Positions 1-64,000 of a DNA stretch of 64,000 bases are shown one piece after another. The stretch covers positions 928,001 through 992,000 of the forward strand of contig CAWCAG010000007.1 of the NCBI GenBank assembly GCA_963793425.1, read 5' to 3'. Origin of the DNA: an uncultured cyanobacterium. Lineage in GTDB: Bacteria > Cyanobacteriota > Cyanobacteriia > Cyanobacteriales > CAWCAG01. The notes under the pieces are model-generated. The model had not been told where the DNA came from. It saw nothing but the letters and a program-made list of their open reading frames with translations, and made no database searches. Numbering within the stretch: the stretch's first letter is position 1; each line of letters begins with the position of its first letter. The position numbers were made by a program, and so were the translations under genes.

Positions 1-505
1 ACAAAGGAGTAATATGAAACCCTGGTAAAGTATCAGCTAAATTCTCTGTTGGTAAGTCGCTGAGAAAGTCATGAAACCTGCCCAAGGCGTAACCCACTTC
101 CTGAGCTAAATTAGTATTTTTGATGGTATCAAAAGATTCACCCTGAATAAAACTAAGTCCTCGCCAGAAATTCCCCTCTGAGTCAACATAACTATCTTGA
201 CTATTTTGAGTTAATTGTACTTTCGGTACTTCCCAACGTCTTTCCAACTTCAGATGGTTTGATTGAAGATGTTGACTAATATATTCTGTACAGATGCGGA
301 GATTTTGCATCACTAATTTCGGTTGGCGAAACACCTTGATGTTAATACGTTGCAGAATAAAGTTTTCTTCTGGAATATCGAGAGTAACAAGAAAAGTATC
401 ATTGACATTACCACTACCCCAAGCTTGAATACCTTTAACCTTTCCTTTTGTTGAAAATTGGTTAGCGATCTTGATAATATTGACTAAGTTTTTGCTCTTT
501 TTCAC
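1..505 (-). CDS. Aminoglycoside phosphotransferase/N-acetylhexosamine kinase-like protein (runs off window start)
   Basis: Manual translation from GTG at 505: VKKSKNLVNIIKIANQFSTKGKVKGIQAWGSGNVNDTFLV..ENFILQRINIKVF; GxGNVNDTF is typical of APH-like kinases. Not in the ORF track. Confidence 0.75.
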   Translation of the reverse strand, partial: MKKSKNLVNIIKIANQFSTKGKVKGIQAWGSGNVNDTFLVTLDIPEENFILQRINIKVFRQPKLVMQNLRICTEYISQHLQSNHLKLERRWEVPKVQLTQNSQDSYVDSEGNFWRGLSFIQGESFDTIKNTNLAQEVGYALGRFHDFLSDLPTENLADTLPGFHITPL

Positions 506-598
506 TTTAAAGATTTGGCTAGGAAAGCACCGTTCAAATTATACCGGGGACTATTGCTCGTTTGTAGGAAGATATAGCCTCCTCGTAGCGTCCCCACT

Positions 599-1774
599 CT
601 AACCCCGAATCTGAACAGGCATAACTAAATGAGTCATCTTTACCCCACCTAAAGGGGTTAAAATTACCGGACTATCTGATGTATTCATTTGCATAGTAAT
701 TTCTGTGGCGTTGAGTACTTTCAAAGAATCCAAAACGTACTTAACATTAAAAGCAACCTCAATACTCTCCCCGGAAATTTGTGCTGGCATGGACTCTTTC
801 GCACTCCCTACATCTTGGGCGTCCACAGAAAGGGAGAGTTGCTGTGCCTCGCTGTCTAAGGTGAATTTAACAATACTATTTTTTTGCTCTGCTAATACTG
901 CCACTAATTCTAAACTGCTTAACAATCTTTTGCGTTCTACGGTTAAAGCGATCGCGAATTGTGATGGTAGTAATTGTTCATAAGCGGGGTATTGTCCATC
1001 TAATTTACGACTAGTTAAGCGTTGTTCCCCTAATTCAAAAATAACTTGTCCTTCATCATCATAGAGTGCTACCGGCTCTTTACTTTGGCGAGTTGCCAGA
1101 ATCCTTTCTAATTCTCTTAAAGCCCTGGCAGGAATAGTCACAGCGAATTCTTCAATATTATTTTTAATGGGAGTAGTTTCTTCACCTTCTCCCCCCACTT
1201 CCGTACTAGTTTCTACCACTGCCAAACGATGACCATCGGTAGCAGCAAATTCTAGGCTATCTTGTTGTAAACCTAAATGAATACCCGTTAATATCTGCTT
1301 GGTTTCATCGGTACTAGCGGCAAAAATACTACCCCGCAAACCTTCCACTAAAGCATTTCCTGGTAAATGCAGGGCTTGCCCTTCTTCAATAACCGGTAAA
1401 TCAGGAAACTCCTCTGCCCCCATACCCCTAACCTGATAACGCCCTGAAGCTGAAGTTAAGGTAACTAATGCTCCTTCGTTTTCTTCATCACCTTCTTCAT
1501 ATAACAAGGTGATTTCTCCTTCTGGAAGCCGAGAAATTATATCATTCAATAGCTTAGCGGGTAGAGTGATAGTACTACCTTCAATTACTTGGGCAGGAAA
1601 ACTGGTTTGAATGCCAAGACTCAAATCAAAAGCAGTAAGACTAACTCTCTGGCTTTTTTCATCGGCAACGAGTAAAACATTACCAAGGACAGGATGGGTA
1701 GGGCGAGAAGGCACAGCACGGCTGATTAAAGAAAGATTGGTGCTGAGATCGCTTTGAGAGCAAACAAGTTTCAT
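599..1774 (-). CDS. dnaN: DNA polymerase III beta clamp
   Basis: SRAVPSRPTHPVL, AATDGHRLA, C-terminal LVMPVQIR. Confidence 0.97.
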   Translation of the reverse strand: MKLVCSQSDLSTNLSLISRAVPSRPTHPVLGNVLLVADEKSQRVSLTAFDLSLGIQTSFPAQVIEGSTITLPAKLLNDIISRLPEGEITLLYEEGDEENEGALVTLTSASGRYQVRGMGAEEFPDLPVIEEGQALHLPGNALVEGLRGSIFAASTDETKQILTGIHLGLQQDSLEFAATDGHRLAVVETSTEVGGEGEETTPIKNNIEEFAVTIPARALRELERILATRQSKEPVALYDDEGQVIFELGEQRLTSRKLDGQYPAYEQLLPSQFAIALTVERKRLLSSLELVAVLAEQKNSIVKFTLDSEAQQLSLSVDAQDVGSAKESMPAQISGESIEVAFNVKYVLDSLKVLNATEITMQMNTSDSPVILTPLGGVKMTHLVMPVQIRG

Positions 1775-1924
1775 GGAGAGACAGGAGTTGGTTTAGGAAT
1801 GTTATTTTACTATCTTTCCTCGGACTTATTAATTTTGTCTTCAAAAATATGAACTAAGTCCGGGAGTTGATAATTGCTCAACACTACTATTCCGCATTTT
1901 CAGTTGGAACAATCAAAGCCAGGA

Positions 1925-2012
1925 TGGTGCGTTAAGCGCTGAATCAGTAGTTTAGTGGGCTTACTATCATTTTTATGCAGCGCCAACACACCCTACAATA
2001 TATGTGATCGCA
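1925..2012. repeat. Degenerate palindromic dispersed repeat (GGTGCGTT...AACACACCCTAC)
   Basis: caacacaccctacaatatatgtgatcgcac (~1984-2012) resembles caaacgcaccctataatatctgcgatcgcac at ~38102-38132. Confidence 0.5.
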
Positions 2013-2088
2013 CGACACAAATACAGTTATACCAGAAGTAGGACAGGTTATTTGTGAGGTTAGAGGAACAAGAATTGATAGAAATGAC

Positions 2089-2117
2089 TTGACTCATAAC
2101 AAACCTTTTGTTAGTGT
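2089..2117 (+). promoter_or_regulatory. Sigma70-type promoter for the aroF leader
   Basis: TTGACT (2089-2094), 17-nt spacer, TAGTGT (2112-2117) preceded by TGn extended -10. Confidence 0.6.
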
Positions 2118-2146
2118 AAGCAAAGTTATTAAAATATTGCCAAATA

Positions 2147-2203
2147 ATGTTTTCCAGCTACCAGCATTTTTACTTTTGGTTTAAATTGGTTCGCCGCGAG
2201 TGA
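2147..2203 (+). CDS. Attenuator leader peptide 1, MFSSYQHFYFWFKLVRRE
   Basis: ATG 2147 to TGA 2203; 7/18 codons Phe/Tyr/Trp including the run FYFWF; followed by a terminator; upstream of DAHP synthase. Confidence 0.8.
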   Translation: MFSSYQHFYFWFKLVRRE

Positions 2204-2230
2204 ATCTAGCTTAGTCTGGAATCTCCCGGT

Positions 2231-2261
2231 GGACTGTAGAACTGAAACTACAGTCTTTTTT
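2231..2261 (+). terminator. Intrinsic terminator of attenuator 1
   Basis: GACTGTAG (2232-2239), 8-nt loop, CTACAGTC (2248-2255), then T6. Confidence 0.85.
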
Positions 2262-2285
2262 ATTGCTCAACAATTGCTAAATCCC

Positions 2286-2342
2286 ATGAGTTTCTACTTT
2301 TATCACTTTCACTTTTTTTGGACTAGAGAAAGTTCCGGGTAG
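2286..2342 (+). CDS. Attenuator leader peptide 2, MSFYFYHFHFFWTRESSG
   Basis: ATG 2286 to TAG 2342; 8/18 codons Phe/Tyr/Trp plus 2 His; its 3' end is complementary to the 5' arm of the next terminator. Confidence 0.82.
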   Translation: MSFYFYHFHFFWTRESSG

Positions 2343-2366
2343 ATAGCCTCATGCCATTATTTTATC

Positions 2367-2400
2367 AAGCCTGGAACTAAATCAAGTTCCGGGCTTTTTT
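2367..2400 (+). terminator. Intrinsic terminator of attenuator 2
   Basis: AAGCCTGGAACT (2367-2378), loop AAATCA, AGTTCCGGGCTT (2385-2396, one G-U pair), T run 2395-2400. Confidence 0.87.
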
Positions 2401-2438
2401 CTGATCCTACCGCTATAAATTCAAGGAATAATTGCTTC

Positions 2439-3296
2439 ATGTTGAATGCCAAACTCGCTCTCAAATCACAATTCCAACCCACCAGTCTCATCAACATATC
2501 GGATCAAGTTACTATCGGTGGTTCGGAAATTGTCATTATTGGTGGCCCCTGTGCTGTAGAAAATTTAGAGCAAATGGAGACAGTTGCGGAAAAATTGATA
2601 CCAGATTCAGTACAAGCTTTACGGGGTGGAGTATATAAACCCCGTACTTCTCCCTACTCTTTCCAAGGATTAGGACAAGAAGGATTAGATATTTTCGCTG
2701 CTATTAAAAACCGCTGGAATATATCTATTGTTTCCGAAGTTATGGCTGTCAGTCAAATTGAAGAGATGAGCGCTTGTGTGGATATGTTTCAAGTTGGTAG
2801 CCGTAATATGCAAAACTTCGATTTGTTGAAAGCTTTAGGGCAAGCCGGGAAGCCAGTATTGCTGAAACGAGGTTTGGCTGCCACCCTCGAAGAATTTATT
2901 TTCGCAGCAGAATACATTCTAAGTCACGGTAACCCCCAAGTTGTTTTTTGCGAAAGAGGTATCCGCAGCTTTGATAATTACACTCGCAATGTTTTAGATT
3001 TAGGTACGGTAGCAGCTTTGAAACAGTTAACTCACTTACCTGTAATTGTTGATCCTTCCCATGCTGCTGGGAGAAGGGAATTAATTGCTCCTTTGGCTAA
3101 GGCTGCGATCGCCTGTGGTGCTGATGGTTTGATTGTTGAATGTCACCCCAACCCTACTGAGTCTGTTTCTGATGCTAGCCAAGCTCTTGCTTTAGAAGAG
3201 ATGGTGAGTCTGGTTGATGCTCTCAAACCTGTTGCCACAGCAGTAGGGCGTACCATAGCAACTTCACCACGTAGTCGTGAACTTTCTTTAGTTTAA
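2439..3296 (+). CDS. aroF: DAHP synthase type I-beta, catalytic domain only
   Basis: GGPCAVE, RGGVYKPRTSPYSFQGLG, GSRNMQNF, LKRG, CERGIR, DPSH. Confidence 0.93.
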   Translation: MLNAKLALKSQFQPTSLINISDQVTIGGSEIVIIGGPCAVENLEQMETVAEKLIPDSVQALRGGVYKPRTSPYSFQGLGQEGLDIFAAIKNRWNISIVSEVMAVSQIEEMSACVDMFQVGSRNMQNFDLLKALGQAGKPVLLKRGLAATLEEFIFAAEYILSHGNPQVVFCERGIRSFDNYTRNVLDLGTVAALKQLTHLPVIVDPSHAAGRRELIAPLAKAAIACGADGLIVECHPNPTESVSDASQALALEEMVSLVDALKPVATAVGRTIATSPRSRELSLV

Positions 3297-3348
3297 TTTT
3301 CGGGTTGGCAGCTTCCTCTATGCAACATTCAGCCTCTGCCAACCTTGA

Positions 3349-3678
3349 TTAAGTTTCTTCGTCTGTTTCGATTTTTTTCCCAGGAGAAGCATTATAGATA
3401 GCGTCTAACTGTTCTCTAGCATCATCAACATTGACAGAACGCATAACCAAAAGCGGCTCATTGATTGGCTGCCCTGTTTCATCCAACAATTCTGGATGAG
3501 GAACAGTTCTAGTAGTTCTGCTTCCAGAATTAGTAAAATTATTGTTAGTGCCGGAATTGGGCTTATAAGTATAGCGGCGGTTTGATTCAGCAGTTAAGTT
3601 AATCAAGTTGCTAATCAGGTTACTAATTGCAAAGAAGGCAATAACTGTAAAGGCAAGAATGTAAAGTATGTGTAACAT
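3349..3678 (-). CDS. DUF2973-like cyanobacterial protein
   Basis: MLHILYILAFTVIAF N-terminus; HPELLDETG..EPLLVMRS..DDAREQLDAIY. Confidence 0.75.
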   Translation of the reverse strand: MLHILYILAFTVIAFFAISNLISNLINLTAESNRRYTYKPNSGTNNNFTNSGSRTTRTVPHPELLDETGQPINEPLLVMRSVNVDDAREQLDAIYNASPGKKIETDEET

Positions 3679-3777
3679 TATTGTTATCCTCTCAGTGGAA
3701 TAATTTTTTTTGACAAAAGTTTCTTAAATAAAGAACCAGCACAGAAGTTAGAAATCACTTCCGTATTGGTAAGTAGT

Positions 3778-4104
3778 TTAATCATAGGCTTGTTCTTGGT
3801 GGGATCGCCATTTTTGCGATAGTTGCCAGCATTCTGCTACTAACCGATGCCAAGGTACAAGGGTTGCTGTTTCAATGCCAGCTTGGCCATCAGTTGCTTG
3901 TAACAACATCTGAGCAACCTTAACTTCTTGTTGGGCGTGAGAAAGCCGTGCTAGTAAATCAGCTTGCTCTTCCCTAGTAAGCAAAGAAATTTCTTGTGCT
4001 TCTAATAAAGATTGTGAACGAGAAAACCAATACTGAAAATCTTCGAGCAGAGGCCCAAGGACTGTTTTGAGCAGTTCGTTTTCAGAAAAATGAGAAGGCG
4101 ACAT
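3778..4104 (-). CDS. DUF2605-like cyanobacterial protein
   Basis: LLKTVLGPLLEDFQYWFSRS...PWHRLVAECW; usual neighbour of DUF2973. Confidence 0.75.
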   Translation of the reverse strand: MSPSHFSENELLKTVLGPLLEDFQYWFSRSQSLLEAQEISLLTREEQADLLARLSHAQQEVKVAQMLLQATDGQAGIETATLVPWHRLVAECWQLSQKWRSHQEQAYD

Positions 4105-4202
4105 TTATATATAATTAGTTTACTATCTAAGTCTATATATTAGCGTTATTTACAATCTTTAATATTTATCTACTTGGATTTTTGGAGGTGATATGCTAAA
4201 AG

Positions 4203-4247
4203 CCTCTAAATGGAGGGCAAGTTTGAAGCTTGCCCTCCATTTAGAGG
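4203..4247. terminator. Perfect 19-bp inverted repeat, likely terminator after the small basic ORF
   Basis: cctctaaatggagggcaag, 7-nt loop, cttgccctccatttagagg. Confidence 0.7.
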
Positions 4248-4262
4248 TCTTCTTGCAACAAT

Positions 4263-4460
4263 TTAGTTATTGTTGTCGTTGCCATTATTATCGTTGTTGT
4301 TCTCATCAGTGGCATTGCCTGTACCAGTTTTTCTGCCCCCACCATTACCGTAACGCTTACCTCCACGGGTAAAGCGCTTATTACGATTTTTTCTGAATTT
4401 GCGAGCATAGGCTTTATTGCGCTCAGCTTTTTCTTTTTTTAGATTTCTACGTTTTGACAT
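4263..4460 (-). CDS. Small very basic protein of unknown function
   Basis: MSKRRNLKKEKAERNKAYARKFRK, Asn-rich tail; GAGG SD upstream; terminator downstream. Confidence 0.65.
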   Translation of the reverse strand: MSKRRNLKKEKAERNKAYARKFRKNRNKRFTRGGKRYGNGGGRKTGTGNATDENNNDNNGNDNNN

Positions 4461-4616
4461 TATGACCTCATTGACACGACAAAGCGCCTTCAGCTTTGGC
4501 TCGTTAGATTAACTCCCAAGCGTTTCTGAGGCGCTTATTGAATTTAGACTTGATTTACTACTAAATAACTATTGTGGTCTAAAACTCTGGGGGATTGCTA
4601 AATAAATCTTCAACTC

Positions 4617-4895
4617 CTAGAACCGATTATTTTTTCTGCGATCGCCTCGATCTTCCCTTGGTCTAGCTTTGTTGACTCGCAACTGTCTATTCATCCATTC
4701 TGCACCATCAAGTTCAGCTATGGCTTTGTCTTCCTGGCTTTCTTCTTCCATTTCTACAAAAGCAAAACCACGAACTCGGCCTGTTTCCCTATCTTTTGGT
4801 ATGACAACGCTTTTAACAGAACCGTATTCTGCAAACACTTCGGACAGGTCTTCTTCTTTAACCTGGTAAGATAGGTTGCCTATGTAAATTGTCAC
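4617..4895 (-). CDS. rbp: RRM RNA-binding protein
   Basis: RNP2 IYIGNL, RNP1 RGFAFVEM. Confidence 0.95.
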   Translation of the reverse strand: MTIYIGNLSYQVKEEDLSEVFAEYGSVKSVVIPKDRETGRVRGFAFVEMEEESQEDKAIAELDGAEWMNRQLRVNKARPREDRGDRRKNNRF

Positions 4896-5130
4896 TAATG
4901 CTTCTCCGTCTGAAATACTTGCTCAGATCAAGCTCGGCTAGAGATTATTCAGAAATAATCATAGGCTAGCCTATGATTATAATTTCTGAAAACTTCTCTT
5001 GGCTATGAGGGTTTGTTAACCGCTAGCTAGTCCGATACTCAAATCTATTTTCGTACTAACTATAGCATATTTGGGCTAGGGTAAAACCGAGTTAAAAATT
5101 GGTTTGAGAATAAGCTTTCTAGATGAATTT

Positions 5131-5481
5131 TTAGCCACCGCTAATCTTCGCTTTATAGCCTAATTTTTGCAAAAATTGGCAAATTTTTTCTTTATGGTCA
5201 CCTTGAATTTCTAAAGTATTGTCTTTGAGGGTTCCACCGCTACCGCAATAGCTTTTTATTTGTTTGAGTAGAGGGCTTAAGGTTTCTAATTTACTTTGAA
5301 ATCCACTAATAACGGTGACGGTTTTACCTTTACGCCCTTTGCGAGTTGATTGTACTTGCAAGTTTTGTTGGTTAGGGTGTAAATCTGGTTGCCCCCGCTC
5401 TAACGCTTCTGGCTGGCTAGCTTCACCAAATTCTTGGTAAGCAATTCTTTGGTGAGAAGAAGATTTACGCTTTTTGCTCAT
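5131..5481 (-). CDS. yciH: SUI1/YciH translation factor
   Basis: RKGRKGKTVTVI, CGSGGTLKD, EIQGDH. Confidence 0.92.
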   Translation of the reverse strand: MSKKRKSSSHQRIAYQEFGEASQPEALERGQPDLHPNQQNLQVQSTRKGRKGKTVTVISGFQSKLETLSPLLKQIKSYCGSGGTLKDNTLEIQGDHKEKICQFLQKLGYKAKISGG

Positions 5482-5557
5482 AAAGGTTGTTTGATTATTC
5501 GGGCTTCGCTAATAGATTTATAATTAAACCTGTCGTAATAGTATTTTGCCTTAAATT

Positions 5558-6799
5558 GTGAGCGCCACTACCAACACTGCGGTTTATACCGACTCTCAAC
5601 AACCTGATGCTTTAGGAAGATTTGGACGTTTCGGGGGTAAGTATGTACCGGAAACTTTGATGCCGGCTTTAAGTGAGTTAGAAACTGCTTATAGTCAATA
5701 TCGTCAAGATCCTGACTTTGTTAAAGAGTTACAAGGACTACTGCGAGATTATGTCGGTAGACCTAGCCCTTTATATTTTGCCCAACGCCTTAGCGATCTC
5801 TACACCAAATCTGACGGTACAGGGCCGCAAATCTATCTTAAACGAGAAGATTTAAACCATACCGGGGCCCATAAAATCAATAATGCTTTGGCTCAAATTT
5901 TGTTGGCTAAGCGTATGGGAAAGCAACGTATTATTGCTGAAACCGGGGCAGGACAACATGGCGTAGCTACAGCAACAGTGTGCGCCCGCTTTGGTTTGTC
6001 ATGTGTAATTTACATGGGGGAACAGGATATGGAACGCCAAGCCCTCAATGTTTTTCGGATGCGCTTGTTAGATGCAAAAGTGCAACCGGTAACGGCCGGT
6101 ACTGGTACTTTAAAAGATGCTACTTCAGAAGCGATTCGAGATTGGGTTACTAATGTGGAGAATACTCATTATATTCTCGGTTCTGTAGCTGGGCCTCATC
6201 CTTATCCGAGAATTGTTAGAGATTTCCATGCCGTTATTGGTCAAGAGACTCGCCAGCAATGCCAGGAAAGATGGGGTGGATTACCTGATATTCTCATGGC
6301 TTGCGTAGGGGGTGGTTCCAATGCCATGGGTTTATTTGCTGAATTTGTTAAAGATGCTTCTGTAAGGATGATTGGTGTCGAAGCAGCAGGAGAAGGTACG
6401 GAAACCGAGAAACACGCTGCCACCCTGACTAAAGGCCGTCCAGGGGTGTTACATGGGGCAATGAGCTATTTATTACAGGATGGTGAAGGGCAAGTTGTTG
6501 AAGCTCATTCGATTAGTGCTGGGTTAGATTATCCTGGAGTTGGGCCAGAACATAGTTACCTCAAGGATACCCAACGGGCAGAATATTACAGCGTTACTGA
6601 TGCTGAAGCAGTGGAGGCTTTTGTGCGGGTATCGAAGCTAGAAGGAATTATCCCTGCTTTAGAAACTGCCCATGCTTTTGCTTATTTAGAAACTCTTTGT
6701 CTTCAGTTGACTGGCAGCCCTAAAATTGTAATTAACTGTTCGGGACGCGGGGATAAGGATGTGAGGACGGTGGCTAAGTATTTAGGGAAGGAATGGTAA
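5558..6799 (+). CDS. trpB: Tryptophan synthase beta chain
   Basis: [39 protein letters not shown]. Confidence 0.98.
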
Positions 6800-6854
6800 T
6801 TTATGGGGGAGGAAGGTTTGAGCATCTTTTTGTACAGTTACTCAGTTTTGGTGC

Positions 6855-7487
6855 ATGAAATTAGAAAATTTCCAGGTTTGTGAGCGCGATCTTGATGAGC
6901 TTACTTTAGAAAAGTATTTAGGGGCTGAAGTAATTGCTGTGGATACAGAGACGATGGGGTTAATTCCTCAGCGGGATCGCCTTTGTTTGGTGCAATTGTG
7001 TGACCCCCAAGGTTATGTAACTGCTATTCCTATTGAGCGGGGGCAGAAGGAAGCCCCGCATTTAAAAAGGTTAATGGAAGATAGGGGGGTAACTAAGGTG
7101 TTTCATTTTGCCCGTTTTGATATTGTTCAATTACAATCTAGCTTGGGCATTTTCACGAATCCTCTTTTTTGTACTAAAATAGCCAGCAAACTAGCTCGTA
7201 CCTACACTTCTAGCCACGGACTAAAGAGCTTAGTTCAAGATTTAGAGCAAGTTGAGTTGGATAAAAGCGCTCAAAGTTCTGATTGGGGAAATGCAGCTAA
7301 TCTTTCTGAAGAACAGCTCAATTATGCGGCCAATGATGTTCGCTATTTAATTAGCCTACAGAGAAAATTAACTAGTATGCTAAAAAGAGAAGAACGTTGG
7401 GAATTAGCTAAACAATGCTTTGCTTGCTTGCCAGTATTTGCTTCTTTAGATTTGCTTCATTATCAAGGGATTTTTGAGCATAAGTAA
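6855..7487 (+). CDS. rnd: RNase D-like 3'-5' exonuclease
   Basis: AVDTETMG, FHFARFD, SSDW, YAANDV (DEDDy). Confidence 0.9.
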   Translation: MKLENFQVCERDLDELTLEKYLGAEVIAVDTETMGLIPQRDRLCLVQLCDPQGYVTAIPIERGQKEAPHLKRLMEDRGVTKVFHFARFDIVQLQSSLGIFTNPLFCTKIASKLARTYTSSHGLKSLVQDLEQVELDKSAQSSDWGNAANLSEEQLNYAANDVRYLISLQRKLTSMLKREERWELAKQCFACLPVFASLDLLHYQGIFEHK

Positions 7488-7576
7488 GTAGCTGAAATGA
7501 TCAATAATAGGCAACCAAAAAAATTAGCTCACTAACTACCCTTGCAATGATCTGGCTTCACAGGAGAAATTAAAGG

Positions 7577-10500
7577 ATGAAGCTTGGCTTAAACTTGACC
7601 CGTACTTCTATTATTATCTGTATTGCTATTATTTTGGTTGCCTTTGGGAGCCTAATTTTATTTACTAGTTTTACCCAGGATGAGCAAGGAGATAAGTTAA
7701 ATCCTCCCCCAGTTGAACTTACTCAGGAATGGCAATACCGACTAGGAGATTCTCCTGTAAATGAGAATGGGATTCCTGTTTGGACTCTGGAAAAGGAATC
7801 TGCCCAACCTTGGCAAGCCTTGGAAGTTCCTGGTAAGTTAAAGATTAGTTCCGGGGAAAATTTTGTTTGGTTGCGAACGACATTACCAGAAAAAACTTGG
7901 CCTTATCCTGGTCTTTATATTCGAGGTATTCCTAACTTATTACAAACTTATATTGAAGATAGTTTAAGCTATGTTTACTATGAGTTGAATCAAGATGGAA
8001 GTTTGCAGCTTAAAGAGGAAAAATGGCCTGTTATTCCCCTAGGAGATGAGTTTCAAAATAAATCCCTGTTTTTTAGAGTTTATGTTGGTGATCGCCAAAC
8101 TCTCAAAGTAGGTTTTTTCGGTAGTACTCTGATTGGTTCTCAACCTGAACTAGTGAAGAAGTTTGTTAAACAGAGTATAGATAAGCTTATTCTTGGCTGC
8201 CTATTTGTTTTTTGTGGTTTTGTACCCTTGTTATTTGCGTTGGTTAAGGGTACAGAATCTCTCTATTTGTCCTTTGGTATTTTAACTCTTGTCATTGGCA
8301 TTTACACAATTTCCGGAGCGGAACTAGCCCGCTTTTTAATTTATAATCCTCAGCTATGGTCGTTCCTTCATTATACTAGTTTCCATCTGATACCCTGCAT
8401 CGTTATTATCTTTTTCGAGCAGGTTTTTGGGTCTGGTCATAGGAACATTATTCGCAAACTATGGCAGATTCAACTAGGTTACACAGCTTGTGTGTTGGTT
8501 TTAGCGAGTAGTGGTTTAGTCGCTTGGTATTATACTTTTTATCCCACCCAGCTTTCAGGCATTATTAGTGCTTTTATTTTAATTTTTACAGCCTTAAAGG
8601 TTAAAGATAGAGATAGTCTAGAAATCAAGTTATTCACCGCTGGTTTCACAGTTTTTCTGATTACGGTTATCCACGATATTTTAAGCTATGTCTTCTTATC
8701 ATTCCCTTGGTATTTAAGCATTTATCCTTGGGGAATGTTTGTTTTTATCATTTTCTTAGCCTTTATTTTAGAGAGACGTTTCACCGAAGCGAAAAAGCAA
8801 CTACAAAAGTATGCTGTGGAAATGGAAGTAAAAAACACAGCTTTGGAGCGTTTGGACAAGCTTAAAGATGATTTTCTCGCTAATACATCCCACGAACTAA
8901 GAACTCCCCTTAATGGCATTATCGGTTTAGCAGAATCCTTAGTAGATGGAGTGACAGGAAAACTTCCGAACCAAACTTTATTTAACCTCTCACTAATTAT
9001 TTCTAGCGGTAAGAGACTTACTCAATTAGTGAACGATCTATTAGATTTTTCCCGATTAAAACATCAAAATATTCAACTGCAACTTAAAAATATTGGTATG
9101 CGAGAAATTGCTGAGGTTGTTTTAACTATTTCTCGTAGTTTAGTTGGGGATCGAGATATCCAGTTAATTAATAAAATATCTCCCGATTTGCCTCTAGTTA
9201 TTGCTGATGAAAATCGAGTTCAACAAATTCTTTTTAACTTAGTTGGTAATGCTATTAAGTTTAGTGAATCCGGGACAGTAGAGGTTAAAGCTAAAGTAAC
9301 TGAGCAATATCTATCTATAGCTGTTACGGACAAAGGAATTGGCATACCGGCTAATAAATTAAACCGTATTTTTCAACCTTTTGAACAGGCTAATGGATCA
9401 ATTTCTCGGCAGTATGGTGGTACAGGTTTAGGTTTGGCGGTGACGAAACAATTAGTTGAACTTCATCAAGGAGAAATTGAAGTCAGGTCAGTTTTAGGGG
9501 AAGGTTCTCGCTTTGTTTTCACCCTCCCTCTCGCTACAGAATTAGAAGATAGAGAAGATAGACAAACTGAAGTTAGTATTCCCCAAGACTTATCTGAGAT
9601 TAGTGGGTTACTTATCAACAATGATCAAGAAGAAATTGCTGATTCGGAAATTATTGTTCAACCAAGTCCAGGAAAATTCAAAGTTTTAATCGTTGATGAT
9701 GAACAGGTGAACCGCCAGGTTTTAATCAACTATCTTTCGCTGCATAATTATGCAATTACCCAAGCTACCAACGGACCAGAAACTCTCGATTTAATTAACG
9801 AAGGCTTCAAACCAGATATTATTTTACTTGATGTCATGATGCCGAAAATTACCGGGTATGAAGTCTGCCAGCAAATTCGCCAAACTTATTCCCCAGCAGA
9901 GTTGCCAATTATTTTATTAACCGCCAAAAATCAAGTTTCTGATTTAGTAGAAGGTTTCTTATATGGTGCTAATGATTATATGGCTAAGCCAATTTCTAAA
10001 AATGAGTTACTAGCCAGAATGAAAACTCATATTCAGCTTGCCAAAATCAATCTGGCTACTAGTCGTTTCGTACCCTACGAATTTTTAGAATTTTTGGGTA
10101 AAGAGAGTATTTCTGATGTCAACTTAGGGGATCAAGTTCAACAAGAGATGACTATTCTTTTTTCTGATATTCGTTCTTTCACAACTATCTCAGAAAGAAT
10201 GTCTCCGAAGGAAAACTTTGATTTCCTTAATGCTTATTTAAGCAAGGTTGGGCCAGTTATTCGTAACCATCGCGGCTTTATTGATAAGTATATTGGCGAT
10301 GCTATTATGGCTTTATTTCCTGAAAGTAGTGACGATGCTTTACAAGCAGCAATGGCGATGCAAAGACAGGTAGAAATTTATAACGAAGAAAGTATTAGCA
10401 AAGGCTATCCTCGTATTAATATTGGCATTGGTTTACATACCGGAACTTTGATGTTAGGAACTATTGGCGAAGAAGAAAGAATGGAAAGTACAGTAATTTC

Positions 10501-10888
10501 TGATGCTGTTAACTTAGCTTCTCGTTTAGAAGGATTAACTAAAAGTTACGGTGCTAGTTTATTAGTTTCAGAATATACTATTTTCAATATTGAAGAACCT
10601 GAAAAATACGCCAGCAGATTTTTAGGAAGAGTAAGAGTAAAAGGAAAAAGAGAACCAGTAGGTGTGTTTGAAATTTATGAAGCAGATCCTGAACCTCTTA
10701 AGGAACTTAAAACTAAAACTCGTGCTAGTTTTGAGCAAGCAGTTATTTTTTATTACCAAGAACAATTTGCCCAAGCTTGGTATGCTTTTAAAGCTTTATT
10801 ACAACAAAATAGCCAAGATTTAGTTTTACAGTCATATGTTAAGCGTTGTGAGAGAATTTTGCGTCACAAAGGGGAAGAGACTTTTTAA
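7577..10888 (+). CDS. Multi-TM hybrid histidine kinase-receiver-class III adenylate/guanylate cyclase
   Basis: ~7 TM helices; H-box LANTSHELRTPL; G-box GGTGLGLA; REC LIVDD..LLDVMMP; cyclase FSDIRSFT, DKYIGDAIMA, DAVNLASRLE. Confidence 0.9.
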   Translation: MKLGLNLTRTSIIICIAIILVAFGSLILFTSFTQDEQGDKLNPPPVELTQEWQYRLGDSPVNENGIPVWTLEKESAQPWQALEVPGKLKISSGENFVWLRTTLPEKTWPYPGLYIRGIPNLLQTYIEDSLSYVYYELNQDGSLQLKEEKWPVIPLGDEFQNKSLFFRVYVGDRQTLKVGFFGSTLIGSQPELVKKFVKQSIDKLILGCLFVFCGFVPLLFALVKGTESLYLSFGILTLVIGIYTISGAELARFLIYNPQLWSFLHYTSFHLIPCIVIIFFEQVFGSGHRNIIRKLWQIQLGYTACVLVLASSGLVAWYYTFYPTQLSGIISAFILIFTALKVKDRDSLEIKLFTAGFTVFLITVIHDILSYVFLSFPWYLSIYPWGMFVFIIFLAFILERRFTEAKKQLQKYAVEMEVKNTALERLDKLKDDFLANTSHELRTPLNGIIGLAESLVDGVTGKLPNQTLFNLSLIISSGKRLTQLVNDLLDFSRLKHQNIQLQLKNIGMREIAEVVLTISRSLVGDRDIQLINKISPDLPLVIADENRVQQILFNLVGNAIKFSESGTVEVKAKVTEQYLSIAVTDKGIGIPANKLNRIFQPFEQANGSISRQYGGTGLGLAVTKQLVELHQGEIEVRSVLGEGSRFVFTLPLATELEDREDRQTEVSIPQDLSEISGLLINNDQEEIADSEIIVQPSPGKFKVLIVDDEQVNRQVLINYLSLHNYAITQATNGPETLDLINEGFKPDIILLDVMMPKITGYEVCQQIRQTYSPAELPIILLTAKNQVSDLVEGFLYGANDYMAKPISKNELLARMKTHIQLAKINLATSRFVPYEFLEFLGKESISDVNLGDQVQQEMTILFSDIRSFTTISERMSPKENFDFLNAYLSKVGPVIRNHRGFIDKYIGDAIMALFPESSDDALQAAMAMQRQVEIYNEESISKGYPRINIGIGLHTGTLMLGTIGEEERMESTVISDAVNLASRLEGLTKSYGASLLVSEYTIFNIEEPEKYASRFLGRVRVKGKREPVGVFEIYEADPEPLKELKTKTRASFEQAVIFYYQEQFAQAWYAFKALLQQNSQDLVLQSYVKRCERILRHKGEETF

Positions 10889-10914
10889 ATAATTGCTCAA
10901 CTGCTATAAATTTT

Positions 10915-13005
10915 TCATTCAGATTGTTGATGATCAATTATTTGGCAGTGCATAGGAATTTCGATAAAAAACTTTGTTCCTTCTCCTAAAACAGAATGAT
11001 AATCTAACTTCCCTCCCAATTTTTCCATGATTTGAAAACTAATCGATAATCCTAACCCTGTCCCTTTGCCGACAGGTTTAGTAGTGAAGAAAGGTTCAAA
11101 TAAATGTTGCTTGATTTCTTCTGTTAATCCTGGTCCGTTATCAGCAATAATTACGGAAATATAACTATTTTCTTGATAGTTAGTTTGAATAGTTATTTCT
11201 AGGTAATCTTGTTTCGTTTCTTCTAAAGCATCAATGGCGTTACTAATTAGATTCATGAATACCTGGTTCAATTGCCCGGAAAAACATTCCGTTAAAGGCA
11301 GCTTGTTATATTCTTTAATGATTTTAATACCAGGAAAATTACCTTGGGGCTTCAAGCGAGTTTCTAAAATCATTAAGGTATTATCAATACCTTCATGGAT
11401 ATCAACTGCTTTTAATTTAACTTGGTCTTGGCGAGAAAAACTCTGCAAAGAAAGGACGATTTGGCGAATGCGTTTAGTCCCTACTTGCATAGATTCAAAA
11501 ATCTTAGGTAAATCTTCTAAAAGAAACTCTAAATCAATTTCTTCAATTTTACTCTTAACAGCAGGTTTGGGATGAGGATAATTAATTTGATAAAGTTTGG
11601 CTAATTCTATTAAATCATCTGTATATTCCTTAGCATGGCTTAAGTTACCATAAATAAAGCTAACTGGATTATTAATCTCGTGGGCAACTCCGGCCACAAG
11701 CTGACCTAAGCTAGACATTTTCTCTCTTTGAATTAGTTCAGCCGTAATTTTACGATTTTCTTCAAAGGTTTTGGTAATAGTTTGAAACCAAGGATTCCAG
11801 CAAGTAGGAATTTCAGGTACTTCTGGATAAAGATTTTTGCTTTCCGCCTCAATGTGATTAATTAGCTGGCGGGTAGGATTGATAAACTCCCTTTTAATCA
11901 GGTAATTGGCAATTAAAAGCATTAAAATTAAGCTTGAGTAAAGAATACCTAAAACCAGAATGCTCTTACTAATAATTGGCATCATAATTGCTGACTTTTT
12001 AGTCAAGAAAATTAATTGCCAAGGAGACTGTTCCAAGTTGCGATAGAAAAATAGATAAGAACCAATGTCTTGAACTTCTTTTTCTTGTTTTTGTAGCAGA
12101 GAAGGAATTTCTTCTCGAAGAGATTTAGGCAGAACATTTTGTAGAGATTGAACAACTGAATCTTCATTTTGAGGAGCAATTATTTGTTGATATTTATTAA
12201 CTAAAAAGCTATTACCTACTTTGTAATCAAACTCAGTTAGTATTTGATTAAAAATAGCTAAGTCTACATTAAGATCCACTGTGCCACGAAATTCATTTCC
12301 TTCATAAACAGGTGCGCCAGAGGTAACTAACAAGCGCTCACTTATAGGATCTTGATATATTTTTGTCCAAAATAGGTCACGTTGGGAATTGTTTTTTGGT
12401 AATCCTAAAGTATAAAATTCATAGTTATAAAAATCGCTATTTAAACGAGCTATTTGAGAATCTTTCCAAGGATAGGCGTTAATAAAGTTATTGCGAGAAA
12501 TATAAAAAGCCCAGACATCATTGGGGATAATATGTAAGGCAATATTTAAAAGAGGATTGAGTGCCAAAGCCATTTCAATCTCGCGATAAAATTCAGGAGA
12601 ATGACCTTGCAAAGAACCTTTGCCTGTTAAGTTACCCACCAAATTACTGTTGTAAGGAAAAGGGATATGATCTAAGCTATAAATATCCTCTTGTGGGTCA
12701 TATTGCAGACTGTCAAAAAGTCGGGAACGGTCAGTCTCTTCTTCATTCACTTCATAAAAAGAATTAGCTCTAAGTCGTAAGGCTTCTACATAATCTGTAT
12801 TGGTTTTTAAGATTTCATCTAAAGAAATAATCTCCTCTTCAAAATGGTCTTGAATCAAACTAATTTCGTATTTATATTGGGAGTTTACTTGCCAGAAAAA
12901 TACTCCTAGAGAAATAAGAATAACAACAATAAAAGTGAGACTAATAATGCGGTTGTATCTCGCAAAGAACATATCTGGATTATTACTCCTGGTTAAGTCA
13001 CTCAT
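10915..13005 (-). CDS. Cache-domain sensor histidine kinase
   Basis: Two TM helices flanking a Cache-like region (WTKIYQD); AGVAHEINNP; KGTGLGLSIS. Confidence 0.9.
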   Translation of the reverse strand: MSDLTRSNNPDMFFARYNRIISLTFIVVILISLGVFFWQVNSQYKYEISLIQDHFEEEIISLDEILKTNTDYVEALRLRANSFYEVNEEETDRSRLFDSLQYDPQEDIYSLDHIPFPYNSNLVGNLTGKGSLQGHSPEFYREIEMALALNPLLNIALHIIPNDVWAFYISRNNFINAYPWKDSQIARLNSDFYNYEFYTLGLPKNNSQRDLFWTKIYQDPISERLLVTSGAPVYEGNEFRGTVDLNVDLAIFNQILTEFDYKVGNSFLVNKYQQIIAPQNEDSVVQSLQNVLPKSLREEIPSLLQKQEKEVQDIGSYLFFYRNLEQSPWQLIFLTKKSAIMMPIISKSILVLGILYSSLILMLLIANYLIKREFINPTRQLINHIEAESKNLYPEVPEIPTCWNPWFQTITKTFEENRKITAELIQREKMSSLGQLVAGVAHEINNPVSFIYGNLSHAKEYTDDLIELAKLYQINYPHPKPAVKSKIEEIDLEFLLEDLPKIFESMQVGTKRIRQIVLSLQSFSRQDQVKLKAVDIHEGIDNTLMILETRLKPQGNFPGIKIIKEYNKLPLTECFSGQLNQVFMNLISNAIDALEETKQDYLEITIQTNYQENSYISVIIADNGPGLTEEIKQHLFEPFFTTKPVGKGTGLGLSISFQIMEKLGGKLDYHSVLGEGTKFFIEIPMHCQIIDHQQSE

Positions 13006-13248
13006 CTCAAACTCATCTCAATTACTGCACCGATAGTTTTTGGCTTTCGGTATCGCGAAGTTTTCCCAGTTACATATAAGCTACTGGGGATCTATCTAGA
13101 TACACCTGATGCCACTTAACTCAATTTTCCGACAGCAGTTATAAATTTGTTCAGTGCTTAAGACTACAAATCAGTCAACAAAGATAATTTGCTGTAGCTT
13201 TCGTTACCAAGAGGTGGATATACTGCGGTAGAAATCTAAGGGTTTTGG

Positions 13249-15036
13249 CTATGATTTTGATTCGTGAGTGGAAGCTACGTATAACTCCTTAAGCTGCTTT
13301 TCATCTACTTTAGCAGGAGCATCTGTGAGTAAGGAACGCGCTTGTTGGGTTTTCGGGAAAGCAATTACTTCTCGAATGGAATCTTCTTGTGCTAATAACA
13401 TCACCAAACGATCTAAACCATAGGCAATGCCGCCGTGGGGTGGTGTTCCGTATTCAAAAGCTTCTAATAAGAAACCAAACTTATCATAGGCTTCTTCGGT
13501 AGATAAGCCAATAGCAGTAAACACCTGTTCTTGAACCTCTCGTTGGTAGATGCGTAGACTACCCCCTCCTAATTCTACGCCATTGTAAACCAGGTCGTAA
13601 GCAAGGGCGCGGGCTGTTGTTAAATCTTTAATATCTTCTGGGTTTGGGGCAGTGAAGGGGTGGTGTAAAGCTTCTAAACGTTTTTCGGGTTCGTTCCACT
13701 CAAACATCGGGAAGTCTGTTACCCACAATAAGTTATTTTGGTTGGCATCAATTAAGCCTAACTGTTCCCCAATTACCAAACGCAAACGATCTAAAGATTT
13801 ATTTACTGTAGCAGTATCCCCTGCCCCAAACAACAAGAGATGCCCTGGTTTAGCGTCGGTACGTTGTAAAAGTTCCTCTTTCTGTTCTGGGGAAAGATTA
13901 TCCTTAATCGCCCCAATTGTGTCAATTTCTCCTTCTTCCCGGACTCTAATATAAGCGATACCCTTCGCCCCCGCCGCACTAGCTTCTTTAAATAAGTCTC
14001 CTCCTGGTTTGATGCGAACATTAGAGATATTTTTACTACCTTCCGGGATCGGTAAAACTTTAACTGTTCCCCCTTTTTTCACTGCCCCAGAAAAGACTTT
14101 AAAACCAGAGTCTTGAACAATATCGGCTACATCTACCAACTCTAAACCAAAACGAGTATCTGGTTTATCTGTACCGTAGCGATTCATTGCTTCGGCGTAA
14201 GTAAGGCGAGGGAAAGGACGGGGGATTTCTATACCTTTAACACTTTGGAAAATTTGACAAACTAAAGCTTCATTTAATTCTAAAATTTCTTCTTGGGACA
14301 TGAAACTCATTTCCATATCCAATTGGGTAAATTCTGGTTGTCGATCTGCCCGCAAATCTTCATCTCGGAAGCAACGGGCAATTTGATAATATCTATCTAA
14401 GCCAGATACCATTAAAAGCTGTTTAAATAACTGAGGAGATTGGGGTAAAGCATACCATTCTCCTGGGTTGACCCTAGAAGGTACGAGATAGTCTCTAGCC
14501 CCTTCGGGGGTAGATTTGGTAAGAATGGGAGTTTCTACTTCCACAAAGTTATATTCATCTTCTAGGAAGCGACGAATAGTTTTGAGTACTTGATGGCGCA
14601 ACTGTAAGTTTTTGTTGAGGCGGGATCGCCTCATATCTAAATAGCGATACTTAAACCGCAATTCTTCTTTAACCGGTTCAGTATCCGCACTAGAAACTTG
14701 AAAAGGTAATTGCTTACTTACCCCATTAAGCAGCTTAATACTATCAGCATATATTTCCACCTCTCCGGTGGGTAGCTTGGGGTTCAGGGAGTCTTCGGGA
14801 CGTTTGCTAACCCTTCCCGACACTTGAACCACATACTCATTACGTAAAGACTCCGCTATAGTATAGGAATCTGGAGTTCTTTCGGGATCGCTAACAATTT
14901 GAATTATGCCTGTGCGATCGCGCAAATCCAGAAAGATAACCCCCCCATGATCGCGATATCGATCTACCCAGCCGCAAAGGGTAACGGTTTTATCAAGATA
15001 TTCTGTACGAAGTTCGCCGCAATAATGGGTTCGCAT
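13249..15036 (-). CDS. aspS: Aspartate--tRNA ligase
   Basis: [50 protein letters not shown]. Confidence 0.98.
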
Positions 15037-15258
15037 AGCCAGTGATTTGAAGATAGTTGCTGTGGAAGGGTCGGTTATTTAGAGTAGCAAAATATTGTTA
15101 CTTTGCACATCAATTATCACCTTATAGCAATTCTATGACGGCTGGGCTAGATTCTGGCTTTTTGCTAATAGAAGCGTGGCTAGTTGAAAATATGGAAATA
15201 GACCAAATGTACGCTACTGATTCTGAACTGCGATCGCCTATGAAGGAAACTTTAAGTA

Positions 15259-15319
15259 ATGGTGGGCAAATCTTGCCAACTTGTTTGATAACAAAGAAAT
15301 TCTCTTTTGCCCACCCTAC
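15259..15319. repeat. REP-like palindrome ATGGTGGGCAAA...TTTTGCCCACCCTAC
   Basis: Same arms as the elements at 28739-28885 and 43268-43328. Confidence 0.8.
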
Positions 15320-15322
15320 ATC

Positions 15323-15582
15323 TAGGGCTAAGCATAAAAGGGTTGAGGTGATGGAAACAAAAGCACTATTTAAGATGTAATAAATGAAAGGGCGACGGCT
15401 AAATAGTTCTTGGTAATGCCCTAAAGTGAAACGATTCGGCAAATAAACATTAGGCATAGCGGAAATATCTTCATTGACTTTAAAAGAAGTCAGCAATTGC
15501 CACAGAATTGGGGCAGGAAGAAGATGACGATTAAAGCGACGGAGATAATTAATAAAGCTTTTTTATTAATAGAGTTAGTCAT
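15323..15582 (-). pseudogene. N-terminal remnant of a carbohydrate ABC permease, frameshifted and truncated
   Basis: MTNSINKKALLIISVALIVIFF, frameshift, APILWQLLTSFKVNEDISAMPNVYLPNRFTLGHYQELF..ILNSAFVSITSTLLCLAL; stops at the REP element. Confidence 0.75.
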
Positions 15583-15640
15583 ATCGGACATTTCGCAGAT
15601 CAATAGCTCTAAATACCTGATAGCTTAGACTAATTTCAAG

Positions 15641-15694
15641 TACACAACATTGACACAAGACTAACACTTGTTTGTCACATCCTAGGAGTAACTT
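15641..15694 (+). promoter_or_regulatory. Four 11-bp-phased repeats plus -10
   Basis: tacac 15641, gacac 15652, aacac 15663, gtcac 15674, TAACTT 15689; same geometry at 17016-17069. Confidence 0.6.
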
Positions 15695-15722
15695 AGAAAG
15701 TATCCAAGTTGGAGAAAAGAAT

Positions 15723-15935
15723 ATGGAAACTACATTCAAATCTTTTAAAGGCATTGGTACATTTGCAATCGCTTGTTTTGCGTTCGCAGCTACTCCCTTT
15801 CCTGCTGCGGCTGCTCAAGAAACTGAGCATACCCAGCTTAACTCCATTCTCTCGGCTTTGCATAAAGAGCAAACTATTGAAATGACTGATGAACAGGCTG
15901 AATATATTCATGCGTTGCAGGAACATTATGAATAA
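15723..15935 (+). CDS. Small secreted protein
   Basis: GGAG SD; METTFKSFKGIGTFAIACFAFAATPFPAAA signal peptide. Confidence 0.65.
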   Translation: METTFKSFKGIGTFAIACFAFAATPFPAAAAQETEHTQLNSILSALHKEQTIEMTDEQAEYIHALQEHYE

Positions 15936-15970
15936 CTAATAACTATTTGGTAAATCGTCTCTAACCCTTG

Positions 15971-16150
15971 CTAGCTAGAATTTTGCAGTAATTGAGATAA
16001 CTTTGCTTCGATTCTAGCTAAGCTTTCCTTGAATTCATTTTGCTGGTCTTCAGTAAAAAGCTCTAGAGTTAGGCTACCATTAGTTTCAAGAATAGCTAAC
16101 TTAACCTGGGCAATATCTACAACTCCCTGTTGACGTAGCTTTGTATATAG
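15971..16150 (-). pseudogene. C-terminal remnant of a DUF421/YetF membrane protein
   Basis: LRQQGVVDIAQVKLAILETNGSLT motif with no N-terminal TM part; abuts the head of the next gene. Confidence 0.65.
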
Positions 16151-16174
16151 CATAAGGAATATGTTACCCCTGCC

Positions 16175-16984
16175 ATGCAAAAAGTGTTAGAAGACCAACT
16201 TGCTGGTGAAAAACTACATCTACGGCGAGGAGTCGATTTGCAGGTTTGCCATTTTCCAGGAGTGACCCCTGGAATCGTTTTTCTGCACGGTGGGTTAGGA
16301 AATAGATATAACTGGCGATCGCAGTACGAATTTTTTGCTCAGCAAGGTAGGGAGGTGTTGGCTTATGATTTAGCTGGACATGGACAGTCTACCCCTTATC
16401 AACGCTACTCTTTAGGCAGACATAGGCGAGACTTGAATCGGTTGTTGAAACGTTTACACATCCACTCTCCTATCCTTTGCTGTCATAGCTACGGTGTACC
16501 TATTGGTTTGGAGTGGGCGAGAAAGCATCCGGTGCGGGGTTTGGTGCTGATTGCTGGAGGAACCCACGATTTAGACCCTTGGTGGGAAATTCCTTTGATG
16601 AAGTTTCTTGCTTGGGGTGGGAGATATCTTTATCATTTACCAGGAGTTCAGTCTCTGACCAACCACCTATCAAGCGATCGCAACGGCAAGAAGATTGAGC
16701 GTTTTTTTGCTGAAAGCCCTGTCCCCACAGAACCTCATTCCTATGAAGCCTTGGAAATATTTTGGGGTTATAACTTTTTCGGTCGTGATCGCCCCTCCAT
16801 TAAGTTTCAATTCCCGGTTTTAGTCATTAGTGGTGGTAAAGACCCCATGTTTACTGAAACAATGGGAGAACAATTAGCTGCTATCTTTCCCTTGGGGCAA
16901 CATCTACACTTGCCTGAAGCGGGGCATTTACTAATCGGAGAATATCCCGATCAGGTTAATGATGCGATCGCCGATTTGTTATGA
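16175..16984 (+). CDS. Alpha/beta fold hydrolase
   Basis: FLHGGLG, YDLAGHGQS, CHSYG nucleophile elbow, EAGH. Confidence 0.9.
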   Translation: MQKVLEDQLAGEKLHLRRGVDLQVCHFPGVTPGIVFLHGGLGNRYNWRSQYEFFAQQGREVLAYDLAGHGQSTPYQRYSLGRHRRDLNRLLKRLHIHSPILCCHSYGVPIGLEWARKHPVRGLVLIAGGTHDLDPWWEIPLMKFLAWGGRYLYHLPGVQSLTNHLSSDRNGKKIERFFAESPVPTEPHSYEALEIFWGYNFFGRDRPSIKFQFPVLVISGGKDPMFTETMGEQLAAIFPLGQHLHLPEAGHLLIGEYPDQVNDAIADLL

Positions 16985-17015
16985 AATCAAACAAATTAGT
17001 CATCCTCCGAAAGTT

Positions 17016-17069
17016 GACACAGAAACAACATTGATTCGACACAAGTTTGTCATGAGGAGTCGTTACACT
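17016..17069 (+). promoter_or_regulatory. Four 11-bp-phased repeats plus -10
   Basis: gacac 17016, aacat 17027, gacac 17038, gtcat 17049, TACACT 17064. Confidence 0.6.
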
Positions 17070-17119
17070 TTAAGCAGATTCAAAAAAAACGAATCAAAAA
17101 TCATACAAAGGAGAATTGT

Positions 17120-17641
17120 ATGAATATTCTTCAAAAGGGTTTAATCGGTGTCAGCTTAGTTGCGTTACTAGCAAGCTGTAGCCCAGATGCTAATACAAAA
17201 TCACCCGCGACGGAAACTTCAAAAGCAACACCGGCTGAAGTGAGGCCAGTAAAGGACAAGACTACCTCAGCACAAAAAGATAGTGAACTACTCTCAACCA
17301 TTGATGTGAAGCTATCAGATGGCAAGGTTGAGCTTTCCGAATCCCAGGTTAAAGCGGGGCCTCTAGAATTTAAAGTTCACAATGATACCACTGAACCGTT
17401 AGAGCTGGCAGTGATTAAAACAGAGGTTGAGCCAACCAAAATCATGGTTAAAGAAGGGAAGATTGATAAAACGCAAAAAGGAGTTGAAGTAATTTCGCAA
17501 TTACGCGATCGCCCAATCAAGCCTGGACAAGAACAAACCATTGCAGAAACCTTTGAGCCAGGAGAATATACTGTAGTAGTGACTTCCCCTAACCAGGCTG
17601 AGCCAATTGCCTATTCTACTTTAACCCTGCAACCAAAGTAG
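17120..17641 (+). CDS. Lipoprotein with cupredoxin-like fold
   Basis: AAGGAG SD; lipobox LLASC; VKAGPLEFKVHN...FEPGEYTVV; canonical Cu ligands not evident. Confidence 0.7.
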   Translation: MNILQKGLIGVSLVALLASCSPDANTKSPATETSKATPAEVRPVKDKTTSAQKDSELLSTIDVKLSDGKVELSESQVKAGPLEFKVHNDTTEPLELAVIKTEVEPTKIMVKEGKIDKTQKGVEVISQLRDRPIKPGQEQTIAETFEPGEYTVVVTSPNQAEPIAYSTLTLQPK

Positions 17642-17853
17642 TTTTGTAGAGTTCAAGGAGCAAGTTAGCATAATCAGCGCCTGAAGCATTTTGCCTTGGG
17701 CGCTTAATTTTTGTTAACTTTGATCTGAAATTTGGATAATTGACCTCAAAGAGATTCTATGACTGGGGATCAAAGCAGTTTAAGCAAGCTGGCTTATGAT
17801 AATTTTTAGATCTTCTTAATTCAATTCCCATGCCTTTATCTATATAATCTTCA

Positions 17854-18927
17854 ATGAAATCTCCTAGATCCTTACCTTTCTGGACGAAAGTAGGATTAGC
17901 CTTCCCGGTATTATTTCTCAACGGCTGGCTATTTGTGATTGTTGTGGAATATTTTCGGTCGCTGATTACCGTTGGCATAATCGCAACTTTACTAGCTTTT
18001 GTTTTAAGCTACTTTGTCGAATGGCTAACCAGATTGAGAATGAAGCGCGATCGCGCAGTTTGGGCTACCATTGCTTTAACCTTAATTTTACTAGGAATTG
18101 CTGCTGTTACCATTGTTCCTTTGATTATTGAGCAACTCAACCAGTTAGTAGAGAGATTGCCTAGTTGGATTGAATCAGGAACACAACAACTGCAAACCCT
18201 TAATCAGCAGGCAGCTAGCCGTAAGCTACCCATAGATTTTACCGGCATCTCTACCCATCTACGGGAAAAGCTGGCAGAACAATTACAGTCTTTAACCGGA
18301 GAGATTCTCAGTTTTGTTTTAGGGACTGTAGATAGCTTGGTTAACTTACTCCTCACTATGGTTTTAACCTTTTACCTCCTGTTGCATGGAGATGAACTTT
18401 GGGAAGGTATTTGGCAATGGCTACCTCAATCCTGGAATTTAGAAGTACGTCCTTTGCTACGGCAGAATTTTCGTAACTATTATCTGGGGCAAGCCTCTTT
18501 AGCCGGATTGATTGGCATTTCTATTTCTTTGGCTTTTTTAGTTCTAAAAGTTCCTTTTGGTGTATTATTCGGCTTAGGAGTTGGTATCCTCGCCTTGTTT
18601 CCCTTTGGGGCTTTTTTAGGAATTTGTTTAGTGAGTTTGTTGGTAGCCCTTACTAGCTTTTGGTTAGGGGTTAGAGTCTTAATCGTCGCCATAATTATTG
18701 AACAAATTATGGAAAATGTCATTGCCCCACGGTTGTTAGGGGGATTCACTGGGCTTAATCCTGTATGGATTTTAGTTGCTTTGTTGATTGGTGCAAAAAT
18801 TGGTGGTCTTGTGGGACTGTTAATTGCAGTACCAATGGCGGGTTTTATTAAAAGCACAGCAACTGTTTGGCAAAGAGAAAGAAGAACCCACTCCGTAGGA
18901 GAAAAAGTTGACCTTGAGCAAGCATAA
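17854..18927 (+). CDS. AI-2E family (PerM-like) transporter
   Basis: Multi-TM; ENVIAPRLLG..GLNPVWILVALLIG..GGLVGLLIAVP. Confidence 0.9.
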   Translation: MKSPRSLPFWTKVGLAFPVLFLNGWLFVIVVEYFRSLITVGIIATLLAFVLSYFVEWLTRLRMKRDRAVWATIALTLILLGIAAVTIVPLIIEQLNQLVERLPSWIESGTQQLQTLNQQAASRKLPIDFTGISTHLREKLAEQLQSLTGEILSFVLGTVDSLVNLLLTMVLTFYLLLHGDELWEGIWQWLPQSWNLEVRPLLRQNFRNYYLGQASLAGLIGISISLAFLVLKVPFGVLFGLGVGILALFPFGAFLGICLVSLLVALTSFWLGVRVLIVAIIIEQIMENVIAPRLLGGFTGLNPVWILVALLIGAKIGGLVGLLIAVPMAGFIKSTATVWQRERRTHSVGEKVDLEQA

Positions 18928-19093
18928 ATCAAAAGCAAGAAAATTTCTACTTTTAGCGATCGCAAGCTTAGTAGTTACCCTTCTTGTAGCAGGGGCAATT
19001 TACTGGTATATCTATATTGCAGGTGCGCCCCAGTTAGATCCTCCCCAAGAAACTACCAAAAACACTGGGATGCAATTTGAGGTAGAAACTTAA
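18908..19093 (+). pseudogene. Probable N-terminal remnant of a membrane-anchored esterase-family protein
   Basis: TM anchor plus YIYIAGAPQLDPPQ, then an abrupt stop; family recalled from memory. Confidence 0.45.
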
Positions 19094-19177
19094 CAGTCCT
19101 CAAGATTTTGTTTCCCAAATACCTGTTAAGAATTTACTTAGATGCAGGGGCCGATGATAAAAAATATAATGTTTATG

Positions 19178-19474
19178 CTAATCAAATAAACCTTCTACTT
19201 TTTGCTTAAACGCGATCAAAGCATGGTTCCTAGGAAAATGTTTTAAATCTGTCAGTAATTGCTCAGATGTCTCTTCTGAAACAATAGTTTTGACTTCAAT
19301 ATTGGTATTATAACCCGCCATATCTCCCATCCGCCTACCATGACCACCTGCACCTTGGGCTGGAATAATCGTGTATCCAGAGACGCTTAGTGTTTGTAGT
19401 AACTTAATCAGGCGATCTTGTAAAACTGCTTCACAGATGATGGTTATGAGAATTCCTTCGTTTAAAGAAGACAT
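19178..19474 (-). CDS. P-II-like (SbtB/DUF190-type) protein
   Basis: LITIICEAVL, SGYTIIPAQGAGGHG, NIEVKTIVS. Confidence 0.8.
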   Translation of the reverse strand: MSSLNEGILITIICEAVLQDRLIKLLQTLSVSGYTIIPAQGAGGHGRRMGDMAGYNTNIEVKTIVSEETSEQLLTDLKHFPRNHALIAFKQKVEGLFD

Positions 19475-19810
19475 ATAAAACTCCGAAGATAGTTTTTAGA
19501 AATTAAACTTTATTTATAAAGCTCTTTGAGCATAGCTTGTTTTTGACTTGAGAAAAATTAAATTTACAAAAAAAAGGAATTGGTATTTTTGATGACTAGA
19601 AGAATTATTTAAAAATATAAATTTGGTAAGGGAGTGCAAAAGAATGTGCGAATACCAAAGTATATATAAGGTGATTCAACATTGATCAGTTACGATTAAT
19701 GACATAATAAAAGAAGAATTAGAGAAGAATTCACTCAAGTATTTTGACTAGAGAAATCAGCATTTTTCCATGGTGATAGCTAGTCTAGCAATTACCGTAC
19801 ATCAACGAAA

Positions 19811-20356
19811 ATGAACCCTATAGATCAACCAAAATATTTCTCTCAAGTAACTCCAGAAGAGTACCAACTGCTGCAACAACTGCGAGAACATAGCCCTGGT
19901 CAAAACCCTCCTAAACCTCGCTCAGGGAAAGGAGAGCGTCTAGCAGACAATTTTGCAGCTACTATGGGTTCTTGGCGCTTTATTATTATTCAAAGCGTGC
20001 TTTTATTCTTTTGGGTTGTTGCGAATATTGTTGCTTTTATTAAGCACTGGGACCCTTATCCTTTCATTCTCTTAAATTTGATGCTCTCTTTCCAAGCTGC
20101 CTATGCAGCCCCCATCATTATGATGAGTCAAAACCGCCAAGCAACTATTGACCGTCAGGAAGCTAAACACGATTACGAAGTTAACATGAAAGCTGAGCTA
20201 GAAATTGAGTTGTTGCACGATAAAATGAATGCTTTACGTTTAGAAGAAATAGTTGAATTGAAGAACTTGCTGTTGGCGCAAAAAGAGCAAATCAAAGGAC
20301 TTGAAGAGTTATTACAACAAAATTTATCGAGAAATAACTCTACCCTAGACTCCTAA
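19811..20356 (+). CDS. DUF1003 membrane protein
   Basis: GSWRFII, WDPYPFILLNLMLSFQAAYAAPIIMMSQNRQ. Confidence 0.92.
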   Translation: MNPIDQPKYFSQVTPEEYQLLQQLREHSPGQNPPKPRSGKGERLADNFAATMGSWRFIIIQSVLLFFWVVANIVAFIKHWDPYPFILLNLMLSFQAAYAAPIIMMSQNRQATIDRQEAKHDYEVNMKAELEIELLHDKMNALRLEEIVELKNLLLAQKEQIKGLEELLQQNLSRNNSTLDS

Positions 20357-20393
20357 AATAGAAATATCTATTAGCTGAGCATGATTAAATCCT

Positions 20394-22067
20394 ATGGGCG
20401 ATCGCAAAACTCAAAAAATAGGAGTTTATTTAGCTGCATTCCTAACCGCTTTAGTAGGAATTGTTAACCTGCTTTCTTCTGTCACTCCTAGCTTGCATGA
20501 TAGAGCAATGTGGCTTAGAGAGATTTTTCCTTTGGAAGTGCGGGCTAGCGGTCACATTTTTGCTGCCTTGAGTGGTTTTTTTCTCCTTGCCTTAGCCACT
20601 AATTTGCTACGACGCAAACGAGTAGCTTGGTTACTCACTGTTGTCCTTTTAGTTGTTTCCATTATCTCTCACTTACTCAAAGGCTTGGATTGGGAAGAAA
20701 GTCTACTTTCCGTTGTCTTACTGTTGCAACTGCTTGTCATGCGCCCTGTATTTACTGCCCGCTCCGATCCACCTTCAATTGCCCAAGGAGTCAGGCTTTT
20801 AATCGGTGCATTACTTTTCACTTTAGCTTACGGTACAGCAGGGTTCTTTCTGCTAGACCGCTACTACAACGTTAATTTTAATTTGCCTGGTGCAATTCTG
20901 CAAACCTTGGCAATGTTTTTCACCTTTGATAATGCTGGGCTACAAGCAACTACACGCTTCGGACGCTTCTTTGCTAATTCTGTTTATCTTGTGGGGGGGA
21001 TCTCTGGGTTAACGGCTTTATTCATGCTGCTGCGTCCAGTCTTATTAAGGGGTTCGGTGGCTTCAAGCCAAGAAAGAAAACGAGCAGAGGCGATTGTTGC
21101 AGACTACGGACACTCTTCTTTAGCTCGGTTTACTTTGTTTGCTGACAAAGCTTACTATTTCAGTCCTTCAGGACGGAGTTTTCTTGCTTATGTACCCAAG
21201 GGCAGAGGTGCAATTGCTTTAGGAGATGCAATTGGGCCAAAGGAAGATCGCCAAGAAATAATCATCAGCTTCCGGGAGTTTTGTCAGCGCAACGATTGGT
21301 ATCCGGCTTTTTACCAAACCTTACCAGAGGATCTAGAAATCTACCAATCTTTAGGCTTTAAAGTATTAACCATTGGTGAGGAAGCCATTGTTGATCTGAA
21401 AACTTTTACCTTGCAAGGTAAACCAGGCAAAAACCTCCGGACAATTATGAATCGTTTTGCGAAGTTGAAATATGAGGTCAATTTCTACCAACCTCCTATC
21501 TCTGACAAATTACTGCAAAAGCTGCGCGTTATTAGTGATGAGTGGTTGAAAGTGATGCAGGGAGCAGAAAAACAGTTTTCTCTTGGTTGGTTTGATGATG
21601 AATATTTAAGAGACTGTGAAATTGCTACTGTCCAGAAAGCAGAGGGAGAAATAACTGCTTTTGCTAATGTTGTGCCTGAGTATCAGTTAAATGAAATTAC
21701 CATCGACTTGATGCGTAAGCGGACAGAGGTGGAATCTGGCACTATGGATTTTCTCTTTATTTCCCTATTTCAGCATTTTAAAGAACAGGGCTACGATAGC
21801 TTTAATTTAGGTTTGTCAGCACTTTCTGGGGTTGGTGAACAGACAGAATCCCCACGCTTGGAAAAAGCCTTACATTATCTCTACGAACACTTAAACCAAT
21901 TTTATAACTTTCAGGGCTTGCATACATTTAAAGAGAAATTCCATCCCCGCTGGGAACCTCGCTATTTGGTTTATCCTAGTGCAGCAGCTTTGCCAGAAGT
22001 AGTTGTCGCTTTAATAAGAGCAGATTCAGGGGATCGCTTACTAGATTACTTTAAACCAGGTAATTAA
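20394..22067 (+). CDS. Aminoacyl-phosphatidylglycerol synthase domain protein (MprF-like, DUF2156)
   Basis: TM region then ALGDAIG, IGEEAIVDL, EKQFSLG, IDLMR, GTMDFLF, YNFQGLHTFKEKFHPRWEPRYL. Confidence 0.9.
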   Translation: MGDRKTQKIGVYLAAFLTALVGIVNLLSSVTPSLHDRAMWLREIFPLEVRASGHIFAALSGFFLLALATNLLRRKRVAWLLTVVLLVVSIISHLLKGLDWEESLLSVVLLLQLLVMRPVFTARSDPPSIAQGVRLLIGALLFTLAYGTAGFFLLDRYYNVNFNLPGAILQTLAMFFTFDNAGLQATTRFGRFFANSVYLVGGISGLTALFMLLRPVLLRGSVASSQERKRAEAIVADYGHSSLARFTLFADKAYYFSPSGRSFLAYVPKGRGAIALGDAIGPKEDRQEIIISFREFCQRNDWYPAFYQTLPEDLEIYQSLGFKVLTIGEEAIVDLKTFTLQGKPGKNLRTIMNRFAKLKYEVNFYQPPISDKLLQKLRVISDEWLKVMQGAEKQFSLGWFDDEYLRDCEIATVQKAEGEITAFANVVPEYQLNEITIDLMRKRTEVESGTMDFLFISLFQHFKEQGYDSFNLGLSALSGVGEQTESPRLEKALHYLYEHLNQFYNFQGLHTFKEKFHPRWEPRYLVYPSAAALPEVVVALIRADSGDRLLDYFKPGN

Positions 22068-22302
22068 TCAGTCTATAAAAATGACTTAACCTATCCCTCT
22101 TCTGTCAATCTCCGGAAACAAAAGTCATTTCTAAATTCTGGAGCTTTTGTATAGTATGCGATCGCAATATTTTTTCTTCCTAAAAATTCTTGCAAGCAGC
22201 AAAATTGCCAAAATTCGATTATTGCACTCTGCATTCCCTAGTATATCATTTGTCCAGGAAGTTCAAATAATAGGAAAAATCGGAATCTGACAGAAGAGGG
22301 CT

Positions 22303-23046
22303 ATGCCCCCATCAGAAACCGCCAATCAACCGCAGCGCCCACCGCGAAATAGCCGCCCCCTGTCAGAAATCCTCTCAGTGCTGCTGGGATTTATTCTCTT
22401 TGGGCTTTCTATTTGGACAATCGCTCAAGAATTTCGCAAATATCATCCCCGCAAAGTGTGGCACAGTCTGGATGCCATCGCCCCTGAATATCTATTGTTG
22501 GCTGTAGGACGAACAGCACTCAACTATTTGATGCTAACTGGCTATGATAGCCTAGCGGTAAGGTATGTTCGTCGTCGACTTAACTATGGCAAAATTGCCC
22601 TAGTAAGTATTATTAGCTACGCCATCAGCAACAGCGTCGGTTTTGCCCTACTCAGTGGTAGCGCCATTCGCTATCGATTTTATACTCAGTGGGGGTTTTC
22701 TAAGATTGAGATTTCCCTGGCTCAAATTGCTGTCACCTCTTGCGACTGGACTCTAGCAGCAGGAGTTCTCTACCTCTTGTTGCCAACGCCCACACCGCTC
22801 TCCTTTCCAGGCTTTTTTGGTATTTACCTCCTGGCTCAGCTAGCTGGTATCATTAGCAATGTACCAGGTGGATTGGGAGTGTTTGAAACTGTATTGCTAT
22901 TCCTGCTATCACCCCCAGTAGATTCCGCCGCTCTTCTGGGGACTCTGCTAGCCTATCGTGGCATTTACTACTGTTTGCCGTTGCTTGTGAGTGTTCTATT
23001 GTGGGGTCTTTATGAAATGAGAGCTTATCTTTCCAAACGTGGCTAA
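22303..23046 (+). pseudogene. UPF0104/MprF flippase-domain protein with in-frame internal deletion
   Basis: GYD, SNSVGFALLSGSAIRYRFY, SNVPGGLGVFE, YRGIYY present; FSKIEI joins directly to SLAQIAVTSCDW, skipping central TM helices. Confidence 0.65.
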
Positions 23047-23087
23047 AGTTTTTTTACCGTATCGTTCGACAATATTTACTTCGGCAA

Positions 23088-24935
23088 ATGACTTTTTATT
23101 CTCAACTAAAGCACTGGCTACTAGGTCAACCTTTACCCACTAGCGCTTATGAAGAAGAGCGTTTAAGCAATGCTGCCGCCTTGGCGGTGTTATCTTCTGA
23201 TGCTCTTTCTTCCGTTGCCTATGCTACTGAGGAAATTCTTCTGGTTTTAGTATTGGCAGGAAGTGCTGCTATAAGTTTAGCTTTACCTATTGCGATCGCA
23301 ATAGTACTTCTTTTAGGAATCATCGCCCTATCCTATCGCCAGACTATTCGGGCCTATCCTAAAGGGGGTGGTGCTTATATCGTGGCCCGGGAAAACCTGG
23401 GGATTTATCCAGGGTTAATAGCGGCAGCTTCTTTAATGATTGATTACATTCTCACCGTGACAGTAAGTGTTTCGGCGGGTATTGCTGCTCTAATCTCTGC
23501 TATACCAGCTTTGCAGCCCTTGGCTGTAGAATTATGTTTAGGGCTAATTTTCCTCTTAATGGTGGCTAATTTAAGGGGATTGAGGTCTTCGGGTCAAATT
23601 TTTACTCTACCTACCTATGCTTTTATTTTCAGTATTTTAGTTTTGATTGTTGTAGGGATTTTCCGGCAAGCAACGGGGCAAGTCGTCCCAGTAGCAACGC
23701 AAATCGAAGCTACTACATCCTTGAGTCTTTTTTTCATCTGTCGTGCCTTCGCTGCGGGTTGCACCGCCTTAACAGGAGTAGAGGCAATTTCTGATGGAGT
23801 ATTAGCTTTCAAAGCTCCAGAATGGCAAAATGCCCGTCGAACTTTGCTGTATATGGTGGTAATTTTAGGAACTATGTTTCTTGGCATTACCTACCTCACC
23901 CGCATTTATCAAATTGTGCCGCAAACAGAAGAAACAGTACTTTCGGTGTTAGGGCGAGAGATTTTGGGTACTGGTTGGTTATACTACGGCTTGCAGGGGG
24001 CAACCCTCTTAATTTTGCTGCTAGCAGCTAATACCAGTTTCTCTGACTTTCCCCGCCTTTGCTACTTTCTCTCCCGCGATCACTTTCTCCCCAGACAGTT
24101 ATTATTGCTGGGCGATCGCTTGGTTTATTCCAATGGGATTATTCTCCTTAGTATTTGTGCTGCCTTCCTCGTGGTTATTTTCCAGGCACAAGTTAATGCC
24201 ATTATTCCTCTCTATGCTGTAGGAGTTTTTACCTCTTTTACCCTCTCTCAAGGGGGAATGGTACGCCACTGGTTTGTCGAACGAGGTTCAAGATGGTTAA
24301 TAAGTGCTGGGGTTAATGGTTTTGGTGCAATGATTACAGCTATTGTTTTAGGGATTATTGTTACGACTAAATTCTCTCAAGGGGCTTGGTTAGTAATTAT
24401 TGCTATTCCTTGTGTTGTCAGTTTGTTTTTAGCCATAAACCGCTATTATCAAAAGATGGAGAAATGTCTCAGCATTGTCGGAGTTGAACCCCGAAACTAT
24501 TCTCAAAGACCTAAAATAGAGGAAGTTACCCATCCTGCCGTAGTTTTTGTAGGACAATTACACCAAGGCACTCTGCAAGCCCTCAATTATGCTCGTTCTA
24601 TTGCTGATGAAATTGTGGCTGTTCATGTGGATCTTGGCGAGGCTGATAGAGAAGCCTTAAAGCAACAATGGCAACAACTTGAGTCAGATATTCCCCTGGT
24701 GATTCTCGACTCTCCTTATCGTTCTGTGGTTGCCCCTTTAAGCGAATTTGTTGCTCAACATCTGGGGGGATTTTCTACCATAATCATTCCCGTATTTGTG
24801 ACTCGCCATTGGTGGGAAGATTTGTTACATAACCACACCGCTTTGTTTCTGCGTCAATCCCTTCGTACCAAACACTCGCCTCATCTGGGCTATTTTTCTC
24901 ACTATTTGTGGCTATACAGTCATGACAGAGTATGA
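23088..24935 (+). CDS. APC-family permease, KimA/YdaO-like K+ transporter; extreme C-terminus replaced
   Basis: SSDALSSVAYATEE, YPKGGGAY, TGVEAISDG, AANTSFSDFPRL, PLYAVGVF, SPYRS, WWEDLLHNHT. Confidence 0.85.
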   Translation: MTFYSQLKHWLLGQPLPTSAYEEERLSNAAALAVLSSDALSSVAYATEEILLVLVLAGSAAISLALPIAIAIVLLLGIIALSYRQTIRAYPKGGGAYIVARENLGIYPGLIAAASLMIDYILTVTVSVSAGIAALISAIPALQPLAVELCLGLIFLLMVANLRGLRSSGQIFTLPTYAFIFSILVLIVVGIFRQATGQVVPVATQIEATTSLSLFFICRAFAAGCTALTGVEAISDGVLAFKAPEWQNARRTLLYMVVILGTMFLGITYLTRIYQIVPQTEETVLSVLGREILGTGWLYYGLQGATLLILLLAANTSFSDFPRLCYFLSRDHFLPRQLLLLGDRLVYSNGIILLSICAAFLVVIFQAQVNAIIPLYAVGVFTSFTLSQGGMVRHWFVERGSRWLISAGVNGFGAMITAIVLGIIVTTKFSQGAWLVIIAIPCVVSLFLAINRYYQKMEKCLSIVGVEPRNYSQRPKIEEVTHPAVVFVGQLHQGTLQALNYARSIADEIVAVHVDLGEADREALKQQWQQLESDIPLVILDSPYRSVVAPLSEFVAQHLGGFSTIIIPVFVTRHWWEDLLHNHTALFLRQSLRTKHSPHLGYFSHYLWLYSHDRV

Positions 24936-25242
24936 CACTTTAGCAGCAACCTACATTCGCCATCGGCTTTCTTACCAGAAAACGGCCCTTGCAGCTTTTA
25001 TTACCATTGCCATTAGCAACACCGTAGGCTTAGCTTTGCTTAGTGGTAGTGCGATCCGCTATCGTCTCTACACAGCTTGGGGTTTATCAAAAGCCGTGGC
25101 AAGGCTTTGCAGTGGAAAAAATCAGTTTTTCTAGTTCCCTCTCCCAGACTTGCTGCTACTCAAATACTTATTTCTTCCCTAGATTGGGCTATGGCTGCGG
25201 GAGTTCTTTTTTTACTCTTAAATACTTATTCCCAATTATCAT
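24874..25242 (+). pseudogene. Fragments of a second UPF0104 flippase paralogue
   Basis: ..GYTVMTEYDTLA..ISNTVGLALLSGSAIRYRLYTAWGLSK, then in another frame PSPRLAATQILISSLDWAMAAGVLFLLL; no start or end. Confidence 0.8.
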
Positions 25243-25351
25243 TAGAAATATCATCACCTAGAGGCGGCCCGTCACCGATAAACAAAACTAATGGAGTCGC
25301 CTTATAAAGCCCACATAATCAACAAATTGGAGCTAAATTCCTCACCAAATA

Positions 25352-25416
25352 GTAACTTTAGTTACAGAATTCCCTACAGAATTATTTGTTGCATTACAAT
25401 TATGCAGGAAGGGCAT
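25352..25416 (-). promoter_or_regulatory. NtcA box plus NtcB-type LysR motif (nirA-like promoter)
   Basis: GTA-actttagt-TAC 25352-25365; ATGC-N7-GCAT (AT-N11-AT) 25402-25416; centres ~50 bp apart. Confidence 0.6.
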
Positions 25417-25612
25417 TATAAAACTTGTTAAAAACAGCAAACTTTGCTCACACTAGAAGTTAAGTATTCAAAACCTCAAGCATCTTGACTAAATTTATTT
25501 GCAATTAGCCATTAACAAAAATCAAAGGGGTTGCTTATTCATTTTGGGCTAATTATATACAGAAGGGAATACATTACCAGCAAACTAACTATCAAAGTGC
25601 AGACATAAAATT

Positions 25613-26875
25613 ATGCCAACTATTTTAGAACAAGCTAGTTTAACTGTCGAAACTAAAAATTGGGCTTTGGTTAATCACTATTTGCAACAATTACCCCTGG
25701 AAAGAAAGAAACCTCAGTTAATTAAACTAAGTGAGCCTGAATTAAACGAAGCAATTAATATAGCGCTACGGGTTTTAAGAGAAAGTAACTTTCAACAACG
25801 TTGGGAAGTAGCTAAAACCTTTCCTAAACTAGGAACAAAAACGATTGAGCCTTTATTAGAAATACTACACAACGAGACAGAAAATTGGGAGACTCGTTGG
25901 TTCGCGATTAATATTTTAGGTAGGTATAGTGACCCTAAAGTTGTCATTGCCTTAATAGAATTACTTCACAACAGTGATGATGAGGAACTATTAGAACCAG
26001 TAACTGAAGCTTTAATTAATATTGGTAGCCCAGCCATAAAAGCTTTAAGTGAATTATTATTAGAAGAAGAGTTTCGCCTCTTAGCAGTGCGTTCCCTCGC
26101 TTATATTCGCCGCTCAGAAACTATTCAACCTTTGCTAACAGTAATAAACGACCCAAAGCCAGAAATAAGAGCGATTGCCATAGAAGCATTGGGTAGTTTT
26201 CATAACCCTCAAATACCACCAATTTTAATTCAAGCACTGCAAGATGAAACAGCACAAGTTAGGAAAGAAGCCGTTAAAGCTTTGGGAATTCGTGCTAAAC
26301 AACTCAGCCAATTTGATTTAGTTAAATATCTAAGTCCTTTACTTTATGATCTTTCTTGGGAAGTCTGTAAACAAACTGCGATCGCACTAGGAAGATTAGG
26401 CAACGAAGCAGCAGGGAAAGCTTTATTTGAGGTTTTTCAGTCTCCTACTACTCCAGACTTGCTGAAAATAGATATTGTTCGGGCTTTAGGTTGGATTGCC
26501 ACAGAAAAAGTATTAGCTTATTTTCAACAAGCATTAAATCAAAGTGGAGTGTCCGTTTGTCAGGAAATTATTGTCACTTTAGGGCGCATATCTAAACCAG
26601 AATTAAAACCTCAAGCTGCCAGAATACTTGTTCACTTCTTTTACTCTCAACAAAGTTATATTGAGCAACCCTTAATTAAGCAAACCTTAACAACATCTTT
26701 AGGATTTTTAGGAGAAAAAAGTGCAATCACACTATTAACTAAATTGTGCCAAGATCCAGAACAAGCCACACGGTTACACGCCATAGCTGCTCTGAAGAAA
26801 ATTCCTCAATCCTCCCAAGATTTACTTTCAGCAGAAAGCCTCCCGCCTCGAATTTCCAGTGCTTTCATCCCATAA
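25613..26875 (+). CDS. nirB: HEAT-repeat protein, NirB-like
   Basis: PBS-lyase HEAT repeats; FQQRWEVAK; synteny with ntcB and cnaT. Confidence 0.7.
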   Translation: MPTILEQASLTVETKNWALVNHYLQQLPLERKKPQLIKLSEPELNEAINIALRVLRESNFQQRWEVAKTFPKLGTKTIEPLLEILHNETENWETRWFAINILGRYSDPKVVIALIELLHNSDDEELLEPVTEALINIGSPAIKALSELLLEEEFRLLAVRSLAYIRRSETIQPLLTVINDPKPEIRAIAIEALGSFHNPQIPPILIQALQDETAQVRKEAVKALGIRAKQLSQFDLVKYLSPLLYDLSWEVCKQTAIALGRLGNEAAGKALFEVFQSPTTPDLLKIDIVRALGWIATEKVLAYFQQALNQSGVSVCQEIIVTLGRISKPELKPQAARILVHFFYSQQSYIEQPLIKQTLTTSLGFLGEKSAITLLTKLCQDPEQATRLHAIAALKKIPQSSQDLLSAESLPPRISSAFIP

Positions 26876-26941
26876 TTTCCTAATTAAAATTGTTTATTTT
26901 GTATAATTGTATGCACTAATCGCATCATACTCTAGGTTAAT

Positions 26942-26983
26942 GTAGCCAAGAATACAAATTATTTTTGGGTATGTATTTAACTT
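26942..26983 (+). promoter_or_regulatory. Class II NtcA-activated promoter of the porin
   Basis: GTA-gccaagaa-TAC 26942-26955, 22 nt, TAACTT 26978-26983. Confidence 0.75.
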
Positions 26984-27041
26984 CTTTAAGTAACTAAGCA
27001 TAGTAGAATCCCTGAAGCTTCATCTATGCCTAAAAAATGAA

Positions 27042-28721
27042 GTGAAATTTTATGTAGGTGTGAGGAACAAATTGAATACTTCTCAAAAAATTAACAGGAT
27101 TTCTTGGCTAAGTTACCCTGCCATGGTAGCTTTAGCTTTCTTGATTGCTCCGGTGGTGGGAGCGGAAGAATCGTTAGTTTCTGAGCAGGAATTAGCCAGC
27201 CAAACTGCCCCAGAAAGTTACCTGGCACAAACCCCAACTGAAGATAGCCAACTCCTCAACCAAATCAATGAATACAGCACTGAAGGGCAAGGAGATATTG
27301 ATCCCCTTGAACAAGTAACCAGTGTTACCCAGCTTTCTGACATCGATCCTTTTTGGTTCCAAGCTGTACAGAAAATGGTTGACAAATACGGCTGCATTGT
27401 TGGCTATCCTGACGGAACTTTCAAAGGCAATCGTAATATAACTCGCTATGAATTTGCAGCAGCTTTGAGCCGCTGTATGGAATGGGTTGAAGCGAATTAT
27501 GGTAGCGTAGAAGATGGAGACTTAGCGACTTTACGCCGCTTAGTTCAAGAGTTTGAAGCAGAATTGGCTGTATTAGGGGCAAGGGTAGATGATTTAGAAG
27601 GTCGAGTTGCTTTCGTTGAAGACCATCAATTTTCTACAACCACAAAGTTAAAGGGAGAAGTTATCTTCGGTGTTTCTGATGCTTTTGGTGGCATAGGGGA
27701 TAATACTAACACTGTTTTTCAAGACAGAGTTCGCCTCAACCTGATTACCAGTTTTACAGGTAAAGATACCTTACAAACTCGTCTCCAGGCTGGTAATGTA
27801 AATCGCCTCATTTCTACTAATGAAGGTCGCTTTACCTACTTCCCTGGCGGTGCTAACAACAATGTTGGTATTGACATCCTACGCTACATCACTCCTGTAG
27901 GAGACAAAGCAACTGTACAAATCATTGCCAACAATGGTTTGCATCACTATTACACTGACACTCTTAACCCCTACTTTGAAAGCGGTGCAGGGGGTACTGG
28001 CGCACTTTCTACCCATGCTGAACGTAATCCCATCTATCGTCTCGGTCCCCTTGGTGCAGGTGCAGCAGTTTCTCTAAGACCAGCTAAAGGAATTAGGTTT
28101 GATGTAGGCTACCTTAGTAATGAAGCTAGCAATCCTGCTGAAGGTGAAGGTTTGTTTGGTGGCAATTATTCCGGCATCGCGCAACTTACCTTTGGTGACC
28201 GCTACAAAGTGGCTTTCACCTATGTTAATTCTTATTCTGGTGCTGGAGATTTTCTCTTAGGTGGGGTTGGTACTAACTTAGCCAATACTCCTGAAGATGC
28301 TGCTGGTATTGGTGCAACCCCTATTTTTACCAATGCTTACGGTATTGAAACATCCTTAAGATTTAGCGAAAGCTTAATTCTTAACGGTTGGGTAGGTAAG
28401 ATGGATTCTCGCTTAATCGGCAGAGGGGATGCTGATATTTGGACATTTAATGCTAACCTGGGCTTCTTGGATCTGGGTGGAGAAGGCAATATGCTTGGTT
28501 TAGGCTTTGGCGCTGAACCAACCTTACGGGGCTTAGAAGTTGATGGAGCGACAATACCATTATCTCAGGATTGGGCTTATCATGCAGAAGCTTTCTACAA
28601 GTACAAGTTAAGCAACAATATCCTAATCACTCCTGGTATAATTTGGTTGCCCAGCGTTAACCAAGACTCCGATAGCGAAGATGTTTTCATCGGCACACTG
28701 AGAACAACCTTCACTTTCTAA
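27042..28721 (+). CDS. SLH-domain OprB-type outer membrane porin
   Basis: QVTSVTQLSD, YGCIVGYPDGTFKG..TRYEFAA, QFSTTTKLKGEVIF, C-terminal LRTTFTF. Confidence 0.95.
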   Translation: MKFYVGVRNKLNTSQKINRISWLSYPAMVALAFLIAPVVGAEESLVSEQELASQTAPESYLAQTPTEDSQLLNQINEYSTEGQGDIDPLEQVTSVTQLSDIDPFWFQAVQKMVDKYGCIVGYPDGTFKGNRNITRYEFAAALSRCMEWVEANYGSVEDGDLATLRRLVQEFEAELAVLGARVDDLEGRVAFVEDHQFSTTTKLKGEVIFGVSDAFGGIGDNTNTVFQDRVRLNLITSFTGKDTLQTRLQAGNVNRLISTNEGRFTYFPGGANNNVGIDILRYITPVGDKATVQIIANNGLHHYYTDTLNPYFESGAGGTGALSTHAERNPIYRLGPLGAGAAVSLRPAKGIRFDVGYLSNEASNPAEGEGLFGGNYSGIAQLTFGDRYKVAFTYVNSYSGAGDFLLGGVGTNLANTPEDAAGIGATPIFTNAYGIETSLRFSESLILNGWVGKMDSRLIGRGDADIWTFNANLGFLDLGGEGNMLGLGFGAEPTLRGLEVDGATIPLSQDWAYHAEAFYKYKLSNNILITPGIIWLPSVNQDSDSEDVFIGTLRTTFTF

Positions 28722-28738
28722 GTAGAAAGTAAATTCAT

Positions 28739-28885
28739 GTAGGGTGGGCAAGTTGAGTAACAAAATCAGCAAAGGAAATCCCTTTATTCTTGCCCACCAT
28801 AACTAATAGCTAATACCCTTGTCATGGTGGGCAAAAATAGTAGAGTTGGTAATTAAGCTTATCTGAGCAAATTTGCCCACCCTAC
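28739..28885. repeat. Double REP-like palindrome bounded by GTAG/CTAC
   Basis: GTAGGGTGGGCAAG..CTTGCCCACCAT..ATGGTGGGCAAA..TTTGCCCACCCTAC. Confidence 0.85.
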
Positions 28886-29012
28886 TAAAACTATTTGTAG
28901 CTTTGATTTATCAAAAAGTTTACCGAAAACGGGTCGCCCCTACAACTAACAACTAATAACTGTACGGCGTAGCCGTTGCAGCATCTCTTACTAACAACTA
29001 ACAACTGATTTA

Positions 29013-29086
29013 GTATCAATACTTACGGAACAATCCAGCAGAGAACTCTAAGATTAGCTATTGGGTAACAATGTAATCTGGGTTAC
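29013..29086 (+). promoter_or_regulatory. NtcA-activated ntcB promoter plus second downstream NtcA box
   Basis: GTA-tcaatact-TAC 29013-29026, 22 nt, TAAGAT 29049-29054; GTA-atctgggt-TAC 29073-29086. Confidence 0.78.
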
Positions 29087-29098
29087 AGATAAATCATT

Positions 29099-30067
29099 AT
29101 GAGGATTGAGCAGTTACAGGCTTTTTTAGCTGTGTCCGAAACCGGAAGCTTCGGACAAGCTGCCCGGAAGTGTGGTGTCACTCAATCTACTATCAGTCGG
29201 CAAATCCAAGCTTTAGAAATGGAATTAGGTTTACCTTTATTCCACCGCTTGGCACAGGCAAAATTAACTTTAGCGGGGGAAAACTTATTACCTCGTGCCA
29301 CAAAAATTTGTAAAGAGTGGCAAACCGCAGCTCAAGAAATAGCCGATTTAATGGCCGGGAAACAACCAGAACTTTGCGTCGCAGCTATCCATTCTGTCTG
29401 TTCCCATTACTTGCCTCCAGTACTGCAACAATTTTGCACCCACTACCCAGAAGTGCAACTGCGAGTCACAGCCTTGGGTAGCGATCGCGCCCTTAAAGTA
29501 CTCCGGGATGGTTTAGTAGATGTGGCGGTGGTGATGAATAACCGCCTGTTAACTGCGAATCCCGAAATGGTAGTAGATACCCTTTACCATGAATCCATTG
29601 AAATACTCATGGGGGCGAATCATCCTTTAACCAAATATCAAAAAGTACCTTGGGCAGAATTAGCTAAATATCCCCAAGTTGTTTTCAAAGACGGTTATGG
29701 AATGCAGCGTTTAGTGCAACGATTATTTGCTGAAGAAGCAAACCTCAATGCTGTCGTGGAGTTGAATACCTTAGATGCTTTTCGCGGAGTAGTCCGACAA
29801 GGGGAAATGATTGCCTTGCTACCCAATGCGGCTTTATTAGATGCCACTAGTGATGTAACCTTAGCCATTCGCCCTATTGCTAATCATCCTTCCTCAAATA
29901 ATACCAAAGGAGAATATGATTTCACCAGAGAAGTTGTTCTTGTCACAACTCGCGATCGCTTACAAATTCCTCCTATTCAGAAGTTTTGTGAGTTAGTGAA
30001 AAAAGTTGCTCAACCTCCAGTACAAAAGCTTAACTCTCAAAAGTTAACAACCCCTCTTGTAGGGTAA
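29099..30067 (+). CDS. ntcB: LysR regulator of nitrate assimilation
   Basis: LysR HTH; ELCVAAIHSVC, VTALGSDRALKVLRDG, QVVFKDGYGMQR; NtcA promoter; cnaT downstream. Confidence 0.85.
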   Translation: MRIEQLQAFLAVSETGSFGQAARKCGVTQSTISRQIQALEMELGLPLFHRLAQAKLTLAGENLLPRATKICKEWQTAAQEIADLMAGKQPELCVAAIHSVCSHYLPPVLQQFCTHYPEVQLRVTALGSDRALKVLRDGLVDVAVVMNNRLLTANPEMVVDTLYHESIEILMGANHPLTKYQKVPWAELAKYPQVVFKDGYGMQRLVQRLFAEEANLNAVVELNTLDAFRGVVRQGEMIALLPNAALLDATSDVTLAIRPIANHPSSNNTKGEYDFTREVVLVTTRDRLQIPPIQKFCELVKKVAQPPVQKLNSQKLTTPLVG

Positions 30068-30099
30068 TAGTAATAGGTAACTTTTAAATTGCTGCAAAA

Positions 30100-31149
30100 A
30101 TGAGCGAAATATTTAGGGAATTACTTAAAAAAGTTGGTAGTGGCACTCACACTAGCAAAGACTTGACTCGTGCCGAGGCAGCAACCGCTACAAAAATGAT
30201 GTTGTTGCAAGAAGCTACTCCTGCCCAAATTGGCGCTTTCATGATTGCCCATCGCATTAAACGCCCGACTCCTGCGGAATTAGCGGGGATGTTAGATGCC
30301 TATGATTCCTTTGGACTAAAACTAGAGGCTTTAGATTCTTCTCCTTATCCAGTCACTGTTTTTAGTAATCCCTATGATGGGCGTTCCCGTACTGCCCCTG
30401 TCATGCCGATCACGGCTTTAATTCTTGCTACAGCAGGAGTTCCGGTGATTATGCACGGGGGAGATTGTATGCCTACCAAGTACGGAGTTCCCCTGGTTGA
30501 GATTTGGCAAGGATTAGGTGCAGACTTTTCTTCTCTGACTCTCTCCCAAAGCCAGCAGGTTTTCGCTAAGACAGGTATTGGTTTTGTCTATTTACCTCAA
30601 CATTTCCCCACAGCGTATAATTTAGTTCCTTACCGAGAACAAATTGGTAAACGTCCTACCCTCGCAACCTTAGAATTAGTTTGGTTTCCTTATTCAGGAG
30701 ATGGTGATTTGATTTCTGGCTTTGTCCATCCTCCTAGTGAAGAACGTTTCCAAAAAACTTTTGCTTTGAAAGGTGTTAATAATTTTACTACAGTTAAAGG
30801 ATTAGAAGGAAGTTGCGACCTTGCCCAAAGTCGCACTGCTATTATCGGCATCAACAAACCTGACACGAAACCTAACTTCCAACGTCTCCATCTCCACCCC
30901 CGCGACTACGATTTAGGGGGGCAAGATGTTCCTTTAGAATCAACTGAACTATTAATCAAACAACTCCAGGAAGTGTTGCAAGGCAAACCAGGAGAATTAA
31001 TGTCCGCAGCAATTTTAAACGGGGGCTTTTATTTGTGGCATAGTGGTGTTTGTCCCGATCTCAGTTCCGCTTTTGCCCAGGCAGAGGCAATTTTAACTAA
31101 GGGTAAAGCTGTCGCTAAATTACAAAGTATTATATCAACAATCAAATAG
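30100..31149 (+). CDS. cnaT: Anthranilate phosphoribosyltransferase-like (YbiB/CnaT) protein
   Basis: KVGSGTHTSKDLTR, GAFMIAHRIKRP, PYDGRSRTAP; directly after ntcB. Confidence 0.8.
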   Translation: MSEIFRELLKKVGSGTHTSKDLTRAEAATATKMMLLQEATPAQIGAFMIAHRIKRPTPAELAGMLDAYDSFGLKLEALDSSPYPVTVFSNPYDGRSRTAPVMPITALILATAGVPVIMHGGDCMPTKYGVPLVEIWQGLGADFSSLTLSQSQQVFAKTGIGFVYLPQHFPTAYNLVPYREQIGKRPTLATLELVWFPYSGDGDLISGFVHPPSEERFQKTFALKGVNNFTTVKGLEGSCDLAQSRTAIIGINKPDTKPNFQRLHLHPRDYDLGGQDVPLESTELLIKQLQEVLQGKPGELMSAAILNGGFYLWHSGVCPDLSSAFAQAEAILTKGKAVAKLQSIISTIK

Positions 31150-31150
31150 C

Positions 31151-31236
31151 TTAAGTAAAACTTATAATTGAAAATTAGAATTTTAATCATAGACAAAAGC
31201 AAATGTTTCTGTGATCATGATAGACTAATCTATATA
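31151..31236 (+). promoter_or_regulatory. Possible CmpR/NdhR LysR sites upstream of cmpA
   Basis: ttaagtaaaacttat; ATAG-acaaaagc-AAAT; ATAG-actaatct-ATAT; imperfect matches to ATAG-N8-CTAT. Confidence 0.4.
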
Positions 31237-31397
31237 AATTAAGAAATTGATTAAAACGCTTGGTCTAGGGTTTAGCAACTAGTTTGCAGCGCTGTATTCG
31301 GCTGCAAAGTTAGATATCAGAGAATTTTATTAATAGCTTTTTTGCAGTTCATTTCAATGTATCTGTCCAGTAAAAACAGGGACAGCTAGGAAGTCTT

Positions 31398-32756
31398 ATG
31401 TCTAATTCACCACAATTTTCTCGACGAAAATTTTTAGCGACCGCTGCTGCTTCTGGGGCTAGTGCTGTATTTCTCAAAGGGTGTTTTGGCAATGCCCTCG
31501 AACCAGGAGATAATACAGCTACAGAACAAGTAAAAGCAAGTGATATTAGTCCAGAGATGATGCCTGAAACAACAGAAGTTGTTTTAGGTTACATTCCCAT
31601 TGTTGAGGCTGCGGCTTTAATTATTGCCCAAGAGAAAGGCTTCTTTGCTAAATATGGCATGACTGATGTAGACATTTCTAAGCAAGCAAACTGGTTATCA
31701 GCCAGGGATAATGTCTCCATTGGGTCTGAAAATGGTGGTATTGATGGGGGACAGTGGCAAATGCCCATGCCCCATTTAATTAGCGAAGGAATTATCACTA
31801 ATGGTAAGAAAGTGCCGATGTATGTCTTGGCGCAACTAAATACTCAGGGTAATGGTATTGCGATCGCAGGTATCCATGAAGGCAAGGGACTTAATTTAGA
31901 TATTGCTGAGGCTGCTGAGTATATCAAAAGCTTTCCTGCTAATGAAGGAAGAAAGTTCAAAGCGGCACACACCTTCCCTCAAGTAAACCAAGATTTCTGG
32001 ATTCGCTATTGGTTTGCGGCTGGTGGTGTTGATCCAGATACTGAAATCGATCTGTTGGCAGTACCACCTGCGGAAACTGTACAGGGAATGCGTAACGGCA
32101 CAATGGATGCTTTTAGTACAGGAGATCCTTGGCCTTATCGTATTGTTGCTGATGATATTGGTCATATGGCAACATTGACCTCTCAGGTGTGGAAGTTTCA
32201 TCCTGAAGAGTATTTAGCAATTCGCGCCGACTGGGTTGATGCCAACCCAAAAGCAACTAAAGCAATCTTAAAAGCAGTTATGGAAGCGCAACAATGGTGT
32301 GATGATGATGCCAACCGAGAGGAATTAGTTGACATTGTTGCCCAGCGCAACTACTTTAATGTACCAGAAGATATCTTGATGCCTCCTTATCAAGGTAACT
32401 ACAAAATGGGAGATAATCAACCAGCAATTGAAGATAAAATGAAGGGGCCATTGTATTGGAAAGACGGTCTTGGCAGCGTTTCTTATCCCTACAAAAGTCA
32501 TGATCTTTGGTTTTTAACAGAAAGTATTCGTTGGGGTTTCCATAAGGAAGCAATTCCTGATATTGATACCGCCAGGAAGATTATTGATCGGGTTAATCGG
32601 GAAGATTTATGGAAAGAAGCCGCCCAAGAAGCCGGCTTTACTGCTGATATTCCCGACGATACATCTAGGGGAGTTGAAACATTTTTTGATGGTAAAGAGT
32701 TCGATCCTGAAGATCCTGAAGCTTATTTAGATAGTTTGGAAATTAAGAATATTTAG
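31398..32756 (+). CDS. cmpA: BCT1 bicarbonate-binding lipoprotein
   Basis: Tat SRRKFL plus lipobox [32 protein letters not shown] (CmpA rather than NrtA). Confidence 0.9.
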
Positions 32757-32795
32757 TTAGTTATTAATTATTAAAAGTAGTAAGGAAGGAAAATT

Positions 32796-32950
32796 ATGGC
32801 AGTAAGCACTTCAAAATCCCAGAGAATAAGAAAAAATCGGAACAGGAAAAACAGGTCATTGTCAGAGATCATCCTCAGTATTATAACCTGCGTAACTACG
32901 CCCTAGATTTTCTTGACAATCGCTTTGCCCACGATGAAGACGCTGCTTGA
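32796..32950 (+). pseudogene. Deletion scar: probable cmpB start joined to cmpD C-terminus
   Basis: SD plus ATG MAVSTSKSQR..; other frame DHPQYYNLRNYALDFLDNRFAHDEDAA*, a CmpD/NrtD C-terminus. Confidence 0.8.
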
Positions 32951-33015
32951 TCTAAACCCAATAAAACAGCAAGCAAGATACAATACTCTATAGGATTTAA
33001 ACCAGACAAATATCT

Positions 33016-34878
33016 ATGAATGAAACTTTCAGTCTGACTATCTGGCTAGTGCCTTTATACGCCTTAACTGGGGCAGTGCTAGCTATTCCTTGGTCGCCTG
33101 GCATTATTCGTCAAACTGGGCCAAGACCATCGGGTTATTTTAATATTGTGATGACTCTGATTGCCTGTATTCACAGTTTGTTTGCTTTGTTAGAAACATG
33201 GCATCAACCTGCCCAATACCTCTCATTTCAGTGGCTTCATACTACGGATTTGAATATATCTTTTGATATTGAAATTTCCTCAATTACCATCGGCGCTTTA
33301 CTTTTAGTCACAGGCTTGAATTTGGTTGCTCAAATTTACGCCATTGGTTATATGGAAATGGATTGGGGTTGGGCGCGTTTTTATTCCTTACTCGCTTTGT
33401 TTGAGGCCGGGATATCTACCCTGGTTTTGTGCAATTCCCTTTTCTTCAGCTATGTAGTTTTAGAAATTCTTACTTTAGGGACTTATTTATTAATTGGCTT
33501 GTGGTTTAACCAATCTTTAGTAGTGACAGGGGCAAGGGATGCTTTTTTAACCAAACGGGTAGGGGATTTAATCCTGTTGATGGGGGTGGTTGCTTTATTA
33601 CCTTTAGCAGGGACTTGGAATTATACAGAGTTAGGTGAATGGGCAAAAACGACTACCATTGACCCCAATGTAGCGACTTTACTTTGCTTAGCATTAATTG
33701 CTGGGCCTTTAGGTAAATGCGCTCAATTTCCTTTGCATCTCTGGTTAGATGAGGCCATGGAAGGGCCAATGCCTGCTACTATTTTACGTAACACTATTGT
33801 CGTTTCTACGGGTGCTTGGGTTTTAATTAAATTGCAACCAGTGTTGGCGTTATCTCCTGTAGCTTTAACAGTGATGATTGCCATTGGTGCTGTAACGGCA
33901 ATCGGTGCATCTTTAATTGCGATCGCCCAAATAGATATTAAACGTTCTCTTTCTTATTCTGTTAGTGCCTACATGGGTTTAGTTTTTATTGCCGTGGGGA
34001 CACAGCAGGATGCAACCGCTTTAAGATTGCTATTTACCTACGGAATTGCTATGTCCCTATTAGTAATGAGTGTAGGTGGGGTGGTTTTAAACACCATCAC
34101 CCAAGATTTAACCCAATATGGCGGTTTATGGTCACGTCGTCCTATCTCTGGCTTTTGTTACCTAGTTGGTGCAGCCTCTATGGTTGCTTTTCCTCCTTTG
34201 GGCTGTTTTTGGACATTAACCGAAATGGCAGACAATCTCTGGAATATCCACCCTTTGTTGTTAGGGATATTGATTGTCGTCAATGGCTTAACAGCCTTTA
34301 GTCTCACTCGCCAATTTAGCCTCATTTTCGGTGGCAAACCGAAACAGATGACAGTTCGTTCTCCCGAAGGCTTATGGGCATTGGTTTTACCTATGATGTT
34401 CGGTATGGGATTCGCTTTGCACGTACCTCTTTTGCTGGAAAAATGGAACTTATTACCAGAATGGGAAAATCTTAACTTAACGGCTGCAAATCCTTTAATT
34501 ATCTCAACTTTAGTGGGTGCGGGGGCATCAGCTTTTATCTATCTTAGTGACAACATTGCTAAACCCATTGTCTTAAAACCAAAAGCCATTCAAGACTTTT
34601 TTGCTTACGACTTGTATACCGCCCAAACTTATCGCGTCACTATTGTTTTTGTCGTAGGTTTAGTTTCTCAAATTGTCTATTGGTTTGATTGTTACTTAGT
34701 TGATGGAATAATTAACTTAGTTGGCTTAGCAACTGTTTTCAGTGGTGAAAGTTTGAAATACAACGTTTCTGGACAAGCCCAATTTTATTTCTTATCGATT
34801 TTATTAGGAGTGTTTTTATTGGTTGGGGTAGTTTGTTGGCCCTTTCTCTCGCAAATGTCGTTGGTTCTTTCACCATAA
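33016..34878 (+). CDS. ndhF3: NDH-1(3) subunit F3
   Basis: PWSPGIIRQTGPRP, GYMEMDWGWARF, AQFPLHLWLDEAMEGP. Confidence 0.88.
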   Translation: MNETFSLTIWLVPLYALTGAVLAIPWSPGIIRQTGPRPSGYFNIVMTLIACIHSLFALLETWHQPAQYLSFQWLHTTDLNISFDIEISSITIGALLLVTGLNLVAQIYAIGYMEMDWGWARFYSLLALFEAGISTLVLCNSLFFSYVVLEILTLGTYLLIGLWFNQSLVVTGARDAFLTKRVGDLILLMGVVALLPLAGTWNYTELGEWAKTTTIDPNVATLLCLALIAGPLGKCAQFPLHLWLDEAMEGPMPATILRNTIVVSTGAWVLIKLQPVLALSPVALTVMIAIGAVTAIGASLIAIAQIDIKRSLSYSVSAYMGLVFIAVGTQQDATALRLLFTYGIAMSLLVMSVGGVVLNTITQDLTQYGGLWSRRPISGFCYLVGAASMVAFPPLGCFWTLTEMADNLWNIHPLLLGILIVVNGLTAFSLTRQFSLIFGGKPKQMTVRSPEGLWALVLPMMFGMGFALHVPLLLEKWNLLPEWENLNLTAANPLIISTLVGAGASAFIYLSDNIAKPIVLKPKAIQDFFAYDLYTAQTYRVTIVFVVGLVSQIVYWFDCYLVDGIINLVGLATVFSGESLKYNVSGQAQFYFLSILLGVFLLVGVVCWPFLSQMSLVLSP

Positions 34879-34938
34879 CCAATCTTCTTGACAAAGATGT
34901 TGTTGTGAATTTTTCAATTAATAAAAAATCAATTAATA

Positions 34939-36453
34939 ATGCTTAGTTTTCTGCTTCTTATCCCTGTAATTGGAGCGACTGTTCTTGGTTTCTTACCAGG
35001 AAAAATTGAATCAGGTCGCTTACGACAAATCACCACAGTTTTCGCTGCAATCGCTTTTGCTTGGTCTATCTGGCTATTAACTCAGTTCGATTTAGGTAAC
35101 GCTGCATGGCAATTTTCTGAATATTTACCTTGGGCTAAACAAATTGGCTTAAGTTATAGTTTGGCAGTTGATGGTTTATCCTTGCCTCTGTTGGTTTTAA
35201 ATGCTTTACTCACCATTATTGCTATTTATAGTATTGGTGAAAATGTTGAACGTCCCCGTCTTTATTACTCTTTAATTCTCTTAATTAATGCTGGCATAAC
35301 CGGGGCCTTAACCGCTCAAAACTTGTTATTGTTCATCATCTTCTATGAACTAGAATTAATCCCCTTCTATTTAATGATTGCCATTTGGGGAGGAGAAAAA
35401 AAAGGCTATGCGGCTATTAAATTCTTACTTTATACTGCCGTATCTGGGTTACTAGTTTTAGTGGCATTTTTAGGGATTGCTTTCCTCAGTGGTACAGCTA
35501 GTTTCGACTACGATACCATCACTACCCAAGGACTATCTTTAAATACCCAACTAGTTCTATTAACAATCCTCTTAATTGGCTTCAGTATCAAAATCCCTTT
35601 AGTACCCTTGCATACCTGGCTGCCTGATGCTTATACAGAAGCTTCTCCGGCTGTTACTATCCTTTTAGGAGGCGTTTTCGCTAAACTAGGAACCTATGGT
35701 TTAATTCGCTATGGTTTGCAGCTATTTCCTGATACTTGGTCAGTTGTGGCCCCCGGATTAGCGGTTATTGGTACGGTTAGTGTACTTTATGGGGCATTGA
35801 GTGCGATCGCCCAAAAAGATATTAAACGTATGGTAGCCTATAGTTCCATCGGTCACATGGGTTATATCTTAGTAGCTACAGCGGCTGGGACAAAATTAAG
35901 TATTCTGGGTGCAGTAGCACAAATGATCAGTCATGGTTTAATTTTGGCTTTACTTTTCCACTTAGTGGGTATAATAGAACGCAAAGTTGGCACTCGTGAC
36001 TTAGATGTTCTCAACGGTTTAATGAACCCTATTCGCGGTTTACCCCTCACAAGTGCTTTACTAATCACCGCAGGTATGGCAAGTGCTGGTATTCCTGGTT
36101 TAGTAGGGTTTGCTGCGGAATTTATTGTCTTTCAGGGTAGTTTTGCCACCTTCCCTATTCCTACCTTGCTTTGCATCATTGCCTCTGGCTTAACTGCGGT
36201 ATACTTTGTAATTCTGCTCAATCGTACCTGTTTCGGTAAATTAGACAATCAAAGAGCATATTATCCCACCGTATTACTTTCAGAAACTATTCCTGCTTTT
36301 GTTTTAACTTTAATAATTTTATTTCTCGGTGTCCAACCAAATTGGTTGTTACGTTGGATTGAACCTACCACAGATTTATTGGCAGTAGATATCCATCAAA
36401 CTGAACAAGTTGCTTTACAAAACCCACCAGCAATATTGTTCTCTGAAAAATAA
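34939..36453 (+). CDS. ndhD3: NDH-1(3) subunit D3
   Basis: KIPLVPLHTWLPDAY, GLMNPIRGLP, LLNRTCFGKLDN; follows ndhF3. Confidence 0.88.
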   Translation: MLSFLLLIPVIGATVLGFLPGKIESGRLRQITTVFAAIAFAWSIWLLTQFDLGNAAWQFSEYLPWAKQIGLSYSLAVDGLSLPLLVLNALLTIIAIYSIGENVERPRLYYSLILLINAGITGALTAQNLLLFIIFYELELIPFYLMIAIWGGEKKGYAAIKFLLYTAVSGLLVLVAFLGIAFLSGTASFDYDTITTQGLSLNTQLVLLTILLIGFSIKIPLVPLHTWLPDAYTEASPAVTILLGGVFAKLGTYGLIRYGLQLFPDTWSVVAPGLAVIGTVSVLYGALSAIAQKDIKRMVAYSSIGHMGYILVATAAGTKLSILGAVAQMISHGLILALLFHLVGIIERKVGTRDLDVLNGLMNPIRGLPLTSALLITAGMASAGIPGLVGFAAEFIVFQGSFATFPIPTLLCIIASGLTAVYFVILLNRTCFGKLDNQRAYYPTVLLSETIPAFVLTLIILFLGVQPNWLLRWIEPTTDLLAVDIHQTEQVALQNPPAILFSEK

Positions 36454-36470
36454 CAACTTTTGAGTTAAAT

Positions 36471-37145
36471 ATGTTTTCCAAACGTTTCTTGATAATCTCC
36501 AGTGTTACTTTAATTATTAGCTTAGCGATCGCAGGGGGCAACTTAACTGAGTTATACCAAACCAACGTAGCCCAAGCACAAACTCCTAGACCAGAAACAG
36601 AAGGTATTCGAGTTAACCGAGGGCGTAGGTATTCTAATCCTTTGCCTGATGTTCAAGGTAGCGTTGAGAATTATCAACCCAAGGTAGATTCCCAAGGACA
36701 GTTGGGTAACAATAACCTACCATTACAATTTCCTCTCGGAATCGCTGCCCCAACTACTGTACCTTTCGGTTGGGGTACGAATCCTACTACCAAAGCTAAT
36801 GAATTTAATACAGGTGCAGATTTACAAGCCCCCGTTGGTACTCCTGTGGTAGCAGCTTATCCTGGTACAGTAGCGATCGCAGATTATGAGGAGCAACTTG
36901 GTTTAACTGTGGTGTTGCGCCACGAGAAAGATAGTCAAGAGTCGCAATATGCCCACCTTGACAAAATCTTAATACAATCAGGGGAGCAAATAGAACAAGG
37001 GCAAGTGATTGGTTTGGTAGGGACTACAGGTAAAAGTAGTTTCCCTCATCTCCATTTTGAATGGCGACAATTAACTCCTAGTGGTTGGGTGGCTGTTGAT
37101 CCTACTACTGCTTTAGGGGGGGCAAGAAAGAGGTTAGGAGATTAA
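36471..37145 (+). CDS. M23 peptidase family protein
   Basis: Signal peptide; YAHL, TGKSSFPHLHFEWR; HxxxD appears as NTGAD, so possibly inactive. Confidence 0.85.
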   Translation: MFSKRFLIISSVTLIISLAIAGGNLTELYQTNVAQAQTPRPETEGIRVNRGRRYSNPLPDVQGSVENYQPKVDSQGQLGNNNLPLQFPLGIAAPTTVPFGWGTNPTTKANEFNTGADLQAPVGTPVVAAYPGTVAIADYEEQLGLTVVLRHEKDSQESQYAHLDKILIQSGEQIEQGQVIGLVGTTGKSSFPHLHFEWRQLTPSGWVAVDPTTALGGARKRLGD

Positions 37146-37147
37146 TA

Positions 37148-37909
37148 TCAGTCCCCGACATCCCTTAAAAGTTCTGCCCAGCCAGATTTCATATTCCTTT
37201 TCGGACTTCTGCCGGCCCCAGGCTGGTAAATCCAGCCTTGAAAATCAATCTTTAATTTTCGCAAATCATCGGCTACGGTTTTACCAATAATCCAAACCTT
37301 AGCTTGGGGAAAGCGAGATAATAAATCAGCACCATAATCTGACCACCACAAGCGATGTAGGGCAGATTTTATCTGGTTAGAAACGCGCTTACCTCCAGGT
37401 ACATACATCCCATGAATAGAAGCATCTATCACCCAAACTCCCTTAGCTTGCATTTCCCTTAAAGTGCCAACCTTCCACTCTAAGCGATCGCTAACAGAAA
37501 CCCCTTCAGTTTTTCGCGGTTGCTTTCCCCTAGCTGTTAGCTTACCAAACAAATCCCAAAACTGTCTTGTCCCTGCATTCCTTTGGGTTGTCTCCCCCGA
37601 TAATAATTCTGGTTCCCCATAGCCTAAGCAATAAATTAAGCGCACAAACTCTTCAGGACTATGTTGGGCTGCGGCTGGCAAGGATTTTTTTTGTACCGTC
37701 AAACTAAAATCCTGAACAGAAGTATAAATATGAGACTCTGCAATTAAGATTACCGAAGTATTCTCCGGTTGCCAAGCCCAGCGGTGGCTTTCTACAGCTA
37801 AAGCTACTTGAGGTAATTCTGGTTCAAACCCAGCTTCGTCAAGCAATTTAGCTCCCTTGCTTTGGCTAATTTTAATTTTCTCTTCTACCCAAACAGGAAG
37901 CTGGGACAT
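37148..37909 (-). CDS. Hypothetical protein, possibly UDG-like fold
   Basis: 253-aa ORF; WQPENTSVILIAESH, VWVIDAS, WIIGK resemble UDG-superfamily motifs. Confidence 0.6.
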   Translation of the reverse strand: MSQLPVWVEEKIKISQSKGAKLLDEAGFEPELPQVALAVESHRWAWQPENTSVILIAESHIYTSVQDFSLTVQKKSLPAAAQHSPEEFVRLIYCLGYGEPELLSGETTQRNAGTRQFWDLFGKLTARGKQPRKTEGVSVSDRLEWKVGTLREMQAKGVWVIDASIHGMYVPGGKRVSNQIKSALHRLWWSDYGADLLSRFPQAKVWIIGKTVADDLRKLKIDFQGWIYQPGAGRSPKRNMKSGWAELLRDVGD

Positions 37910-37950
37910 AATACTCTTTTTTTGTGTTGGAGATATGGTGGTTGGAAAGG

Positions 37951-38040
37951 AGGAGTCGTAGTCTGCTAGTAAACGAGTTACCTGTTTTACTGTGTCTAGA
38001 CGGTTGAGGAGGTCGTAGCCGTAGTCAGTTGTTCTTTTTG
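37951..38040 (-). pseudogene. Rhs/YD-repeat fragment
   Basis: Manual translation TTDYGYDLLNRLDTVKQVTRLLADYD. Confidence 0.6.
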
Positions 38041-38170
38041 TGATTAGTGCATTAAGTGCTGAATAGAGTGTTTGGTGAGTTACTTGTTAGTTTTTGCAGC
38101 ACAAACGCACCCTATAATATCTGCGATCGCACTAATTTTTTAGCTTGAGCAAGCAATCTTTAAGAACCTC

Positions 38171-38212
38171 TAAATACTTTTTAAAAACGAATAAATACTT
38201 TTTAAAAACGAA
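38171..38212. repeat. Exact 21-bp tandem duplication
   Basis: taaatactttttaaaaacgaa x2. Confidence 0.9.
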
Positions 38213-38287
38213 TAGCTCCTCTTCATGAAAATTGTTATCTAATTATTTACAAAGGATTAGACACTCTTATTCAATTCAATCCTTTAA

Positions 38288-38450
38288 TCATAATCTACCA
38301 ACAGGGTAAGCCGTTTCTACGGTTTTTGTGTCTTGATCCAACCAAATTTCTACAATGTAACCTGATTCAGGGTCTTCTCCACGATACTTGATGCGTGTTC
38401 TTTCAGTAATTGGGTCAGTTTGCCGCACAAAGGTATTCGTTACCTGGCGT
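38288..38450 (-). pseudogene. C-terminal fragment resembling a polymorphic-toxin nuclease tip
   Basis: RIKYRGEDPESGYIVEIWLDQDTKTVETAYPV; TAYP ending recalls bacterial EndoU-like toxins. Confidence 0.4.
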
Positions 38451-38532
38451 GCAATAAAGGGGTAAAGGGAAAGGGGAAACCCTTGTTTTCCCAACTACTC
38501 GCCCCCTACTCCCTACTTTTAACCTAGCATGA

Positions 38533-39747
38533 CTACCTACTACCTACTCCCTGTTCTAGTTGTGCTGTAGCTATTTTCAAATTAATCACCTTTTCACCAC
38601 GCTGGATTTTGAAAGGTAATTCTTTGTCTAGTCCGCTATTTTCTACAACGGTTTGCAACTGTCCTGCTTCAGTTATACGCTGGCGGTTAACTTCTAAAAT
38701 AACATCCCCAGCACGAATTCCACCTTGGGCCGCGGGGCTGTCGGGAATAACTCTAACTACCAAAACACCTTCAACCTCTGGGACAATGATACGAGAATTT
38801 GGATTTTTGTTATTCTCCTTCGCTGTTTCAGGGGTAAGAGTCACCATCTGCACTCCCACATAGGGATGAGCTACTTGCTTACCATCTGCTAAAACTTGGG
38901 AGAGAGACTTTGCTTTGTTGATAGGGATAGCAAAACCAATACCCATGGCATCAGGGCGAATAGCTGTGTTGATGCCAATAACTTCTCCTTGTTCATTTAA
39001 CAATGGTCCCCCGGAATTACCAGGGTTAATAGCAGCATCGGTTTGCAAGAAATCAATGCGCTTATCAAGGATGCCCACTTCTGAAGAAGAACGGTTTAAA
39101 GTACTAATAATCCCCAAAGTGACAGTATTGTCTAAACCAACAGGATTACCCACTGCGATCGCCCAATCTCCTACCTTAACTTGGTCAGAATCTCCTAGGG
39201 GGGCAACGGGCATATTGCCTTGAGGTTCAATTTTAACCACCGCCAAATCTGTAACGCTGTCAGTGCCTTTAACCACTCCTTCTACACGCCTACCGTCTTT
39301 CAGGGTGACGGTTACTTTATCTGCCTGACTAACGACATGGGCATTAGTAAGAATCGTCCCATTTTCATCAAAAATAAACCCAGATCCTTGCCCCCTTAAA
39401 GTTCTTTCTTGAGGGGCTTGTTGTCCAAAGCGATCACCAAAAAAGTCCCGGAAGAAAGGATCTTGTAACAAAGGATCTAAGCGCTGAGTCACAGTACGTT
39501 CTGTATCAATTCTAACTACTGCATCCCCTGTACGTTCTACGGCTGCTGAAACAAAGCTTCCACCAGGGCGAATAGCTGCTTTTGGTACTTGTGCAATTTC
39601 TTTAACTGTTTCTATTTTAGTGGCTGCGGGAATTAAGCTATTTTCCGTAGCATTGGGTGCTGCTACTGAAGATAGTACCCTAATTGTGCCGAAGGTCAAC
39701 ACGACACCAAGGAGAAGGGATAAAAAATGAGTTGTAAGTTTTCGCAT
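38533..39747 (-). CDS. hhoA: HtrA/Deg serine protease with PDZ (HhoA-like)
   Basis: GQGSGFI, TNAHVV, TDAAINPGNSGGPL, C-terminal PDZ. Confidence 0.85.
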   Translation of the reverse strand: MRKLTTHFLSLLLGVVLTFGTIRVLSSVAAPNATENSLIPAATKIETVKEIAQVPKAAIRPGGSFVSAAVERTGDAVVRIDTERTVTQRLDPLLQDPFFRDFFGDRFGQQAPQERTLRGQGSGFIFDENGTILTNAHVVSQADKVTVTLKDGRRVEGVVKGTDSVTDLAVVKIEPQGNMPVAPLGDSDQVKVGDWAIAVGNPVGLDNTVTLGIISTLNRSSSEVGILDKRIDFLQTDAAINPGNSGGPLLNEQGEVIGINTAIRPDAMGIGFAIPINKAKSLSQVLADGKQVAHPYVGVQMVTLTPETAKENNKNPNSRIIVPEVEGVLVVRVIPDSPAAQGGIRAGDVILEVNRQRITEAGQLQTVVENSGLDKELPFKIQRGEKVINLKIATAQLEQGVGSR

Positions 39748-40118
39748 ATTATCAGTTATCAGTTTAGTCTACGACAACGGCTAACGCCGTATACTTATCA
39801 ATTATCAGTTGTCAACGAGTTGTTAACGGCAAAGCCTTACAATGATGCCTAGCGGCAACGGTAAGCTGAACAGTTGTAGAGGCGACTGGTTTTTTATGTG
39901 CTATTTGATCAATCAAAGCCTTAATTAAGTCGCCAGTCATTCAATTAAATTTAAGGCAATATCTTTACTTATATTTTGCCTTAGAAAAGTTGCTGTTAAC
40001 CGACCTTCTTCAGTAGGGTATGCCGAACCCATACCACTATTTTCACAATGCTTATTTGCTTAGGCAAAACTTGCCTTAAAAGTTTAAGTTTTTCGTCTCT
40101 AACTCTCAAAATCAAAAG

Positions 40119-40589
40119 TCACTCTAACTTAGTAATTTCAACTGTCGAATCACCCTTAAAATCATACACTTCAACCTCAGCATATGTTTCTATCCATAAT
40201 CTTGCCCCTCCATGCTTTGGTTTATTGGGGCTGTAAGTTAAATGACAGGGGCCGTAAATATCTACTTCGTGGCCACAATGGTTAGCTTTATTCTGTTTGA
40301 CACTAATCACAGTTTCTAACTCATTATTCTCTTCCCTTTTCCGATTACGACCAATTGCCCCTCCGTTGACATGAATAATTTTCACAGCGCCAACACGAGG
40401 TTGACACCAGCCAGGAGCCGGGCCTCTTGTACCACGGGAAATCTTCGGCTTGCCTTTATATAAAGGAATAGCCCAAAACTTACCAATTTTGTAAGCGCCT
40501 TGGATACGACGTTGATTTAGCAAATAGACGACTCGACGAGGAGTAATGTTTAAGATTTTGGCAGTTTTTCTGGTGTCAACGTATTGCAT
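40119..40589 (-). CDS. Excisionase-like HTH DNA-binding protein (cyanobacterial family)
   Basis: TRKTAKILNITPRRVVYLLNQRRIQGAYKIGKFWAIP; GGARLWIET; start moved to ATG 40589. Confidence 0.7.
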   Translation of the reverse strand: MQYVDTRKTAKILNITPRRVVYLLNQRRIQGAYKIGKFWAIPLYKGKPKISRGTRGPAPGWCQPRVGAVKIIHVNGGAIGRNRKREENNELETVISVKQNKANHCGHEVDIYGPCHLTYSPNKPKHGGARLWIETYAEVEVYDFKGDSTVEITKLE

Positions 40590-40766
40590 AAGAAAAGAGG
40601 TGAAAACAACCATTCCGCGATAGGAGCATATTAGCACGAATGAAAATTTGATGTTCTTTAACACCAAATCCGGTTAATAAAACTCTGGTCATAACAAGAG
40701 GGGTTGGTCAAAAAAATGACGGGGTTTGGCAGTAATTAACCTATGCCACCAAACCCCGATCTAGTA

Positions 40767-42008
40767 TTACTTCTTATTTTGCTTGTCGAGGTGATAAGCT
40801 GCCTCTATAGCTGCTTTTTCTCTGGCTCTTTGAGCAAATGGCTGTAATTGTGCAATTTCCATACCGCTTAAAATACTCAAATTTTCTAAATCTATCCCTT
40901 TACTGAGCATTTCTACACACCATGTCTGTTGTGCTTGCTTTAAAGTCGGTGGTTGGGCTTGGGGTGTTAGTAAACCTGTGTTTATTGTTTGCCATAAACT
41001 TGCTAATTCCTGTTGAGAAATAGGTTGTTTTTCCTCATTGAGAAATAAGGCTGATTGTTCATCCTTACGGCTTTTTAGCCACTGAATAACTGGATCACTT
41101 TCGGCGAAGCCATAACGTTTGCCCAAAATCCACTGGTTAAGAGGCACTTGTCTAATTGCACCTTGATTGATTTGTAAGATACGTTGTCCAGATTCTCTAA
41201 TAAAGTGCGATCGCTCTAAATTAACCACTTCTTGACTTGATAAACCTGCACCAAACAAGACATAAACTAAAGCATACTCTTGTCGTCCTTGTTTCTTAGC
41301 TTGTCTAAAAAGGGAACGGACTAAACTAGCGGGTAAATCTTGTATTTGCTTTTGATTAACTGAAGATGACTGAGTTTCTAAAATAATCTCTGTTTCCCTA
41401 GAAGTAATAATAGCACCGTGTAAAAATAGCTCTACCAAACTAGCTAAAAAATCCTCTCTTTTTAGCCAAAGTCCATCTCCTTCAGTTTCAATAGTTGAGT
41501 TGATAGTGAAGTAACCGAGTATCAGCCCATTAACTAAACTGGTTAAGGTTTCCGGAGGAAAACGAACTTCTAATCCTTCTTGGGCGATCGCGCTAGCTAA
41601 ATGTTTTGCTATATGTTGATTAGCTTCTGTCAATCTTTGCCCCAAAGCCAAACGATTTTCTGGGGGATACTGCCCCGCTTCTCCTATGACAGAGTGTACT
41701 AATTCAGGAACTTTTTCTAAAGCCTCTAAACTATTCTGGCCGTAATCTTGCAATATTTGAGCAATATTAGGTTGAGAATCGCCTTGTGCCAATAAAGTTT
41801 GCTTTAAATGGGAAAATAACCTCAAATGTTCTGTTACAGCTAGTAATAAGCCGTGCTTACTGCCAAAATGTCGAAATAAAGTGACTTCATTCACCTGAGC
41901 GCGATCAGCCACAGCTTTAGTAGTAGTATCCGTAACTCCCTTTTCTGTGAATAACTCTAATGCTGCCTCAATTAAACGGGTTTTGGTCGATTTTTTTCTA
42001 GTAGACAT
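40767..42008 (-). CDS. TetR regulator fused to a degenerate tyrosine-recombinase domain
   Basis: TTKAVADRAQVNEVTLFRHFGSK; C-terminal YVLFGAGLSSQEVVNL..RQVPL..QAQQTWCVEML..LSILSG. Confidence 0.85.
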   Translation of the reverse strand: MSTRKKSTKTRLIEAALELFTEKGVTDTTTKAVADRAQVNEVTLFRHFGSKHGLLLAVTEHLRLFSHLKQTLLAQGDSQPNIAQILQDYGQNSLEALEKVPELVHSVIGEAGQYPPENRLALGQRLTEANQHIAKHLASAIAQEGLEVRFPPETLTSLVNGLILGYFTINSTIETEGDGLWLKREDFLASLVELFLHGAIITSRETEIILETQSSSVNQKQIQDLPASLVRSLFRQAKKQGRQEYALVYVLFGAGLSSQEVVNLERSHFIRESGQRILQINQGAIRQVPLNQWILGKRYGFAESDPVIQWLKSRKDEQSALFLNEEKQPISQQELASLWQTINTGLLTPQAQPPTLKQAQQTWCVEMLSKGIDLENLSILSGMEIAQLQPFAQRAREKAAIEAAYHLDKQNKK

Positions 42009-42017
42009 AAACTAATT

Positions 42018-42080
42018 TGCAAGTAGCACTTGCATTGTTCGGCTATACCTGTTACCTTAAATGTGTAAGCAGCACTTGCA
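42018..42080. promoter_or_regulatory. Twin palindromic operators flanking the desaturase promoter
   Basis: TGCAAGT-AGC-ACTTGCA 42018-42034; TGTAAGC-AGC-ACTTGCA 42064-42080; TTGCAT-17-TACCTT 42030-42058. Confidence 0.75.
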
Positions 42081-42189
42081 TTATCTCTTTTGAATTATAA
42101 CTAACCTTTCACTAAACAGATAGTTGTAGCGAAGTGAAATGCAAATAACTAGAAAAATTAAATCCTGGTATTTTTAGAGGACAAAATTA

Positions 42190-43020
42190 ATGACACAAGC
42201 AGTAATTACCTTTGAGGGTAAGCAAAAGCTAACTCTCTGTTGGACGAGTGTGGCCTTTTTCAGCACATTCCACATCCTAGCTTTATTAGCACCTTGGTTT
42301 TTTTCTTGGTCAGCATTAGGTGTAATGATTTTTTGCCATTGGCTATTTGGTAGCATCGGCATTTGTTTAGGGTACCACCGCCTCTTAACCCATCGTAGTT
42401 TGCAAGTACCTCAATGGTTAGAATATGTCATAGTAACTATCGGTGCATTGGCCCTACAAGGAGGACCAATTTTTTGGGTAGCAGGACATCGTTTGCATCA
42501 TGCCCATACAGAGGATGTAGAAAAAGATCCCTATTCTGCTAAGAAAGGATTTTGGTGGAGTCATGTATTGTGGTTAGTTTATCCACAAAAGCAGTTTTTT
42601 GACTACGAAGCTTATCAAAAGTATGCTCCTGATTTAACTCGCCATGCTTATTACCGTTGGTTAAACAAAAAATCTAGTTTTATCGGGCTGCAAGTTGCCT
42701 TTAGTCTGCTGTTATACGCTTTAGGTGGTTGGTCTTTCGTAATTTATGGTACATTCCTCAGAGCAGTATTACTCTGGCATAGCACTTGGTTAATCAACTC
42801 TGCTAGTCATATCCGAGGCTATCGCACTTTCACCACCAATGACAATGCCCGTAACCTCTGGTGGGCGGCTATTCTCACTTACGGAGAAGGTTGGCACAAC
42901 AATCATCATGCCCATCCTCGCGTTGCCAAAGCTGGACAGAAGTGGTGGGAAGTTGATCCGACTTGGTGGGCAATTCAGGTGTTGCAAAGATTCGGTTTAG
43001 CCAAAAAAGTATTCTCGTAA
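42190..43020 (+). CDS. desC: Delta-9 acyl-lipid desaturase
   Basis: His boxes HRLLTH, HRLHH, GEGWHNNHH. Confidence 0.9.
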   Translation: MTQAVITFEGKQKLTLCWTSVAFFSTFHILALLAPWFFSWSALGVMIFCHWLFGSIGICLGYHRLLTHRSLQVPQWLEYVIVTIGALALQGGPIFWVAGHRLHHAHTEDVEKDPYSAKKGFWWSHVLWLVYPQKQFFDYEAYQKYAPDLTRHAYYRWLNKKSSFIGLQVAFSLLLYALGGWSFVIYGTFLRAVLLWHSTWLINSASHIRGYRTFTTNDNARNLWWAAILTYGEGWHNNHHAHPRVAKAGQKWWEVDPTWWAIQVLQRFGLAKKVFS

Positions 43021-43090
43021 AAGAGGCGCAAACCTTAAAACCCTAATGTTAGTGTCCCTGTAGAAGTTAGGGTTGAGTATAATAATCCTC

Positions 43091-43114
43091 GCCGTGTAAG
43101 TCTTTTTACACGGC
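43091..43114. terminator. Hairpin downstream of desC
   Basis: gccgtgtaa-gtcttt-ttacacggc. Confidence 0.5.
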
Positions 43115-43267
43115 TTAAGGAAGGTATAGAATGGAGATATATGAACTGTCTACTCGTAGAAAAGAAAGTAAGCTTTACAGAAGTTGCCTCAATAATAAGT
43201 GACTTTAAAGATATTCCTCTTTTTAACTAAACCTGCCCTAACACAGAATTTTAGCTGGGTCATATCA

Positions 43268-43328
43268 GTAGGGTGGGCAAGATTCAGTAGTTGAATTAGC
43301 CTCAAAAGTTCATCTGTTTTTGCCCACC
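43268..43328. repeat. REP-like palindrome
   Basis: GTAGGGTGGGCAAG...TTTGCCCACC. Confidence 0.8.
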
Positions 43329-43521
43329 AGAATTAATCAGTAAATCTTTTGGTAAAGGTCTTGGCTTTTTTTGACACCTTGCTGATTATGGTTTTCAAGA
43401 GTTTAAAAGTTTAGTTTTTCTTGGTTTTATCAAGATGATGCAACCGTCTCTTTTCTACTGAATAATTGTAGCAGAAGCTTACTATAGTTTAGAGTAGAAA
43501 AAAAGCATAAATAGCTAGTGA

Positions 43522-44292
43522 CTAAGCCAAAGGAGAAAAACCACCCGGAGGTACATCTTGCCAACGCCCTGAGCCTATTGCTTGAATTGCTTCGGATAAA
43601 GAAACATCTCCGGTGTAGAGGGCGCGGCCCACAATTACTCCTTCTACCCCTAAAGCTTCCAAGGAAAGTAAACTTAATAAATCTGTTAAAGAACTTACTC
43701 CCCCGGAAGCAATCACAGGAACATCTACGGCTGTAGCCATCTCTCGCAAGGCTTCTAAGTTAGGGCCACTTAGAGTACCATCACGGTGAATATCAGTGTA
43801 AATTATCGCTGCGGCACCCTTCGTCGCCATTTGTTGCGCCAACTCCGTAGCAGCAACTTGAGAGGTTTCCAACCACCCCCTGGTTGCCACTTGCCCATTA
43901 CGGGCATCAATACCAACCACAATTTTGTTAGGAAACTCTTGAGCTAAGTCCTCTACTAACTGAGGATTTTCCACGGCAACAGTTCCCATAATTGTGCGGT
44001 CAACTCCTAAGTTAACCAATTGAGTTACGGAGGTGCGATCGCGCAATCCTCCTCCCACTTGCACTGGCACAGATACAGCCCTAACAATAGCTTCAATAGT
44101 TTTTTGATTAGCGGGTTTTCCTTGCTTTGCCCCATCTAAATCAACAACATGAATTCGAGTTGCCCCTTGCTCTGCCCATTGTCTGGCGACATCCACAGGA
44201 TTATCATTAAATACCTGAGATTGGTCATAATCTCCTTGATAAAGGCGAACACAACGCCCTTCTAATAAATCAATAGCTGGGATAATTTCCAT
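43522..44292 (-). CDS. hisA: ProFAR isomerase
   Basis: [36 protein letters not shown]. Confidence 0.97.
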
Positions 44293-44357
44293 GATTGGCT
44301 AATTGCTAGTTGCTAATGGCTAATAGTTTTTTCCCAGTTCCCCAGTTCCCCAGTTCC

Positions 44358-46040
44358 CTAGCTCCCTACCACCGGAGATAGTTCTTTCAAGATTGTAAAC
44401 TGGACGTGGTTAATTGCTAACTCACCCAGAGAAACAACTTCCTTATCAACAGGAACTCCTTGAGTGTAAAGCTTTTCAAAAGAGACTCCTTTCGCCATTT
44501 CTGCATGATACCAGGCTAAACCCATAAAAAAGCGAGTTGGATAGGGGCCTCCTTCTTGGATATCATCGGGATTTGATTCCATGGGCAACCAACCAAACCC
44601 TGGGGCATAAAATTCCATCCAGACATGATTATAGTCGGGAACTAAGGGAACTTCTTTTTGATGGGGATGGGGAGGACATTTATAACGACCGACAGTACGG
44701 CAAGCAATACCATTTAACCTGGCTAAAGCGAGTAAGATACCTAAATATTCGCCACAAGAACCCACCCCCCTAGCTAGGGCGACATCAGGAGTATCAATAT
44801 GGGGTTTGATACCATAGGAGAGTTTGTCATAAACATAGTTACGGATACTATACATTTTCCGCAACAGGTTAGTTTCTCGCTTAACGGCTTCAGTGGCTGC
44901 TTGACGAATAATTGCTGTATCCATAGCCAAGTTATCATTGTCTACCAAATAGAGTTGCTGAAACTCAGGAGACAATTCTAAAAGATTTTCACAATCTCGC
45001 GGCTTAAGTTGATACTTGATTCCCCAAACTTCTAAAGTCGCTTTCCAACCAAAAATGCGCCTTTCTTCAGGCTTCAGGCTAGCAAACTTAAATACGGCAA
45101 TACGCTGCCCTTGGTGGTTTTCTTCTGTGAAAGGTAAGCCTACAGGTTCCACAGAAACAATCTTTTGTCGTTGGGTATCTGCGGGTAGGGCGATGCGCCA
45201 TTCTAAGTCCTTAAGTTCTAATTCATCTAAAGGGGCAAGTTCTTCAATATAGGTCATTTCTACCAAATAACCATTGGAAAGAGCATAACCATTCTTTTCG
45301 TTGTGGTAAAAATACAAAGGATGAATGAAAGTGCGATCCCGGAATTCTAATTGGTAGTTAGGATCAGCATTAGGATTATCTCGGATATAAGGCTCATCAT
45401 CAGCATAAGAGACATAAAGGGTTTCTTTCCCGGTTTGGGAATCTTGTTGTAAGGCTATGCCTGTGGGATTTGCAAAAGGTGTCAGGACATTAAAAATAAC
45501 TTCCCCAGTTGCGCGATCTAAACAATAAACTGTTTGTTCTGTCTCATCACACAGCCAAAGTTTTTCCTCTTGTACAGCTAAATTCTCACGACCAATACCC
45601 GGACTATAGAAGCGAGTAATCTGCTTACCGGTTTCTTTGCTTAAAATATAAATACAGCCTGCTTTTTGAGAAGTAACATAGACTGTCGATTCCCAAACTG
45701 CTACTCCATCAGCACTATAGGGCAAATGAACAAAGTGCTGGGGACTAAAATTATCCCAAGAGCAGTAATAAATATTCTCATCTTTAGTAAACCAGAGAGT
45801 ATCCCCAGCGATTGCTATACCTCTAGCATCAACAAAATCTGAGCAGTTGTGGGAATTGAGTATAGTTGTGTTATCGTTAACCGGATCGATTTGCAACACA
45901 TAACCATTAACAGAGTCAAGGGCAATTAACCACTTTTCTCGAAACCCAATCCCCTGTAAAGCTGCCGCAGCGAGGGGTCTTATCGTTCTTGACAAAAGGC
46001 TAGCTGTTTGAGACACAGAGGTGGCAGAATCAGGAATCAT
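44358..46040 (-). CDS. Beta-propeller plus transglutaminase-like protein
   Basis: GSCGEY, NHVWMEFYAPGFGWLPME. Confidence 0.85.
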   Translation of the reverse strand: MIPDSATSVSQTASLLSRTIRPLAAAALQGIGFREKWLIALDSVNGYVLQIDPVNDNTTILNSHNCSDFVDARGIAIAGDTLWFTKDENIYYCSWDNFSPQHFVHLPYSADGVAVWESTVYVTSQKAGCIYILSKETGKQITRFYSPGIGRENLAVQEEKLWLCDETEQTVYCLDRATGEVIFNVLTPFANPTGIALQQDSQTGKETLYVSYADDEPYIRDNPNADPNYQLEFRDRTFIHPLYFYHNEKNGYALSNGYLVEMTYIEELAPLDELELKDLEWRIALPADTQRQKIVSVEPVGLPFTEENHQGQRIAVFKFASLKPEERRIFGWKATLEVWGIKYQLKPRDCENLLELSPEFQQLYLVDNDNLAMDTAIIRQAATEAVKRETNLLRKMYSIRNYVYDKLSYGIKPHIDTPDVALARGVGSCGEYLGILLALARLNGIACRTVGRYKCPPHPHQKEVPLVPDYNHVWMEFYAPGFGWLPMESNPDDIQEGGPYPTRFFMGLAWYHAEMAKGVSFEKLYTQGVPVDKEVVSLGELAINHVQFTILKELSPVVGS

Positions 46041-46426
46041 GAATTTTCTAGATGGAAATAGAGATGCAAAGTAAGATGATAAGCCATTAGCTGCTCAAAA
46101 GGAATTGCCACAGCCTATCTTTAAGTCATCTTAAGGAGTTAGGGAAAAGTGAGAAAATAGTTGTTACCTCAGTAAAAAGCTTGCTAAGTTGAGAATATAT
46201 ATCTCAAAGTATATATATCGTTAGAAATCAATTTATGCCCAACTGTAGTAGTTAGGCTAAGTATAAACATATCAAAATAGGTAATAAACCATATGCTCAA
46301 TGCGAACTTAAAATCTAATTAATAGAATTTAGTTTCTTCTCTTACAAGCACTAGGAACCCTATCTAGCTTTTTAGCATCTCATCAACTAAGTGATCTGCA
46401 AAGAAAAATTTACAGTAGGTTTAATT

Positions 46427-47224
46427 ATGACTCGGTTCAAACGTTATTTAAAACAATTTTCTCTCATAGTTCTCATCGCCATCGGGCTTTTGCTTCCTGC
46501 ATGGCTCAACTCTCCGGCACTTTCTAATACAAATTCACTTACTAGCTTATTACCTGGGGAGTTTAACTTTAGCGCTCCTTCAGATATTGGTAAACCAGAT
46601 CGGCGACAAGGGGGAGCTACTCGCAGCCCTGGTGAATGTCTGGCCAATGAGAAAAATCAACTCACAGCTTTATCTCCTGTGGGAGGGTCTTTTACCATGA
46701 AAGCTTATCCTAACTTTTCCTGGTATCTTCCTGCCAATTCTGCTCAAAAAATCTCTTTTTACCTCATGGACCCAGAAAGTCCTAATGATATCTACTACAC
46801 TTCTTATCTCTTAGCCAAGAATAATGGGGATGCGAGTATCAAAGAGCCATCCAAGATTATTAACCTAGAAATACCAGATTCTGTTAATGTCGCTCCCCTA
46901 GAAGTAAACAAGACTTACAGTTGGTTAGTAGAAGTATATTGTGACTCTTCAGGAGCAAGAGATTTTTGGGCATCAGGAGAGATTCAGCGTGTAGAGCCTG
47001 AACCGGCTGTGATAAATCAACTCAAACAAGCTCAAACTCCCGAAGCTCGTTTAGCTATCTATGCCCAAGCGCGTTTATTGCCAGAAACCCTAGAGACTCT
47101 GTTTGAGATTGAGCGTTCTAACCCCAACAGCCCTGATGTACAAGCCACTTGGCAAAAAATCATCTCTTCTTTAAAGTTTATTAACCCCATAGATGATCCT
47201 GAAGTTTCTTTAAGTACCCAGTAG
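46427..47224 (+). CDS. DUF928 protein
   Basis: Signal peptide; PDRRQGGATR, YPNFSWYLP, PLEVNKTYSW, GEIQRV. Confidence 0.85.
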   Translation: MTRFKRYLKQFSLIVLIAIGLLLPAWLNSPALSNTNSLTSLLPGEFNFSAPSDIGKPDRRQGGATRSPGECLANEKNQLTALSPVGGSFTMKAYPNFSWYLPANSAQKISFYLMDPESPNDIYYTSYLLAKNNGDASIKEPSKIINLEIPDSVNVAPLEVNKTYSWLVEVYCDSSGARDFWASGEIQRVEPEPAVINQLKQAQTPEARLAIYAQARLLPETLETLFEIERSNPNSPDVQATWQKIISSLKFINPIDDPEVSLSTQ

Positions 47225-47429
47225 CAGAATTCCCTAGTTAATTTTTGACATTTTGTCGAAATTAACAATTGTTCAGCATCTCCATCAACCCCTCAAAAAA
47301 ACCGGGTTTTTTCTTAGAGCAAAGTAGGTTGAGAAAAAACCCGGTTTTGTCATCTGAACCAATATATGCTCTTGACTCTATTCTCTCGGTGCATCACTAA
47401 ATACAAAACCGTTACTCCCAACAATCACC

Positions 47430-48245
47430 ATGAGAAAGATAAAATCTCGTATAGGTAAACTTTCCTTAGCATTATCTTTAGAATTAGCTATGGTAGCTGG
47501 TTTCTGCGCCCCACAAACACCTGCCTTTGAACCGTCTGGGGAGATCAGCACCCCCCAACGGACTCAACCAGGTGGAACCCGCGTCAGCATACCAACTCAG
47601 TGGGAACCAAATCGTTACAGACCTCCAGGTAATATTAGTCGTCCTAGACGCACTCAACAAGGAGGAACTCGTAGGGTTGAAGAAGAAGAATTTTTACTCA
47701 AAGCTATAGTACCTGAGTCTAGCCAAGGTTTTGGTACAACTAGCCAACCCTACCCAACCTTTTTGGTCTTTGTTGCTGATCTGATTGAAGAAAGGGATAC
47801 CATACCAGTAGAATTTGTCCTGATAGACGAAGATGGAAATGATGTTTATAGAGCAAGTTTCTCAATTAAAACTGAATCTCAGTTACTAAGCCTCACTCTC
47901 CCCGCCCATGCCGGAATGCCACCTTTAGAAGTAGGGAAAAACTATAGATGGTCTCTTATGCTGGTTCAAAGCGCCTTAGATTGGACACACAACCCTACAG
48001 CATCAGGTTGGGTGACAAGAGTTGAACCTTCAATTGAGTTAACTCAAGCCCTCTCTGGAGCAACTTCAGCACAGGAACAGGCAACAATTTATGCCCATGA
48101 GGAAATTTGGTACGATGCTGCGGCTACCTTAGCTCAGTTACAAAGAGAAAGTCCTCAAAATGAGGCTGTAAGTCAAGATTGGGTTAAACTCTTAAAAGCC
48201 GCAGGTTTAGAAAGTATTAGCTCGGTCAGGGTATCTTTTAATTAA
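47430..48245 (+). CDS. DUF928 protein
   Basis: GGTR twice, YPTFLVFV, PLEVGKNYRW, GWVTRV, IWYDA. Confidence 0.88.
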   Translation: MRKIKSRIGKLSLALSLELAMVAGFCAPQTPAFEPSGEISTPQRTQPGGTRVSIPTQWEPNRYRPPGNISRPRRTQQGGTRRVEEEEFLLKAIVPESSQGFGTTSQPYPTFLVFVADLIEERDTIPVEFVLIDEDGNDVYRASFSIKTESQLLSLTLPAHAGMPPLEVGKNYRWSLMLVQSALDWTHNPTASGWVTRVEPSIELTQALSGATSAQEQATIYAHEEIWYDAAATLAQLQRESPQNEAVSQDWVKLLKAAGLESISSVRVSFN

Positions 48246-48259
48246 TTCTCTTAAGGTTT

Positions 48260-50196
48260 ATGCGCTTTCTGGGCAAAGTTTTAATAGTAGCTTTAGTGAT
48301 AATTATGGCAACCTCCGCTTTAAGTAACGAGATTTTGCCAGAAGAAAACTTAATTGTGGAAGGGATTCCTCCAATTCCTGCCTCTATAGTAAAAACTGTA
48401 GAACGCTATACAGATTTTCGTTCCGCCGTCCTTGCCAGTTGGCATCCTCACCGGAAAGAAATGCTTATTTCGACGCGGTTTGGAGAAACATCTCAAGTAC
48501 ACCAGGTCAAGTCTCCTTTAGGTTATCGTCAACAGTTAACTTTTTTCCCAGAAAGAGTTTCTGGGCCAGCTATCAACCGACAGAAGGTAAATATTTTGTC
48601 TTTAGTAAGGATGCTGGAGGCAATGAGTTTCGCCAGAACTATCGCTATGATTTAGGGACAGGAGAAATCACTTTACTAACAGATGGAGAATCTCGTAATA
48701 GCGCAGGAGTTTGGTCTAATGCTGGTGACTTAATGACCTACAATTCTACTCGTCGCAATGGTACAGACGTAGACCTTTACGTTATCGATCCTGCTAATCC
48801 TGATAGCGATCGCTTGGTAGCAGAAGTTGAAGGAGGGGGTTGGTTTCCCTTAACTTGGTCGCCCAATGACCAGCAAATTTTGAGTGTTGAGTATATTTCT
48901 GTTAACGAAAGTTATCTTTGGCTTTTTGATACTCAATCAGGAGAAAAGACTCTAATTACTCCTCAAGAAGAAGAGAAAGTTTTTTACGGTAGTGCCGTTT
49001 TTAGCAAAGATGGCAAGGGTTTATATGTTGTCACGGATAAAGATTCTGAATTTTCTCGTCTGGCTTATTTAGACTTAGATACCAAAGAACATACCTTCCT
49101 TAGCCAAGGGATTGACTGGGATGTGGAAGATATGGCTCTTTCTGAAGATGGTAACCTGCTGGCTTTTATCACCAACGAAGACGGCAGCAGCGTTCTCCAT
49201 CTCCTTGATACCACCACACAACAAAAACTCCCTTTACCAGAACTTCCCGTCGGACAAATTTATTCCCTTAACTGGCATAAAAATAATCAGTATTTAGGCT
49301 TTACCCTATATTCGGCTCAATCTACTGCTGATGCCTATGCTTTGGATGTAAACACCCAAAAACTTACTCGTTGGACAAAAAGCGAAACAGGAACCCTGAA
49401 TATAGACAATTTTCCTCAAGCAGAATTAGTACGTTGGTCAAGTTTTGATCAAAAAACAATTTCTGGTTTCCTTTATCGTCCCCCAACTAAGTTTACAGGT
49501 AAGCGTCCTGTAATTATTGATATTCATGGTGGGCCAGAAGGACAGTACCAACCAGGATTTTTAGGCAGACAAAATTACTATCTCAACGAATTGGGAGTAG
49601 CGATAATTTTTCCTAATGTCAGGGGTTCTTCTGGTTATGGTAAAACTTTCTTGAAATTAGATAATGGCTTCCTGCGAGAAGATTCTGTTAAAGACATTGG
49701 CGCGTTACTAAATTGGATCGCCAACCAACCAGACTTAGATAGCGACAGAATACTGGTTTCAGGGGGCAGCTATGGGGGTTATATGTCCCTAGCTGTAGCC
49801 ACTAAATATAGCGATCGCATCAGAGCAGCTATTGATATAGTAGGCATATCTAACTTCGTGAGTTTTTTAGAAAGGACAGAAAGTTATCGCCGGGATTTAC
49901 GTCGGGTAGAATATGGCGATGAACGCGACCCTCAAATGCGCCAGTTTCTCTTAGATATTTCTCCTATTAACAATGCCGACAAGATTAAAAAACCTCTCTT
50001 CGTAGTACATGGGCAAAATGATCCTCGTGTTCCTGTTTATGAGACTCAGCAAATTGCCAAGACAGTCAAGGATAATGATGTACCGGTTTGGTATTTAGTA
50101 GCTAAGGATGAAGGACACGGCTTTGCAAAGAAGAAAAACCGAGATTATTTGTTTTACGCCACTGTGATGTTTATTAAAGAGTATTTGTTGCCCTGA
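48260..50196 (+). pseudogene. S9 prolyl oligopeptidase/acylaminoacyl peptidase with one frameshift near 48563
   Basis: Signal peptide in ORF 48260; propeller, HGGP, GGSYGG, DEGHG in ORF 48439; one extra G in GGG 48563-48565 restores RVSGASYQP. Confidence 0.8.
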
Positions 50197-50209
50197 TTGG
50201 TTACTTTTT

Positions 50210-50914
50210 ATGAAAATACTCATCGTTGAAGACGAACCAGAAATAGCCAGACTTATTGAGCAAACCTTAGAAAGAGAAGGATTTGACTGTCTTCAAGCTA
50301 GGGATGGTTTAACTGCTTTAAGTATTTTTGAGGAACAACAACCAGATTTGCTCATTTTGGATCTTATGCTTCCTGGCTTAGATGGGCTGGAAATTTGTGC
50401 CAGAATCCGCCAAAAACCTGGTCATAAAGACCCTTACATTTTGATGTTAACGGCTAAAGGAGAAGAAATAGACCGAGTTATTGGTCTTTCTACGGGGGCC
50501 GATGACTATTTAATTAAACCTTTTAGCCCCAGAGAATTAGTAGCCAGAGTCCGAGCCTTATTGCGGCGTAGTTTGCGTCAAGGGGGGCAGCCTCAACTGA
50601 TTCGTACTCAGCATTTTATCATTGACCCAGAGCAACATAAAGCGTTTCGCCAACTTGATTGTGAAGAACAAGAACTTTTAGACTTAACGACCTTAGAATT
50701 CAATCTTTTAGCCACTTTAATTAGTCAACCTGGGCGAGTTTGGAATCGCTCTCAGTTAATCGATAAGTTGTGGGGAAATGACTTTTTTGGAGATGAGCGG
50801 GTGGTAGATACTCATATTGCCCGTTTGCGTAAGAAAATTGAACCAGACCGTTCTAACTCCTATTTTATTAAAACAGTAGTTGGTATTGGTTATAAATTTG
50901 AAGATGAAATCTAA
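50210..50914 (+). CDS. OmpR-family response regulator
   Basis: ILIVEDE, LDLMLP, KPF, winged helix LTTLEF..RVVDTHIARLRKK..TVVGIGY. Confidence 0.95.
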   Translation: MKILIVEDEPEIARLIEQTLEREGFDCLQARDGLTALSIFEEQQPDLLILDLMLPGLDGLEICARIRQKPGHKDPYILMLTAKGEEIDRVIGLSTGADDYLIKPFSPRELVARVRALLRRSLRQGGQPQLIRTQHFIIDPEQHKAFRQLDCEEQELLDLTTLEFNLLATLISQPGRVWNRSQLIDKLWGNDFFGDERVVDTHIARLRKKIEPDRSNSYFIKTVVGIGYKFEDEI

Positions 50915-51312
50915 TTGGACATCAAGAAAAAAGCTCGATTTATGTCGTAAGAGAGAAAATAACCTACTTTTCTTAACAAATCTATCTAGGGGGGTATACG
51001 ACTTGTAGCATCGCCCCAGAGAATCTATGTTTGGCTGCTTAATTTCAGCATCAGCTTTTTGAGTAAGGCTCAAACCATAACTATCTTAGGAGAAAAATTT
51101 ATTTACTCAACAAAAATTACCACTTGGAACAGTCTTAAAAGCTACTCGTCTTGTCAGACTATATAATACTGAAGAGTAGCTGAAGCGTAACTTACACTCT
51201 AGAAATTGTCGTTTCTTAAACTGAGTTATTAAAGGCAAATTCTACTACTTTAATTAATATCTAAGTATCATTAAGTCATTAGGGTGTCAAACAAAACTAA
51301 CTTTTAGTTAAT

Positions 51313-52551
51313 TTGACTTCAGCAATGAAAAGCAAGCAACTGAGTTGCTACAGCCGCAGACTAACCAGTCTTGTGCTAGTAATTTTGCTAGCAAGTTGCG
51401 GTAACTCCAAATCAAAAACCGTTAATACAGTCGATCCTGCTGCTCAAGAAGATAATTCTGAGGCAGTTTTAGCTACCTCTGACCAAGAAGAGGCAGCAAC
51501 CATTAGTGAAATTCATAAAAGCCCTGTTTGGGCAAAATTGCTCAAGACCAACCAAGAAAAAGCAGCCAAGAAAAACATGATCTTAAGCTTTGGGGACACT
51601 GTACGTACCCAAGGGGAGGCTTTGGCGCAAATAGACATGAAAAGTGGCCTCGCTTTTCGCATCGGCGGAGATTCGGTTTTGACCATACAACCGGATAATA
51701 AACTTTATCTCAAAGAAGGGGAAATAATCACTTGGGTAGAACCAGGTAAACAAGTACCAGCCAAAATTGTTACCCCCAATGCCACAGCAGGTATTCGCGG
51801 TACTACGGTTTTTATTAAAACACCCAGTGATGCAAGCCAAGAAACAGAATTTTTAGCTTGGGAAGGTAGTGTTGCAGTTTCTCTTCCTAATCAGCCGGGG
51901 GAAGTATTACTTCAATCAGGGGAAGAAGTCAAAGTCAAAAAAAGTGATCAAAATATTGAGCAAATACGCCGCAGAGTACGCAAAATTCCTCGGCAAGAGT
52001 GGCTGCAACGTCGTCAGCAAAGTCGCCTGATCAATAATTTTAGTAGACCTTTACCAACTTTAGCAAAAATCGACGGAACAGCACCAGCACAACCAAAAGA
52101 TACAGCACCAATTCCCAGAAGCAATCCACAGCCACGAGTTAGTCCTGAAGAATCATTGATTCGTAGAGGAGGGAGTAGAAATGAGAGCAGAAATAGCGAA
52201 ATTCCCCCAGTAGAAGCTAAAACTTCTCCGACACCTGCTCAATCAAGACCTGCCACACCTGAGCCTAAACCTCGTCCAATTACCACAGTAACTCCGTTTA
52301 AACCAGAAAAGCCGCGACCAGAAACAACTGTAGAGTTGACCCCAACACCTGGTAAGGAAGAGCCTTCATCGGAAAAAGAAACAAATTCAATTCCGATTAA
52401 CTCAATTTATTGCTGGATTGAGACTAACAATTCAGAAAATACTCAGGTGGAAGAGCAAGCCGGAATTGAACATTTAATTTGTCCAGCTAAATCTACGAAA
52501 GTTGAAACTAAATCTCAAAATGAGACTCCCCCCCTCTCCTACATCTACTGA
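51313..52551 (+). CDS. FecR-domain lipoprotein with Pro-rich tail
   Basis: Lipobox LLASC; GDTVRT, IVTPNATAGIRGT, WEGSV. Confidence 0.8.
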   Translation: MTSAMKSKQLSCYSRRLTSLVLVILLASCGNSKSKTVNTVDPAAQEDNSEAVLATSDQEEAATISEIHKSPVWAKLLKTNQEKAAKKNMILSFGDTVRTQGEALAQIDMKSGLAFRIGGDSVLTIQPDNKLYLKEGEIITWVEPGKQVPAKIVTPNATAGIRGTTVFIKTPSDASQETEFLAWEGSVAVSLPNQPGEVLLQSGEEVKVKKSDQNIEQIRRRVRKIPRQEWLQRRQQSRLINNFSRPLPTLAKIDGTAPAQPKDTAPIPRSNPQPRVSPEESLIRRGGSRNESRNSEIPPVEAKTSPTPAQSRPATPEPKPRPITTVTPFKPEKPRPETTVELTPTPGKEEPSSEKETNSIPINSIYCWIETNNSENTQVEEQAGIEHLICPAKSTKVETKSQNETPPLSYIY

Positions 52552-52590
52552 AGATAAATAACTAATTCCAACCACTAACTAAGTTAATTA

Positions 52591-54633
52591 ATGGAGTTTA
52601 GTCAACCCCAAAACAACAAGCGCCCTCCTCTCAAAAAGAAACAAAATCGTCCCACAGCCACCACTCAGCAAAGGATTTTCATCGCTATTTGGCGTTGGTT
52701 AAATTTGACAAGATTGAGTTACCTTTTTGTCTGCTGGTGGTCAATTTCTGGCGCGATCGCCACAGGATTAGATTTCCCGGTTGTACAACAAATAGAAAAA
52801 CAAGCTCAAGTTTTCTTTTTTAAGCTTCGAGGCCCCTTAGAACCTCCCAATGAGATTGTTATTCTTGATATTGATCAATCTTCTTTAGATCAAGGGAAAT
52901 TTTATCAAGCAGAACCAGAACTTTACCCGGAACTAGAACCTCTACAAGCTTGGCCTTGGAAGCGTACAGCCTATGCTGAAGCGATTACTAAAGTTATGGA
53001 AGCAGGGGCCAAAGCAGTTGCTGTGGATGTGATTCTCGACTTACCAAGTAGTTATGGGCAGGAAGACGATCTAAACTTACAACAGGTTTTACAAGAATAT
53101 GGCGATCGCATTATCTTAGCAGCCCATTATGAAGAAAATGAAGGACAAGGGGTTGCCCAAAGAACTTTATCTAAACCCGATGCTATTTTTCAAACTACTC
53201 CTGATAATTTGGGCTTAATTAATTATTGGTATGAAGCAGATGGTAGAGTTCACCGCTTAGCTACAGAATATAATGAACAGGTTTTGGCTCCTTGGGGTTT
53301 AGGTGAAGGAATACTTTCTTTTGCAGAAGCAACCTTGCAAGCAGCCAATATTGAGTTTGAGCAACCTCAAGGTCAATATATTGATTACTATGGCCCTCCT
53401 AATACTTTTAACCACGTACCCTTTTGGAATGTCCTTTATTCCCGCAATTGGCAGTTTCACTCCTCAAACCAAACTTTCAAAGACAAAATTGTCCTCATTG
53501 GTGCTACAGCCCCTACCTTAGAAGACTTCAAACGCACTCCCTTTACAGAAAATATGCCGGGGATAGAAGTTCATGCTAATGCGATCACAACTTTAATGAC
53601 AGGGAGTGTGATCGCAGAAGCTTTACCCTCTCCTCGTGCTAAGGGGCTTCTTGTTTTGTTAGGAGTTGCTGGGACAGGAGTTTTGCTAGTTAAGTCTCTT
53701 AAAAAACCTGTCTTAACTTTAGCAGGAGCTTTAGCTGGGGCTATTGTTTGGGGAGGCATTAGTTATCTTTGTTTTACCTATGCCAGTTTAATACTTCCTA
53801 CGGCTGTACCAACTGTTGCTCTTACCCTGACAGGGGTGTCTTGTTTGGCCGTAGGGGCGCTGAAAGCACAAATTGAAAGGTTACGCCTCTATCAAACTTT
53901 GGGACGCTATGTGGCTGCCCCTATCGTTAATGAAATCCTTACCCATCACTCCGACGACTTTCGAGAGCTTCTTAAGGGTAAAAAAATTAAAGCGGCGATC
54001 CTTTTTTCTGATATTCGCAGTTTTACCACCATGTCCCTCAAATTAGAACCAGAGGAACTAGTGGAAAAACTCAACACCTACCTTAACGCAATGGTGGAAG
54101 CCATTTTAGCAGAAGGAGGAACCTTGGATAAGTTCATCGGCGATGCTGTGATGGCTGAATTTGGTTCCCCCATTTCCAGGGGCGCAAAAGAAGATGCGAT
54201 GAATGCTGTACGCGCTGCGTTGAAGATGCGCGAAGCCTTGGCAGAGTTGCATAAGAGGTGGGAAGCAGAAGGGGAGGAGTTATTTTTTAATGGTATTGGA
54301 ATTAATTATGGGGAAGTGATTGCCGGAGATATTGGCTCTTCTACTCGGCGAGAATATGCAGTAATCGGCGATACAGTTAATGTTGCTAGTCGAGTAGAAG
54401 GATTAACAGGAAAACTTTGGGTTGATATCCTCATTACTGATTCTCTTTACGAACTCGTCAAAGAAGAAGTTCAAGTTATTCCTATGGGAGAACATCAATT
54501 AAAAGGAAGAGGAAAAAATAAGGTTAAACTCTATAGCTTAGTGGGGATGAAAGATGATGATATTTCTCTTTACCTCCATTTCCGTGATGAACTTCGCCAT
54601 CGTTTTGGTTATCAGCAAAGAAGTAGTAGCTAA
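52591..54633 (+). CDS. CHASE2 adenylate/guanylate cyclase
   Basis: WPWKR, GAKAVAVD, KIVLIGA, MPGIEVHAN; FSDIRSFT, DKFIGDAVMA, GDTVNVASRVE. Confidence 0.93.
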   Translation: MEFSQPQNNKRPPLKKKQNRPTATTQQRIFIAIWRWLNLTRLSYLFVCWWSISGAIATGLDFPVVQQIEKQAQVFFFKLRGPLEPPNEIVILDIDQSSLDQGKFYQAEPELYPELEPLQAWPWKRTAYAEAITKVMEAGAKAVAVDVILDLPSSYGQEDDLNLQQVLQEYGDRIILAAHYEENEGQGVAQRTLSKPDAIFQTTPDNLGLINYWYEADGRVHRLATEYNEQVLAPWGLGEGILSFAEATLQAANIEFEQPQGQYIDYYGPPNTFNHVPFWNVLYSRNWQFHSSNQTFKDKIVLIGATAPTLEDFKRTPFTENMPGIEVHANAITTLMTGSVIAEALPSPRAKGLLVLLGVAGTGVLLVKSLKKPVLTLAGALAGAIVWGGISYLCFTYASLILPTAVPTVALTLTGVSCLAVGALKAQIERLRLYQTLGRYVAAPIVNEILTHHSDDFRELLKGKKIKAAILFSDIRSFTTMSLKLEPEELVEKLNTYLNAMVEAILAEGGTLDKFIGDAVMAEFGSPISRGAKEDAMNAVRAALKMREALAELHKRWEAEGEELFFNGIGINYGEVIAGDIGSSTRREYAVIGDTVNVASRVEGLTGKLWVDILITDSLYELVKEEVQVIPMGEHQLKGRGKNKVKLYSLVGMKDDDISLYLHFRDELRHRFGYQQRSSS

Positions 54634-55192
54634 TTGCTACTTGCTAATGGCTAATAGTGACCAACTTCTTTCTTATCAGCGACAGGAAAATGAGAAATTT
54701 TAGCCAAAACCACTACATTCATCACAATAGCAGCAATTCTTTCTAGGTCTTGACTAGGATAGCTTTCTGCCCTAACTAAGGTCACGAGAGTTTGTTAAGG
54801 CTTTGTGTAGAAATGTAACAATTAACGATCCCTATTAAGAAACATGGCGGTTTCTTGACTTAATAGCTAAGCTGTGAGAGAAGTTACAAATTACTGAGTA
54901 TTTGTACCCACCGAGGAGGAAGTATGCCTAAATCAATTTTGGTTCTTCATTTGTTTTATTGATTGCAACTTTGCCTAAAAGCTGTTTAACACTACCCAAC
55001 GACTAAACAGTTTTTTGCTGCTCTGTGTGGTTCCCCTATCCAATAATTATTCCCAGATTTCAGTCTGAATTTATCTGTTCAACCCAAGCCGCTTTTCGTC
55101 TTACTAAGGACATTTCCCTAAAAATGCTAGTACAGCTAAACATTTGCTGGCATTAAACCAAGAGTGAGACATCAAAAAATGGAGGTCTTGAT

Positions 55193-55963
55193 ATGACGCA
55201 ACTTAAAGGAAAAACTGCTTTGATTACCGGTGCTTCCCGTGGCATTGGGCGTGCGATCGCCCTTGAGTTAGCCCAGCAAGGTATGAAGCGTTTGTTATTG
55301 GTAGCTCGCGACGCTACTAAATTAGCTGAATTAGCCAGAGAAATTGAAACTCTTGATTTAGAAGTAGTAATTCTTAGCCTAGACTTAACTCAACCCATTG
55401 CTGTTCACACAACCCTGGCCAAAGCTTGGCGAGACTTTGGTCCTATCGATTTACTGGTCAACTGTGCAGGTGTTGCCCACCAAACCCCCTTCTTGCAATC
55501 TAAGCTTCCTCAATTACACGAGGAAATCTCCCTCAACCTGATGGGAACTTACACAATTACTCGCTCGGTGGCTAAACGCATGGCTGCCCGCAAAGAAGGG
55601 ACAATTGTTAATGTTTCTAGCTTGATGGGTAAGGTTGCCGCACCAACAATGTCAACCTACTCAGCTACTAAATTTGCTCTTTTAGGCTTCACCAAAGCTT
55701 TGCGAAGTGAATTAGCAACTCACCACATCAAAGTTGTCGCTTTGTTACCCTCTTTAACAGATACGGATATGGCAAGAAAACTGAAGTTATTCCGTTGGGT
55801 AAAACCGATGACTTCTCAACAGGTAGCCAAGGCACTTATTACCGGACTACATAAGGACTCCTCAGAAATTTTAGTTGGCTGGCAAAGTTATTTAGCGGTG
55901 TGGTGTGAATTCTTTGCTCCCTGGTTGATGGAGAAGGTTTTACTGTTAGCAGCCCCTCTTTAA
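55193..55963 (+). CDS. Classical SDR oxidoreductase
   Basis: TGASRGIG, VNCAG, YSATK. Confidence 0.93.
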   Translation: MTQLKGKTALITGASRGIGRAIALELAQQGMKRLLLVARDATKLAELAREIETLDLEVVILSLDLTQPIAVHTTLAKAWRDFGPIDLLVNCAGVAHQTPFLQSKLPQLHEEISLNLMGTYTITRSVAKRMAARKEGTIVNVSSLMGKVAAPTMSTYSATKFALLGFTKALRSELATHHIKVVALLPSLTDTDMARKLKLFRWVKPMTSQQVAKALITGLHKDSSEILVGWQSYLAVWCEFFAPWLMEKVLLLAAPL

Positions 55964-56217
55964 GGGCTTAGGCTTATGGATAATTGATAATTATGAATTC
56001 ATAATTATCAATTATTGAACTGTTTGTTTAGCAACTTTCCCTAAATTTAATTAGCAAACAATTTGGAAAATAAGAAGTCGTTAGTCAGTTGAATCAATAA
56101 TGAAGTAGACATGAACTCATGAACTAATGTAATAGTAGAATTCCAGAAAACGTGCTATTTTTTTAAATAAATAGGGGTATACCTAGTTTAAGAAAAAACA
56201 AAAGTATTCATGTATAA

Positions 56218-56706
56218 GTGGAACTAAATTACAGAAAAAAAGAGTTTAGCCATGCCTACGTTCAAGCGGTAGCTTCAACCGCAGGATATTCATTTCACAA
56301 AGTAGCTAGGGCAGACAATACAGAGGAGTATGAAATATTAATTTCTGGTTCAACACCACAAGAAAAACAAAAGCCTCCGCAACTCAAAATCCAGGTTAGA
56401 CCTTTATCTGAGGAAACCATTAGAGGTGAATTTATTAAATATTCCCTTAAGCAAGAAACGTATAATCAATCACGCCTAGAGAATCCCCCCATACCCCGTC
56501 TGATGGTTTTTGTCTTGGTTTCTGATAATTTAGAAGAATGGGTTTATCAATCAGAAACAGAACTCTGTTTAAGACATCGTGCTTATTGGTTATCTCTTAA
56601 AGGAATGCCAGAAACTCAAGATAGCGAGAATGTCACCATCTATTTTCCTCGGCAACAAATTTTCTCAGTAGAAACTCTAAAAATGTTTATGGAACCAACA
56701 AAGTGA
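56218..56706 (+). CDS. DUF4365-like protein
   Basis: KEFSHAYVQAVASTAGY, LKIQVR, CLRHRAYWLSLKG. Confidence 0.75.
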   Translation: MELNYRKKEFSHAYVQAVASTAGYSFHKVARADNTEEYEILISGSTPQEKQKPPQLKIQVRPLSEETIRGEFIKYSLKQETYNQSRLENPPIPRLMVFVLVSDNLEEWVYQSETELCLRHRAYWLSLKGMPETQDSENVTIYFPRQQIFSVETLKMFMEPTK

Positions 56707-56745
56707 TACCAAATCCTGTTTAAGTAGCATAAGTTATCGGTGAGG

Positions 56746-56773
56746 GTAGGGAGTAGGGAGTAGGGAGTAGGGA
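56746..56773. repeat. Heptamer tandem repeat (TAGGGAG)n, STRR-like
   Basis: About four units; related arrays at ~44331-44358 (TTCCCCAG) and ~28945-29005 (CTAACAA). Confidence 0.75.
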
Positions 56774-56850
56774 GAAGGCCGCAGGCAGTAGGGTTTGAAA
56801 ACTTTTTTGAATTTTGTGTTTTGTTTTTAATAACCGGATTTGGAGTGAGT

Positions 56851-58026
56851 CTAATTTTGCCAATATTTGTAAGCTGCATAGGCTAAAGTAACCACCCCGG
56901 TAACAATAGCTGCCTCGTCAACTTCAAACTGAGGATGATGAAGAGGATAATTGGGCTGATTTTTTTTGCCAACCCCTAAGCGGAACATGATACCAGGCAA
57001 CTTATCTAAATAAACAGAAAAATCTTCTGCTCCTAAAGAAGGTTCACTAATAATTTGGACGTGATCACTACCCCATGCTTCTCTAGCTGCGGTTTCAACA
57101 ATTTGCGTTAATACTCCATCATTTTGTACTGAAGGTACACCTCGACGGTAGTTAAGTTTGTAACTAGCCCCGTAGGTGTTGCACACACTGGCAACAATAT
57201 TTTCAATCCACTGGGGTAACTCTGCATGGGTATCTCGGTGGAGCGATCGCACAGTTCCTAACATTTTTACTTGATCAGCAATAATATTAGGCGCTCTTCC
57301 TCCTTCTATTTTACCAATAGTTAGTACCACAGGATGCAAAGGGTTATGGGTACGGCTAATCGCCTGTTGTAAGTTGGTTATTACTTGGGCCGCAATCCAA
57401 ATGGCATCAACAGCTTCGTGGGGACGGGCCCCATGGCCAGATTCTCCTTGAATGTAGATTTCGAGATCATCTGCTGCCGCAGTTAAGGAACCATAGCGAA
57501 TGCCCACAGAACGAGCAGGAATGGAAGGAAAGACATGAACCCCAAAAATTGCTTCCACCCCATCAACTGCACCGTCTTGCACCATCCAAGCCGCACCCTG
57601 AGCAATTTCTTCAGCAGGTTGAAAGAGAAAGCGCATATTTCCTGGTAAAGTTTCTCCTAATTGCGACAATACCATTGCTGTTCCTAAGCCCAAGGTCGTA
57701 TGAACATCGTGGCCACAAGCGTGCATGATTCCTGGTTGACGAGAAGCAAATTCTAGGTTAGTACGTTCTTGGATTGGTAAAGCATCCATATCGGTGCGAA
57801 TAGCGAGGGTTCGTTGTGGGTTACTCTCCCCCGGCAAATTTCCTATTACGCCAGTTTTGCCGACGGATTCTTTGACATGAATACCACAGGAAGATAATAC
57901 TCCGGCTACATAAGCAGCAGTTTGATATTCTTCACCGCTTAATTCCGGATGGGCATGAATATGTCGCCGAATCTCAATTAATCTTGGTGCTAAATTTTCT
58001 GTTAATTCTTTAATACGAGTAAGCAT
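56851..58026 (-). CDS. M20 amidohydrolase (N-acyl-L-amino acid amidohydrolase)
   Basis: HPELSGEE, RTDMDALP, MHACGHDVH, FQPAEE, GAEDF; start at ATG 58026. Confidence 0.93.
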   Translation of the reverse strand: MLTRIKELTENLAPRLIEIRRHIHAHPELSGEEYQTAAYVAGVLSSCGIHVKESVGKTGVIGNLPGESNPQRTLAIRTDMDALPIQERTNLEFASRQPGIMHACGHDVHTTLGLGTAMVLSQLGETLPGNMRFLFQPAEEIAQGAAWMVQDGAVDGVEAIFGVHVFPSIPARSVGIRYGSLTAAADDLEIYIQGESGHGARPHEAVDAIWIAAQVITNLQQAISRTHNPLHPVVLTIGKIEGGRAPNIIADQVKMLGTVRSLHRDTHAELPQWIENIVASVCNTYGASYKLNYRRGVPSVQNDGVLTQIVETAAREAWGSDHVQIISEPSLGAEDFSVYLDKLPGIMFRLGVGKKNQPNYPLHHPQFEVDEAAIVTGVVTLAYAAYKYWQN

Positions 58027-58171
58027 GGCAAACTTGATAAGCTTTAAGTATTTGTTATCAGTTAATATTATCTTGCTTAACTCAATTGATTTTTGTACCA
58101 ATTCTTGCAAAGTTAAGCTATTGAACAGCTAGTTAGATAAACCAAAATCCCTAATTGAAGAGGAAAATTTT

Positions 58172-58396
58172 ATGCCCCATACAATTGTTACAGAAACCTG
58201 CGAAGGCGTTACGGATTGCGTTGATGCTTGTCCGGTGGCTTGCATTCATCCAGGACCAGGTAAAAATGTTAAAGGTACTGATTGGTATTGGATTGATTTT
58301 GCCACTTGTATAGATTGTGGTATTTGTTTACAAGTTTGCCCTGTGGAAGGGGCAATTATTCCAGAGGAAAAACCTCAACTTCAGAAGACTCCCTAG
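58172..58396 (+). CDS. Dicluster bacterial-type ferredoxin
   Basis: CEGVTDCVDACP, CIDCGICLQVCP. Confidence 0.93.
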   Translation: MPHTIVTETCEGVTDCVDACPVACIHPGPGKNVKGTDWYWIDFATCIDCGICLQVCPVEGAIIPEEKPQLQKTP

Positions 58397-58450
58397 GGGA
58401 GAGGGGGAGAAAACTGTTCCCCATACATATTCAATTTCAATAATAAATGT

Positions 58451-59809
58451 TCAACGATAAAGCCGAGTAGCGAAATTCTCGGAACGTTTTGGTGAAAGCG
58501 CCCTGGCTTTGAGGATGGCAGCAGTTAAAAAGGCATAGGAAATAACTCCTACTATGGCTAAAAGTAAAGAACTATAGTAACCGCTAGCATTCCATAAAGC
58601 ATGGAGGAAAGAGGCGGTGAGATAGCCGACTAAAAGAATTTGCCAACCTTTTTTCGGTTTGAGTACACTCAGTCCTACAAAGTAGCCAAGATAGCCGCTG
58701 TAGGCCATATGCCCAGCCACAGAGCCTAATATTCTTGGTATCAATAGGTGTAAGCCAGCTAATTGTGCTGCCTCACCTCCTGCTTGGAGGGTAATATCAT
58801 CAATAATACTCGGTACATATTGCCCCAGAGTTTCTAGGAGAGTAAAACCGACGGCGGAGGCTGTACCGAGGAGTATACCATCAAGGGGTTCTTCCACCCC
58901 TAAACGTTCTCGCCAAGGGGAATTAAATAATCTCCCCACTAAATATGCTCCTAAAATGGGTAAGGCTTTAAGTAATTCTTCCATCAACCCTGCCCCGAAG
59001 AACATATTAATTAAAAGCACCAAAAAACTGACATTAACATCTGCTTCTGGTACTGTTCCTGGGAGAATTTCTCGGAAGAAGATGATAAAAACAGTTAGTA
59101 AAGGGCTGATGAGAATAATGCTGGTGGTTAAGGCAGAAGCGAGTAAGACGAACCAGGATTTTGGTTTGCCACAAAGTTGATAGATGTAGTAGTATGCAAT
59201 GCCAGAAATGTAGGCAGCAATGAGGAAGTTGTAAACCCTGGGTTCTCCTACCGCAGCGAACATAGAAACAACAAATAAAACTGTGAGGATGCCAGGGATG
59301 AGATAGGCTTTATTTCTTAAGTCTTTCCCGGTAGAAGCAATGGGGAATAGTTGGGTAAAGGTAACAGAGTCATTTTCTGGTGGGGTAGGAACTTGAGAAA
59401 GAGAACTTCCTGTATTAGCTACCGGAGGGGTAAGAGGAGGATCTGGAACTAAAAGAGGTGTGGGTTGTAACAACTCAAAGACAAATTCTGGCCCATCATT
59501 ACCTAAACGGAGGCGATCGCCATTTCGTAAAGTTTGACAGCCATATAAGCGTTGGTTGTTGACAAAACTACCATTAGAACTATCTAAGTCGCATACTTCC
59601 CACATCTCGGAACTAGAACCCAACCAGCGAATACAAAGATGCCGACGAGATACTCCTGTATAGAGATTTATCCCTAAAGGAATTTCGCAGCTAGGATCTC
59701 TGCCGATGATAGCTTCTTGCCCCTCAGAAAGTTCATAGGGAGGTAAAGTTTGCCCCCCCACATCTCCCGTTGATAGCTGCTTGAGATATCCCTTTACTTG
59801 GCTGGCCAT
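58451..59809 (-). CDS. FHA-PrsW intramembrane protease
   Basis: FHA IGRDP..VSRRH..SSNGSFVN; PrsW EELLK, GFTLLE, GHMAYSG, HALWN. Confidence 0.9.
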   Translation of the reverse strand: MASQVKGYLKQLSTGDVGGQTLPPYELSEGQEAIIGRDPSCEIPLGINLYTGVSRRHLCIRWLGSSSEMWEVCDLDSSNGSFVNNQRLYGCQTLRNGDRLRLGNDGPEFVFELLQPTPLLVPDPPLTPPVANTGSSLSQVPTPPENDSVTFTQLFPIASTGKDLRNKAYLIPGILTVLFVVSMFAAVGEPRVYNFLIAAYISGIAYYYIYQLCGKPKSWFVLLASALTTSIILISPLLTVFIIFFREILPGTVPEADVNVSFLVLLINMFFGAGLMEELLKALPILGAYLVGRLFNSPWRERLGVEEPLDGILLGTASAVGFTLLETLGQYVPSIIDDITLQAGGEAAQLAGLHLLIPRILGSVAGHMAYSGYLGYFVGLSVLKPKKGWQILLVGYLTASFLHALWNASGYYSSLLLAIVGVISYAFLTAAILKARALSPKRSENFATRLYR

Positions 59810-59930
59810 TTGTTAATTGTCAGTCTCTAAGTTGTTGTTTGTTCTTTGGTTTAGGATAACTTAATTGAGATTTGTCATTTATCATTGGACTATCAAGCAT
59901 TGAGGCTTTGCTGAATGTGGGATTCCGCAG

Positions 59931-61595
59931 CTAAGCAAACTTGCTCAAATAGTTATGAACAAACTGGACGCAAATAGAGCCTTCCCCCACTCCAGAAGCA
60001 ACTCGTTTGATGGAACCGTGACGTACATCTCCTACAGCAAAGATACCGGGAATGTTAGTTTCTAAAAGATAAGGTTCCCTTTCTGAAGTCCAGCCCTGGG
60101 GACGGTTGCCCTTGCGGGGTAAATCAGCCCCGGTTAGGATGAATCCTCGCTCACTTCTGGCTAAGATTCCCTCTAGCCAATCAGTATGAGGTACAGCACC
60201 GATGAAAATAAAGAGGGAATTAGCCGCAACAGTTTCGCTTTCACCAGTTTGAGAATTTTCGATTACTAAAGCTTCTAAGCTATCTTCTCCTTTCGCTTCT
60301 GTGACGCTGCAATGGGTCTGAACAACAATGTTATCGGTTTCGTCAATTTGGTCAATTAGGTATTGGGACATACTTTTCGTTAAAGAGTCTCCCCTAACCA
60401 ACATAGTAACTTTACTAGCATACTTAGAAAAGTACATTGCTCCCTGTCCGGCAGAATTAGCCCCACCAATCACATAGACATCTTCATCGCGGCAAGATAG
60501 GGCTTCAGTTTGGGCCGCACCGTAGTAGACTCCTGCCCCAGTTAACCTATTAATCCCTGGTACATTGAGTTTGCGCCACCAAACTCCCAAAGCTAAAATG
60601 ACCGCATGACAACTTATTTCTGCACCGTCTTTAAGGGTAAGGATGCGATAATCATCCTGAATTCGTAACCCCGTAACTTCTTGGGGAGTGAGAATTTCCA
60701 CCCCGAAGCGTTTGGCTTGGGTAACTGCCCGCCTTGCTAAATCTGCCCCACTCAAACCCACAGGAAAACCGAGATAGTTTTCGATGCGGGAACTAGTCCC
60801 CGCTTGGCCTCCTGGGGCTTCTCTTTCAATGGTAACTGTGTGGAGTCCTTCAGAAGCACCATAAACGGCTGCCGCTAAACCTGCTGGCCCGCCTCCCACC
60901 ACAACTAAATCATAAAAAGGCTTTTCCGCTTGGGTTTGCAGCCCAATTTTGTCAGCAATTTGCACATTTTCTGGTTGAATAAGGCGATCGCCCCCAGGAA
61001 ACAAAACTTGGGGAAGTTGAGGTTTTTCTTCTTCGGTATAGCTGAGAAGTTTTTGGGCCTCTTCTTCCCTTTCCACATCTAACCAGCGATAGGGAATTTG
61101 ATTACGGGCGAGAAAATCTTTGATATTGTGGGAACGAGGCGACCAGCGATCGCCGATGACGCGAATGCCATTAAATTCTGGGTTGAAGGAAGCTAACCAA
61201 TCTTCTAAAAGGTCATCCAAAATAGGATATAGCCTTTCTTCTGGGGGGTCCCAAGGCTTGAGTAAATAGTAATCTAGTCTAGCTGTATTAATCGCTCTAA
61301 TGGCAGCTTCTGTATCAGCATAGGCAGTTAGCAAAACTCGCTTGGCTTGGGGAAATATTTCCCCTGCTTGTTCAACAAATTCTACCCCAGACATTTGGGG
61401 CATCCTCTGATCTACTAAAAATAAAGAGACTGTTTCGTTGCGTAACTTAAGCTGTTTAATCGCATCGAGGGCAGTAGCCCCGGAGTCTGCACGAATAACT
61501 CGAAAGCGATCACCATATTGTCGCCGCAAGTCCCGCCCTACAGCTTGTAATACTCCAGGATCGTCGTCTACTGCAATGATTGCTGGTTTGGCCAT
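59931..61595 (-). CDS. Receiver domain fused to thioredoxin reductase-like FAD oxidoreductase
   Basis: AVDDD, VDQRMP, KPW; GGGPAG, SSRIENYLGFP, GGANSAGQ, FAVGDVR. Confidence 0.9.
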   Translation of the reverse strand: MAKPAIIAVDDDPGVLQAVGRDLRRQYGDRFRVIRADSGATALDAIKQLKLRNETVSLFLVDQRMPQMSGVEFVEQAGEIFPQAKRVLLTAYADTEAAIRAINTARLDYYLLKPWDPPEERLYPILDDLLEDWLASFNPEFNGIRVIGDRWSPRSHNIKDFLARNQIPYRWLDVEREEEAQKLLSYTEEEKPQLPQVLFPGGDRLIQPENVQIADKIGLQTQAEKPFYDLVVVGGGPAGLAAAVYGASEGLHTVTIEREAPGGQAGTSSRIENYLGFPVGLSGADLARRAVTQAKRFGVEILTPQEVTGLRIQDDYRILTLKDGAEISCHAVILALGVWWRKLNVPGINRLTGAGVYYGAAQTEALSCRDEDVYVIGGANSAGQGAMYFSKYASKVTMLVRGDSLTKSMSQYLIDQIDETDNIVVQTHCSVTEAKGEDSLEALVIENSQTGESETVAANSLFIFIGAVPHTDWLEGILARSERGFILTGADLPRKGNRPQGWTSEREPYLLETNIPGIFAVGDVRHGSIKRVASGVGEGSICVQFVHNYLSKFA

Positions 61596-61769
61596 AATAG
61601 TTAAATCACCATTGATCATTTATCATTAAACATTTATCATTAATCGTTTGTCATTGGTGTTAAGTCTCCAACAAACGAGTGAGAATTGCTATTTAAGGCA
61701 ATGAAACCATGGCTTTCCTTGTTGTAGTCAAGTTTGATTTGAGTTTGATTTTATATTAAATCTACTCCC

Positions 61770-62435
61770 TTAAGGAGTATGAGATGCTAACTTATCAGCC
61801 CAGCGAGTGGTTTCTGGCAAACGATATTTAGGAGTACAGCGGAGAACATAATCTAGGGCTGTGGAGAGACTGATACGATGTCCAGGGGAAACATACAAAG
61901 GCTTAACCCCATTTCTAGAACGCAAAACCGCCCCAATAATTTCTCCTTTATCCAGCAACGGTTGCCAGCTTCCTTTTTCTATAGCTACAGCTTCATGCTT
62001 ACCAATAAACAGAGATTTAGCTACGCCAATCGTAGGCAGATCGAGTAAAACCCCTAAGTGGCAAGCTAAGCCAAACCTACGAGGATGAGCAATTCCTTGC
62101 CCATCGCATAAAATCAAATCAGGAACTATGGTCAACTTCTCTAATGCTTTGAGGATAACGGGAATTTCTCGGAAGGAAAGGAAACCAGGAATGTAGGGAA
62201 AAGTGGTTGGGATTTTGGCGATCGCCTTCTCTTGTAATTCTAGTTGAGGAAAGCTTAAAACAGCGACAGCCGCTTTGCTAACGGCATAATTATTTTCAAA
62301 CCCCACATCAACCCCCGCCACATATTTCACCTCATTTAAACGATCTTCGGTAATAACTTGGGGCTGCAATTGATTTTGCATTTCCTTGGCATCTTTGGTA
62401 TTTTGAGGCCAAGAAGGGGGATGATTGATTTCCAT
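61770..62435 (-). CDS. nfi: Endonuclease V
   Basis: AGVDVGF, PYIPGFLSFRE, DGQGIAHPRRFG, GVAKS, LPETTRWAD. Confidence 0.96.
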   Translation of the reverse strand: MEINHPPSWPQNTKDAKEMQNQLQPQVITEDRLNEVKYVAGVDVGFENNYAVSKAAVAVLSFPQLELQEKAIAKIPTTFPYIPGFLSFREIPVILKALEKLTIVPDLILCDGQGIAHPRRFGLACHLGVLLDLPTIGVAKSLFIGKHEAVAIEKGSWQPLLDKGEIIGAVLRSRNGVKPLYVSPGHRISLSTALDYVLRCTPKYRLPETTRWADKLASHTP

Positions 62436-62501
62436 GAAGGGTGTTAGGCGGGTTTATGTAGTTTAATGGTTATTCTTCTCAATTGGATTCCAAACCCGCC
62501 C

Positions 62502-62999
62502 CTACTGGGCGTTACCGGATAAACTATAATTCCAACGCTGATTAGGATCGCTTGCACCTACCCAAACTTCAAACTTGCCAGCTTTCAAAAAGCTATCATC
62601 TTGAGTATCGTCATCGCTATCTTTAATGATGATACTAGCATCTGGATTAGAACCAGAATCGTCACCACAAAGAACTTTACCACCAGGGCCTTTCAAAATT
62701 AAGGTTGTATCTTTACCTCTACTGTTAACCTTCAACTCCAAGCGAGAAAAGTCTTCTTCTAAAACCACAATATGGTCAGGCTGTTGCGTTGCCCAACCCA
62801 GACAGTCATTGCCTCTAATATCTTTTTTGGCAATTACCGTCAAGTCGTAGGCCCCTTGAGTATTACCAGAGACTACTGGGTTTGCGGTTTCAGGATTACT
62901 GCTTAAAGTTAGTTGAGCAAAGTTGGCCTCAGCTAAAACAGGCGCTGTACTCAAAGCCGCGAAAATACTAATTAAGATGCTAGCTTTTAAATTTGGCAT
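62502..62999 (-). CDS. Secreted hypothetical protein (PPC-like beta domain)
   Basis: Signal peptide; CLGW..PDH, DTTLILKGP..CGDD, GKFEVWVG. Confidence 0.7.
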   Translation of the reverse strand: MPNLKASILISIFAALSTAPVLAEANFAQLTLSSNPETANPVVSGNTQGAYDLTVIAKKDIRGNDCLGWATQQPDHIVVLEEDFSRLELKVNSRGKDTTLILKGPGGKVLCGDDSGSNPDASIIIKDSDDDTQDDSFLKAGKFEVWVGASDPNQRWNYSLSGNAQ

Positions 63000-63206
63000 G
63001 GCTGTTCCCCTTCGATAATCAAGTATTATTATTAGTACTTATACATAACCTTGTAGACTAATTTCGTAATCCTTGAGGAAGATATAGGACAGTACTTTTG
63101 CTGACACAAGGGGAGACGGAGTGACTGGGTGACTCGGAGACTCAGATATTCTTACAAGTGTATGTTCTCAAAAAAATGCTCCCCATCTCCCCATCTTCTT
63201 ATACTT

Positions 63207-63374
63207 ATGCAACTAATTTTTCTCCTTGCTTTCCTCTTAATCTGTAACTTTTTCTTTTCAGAAACTTTAGTTTTATTTCCTATTCATCTTCTCCTCAATA
63301 CTTTTACTGGTCTAATTTGGTACGGTGTCGCCATAGTAGCCGTAGCAATTATCGCTTGGTGTTTCGGAGAATAA
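63207..63374 (+). CDS. Small membrane protein
   Basis: Two hydrophobic segments ending IAWCFGE; start moved to ATG 63207. Confidence 0.5.
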   Translation: MQLIFLLAFLLICNFFFSETLVLFPIHLLLNTFTGLIWYGVAIVAVAIIAWCFGE

Positions 63375-63457
63375 GACCCATTCCTCACCTCCTATCACTC
63401 AAAAAGCAAACCAAGAGTTAAAGTTAAGTATGGGAGTATACATTTAGGAGAAAGTTA

Positions 63458-63841
63458 GTGAATCAAGACCAAGTTCCTAAACTACTACAGTTAAACCCTT
63501 CCGGTCTTGGCTGTTGGTTAACCCTGATCTTAAGCTTTTTGTTATTAGGTTCGGTGGGTTTTGGCTGGTTAGCTAAGGGGTTGCTGATCATTGTGGGTTT
63601 AATCTTAATCACCCCGGCGATCGCCTTATTTGGTTTTCGTTGGTGGTTGCAACGTAGCTTAGTACAAAGCCAATGCCCCGTATGCAATCATGAATTTTCT
63701 GCTTTGAAAACCACTTCCCTCCAATGTCCTAGTTGTGGAGAAGCATTGCAAGTAGATCAGGGCAACTTTACTCGCTTAACCCCCCCTGGGACTATTGATG
63801 TGGAAGCCGTGGAAGTACCTGCCCAATCTGTAGAGGAATGA
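63458..63841 (+). CDS. Membrane protein with Zn ribbon
   Basis: AGGAG SD; two TM helices; CPVC..CPSC; PPGTIDVEA. Confidence 0.8.
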   Translation: MNQDQVPKLLQLNPSGLGCWLTLILSFLLLGSVGFGWLAKGLLIIVGLILITPAIALFGFRWWLQRSLVQSQCPVCNHEFSALKTTSLQCPSCGEALQVDQGNFTRLTPPGTIDVEAVEVPAQSVEE

Positions 63842-64000
63842 AGAAAATATTGAGTCTCAAACGCCGCCAATTTCTCAAACTTAGTTCCATGGCAGTGGGT
63901 AGTAGTATTTTAGCTGCTTGTAATCGCCAAAGTCCTTCGGAAGTAGAAAGGGCAGGAAACACCGAAAAACTAGATAAAATTGAATTTATCCTGGGTTGGA
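63838..64000 (+). CDS. Tat lipoprotein, likely ABC substrate-binding protein (runs off window end)
   Basis: ATGA overlap; MKKILSLKRRQFLKLSSMAVGSSILAACNRQ..LDKIEFILGW. Confidence 0.7.
   Translation, partial: MKKILSLKRRQFLKLSSMAVGSSILAACNRQSPSEVERAGNTEKLDKIEFILGW

Follow-up and report, generated by a model that had tools for sequence, protein, structure and literature searches.

DAHP synthase is the entry step of the shikimate pathway and the first enzyme of aromatic synthesis. In attenuators of the E. coli trpL type, a 1:2 protector hairpin causes the untranslated RNA to terminate. The aroR-aroF attenuator of C. glutamicum was reportedly described by Neshat et al. in 2014, and the comparative attenuation survey of Lopatovskaya, Seliverstov and Lyubetsky (2010) is said to contain no example from cyanobacteria. 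At the C. glutamicum attenuator, ribosome stalling raises transcription, as predicted in PMC4046766 and summarised in PMC11802643, to go by the accessible parts of both articles. This attenuator is a single module with Phe-Tyr-Phe and no Trp codon and, according to the accessible part of PMC11802643, aroF transcription changed with Phe and not with Tyr, despite the F-Y-F codons. In the accessible part of another source, a 2010 survey, attenuators of this type are placed only in Proteobacteria, Actinobacteria and Firmicutes (PMC2965389).

The leader described here lies ahead of a DAHP synthase gene of an uncultured cyanobacterium, within a 64,000-nucleotide stretch of DNA that was analysed as a whole and is referred to below as the window. 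Like aroR-aroF of C. glutamicum, it places an aromatic-codon leader peptide before a DAHP synthase gene; in contrast to that system, which is compared here by its description in PMC11802643, the cyanobacterial leader has two modules, uses all three aromatics and belongs to another phylum. With trpL, pheL (pheA) and pheM (pheST) it shares a run of cognate codons, an antiterminator over the end of the uORF and an intrinsic terminator, but these three, in the same portion of PMC11802643, are single modules on branch-specific operons. It further differs from the trpL type in having neither a conserved 1:2 protector nor a Shine-Dalgarno (SD) sequence. The Salmonella mgtCBR leader also contains two translated uORF attenuators, mgtM and mgtP; as set out in the available section of PMC3641672, they respond to different signals (ATP and proline), act additively and lack intrinsic terminators, whereas both cyanobacterial modules share three codon types and end in intrinsic terminators. 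Finally, uORFC-13-1 of Acholeplasma resembles the present leader in that a predicted uORF containing Phe codon(s), together with a terminator, lies upstream of a 3-deoxy-7-phosphoheptulonate synthase gene, but in the excerpted text of Brewer et al. 2021 (PMC8632094) it is a single element, a prediction, confined to Acholeplasma and environmental sequences, and has a ribosome-binding site. No description of leader-peptide attenuation of cyanobacterial amino-acid synthesis was found in Rfam or in the open full-text literature, and the element is not described in the accessible parts of PMC13613805, PMC1173090 and PMC4007540. Here, we show how the cyanobacterial leader is built, that it is conserved, that its pairings covary and its codon spacing is kept, that a single promoter pattern stands upstream of it, and that it is linked to a short DAHP synthase paralogue.

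Results

The aroF locus and its predicted promoter

Region 2089-2438 is flanked on one side by the divergent dnaN (599-1774, minus strand) and on the other by a gene on the plus strand (2439-3296), which the earlier note had called aroF. This assignment is correct: the ORF matches the DAHP synthase model TIGR01361 (349 bits; cut-off 268) and, by NCBIfam and structure-chain alignment, encodes a short type Ibeta DAHP synthase of 285 aa. In alignment, the product spans residues 73-335 of chain 1RZM (338 aa), and it matches 1ZCO and 1VS1 (262-276-aa chains) almost end to end; the catalytic domain is complete and the N-terminal regulatory domain of about 70 aa is missing. A second, long DAHP synthase paralogue is present on C9 of the same genome (48-50% identity to the short form), and long paralogues have 68-71 aa of extra length in 15 of 16 loci. 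Unregulated DAHP synthases occur in archaea and, from the missing domain, we infer that the short enzyme is likewise free of feedback inhibition.

A predicted sigma70-type promoter occupies 2089-2117 (plus strand), with the -35 element TTGACT at 2089-2094, a 17-nt spacer and an extended -10, TG-n-TAGTGT (-10 at 2112-2117); transcription is predicted to start near 2123-2125. Since it matches 8 of 12 consensus bases, the promoter scan did not list it. The promoter had been proposed in the earlier note and is borne out by the sequence as well as by the homologues, 40 of 45 of which (non-redundant set) carry the pattern TTGAC-N16-18-TAnnnT upstream of uORF1 (35 with TG; shuffles 0.8%). A transcription start inside the leader had also been considered; the same pattern, the only one scanned, occurs between the two uORFs in 0 of 33 loci. 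An SD-like word precedes aroF in 39 of 45 homologues (here AGGA, 2424-2427, plus strand), uORF1 in 3 of 45 and uORF2 in 5 of 35, so that the lack of an obvious SD on either uORF, remarked on from the single sequence, holds and is general.

Two putative aromatic leader peptides

uORF1 (2147-2203, plus strand) encodes leader peptide 1, MFSSYQHFYFWFKLVRRE followed by a stop, and uORF2 (2286-2342, plus strand) encodes leader peptide 2, MSFYFYHFHFFWTRESSG followed by a stop. Each is 18 aa long, with 7 and 8 Phe/Tyr/Trp codons, respectively, as can be read directly and as first described; the family patterns are ..YFYFWF-xx-VHRE-stop and ..WFYGFYFW-xxx-SSG-stop. Among 46,048 ATG ORFs of 10-30 aa counted in the genome, 5 contain 8 aromatic codons in a stretch of 10, uORF2 among them, and 127 contain at least 6, uORF1 among them. 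The start codon is kept in frame: 44 of 45 uORF1 homologues have an open ATG in the expected frame, against 0 and 1 for the two alternative frames, and 32 of 35 uORF2 homologues do, against 0 and 0, with ATG-to-anchor lengths of 39, 42 or 45 nt that are in frame by construction of the alignment. The module 1 set excludes locus L047, whose anchor was misplaced by the search pattern. In-frame Tyr codons number 93, compared with 4 and 8 when the alternative frames are read. A chance origin of the uORFs is ruled out by the genome-wide ORF counts, conservation, the frame tests and the covariation described below, and a U-rich DNA or RNA motif in place of codons is ruled out by the ATG frame (44, 0 and 1 of 45) together with the frame-specific Tyr.

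Phe, Tyr and Trp are all present in 43 of 45 uORF1 and 34 of 35 uORF2 peptides, at 5-10 aromatic codons per module. Their ratio is about 3:2:1 in module 1 and module 2 alike, and thus the two do not specialise in different ligands. The distance from the last aromatic codon to the stop is 6 codons in 35/45 (uORF1) and 23/35 (uORF2).

The earlier note had seen ATTGCyAAAT before both ATGs and taken it as a sign of a duplicated module. The repeat exists in this locus (2136-2145 and 2273-2282) but is not conserved, with ATTGY in 2 of 45 uORF1 and 1 of 35 uORF2 homologues, and the modules are only marginally alike: their alignment scores 68 against 54.6 +/- 6.3 for local shuffles (12/500 as high), and cross-model matches reach 13-18 bits at most. 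Since the repeat is not conserved, a duplication is unproven; common ancestry of the two modules is possible from their sequences.

A few members look decayed (L007, L074, L086 and L127). uORF1 of L127 has a premature stop two codons past the aromatic cluster, and uORF2 of L007 (entry L007/L125) is without an ATG, GTG or TTG start; in both variants one module is predicted to be read through constitutively.

Predicted terminators and antiterminators

Putative intrinsic terminators stand where the earlier note had placed them, all elements of this section being on the plus strand. Terminator 1 (2231-2261) consists of a stem at 2231-2256 and a U tract, and folds at -15.7 kcal/mol; terminator 2 (2367-2400) has a 12-bp stem (2367-2396) and a U tract, and folds at -19.3 kcal/mol (z -4.2). 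Each module also contains a predicted antiterminator whose 5' strand is embedded in the last codons of the uORF. In module 1 this strand (2188-2200) pairs with 2223-2235 at a predicted -20.4 kcal/mol, and the base of terminator 1 (2231-2235) is common to both structures. In module 2 the strand (2331-2340) pairs with 2369-2378 at a predicted -16.4 kcal/mol, within a range of -16 to -17, and the antiterminator occupies the whole 5' arm of terminator 2. A small hairpin (2205-2220) folds in the loop of the module 1 antiterminator and looks alike by eye in several homologues.

The antiterminators covary. In module 1, 93% of cells are paired and 49 are compensatory, spread over 7 of the 11 pairs; for paired cells, 0/500 shuffles were as high, and slid controls gave 27-53%. 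In module 2, 87% of cells are paired, with 18 compensatory cells, and 0/500 shuffles were as high on either measure; all such shuffle comparisons are open to inflation by kinship of the sequences. Slid controls overall were 13-58% paired, against the 87-93% of the antiterminators. Two of five measures for module 2 were no better than shuffles (double-change pairs, 335/500; further pair types, 500/500), which is due in part to six sequences in slid register. Covariation in module 1 is strongest at columns 63-68, where the pairs are compatible with the terminator, and the four competing pairs hardly vary. The six shifted sequences (L074, L078, L087, L089, L090 and L091 of alignment A2), five of them records titled Nodosilinea, have by eye an antiterminator whose strand directly past the aromatic cluster binds terminator 2 at its flank and base, resembling module 1.

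Median duplex energies are -19.0 and -17.5 kcal/mol for cognate and -8.1 and -8.9 kcal/mol for cross-module pairs; with cognate pairing roughly twice the strength of cross-module pairing, interference between the two switches is not expected. When a stalled ribosome is modelled with a footprint of 9 nt beyond the A site, the antiterminator stays available in 41-44 of 45 sequences (module 1) and 35 of 35 (module 2) if the stall is at upstream aromatic codons; if the ribosome stops at the final aromatic codon of uORF1, the antiterminator is blocked in 33 of 45 and free in 12. Untranslated nascent RNA is predicted to prefer the antiterminator in 43/45 (module 1) and 24/35 (module 2), in an equilibrium folding that ignores co-transcriptional kinetics. 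No consensus helix corresponding to a conserved 1:2 protector hairpin emerged from the module 1 or module 2 alignments; a 1:2-like fold is present in the equilibrium prediction for the window's own full-length RNA, and module 2 is mixed in this respect. Rfam covariance models gave no relevant match in window positions 1-8000 at E<=5, and at 11 homologous loci no Rfam leader family, T-box or riboswitch reached the gathering score. A search for expression with homologue L118 (one run search) returned two low-share metatranscriptomes, with short contigs of other strains that cover the coding region only.

Distribution

The short aroF form was found in 14 of 41 same-order genomes (65-100% identity). 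Together with 67 loci from a wider search these make up 81 short-clade loci, many of them near-identical Microcoleus; the covariance models were built from non-redundant subsets of 45 (module 1) and 35 (module 2) sequences. Both modules are present in 73/81 loci, one module in 6/81 and neither in 2/81, counts that come from models built on subsets of the same loci. The uORFs and stems that the earlier note expected upstream of orthologous short aroF genes are thus in place and, with uORFs and stems conserved, antiterminators covarying and the frame kept, the tandem attenuator reading is supported. Three of the six single-module loci have module 1 only and three have module 2 only, one of the latter ending at a contig edge; five are complete, L005, L070 and L071 (module 1) and L014 and L057 (module 2), to which L136 is added. 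The two loci that have neither module are from Acidobacteriota. Full-length model matches occurred in 0 of 16 cyanobacterial loci with the long paralogue and in 0 of 13 other DAHP synthase loci.

Each module model matches once in the genome of the window. Of 151 genomes from the phylum searched independently of the protein, 28 have a match to the module 1 model, one apiece (26 strong, 2 weak). Of the 25 strong matches outside the window's own genome (150 genomes), 23 have the short aroF 196-419 nt downstream, and 22 of these 23 also have module 2; three of them come from genomes already within the first locus set. From these counts and the single match per genome, the element is patchy across the phylum yet tied to one gene, the short aroF. 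The two weak matches, L138 and L139 (E ~5e-4 to 8e-4), lack a neighbouring aroF and were taken as chance. The remaining two strong matches are decayed loci: in L119 (1500-3125) module 1 is followed by an unrelated ORF that may resemble IS200/IS605 TnpB, and in L137 (minus strand) a deletion joins module 1 to an internal aroF remnant. Plasmids gave no match at E<=1e-90. In one 99%-complete genome (G021, locus L010), the short attenuated form is the sole match at E<=1e-30 with the query used.

A quick version of the tree, made from 63 of the 110 loci, separates 40 short-form proteins from 14 long cyanobacterial ones by a branch with support 99. The three proteins from Melainabacteria lie within the cyanobacterial set, with the two from Acidobacteriota as sister group. 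Modules are present in three records of Melainabacteria or Obscuribacterales (L071, L093 and L097), two of them double and one single, and either transfer or ancient inheritance would account for them.

Discussion

The leader of the short aroF is a real and widely conserved candidate, as judged from sequence, for a tandem aromatic leader-peptide attenuator. It combines the sequence features of ribosome-mediated attenuation, namely an aromatic uORF, a putative terminator and a predicted antiterminator that excludes it, in each module. From these features and the folding models we consider it highly probable that the leader consists of two ribosome-mediated transcription attenuators in series, which sense aromatic aminoacyl-tRNA and raise transcription of the short DAHP synthase on shortage. 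With charged tRNAs at hand, the ribosome would pass the aromatic codons into the last six or so codons and cover the antiterminator strand, and the terminator would fold. If Phe-, Tyr- or Trp-tRNA were short, the ribosome would pause upstream, the antiterminator would form and RNA polymerase would go on. The SD-less uORFs are assumed to be translated. In C. glutamicum aroF, Phe alone changed transcription, and therefore the sensing of all three aromatics may not hold here.

Since the antiterminator is the predicted fold of the RNA in the absence of translation, termination would need a loaded, fast-moving ribosome. Each module would thus be on by default and would leak if initiation failed; in the folding model, read-through is the default without a loaded ribosome. 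ATG knock-outs in the uORFs are accordingly predicted to raise read-through, unlike in the trpL design. Given the lack of an SD and of a conserved protector hairpin, one module would leak if the ribosome loaded late, and a second, orthogonal module would cut the leak of the first. Full expression needs read-through at both modules, so that the read-through fractions would multiply; the steep, low-leak response proposed for the tandem in the earlier note may follow from this arrangement. On a wider interpretation we are evenly divided: that the leader represents the first amino-acid attenuator of classical type from cyanobacteria, as well as the first naturally occurring pair of orthogonal, same-signal, default-on leader-peptide attenuators in series, that the doubling offsets weak SD-less ribosome loading or loose transcription-translation coupling, and that it stands in for allosteric feedback in an ancient DAHP synthase clade that lacks the regulatory domain and is shared with Melainabacteria.

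The same RNA switch might be driven by something other than a shortage of aromatic tRNA: nascent-peptide stalling as in TnaC, with a free amino acid in the exit tunnel, general translation rate, or tRNA modification. We regard this as improbable. The peptide ends VHRE and SSG are indeed conserved, which speaks for such a reading, but these ends are the pairing strand and change along with their RNA partner, while F, Y and W are freely interchanged; moreover, the target is the aromatic entry enzyme, and a stall on excess product would have the wrong sign. General translation rate or tRNA modification would fit with every aromatic codon beginning with U, and TTT is over-used in the aromatic clusters (123:13 and 104:14, many genomes pooled, against 2.8:1 in long ORFs of the window's own genome), but other codons starting with U are rare or unenriched in the uORFs (Cys 3/814 and Leu 27/814 codons).

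Even less probable, in our judgement, is that the hairpins act mainly in mRNA processing or stability, or in the release of trans-acting small RNAs or peptides, with no conditional termination. Such a role would be in keeping with the translation-independent RNA handling reported for cyanobacteria in the accessible part of PMC7858274, and aromatic-rich peptides could partition into membranes. Against it stand the GC stems followed by U tracts, whose formation and the pairing of a strand at the end of the uORF exclude one another, the fixed codon spacing and the strict cis linkage to one gene. That one module alone regulates, with the other vestigial or under its own promoter, seems the least likely of all: both modules have compensatory changes in 73/81 loci from many families, and the conserved promoter pattern (this pattern only) stands between them in 0 of 33 loci, even though there are five complete single-module loci plus L136 and a few uORF2 copies look decayed.

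Two attenuators in series that sense aromatic aminoacyl-tRNA would have consequences beyond this locus. Coupling of transcription and translation is not universal, according to the available text of PMC7858274. A working attenuator needs a ribosome within tens of bases of RNA polymerase, which makes cyanobacterial coupling directly testable; if the two-module, default-on reading is true, the leader would be a native in vivo gauge of this coupling. Leader modules are absent from the paralogue that keeps the regulatory domain and typically number two ahead of the one that lacks it, a pairing worth noting, which points to a split of allosteric from transcriptional control where the shikimate pathway begins. 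For the production of aromatics in cyanobacteria, the leader would offer a ready sensor of aromatic amino acids, and the short DAHP synthase possibly a feedback-free enzyme.

Several further features were observed around the locus and in its relatives. trpB (window 5558-6799) is on the same strand 2.3 kb downstream of aroF; with several minus-strand genes in between, it does not share an operon with aroF. Behind a small minus-strand ORF lies an intergenic inverted repeat, 20 bp and perfect (window 4203-4247), and an 81-aa partial DAHP-synthase-like match (43%) is found at G000:C9:1067264-1067506, with the long paralogue about 0.8 kb upstream of it. In L095 (2250-2446) and L096 (Chloracidobacterium / Blastocatellia records), the sister short DAHP synthases stand behind another leader, which matches neither the module 1 nor the module 2 model; by eye it has a uORF of about 32 codons with the cluster F-x-F-x-x-Y-W-Y-W and a strong terminator (-29 kcal/mol). 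In the Acidobacteriaceae bacterium KBS 96 record (L107, 2085-2275), a long-form DAHP synthase lies behind one aromatic uORF, MAIVVANYYSFRFWFWPASSRVASA, and a terminator (-22 kcal/mol), and this leader may be an independent attenuator.

Follow-up and report, generated by a model that had tools for sequence, protein, structure and literature searches.

A candidate tandem attenuator with Phe, Tyr and Trp codons upstream of a short DAHP synthase gene in cyanobacteria

The locus and its occurrence among cyanobacteria

The window, by which we mean the whole 64-kb stretch of DNA that was analyzed, contains a plus-strand gene (2439-3296) for a short, 285-aa type I-beta DAHP synthase, the enzyme that opens the pathway to the aromatic amino acids, preceded by AAGGA at 2423-2427 and, further upstream, by two predicted attenuators in series. 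A putative sigma-70 promoter lies at 2089-2117 on the same strand (-35 TTGACT, 2089-2094; extended -10 TGnTAGTGT, 2109-2117) and was missed by a consensus scan because its -10 matches at only three of six positions. The first unit consists of uORF1 (2147-2203, plus strand, 18 codons, MFSSYQHFYFWFKLVRRE), which would act as the leader of attenuator 1, a predicted antiterminator (2188-2235, plus strand) in which 2188-2198 pairs with 2225-2235 and occupies the base of terminator 1, and terminator 1 itself (2231-2262, plus strand), a 9-bp stem at 2231-2256 followed by a U run. The attenuator 1 fold (2175-2247) has a predicted energy of -24.5 kcal/mol with a z score of -3.11. The second unit, which bears the repeat described below, consists of uORF2 (2286-2342, plus strand, 18 codons, MSFYFYHFHFFWTRESSG, stop TAG at 2340-2342) and terminator 2 (2367-2400, plus strand). 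Eight of the 18 uORF2 codons specify Phe, Tyr or Trp, with an aromatic run on the plus strand at 2292-2321 that ends on Trp12 (2319-2321). Elsewhere in the window, a minus-strand ORF at 599-1774, divergent from the promoter, presumably resembles the DNA polymerase III beta clamp, a plus-strand ORF at 5558-6799 resembles what we take to be tryptophan synthase beta, and an inverted repeat of 20 pairs (4203-4247) separates two minus-strand ORFs.

The 285-aa protein scored above the cut-off for TIGR01361 and PRK08673. It carries PF00793 only, lacking an N-terminal ferredoxin-like regulatory domain; a second, 352-aa DAHP synthase of this genome has PF18152 in addition. From this domain content we infer that the short enzyme is a feedback-insensitive copy; the paralogue would be the feedback-controlled housekeeping enzyme. 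The long paralogue is followed, about 750 bases downstream, by a fragment of a DAHP synthase C terminus with 46% identity and one internal stop (L003; G000:C9:1067264-1067512, minus strand). Downstream neighbours of the short enzyme gene vary among homologous loci, the largest common family being found at 10 of 56 and on the opposite strand, so the gene is probably monocistronic. Control of an operon was considered and rejected, as no constant downstream neighbours were found across the 56 loci.

Homologous loci were chosen by protein search alone (21 of 61 relatives, and 43 of 251 genomes of the phylum at E up to 1e-95), giving 56 distinct short-form loci, the window included. Under a strict peptide rule, unit 1 was recognized at 47 loci, unit 2 at 49 and both at 41. 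When the rule was widened to variants met in the strict-rule output, uORF1 had a counterpart at 50 of the 56 loci, uORF2 at 54, both were present at 48, and every locus had at least one; because many of the loci are close kin, such counts overstate independence. Rough consensus peptides are M..SYFYFWF..VHRE for uORF1 and MT..S.WFYGFYFWP..SSG for uORF2. The promoter pattern TTGAC-N17-19-TAnnnT precedes uORF1 in 46 of 50 homologues, compared with 0 of 50 for controls within the gene, and the TG of the extended -10 is present in 45 of these 46. No comparable uORF was seen for nine long-paralogue loci (L024-L032) or for L002 in the 500 nt examined, which lie partly within the gene.

All 50 uORF1 counterparts and 49 of 54 uORF2 counterparts have an in-frame ATG, which leaves five uORF2 without one. 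In the stretch examined of L012, L191, L192 and L198, no obvious in-frame ATG was seen for uORF2, and the aromatic run and helices are intact; the same holds for the start of uORF1 in L191, L192 and L198. Unusual start codons are possible at such ATG-less uORFs. A Shine-Dalgarno interaction of -3.5 kcal/mol or better was found for only 3 of 50 uORF1 and 9 of 49 uORF2, versus 50 of 56 enzyme genes. Some loci carry a single unit, namely unit 1 alone (L010, L184) or unit 2 alone (L017, L021, L023, L154, L179), and these are natural controls for the tandem design. In L174 uORF1 is stopped prematurely, and in L154 the uORF2 start is disrupted.

A covariance model of unit 2 gave one match each in 49 of 141 genomes of the class and none in the other 92. 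Thirty loci were returned, 21 of them from genomes outside the model, and all 21 precede the short enzyme gene. A wider regulon was not found, with one model match per positive genome under strict filters (26 candidates scored per genome) that weak copies may escape; the window's own genome likewise gave no further leader of the unit-2 kind. In a GTDB pattern scan, the enzyme lay in the stored flank at 36 of 42 cyanobacterial loci versus 0 of 73 in other phyla; the named relatives are cyanobacteria such as Nostoc, Microcoleus, Coleofasciculus and Laspinema. The scan was loose and covered 8 of 64 parts; at 83 of its 120 loci the flank lacked the enzyme, and most of these were chance matches from outside cyanobacteria.

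Alternative helices of the second unit

The initial annotation had proposed that the last codons of uORF2 duplicate the 3' arm of terminator 2, and its coordinates are exact: AGTTCCGGG occurs at 2331-2339, where it encodes the Ser-Ser-Gly that precedes the TAG of the 18-codon ORF, and again at 2385-2393, and both copies are complementary to GCCTGGAACT at 2369-2378. The repeat is in fact 10 nt long when the preceding A (2330/2384) is included, and in this form occurs only twice in the window; the 9-mer has one further copy at 7847 and another on the minus strand. Following the four-segment layout of the Escherichia coli trpL and pheL attenuators, segment 2 (2331-2346, plus strand; core 2331-2340, extension 2342-2346) would be the 5' strand of an antiterminator. 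Segment 3 (2362-2378, plus strand; extension 2362-2366) would be the shared strand, with a core at 2369-2378 that doubles as the 5' arm of terminator 2, a 12-bp stem (2367-2378/2385-2396) with a U run at 2395-2400. The predicted antiterminator (2331-2346/2362-2378) has an energy of -16.4 kcal/mol (z -3.64) and the terminator (2367-2396) one of -18.7 kcal/mol (z -6.48), values reached by 0 of 200 shuffles in either case.

This arrangement stands out within its own genome. When the 3' arm of each of 176 terminator-like hairpins was compared with its upstream 60 nt, the longest common word was 9 nt for this terminator and never exceeded 6 nt for the remaining 175. By duplex energy with the terminator 5' arm, the present case ranks second of the 176. 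Among 128 hairpins with a short ORF just upstream, uORF2 and uORF1 rank first and second in their fraction of Phe, Tyr and Trp, and no aromatic uORF-terminator pair apart from these two stands out. Of the 144 synonymous ways to encode Ser-Ser-Gly, the native one yields the most stable antiterminator. An Rfam search of the region at E up to 5 gave five weak matches, all far from gathering score and none to a leader family, and the Trp and Phe leaders gave no match even at this threshold. Gathering score was thus reached by no leader family (Trp, Phe, His and others), T-box or riboswitch model.

Covariation in an alignment of homologues, which the initial annotation had proposed as a check, was assessed on 53 distinct unit-2 sequences (after removal of the identical L176) and 47 distinct unit-1 sequences (after removal of three), and the 2:3 antiterminator pairing was found to be kept through double changes. 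In the 2:3 helix, 93.9% of 527 cells are paired and 10 are double-change cells, a number reached by 0 of 500 shuffles (mean 1.5), and slid registers are 15-57% paired. In terminator 2, 94.9% of cells are paired and 24 are double-change cells. Four sequences (L178, L181, L183 and L186) have 2:3 U-A pairs turned to C-G with an altered peptide end (Ser to Pro, Cys or Thr), the ends in place of Ser-Ser-Gly being Ser-Pro-Gly, Cys-Pro-Gly, Thr-Pro-Gly and Cys-Ser-Gly. Since these double changes alter the peptide while segment 4 mostly still has U opposite the new G (as G-U pairs), segment 3 appears to track segment 2, not the peptide. Double changes in the core U-A columns are confined to these 4 of 53 sequences, which require a minimum of three changes on the enzyme tree, with a single clade not rejected (p-AU 0.19). 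Among 20 held-out loci, 4 and 2 further double-change cells occur in the same two columns; this count covers 20 of 21 loci, with L209 omitted as not anchored and L210 kept although mis-anchored. At one column of the 2:3 helix, 15 of 53 sequences lack a pair.

Codon usage at the end of uORF2 is similarly restricted. The Gly of Ser-Ser-Gly is GGG in 51 of 52 sequences, versus 170 of 1148 Gly codons in the enzyme genes, and the Ser codon is TCC or TCT in 48 of 52 (CCC in three, TTC in one). The stop codon is displaced in L164 and L179 and segment 2 is retained. In L009, L012 and L171, the terminator has A-A mismatches where the 2:3 helix is fully or partly paired. The initial annotation had extended the helix through GATAG (2342-2346) and TTATC (2362-2366); these lie where it placed them and the extension is real in this genome, but it is lineage-specific. 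Inner 2:3 pairs of some form occur in all 53 homologues (3-10 pairs), with covariation not above chance (5661 of 20,000 permutations, 23 lineages). In unit 1, terminator 1 is paired in 374 of 376 cells over eight columns, and the antiterminator has double changes in several columns, a richer covariation than in unit 2 (one column has A-U in 39 of 47 sequences and G-C in 6, and a different column has four pair types).

A further helix, the 1:2 stem, is predicted to join the start of uORF2 to its stop (2286-2352, plus strand; 2286-2290/2348-2352, 2293-2299/2337-2343 and 2305-2310/2328-2333), where it would hide the start codon together with the greater part of segment 2. Its stability in single sequences is weak, at -13.9 kcal/mol with a z score of only -0.94 in the window and a median z of -0.9 among the homologues, where 6 of 53 fall below -2. 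RNAalifold on the 53 sequences recovered the terminator only; the 1:2 stem, whose register varies, is not in that consensus. When each segment was paired with its own partner or with that of another genome, in fixed windows across 23 lineages, own pairing gave -10.1 versus -8.1 kcal/mol (0 of 20,000 permutations). Three control pairings gave 18,950, 13,086 and 3857 of 20,000, and the 20 held-out loci gave 93 of 20,000. Just after the uORF2 stop, a conserved GTCATG-like word (2347-2353; columns 65-71 of alignment A2) complements the uORF2 start (Met-Thr); in the window it reads CTCATG, with a Met-Ser start. The word could mark a polymerase pause. Sequence and comparison together indicate three mutually exclusive predicted helices in unit 2: a putative 1:2 start-to-stop stem, the 2:3 antiterminator and the 3:4 terminator. 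The initial annotation had taken such exclusive pairing as independent evidence that the uORF is regulatory; it is strong comparative evidence, though not a demonstration of regulation.

Aromatic codons, spacing and the modelled ribosome

Phe, Tyr and Trp all occur within the last 16 residues of uORF2 in 54 of 54 homologues, and the exact order FYFW is kept in 41 of 50 uORF1 and 41 of 54 uORF2. The initial annotation had placed the stall in a run that includes His; this residue is not conserved, any His being present in the last 16 residues of only 9 of 54 uORF2, and a histidine-sensing role was rejected on this count. In the last 16 codons of both uORFs, Phe is encoded by TTT 295 times and by TTC 20 times, compared with 86:190 in the enzyme genes of the same loci, and the Tyr codons of the uORFs are evenly split between TAT and TAC.

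Segment 2 is separated from the last aromatic codon by 9 nt in 46 of 53 sequences. With the ribosome assumed to cover 8 nt beyond the A-site codon, at least six pairs of the 2:3 helix are free in 52 of 53 sequences when the ribosome stands on the last aromatic codon, in 1 of 53 when it has moved two codons on, and in 0 of 53 when it is at the stop. For window RNA free to 2391, a ribosome placed on Phe3, Phe8 or Trp12 left 9.9 expected 2:3 pairs in the fold; with the ribosome at the stop, 0 expected 2:3 pairs and 6.2 terminator pairs were obtained. The proposal that 2331-2346 is left free by a stalled ribosome and covered by one at the stop is therefore supported by the modelled-ribosome folding, and also by the covariation. 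On the full-length RNA at equilibrium, the terminator has a probability of at least 0.98 in every modelled ribosome state, and the states are separable only by folding at nascent lengths, so the switch must be kinetic. Attenuator switches usually are.

Without translation, window RNA is predicted to form the 1:2 stem first, with 20.9 expected pairs at lengths 2355-2366. Under equilibrium folding at intermediate lengths, the 2:3 helix is still allowed in 23 of 53 naked leaders. The initial annotation had expected removal of the ATG to give read-through. Given a covarying start-to-stop stem that is predicted to form first, our modelling instead predicts that this change should favour termination or be ambiguous, an uncertain outcome and not clean read-through.

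A ribosome-coupled reading, its rivals and published attenuators

The reading that we favour, at a probability of roughly 85% from comparison of the sequences, is that the repeat is the antiterminator of a ribosome-coupled transcription attenuator of the classical type, in which a stall on Phe, Tyr or Trp codons would let transcription continue. The uORF would be translated, and under a shortage of charged tRNA-Phe, -Tyr or -Trp the ribosome would stand at or before Trp12 with segment 1 melted and 2331-2346 free. The 2:3 helix would form once 2378 exits the polymerase and would be kinetically trapped while the U run is crossed. When charged tRNAs are plentiful, the ribosome would reach Arg14 or the stop and cover segment 2, and the 3:4 helix would terminate transcription near 2400. 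With no ribosome, the 1:2 stem would form first and termination would be favoured. The attenuator is likely both tandem and multivalent, with two units that each carry Phe, Tyr and Trp codons. The catalytic-only copy may be kept off by two gates on one signal, with less leak and a steeper response.

The same helices could also read a different kind of stall, in which the nascent FYFW peptide arrests the ribosome on a free aromatic metabolite. The FYFW order in both uORFs is stricter than tRNA sensing requires, and Tyr is free between TAT and TAC, so the residue matters. In TnaC-like arrest-peptide leaders, the peptide is conserved as far as a fixed stall codon. Here FYFW is conserved, but the residues past Trp and the position of the stop are variable (the frame or the stop is shifted in L012, L164, L166, L179 and L186), while the nucleotide gap to segment 2 is kept. 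The N termini differ in length and sequence, and the near-exclusive use of TTT for Phe points to selection at the codon or RNA level. We regard an arrest peptide as unlikely. That TTT preference also makes the stretch U-rich, and a switch that needs no ribosome can be imagined in which a protein or small ligand binds the conserved U-rich stretch and picks the helix, the reading frames being a by-product. The general lack of Shine-Dalgarno sequences, the uORF2 copies without an ATG and the suggestion, in the accessible text of PMC7858274, that transcription without coupling may be widespread among bacteria would fit such a switch. It is very improbable, however, given the in-frame ATG kept in all uORF1 and nearly all uORF2 counterparts, the third-position variation of Tyr and triplet-sized indels that preserve the frame, the identity of the encoded residues with the products of the pathway, a 9-nt gap that suits the edge of a ribosome, and the lack of an Rfam family at gathering score.

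Least probable of all, in our estimate, is that the terminator is a constitutive leak-limiter or the source of a trans-acting small RNA or peptide, with the repeat a relic of duplication. The thermodynamic dominance of the terminator on full-length RNA is compatible with a leak-limiter, and trans-acting attenuator RNAs and peptides are described in other systems. A relic would not hold its pairing through double changes over many families, nor would it hit the best of 144 encodings. A trans role could exist in addition to attenuation.

The ribosome-coupled reading has partial precedents. An aroR-aroF attenuator of Corynebacterium glutamicum was reportedly described by Neshat et al. in 2014. 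As the accessible text of two later papers has it, ribosome stalling on its Phe-Tyr-Phe leader peptide under Phe limitation raises transcription (PMC11802643, PMC7356990). Compared by description and not by sequence, it is the most alike, with an aromatic leader peptide before a DAHP synthase gene in both, but it belongs to another phylum, has one leader and, in those accounts, shows no Tyr effect. The present locus has two successive units, both with codons for all three aromatic residues, before a catalytic-only type I-beta enzyme. The E. coli trpL and pheL attenuators, as outlined in PMC11802643, share with the present element their regulatory codons, 1:2, 2:3 and 3:4 helices and intrinsic terminator; in that outline they differ in having one amino acid and one unit each, before terminal-pathway genes. 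Two short ORFs per leader, each linked to an attenuator, are also reported for mgtM and mgtP of Salmonella mgtCBR, but these are described as sensing different signals, ATP and proline, additively, whereas the same aromatic cluster occurs twice here (PMC3641672, in the parts available). Brewer et al. 2021 list the uORFC-13-1 motif, a predicted uORF and terminator before Acholeplasma aroF, and thus likewise upstream of a DAHP synthase gene; as presented in the sections available, it differs in having a single unit with one or more Phe codons and 24 representatives, which come from Acholeplasma and environmental DNA, all predicted only (PMC8632094). In cyanobacteria, a Synechocystis Ribo-seq preprint suggests the 45-aa sml0012 before aroQ as an attenuator peptide (bioRxiv 10.64898/2025.12.20.695498), again a small ORF before a shikimate-pathway gene. 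That pair is closely spaced and concerns another gene, with a suggested translational action and, in the accessible portion of the preprint, no terminator switch described. We found no published description of the present element, which closed-access papers, attenuator databases or supplements of motif surveys might contain; it is not described in the accessible parts of PMC1173090, PMC7693272 or PMC7858274.

In the literature searched, we met no report of a classical-type attenuator from this phylum. According to the available text of Korolev et al. 2016 (PMC4833913), there were no reliable data on attenuation in cyanobacteria. We consider it probable that cyanobacteria do use ribosome-mediated attenuation, with two multivalent units in series gating a feedback-free DAHP synthase across many families and replacing allostery. 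If true, this would be the first firm case of attenuation in these organisms. It would require synchrony of polymerase and ribosome on a uORF that lacks a Shine-Dalgarno sequence and would thus offer a direct test of coupling in cyanobacteria. Two gates on one signal would be unlike the published tandem case with different signals. For metabolic engineering, the locus would offer a sensor of aromatic amino acids and an enzyme that is naturally free of feedback, and the element would account for the retention, by many cyanobacteria, of a second DAHP synthase that lacks the regulatory domain.
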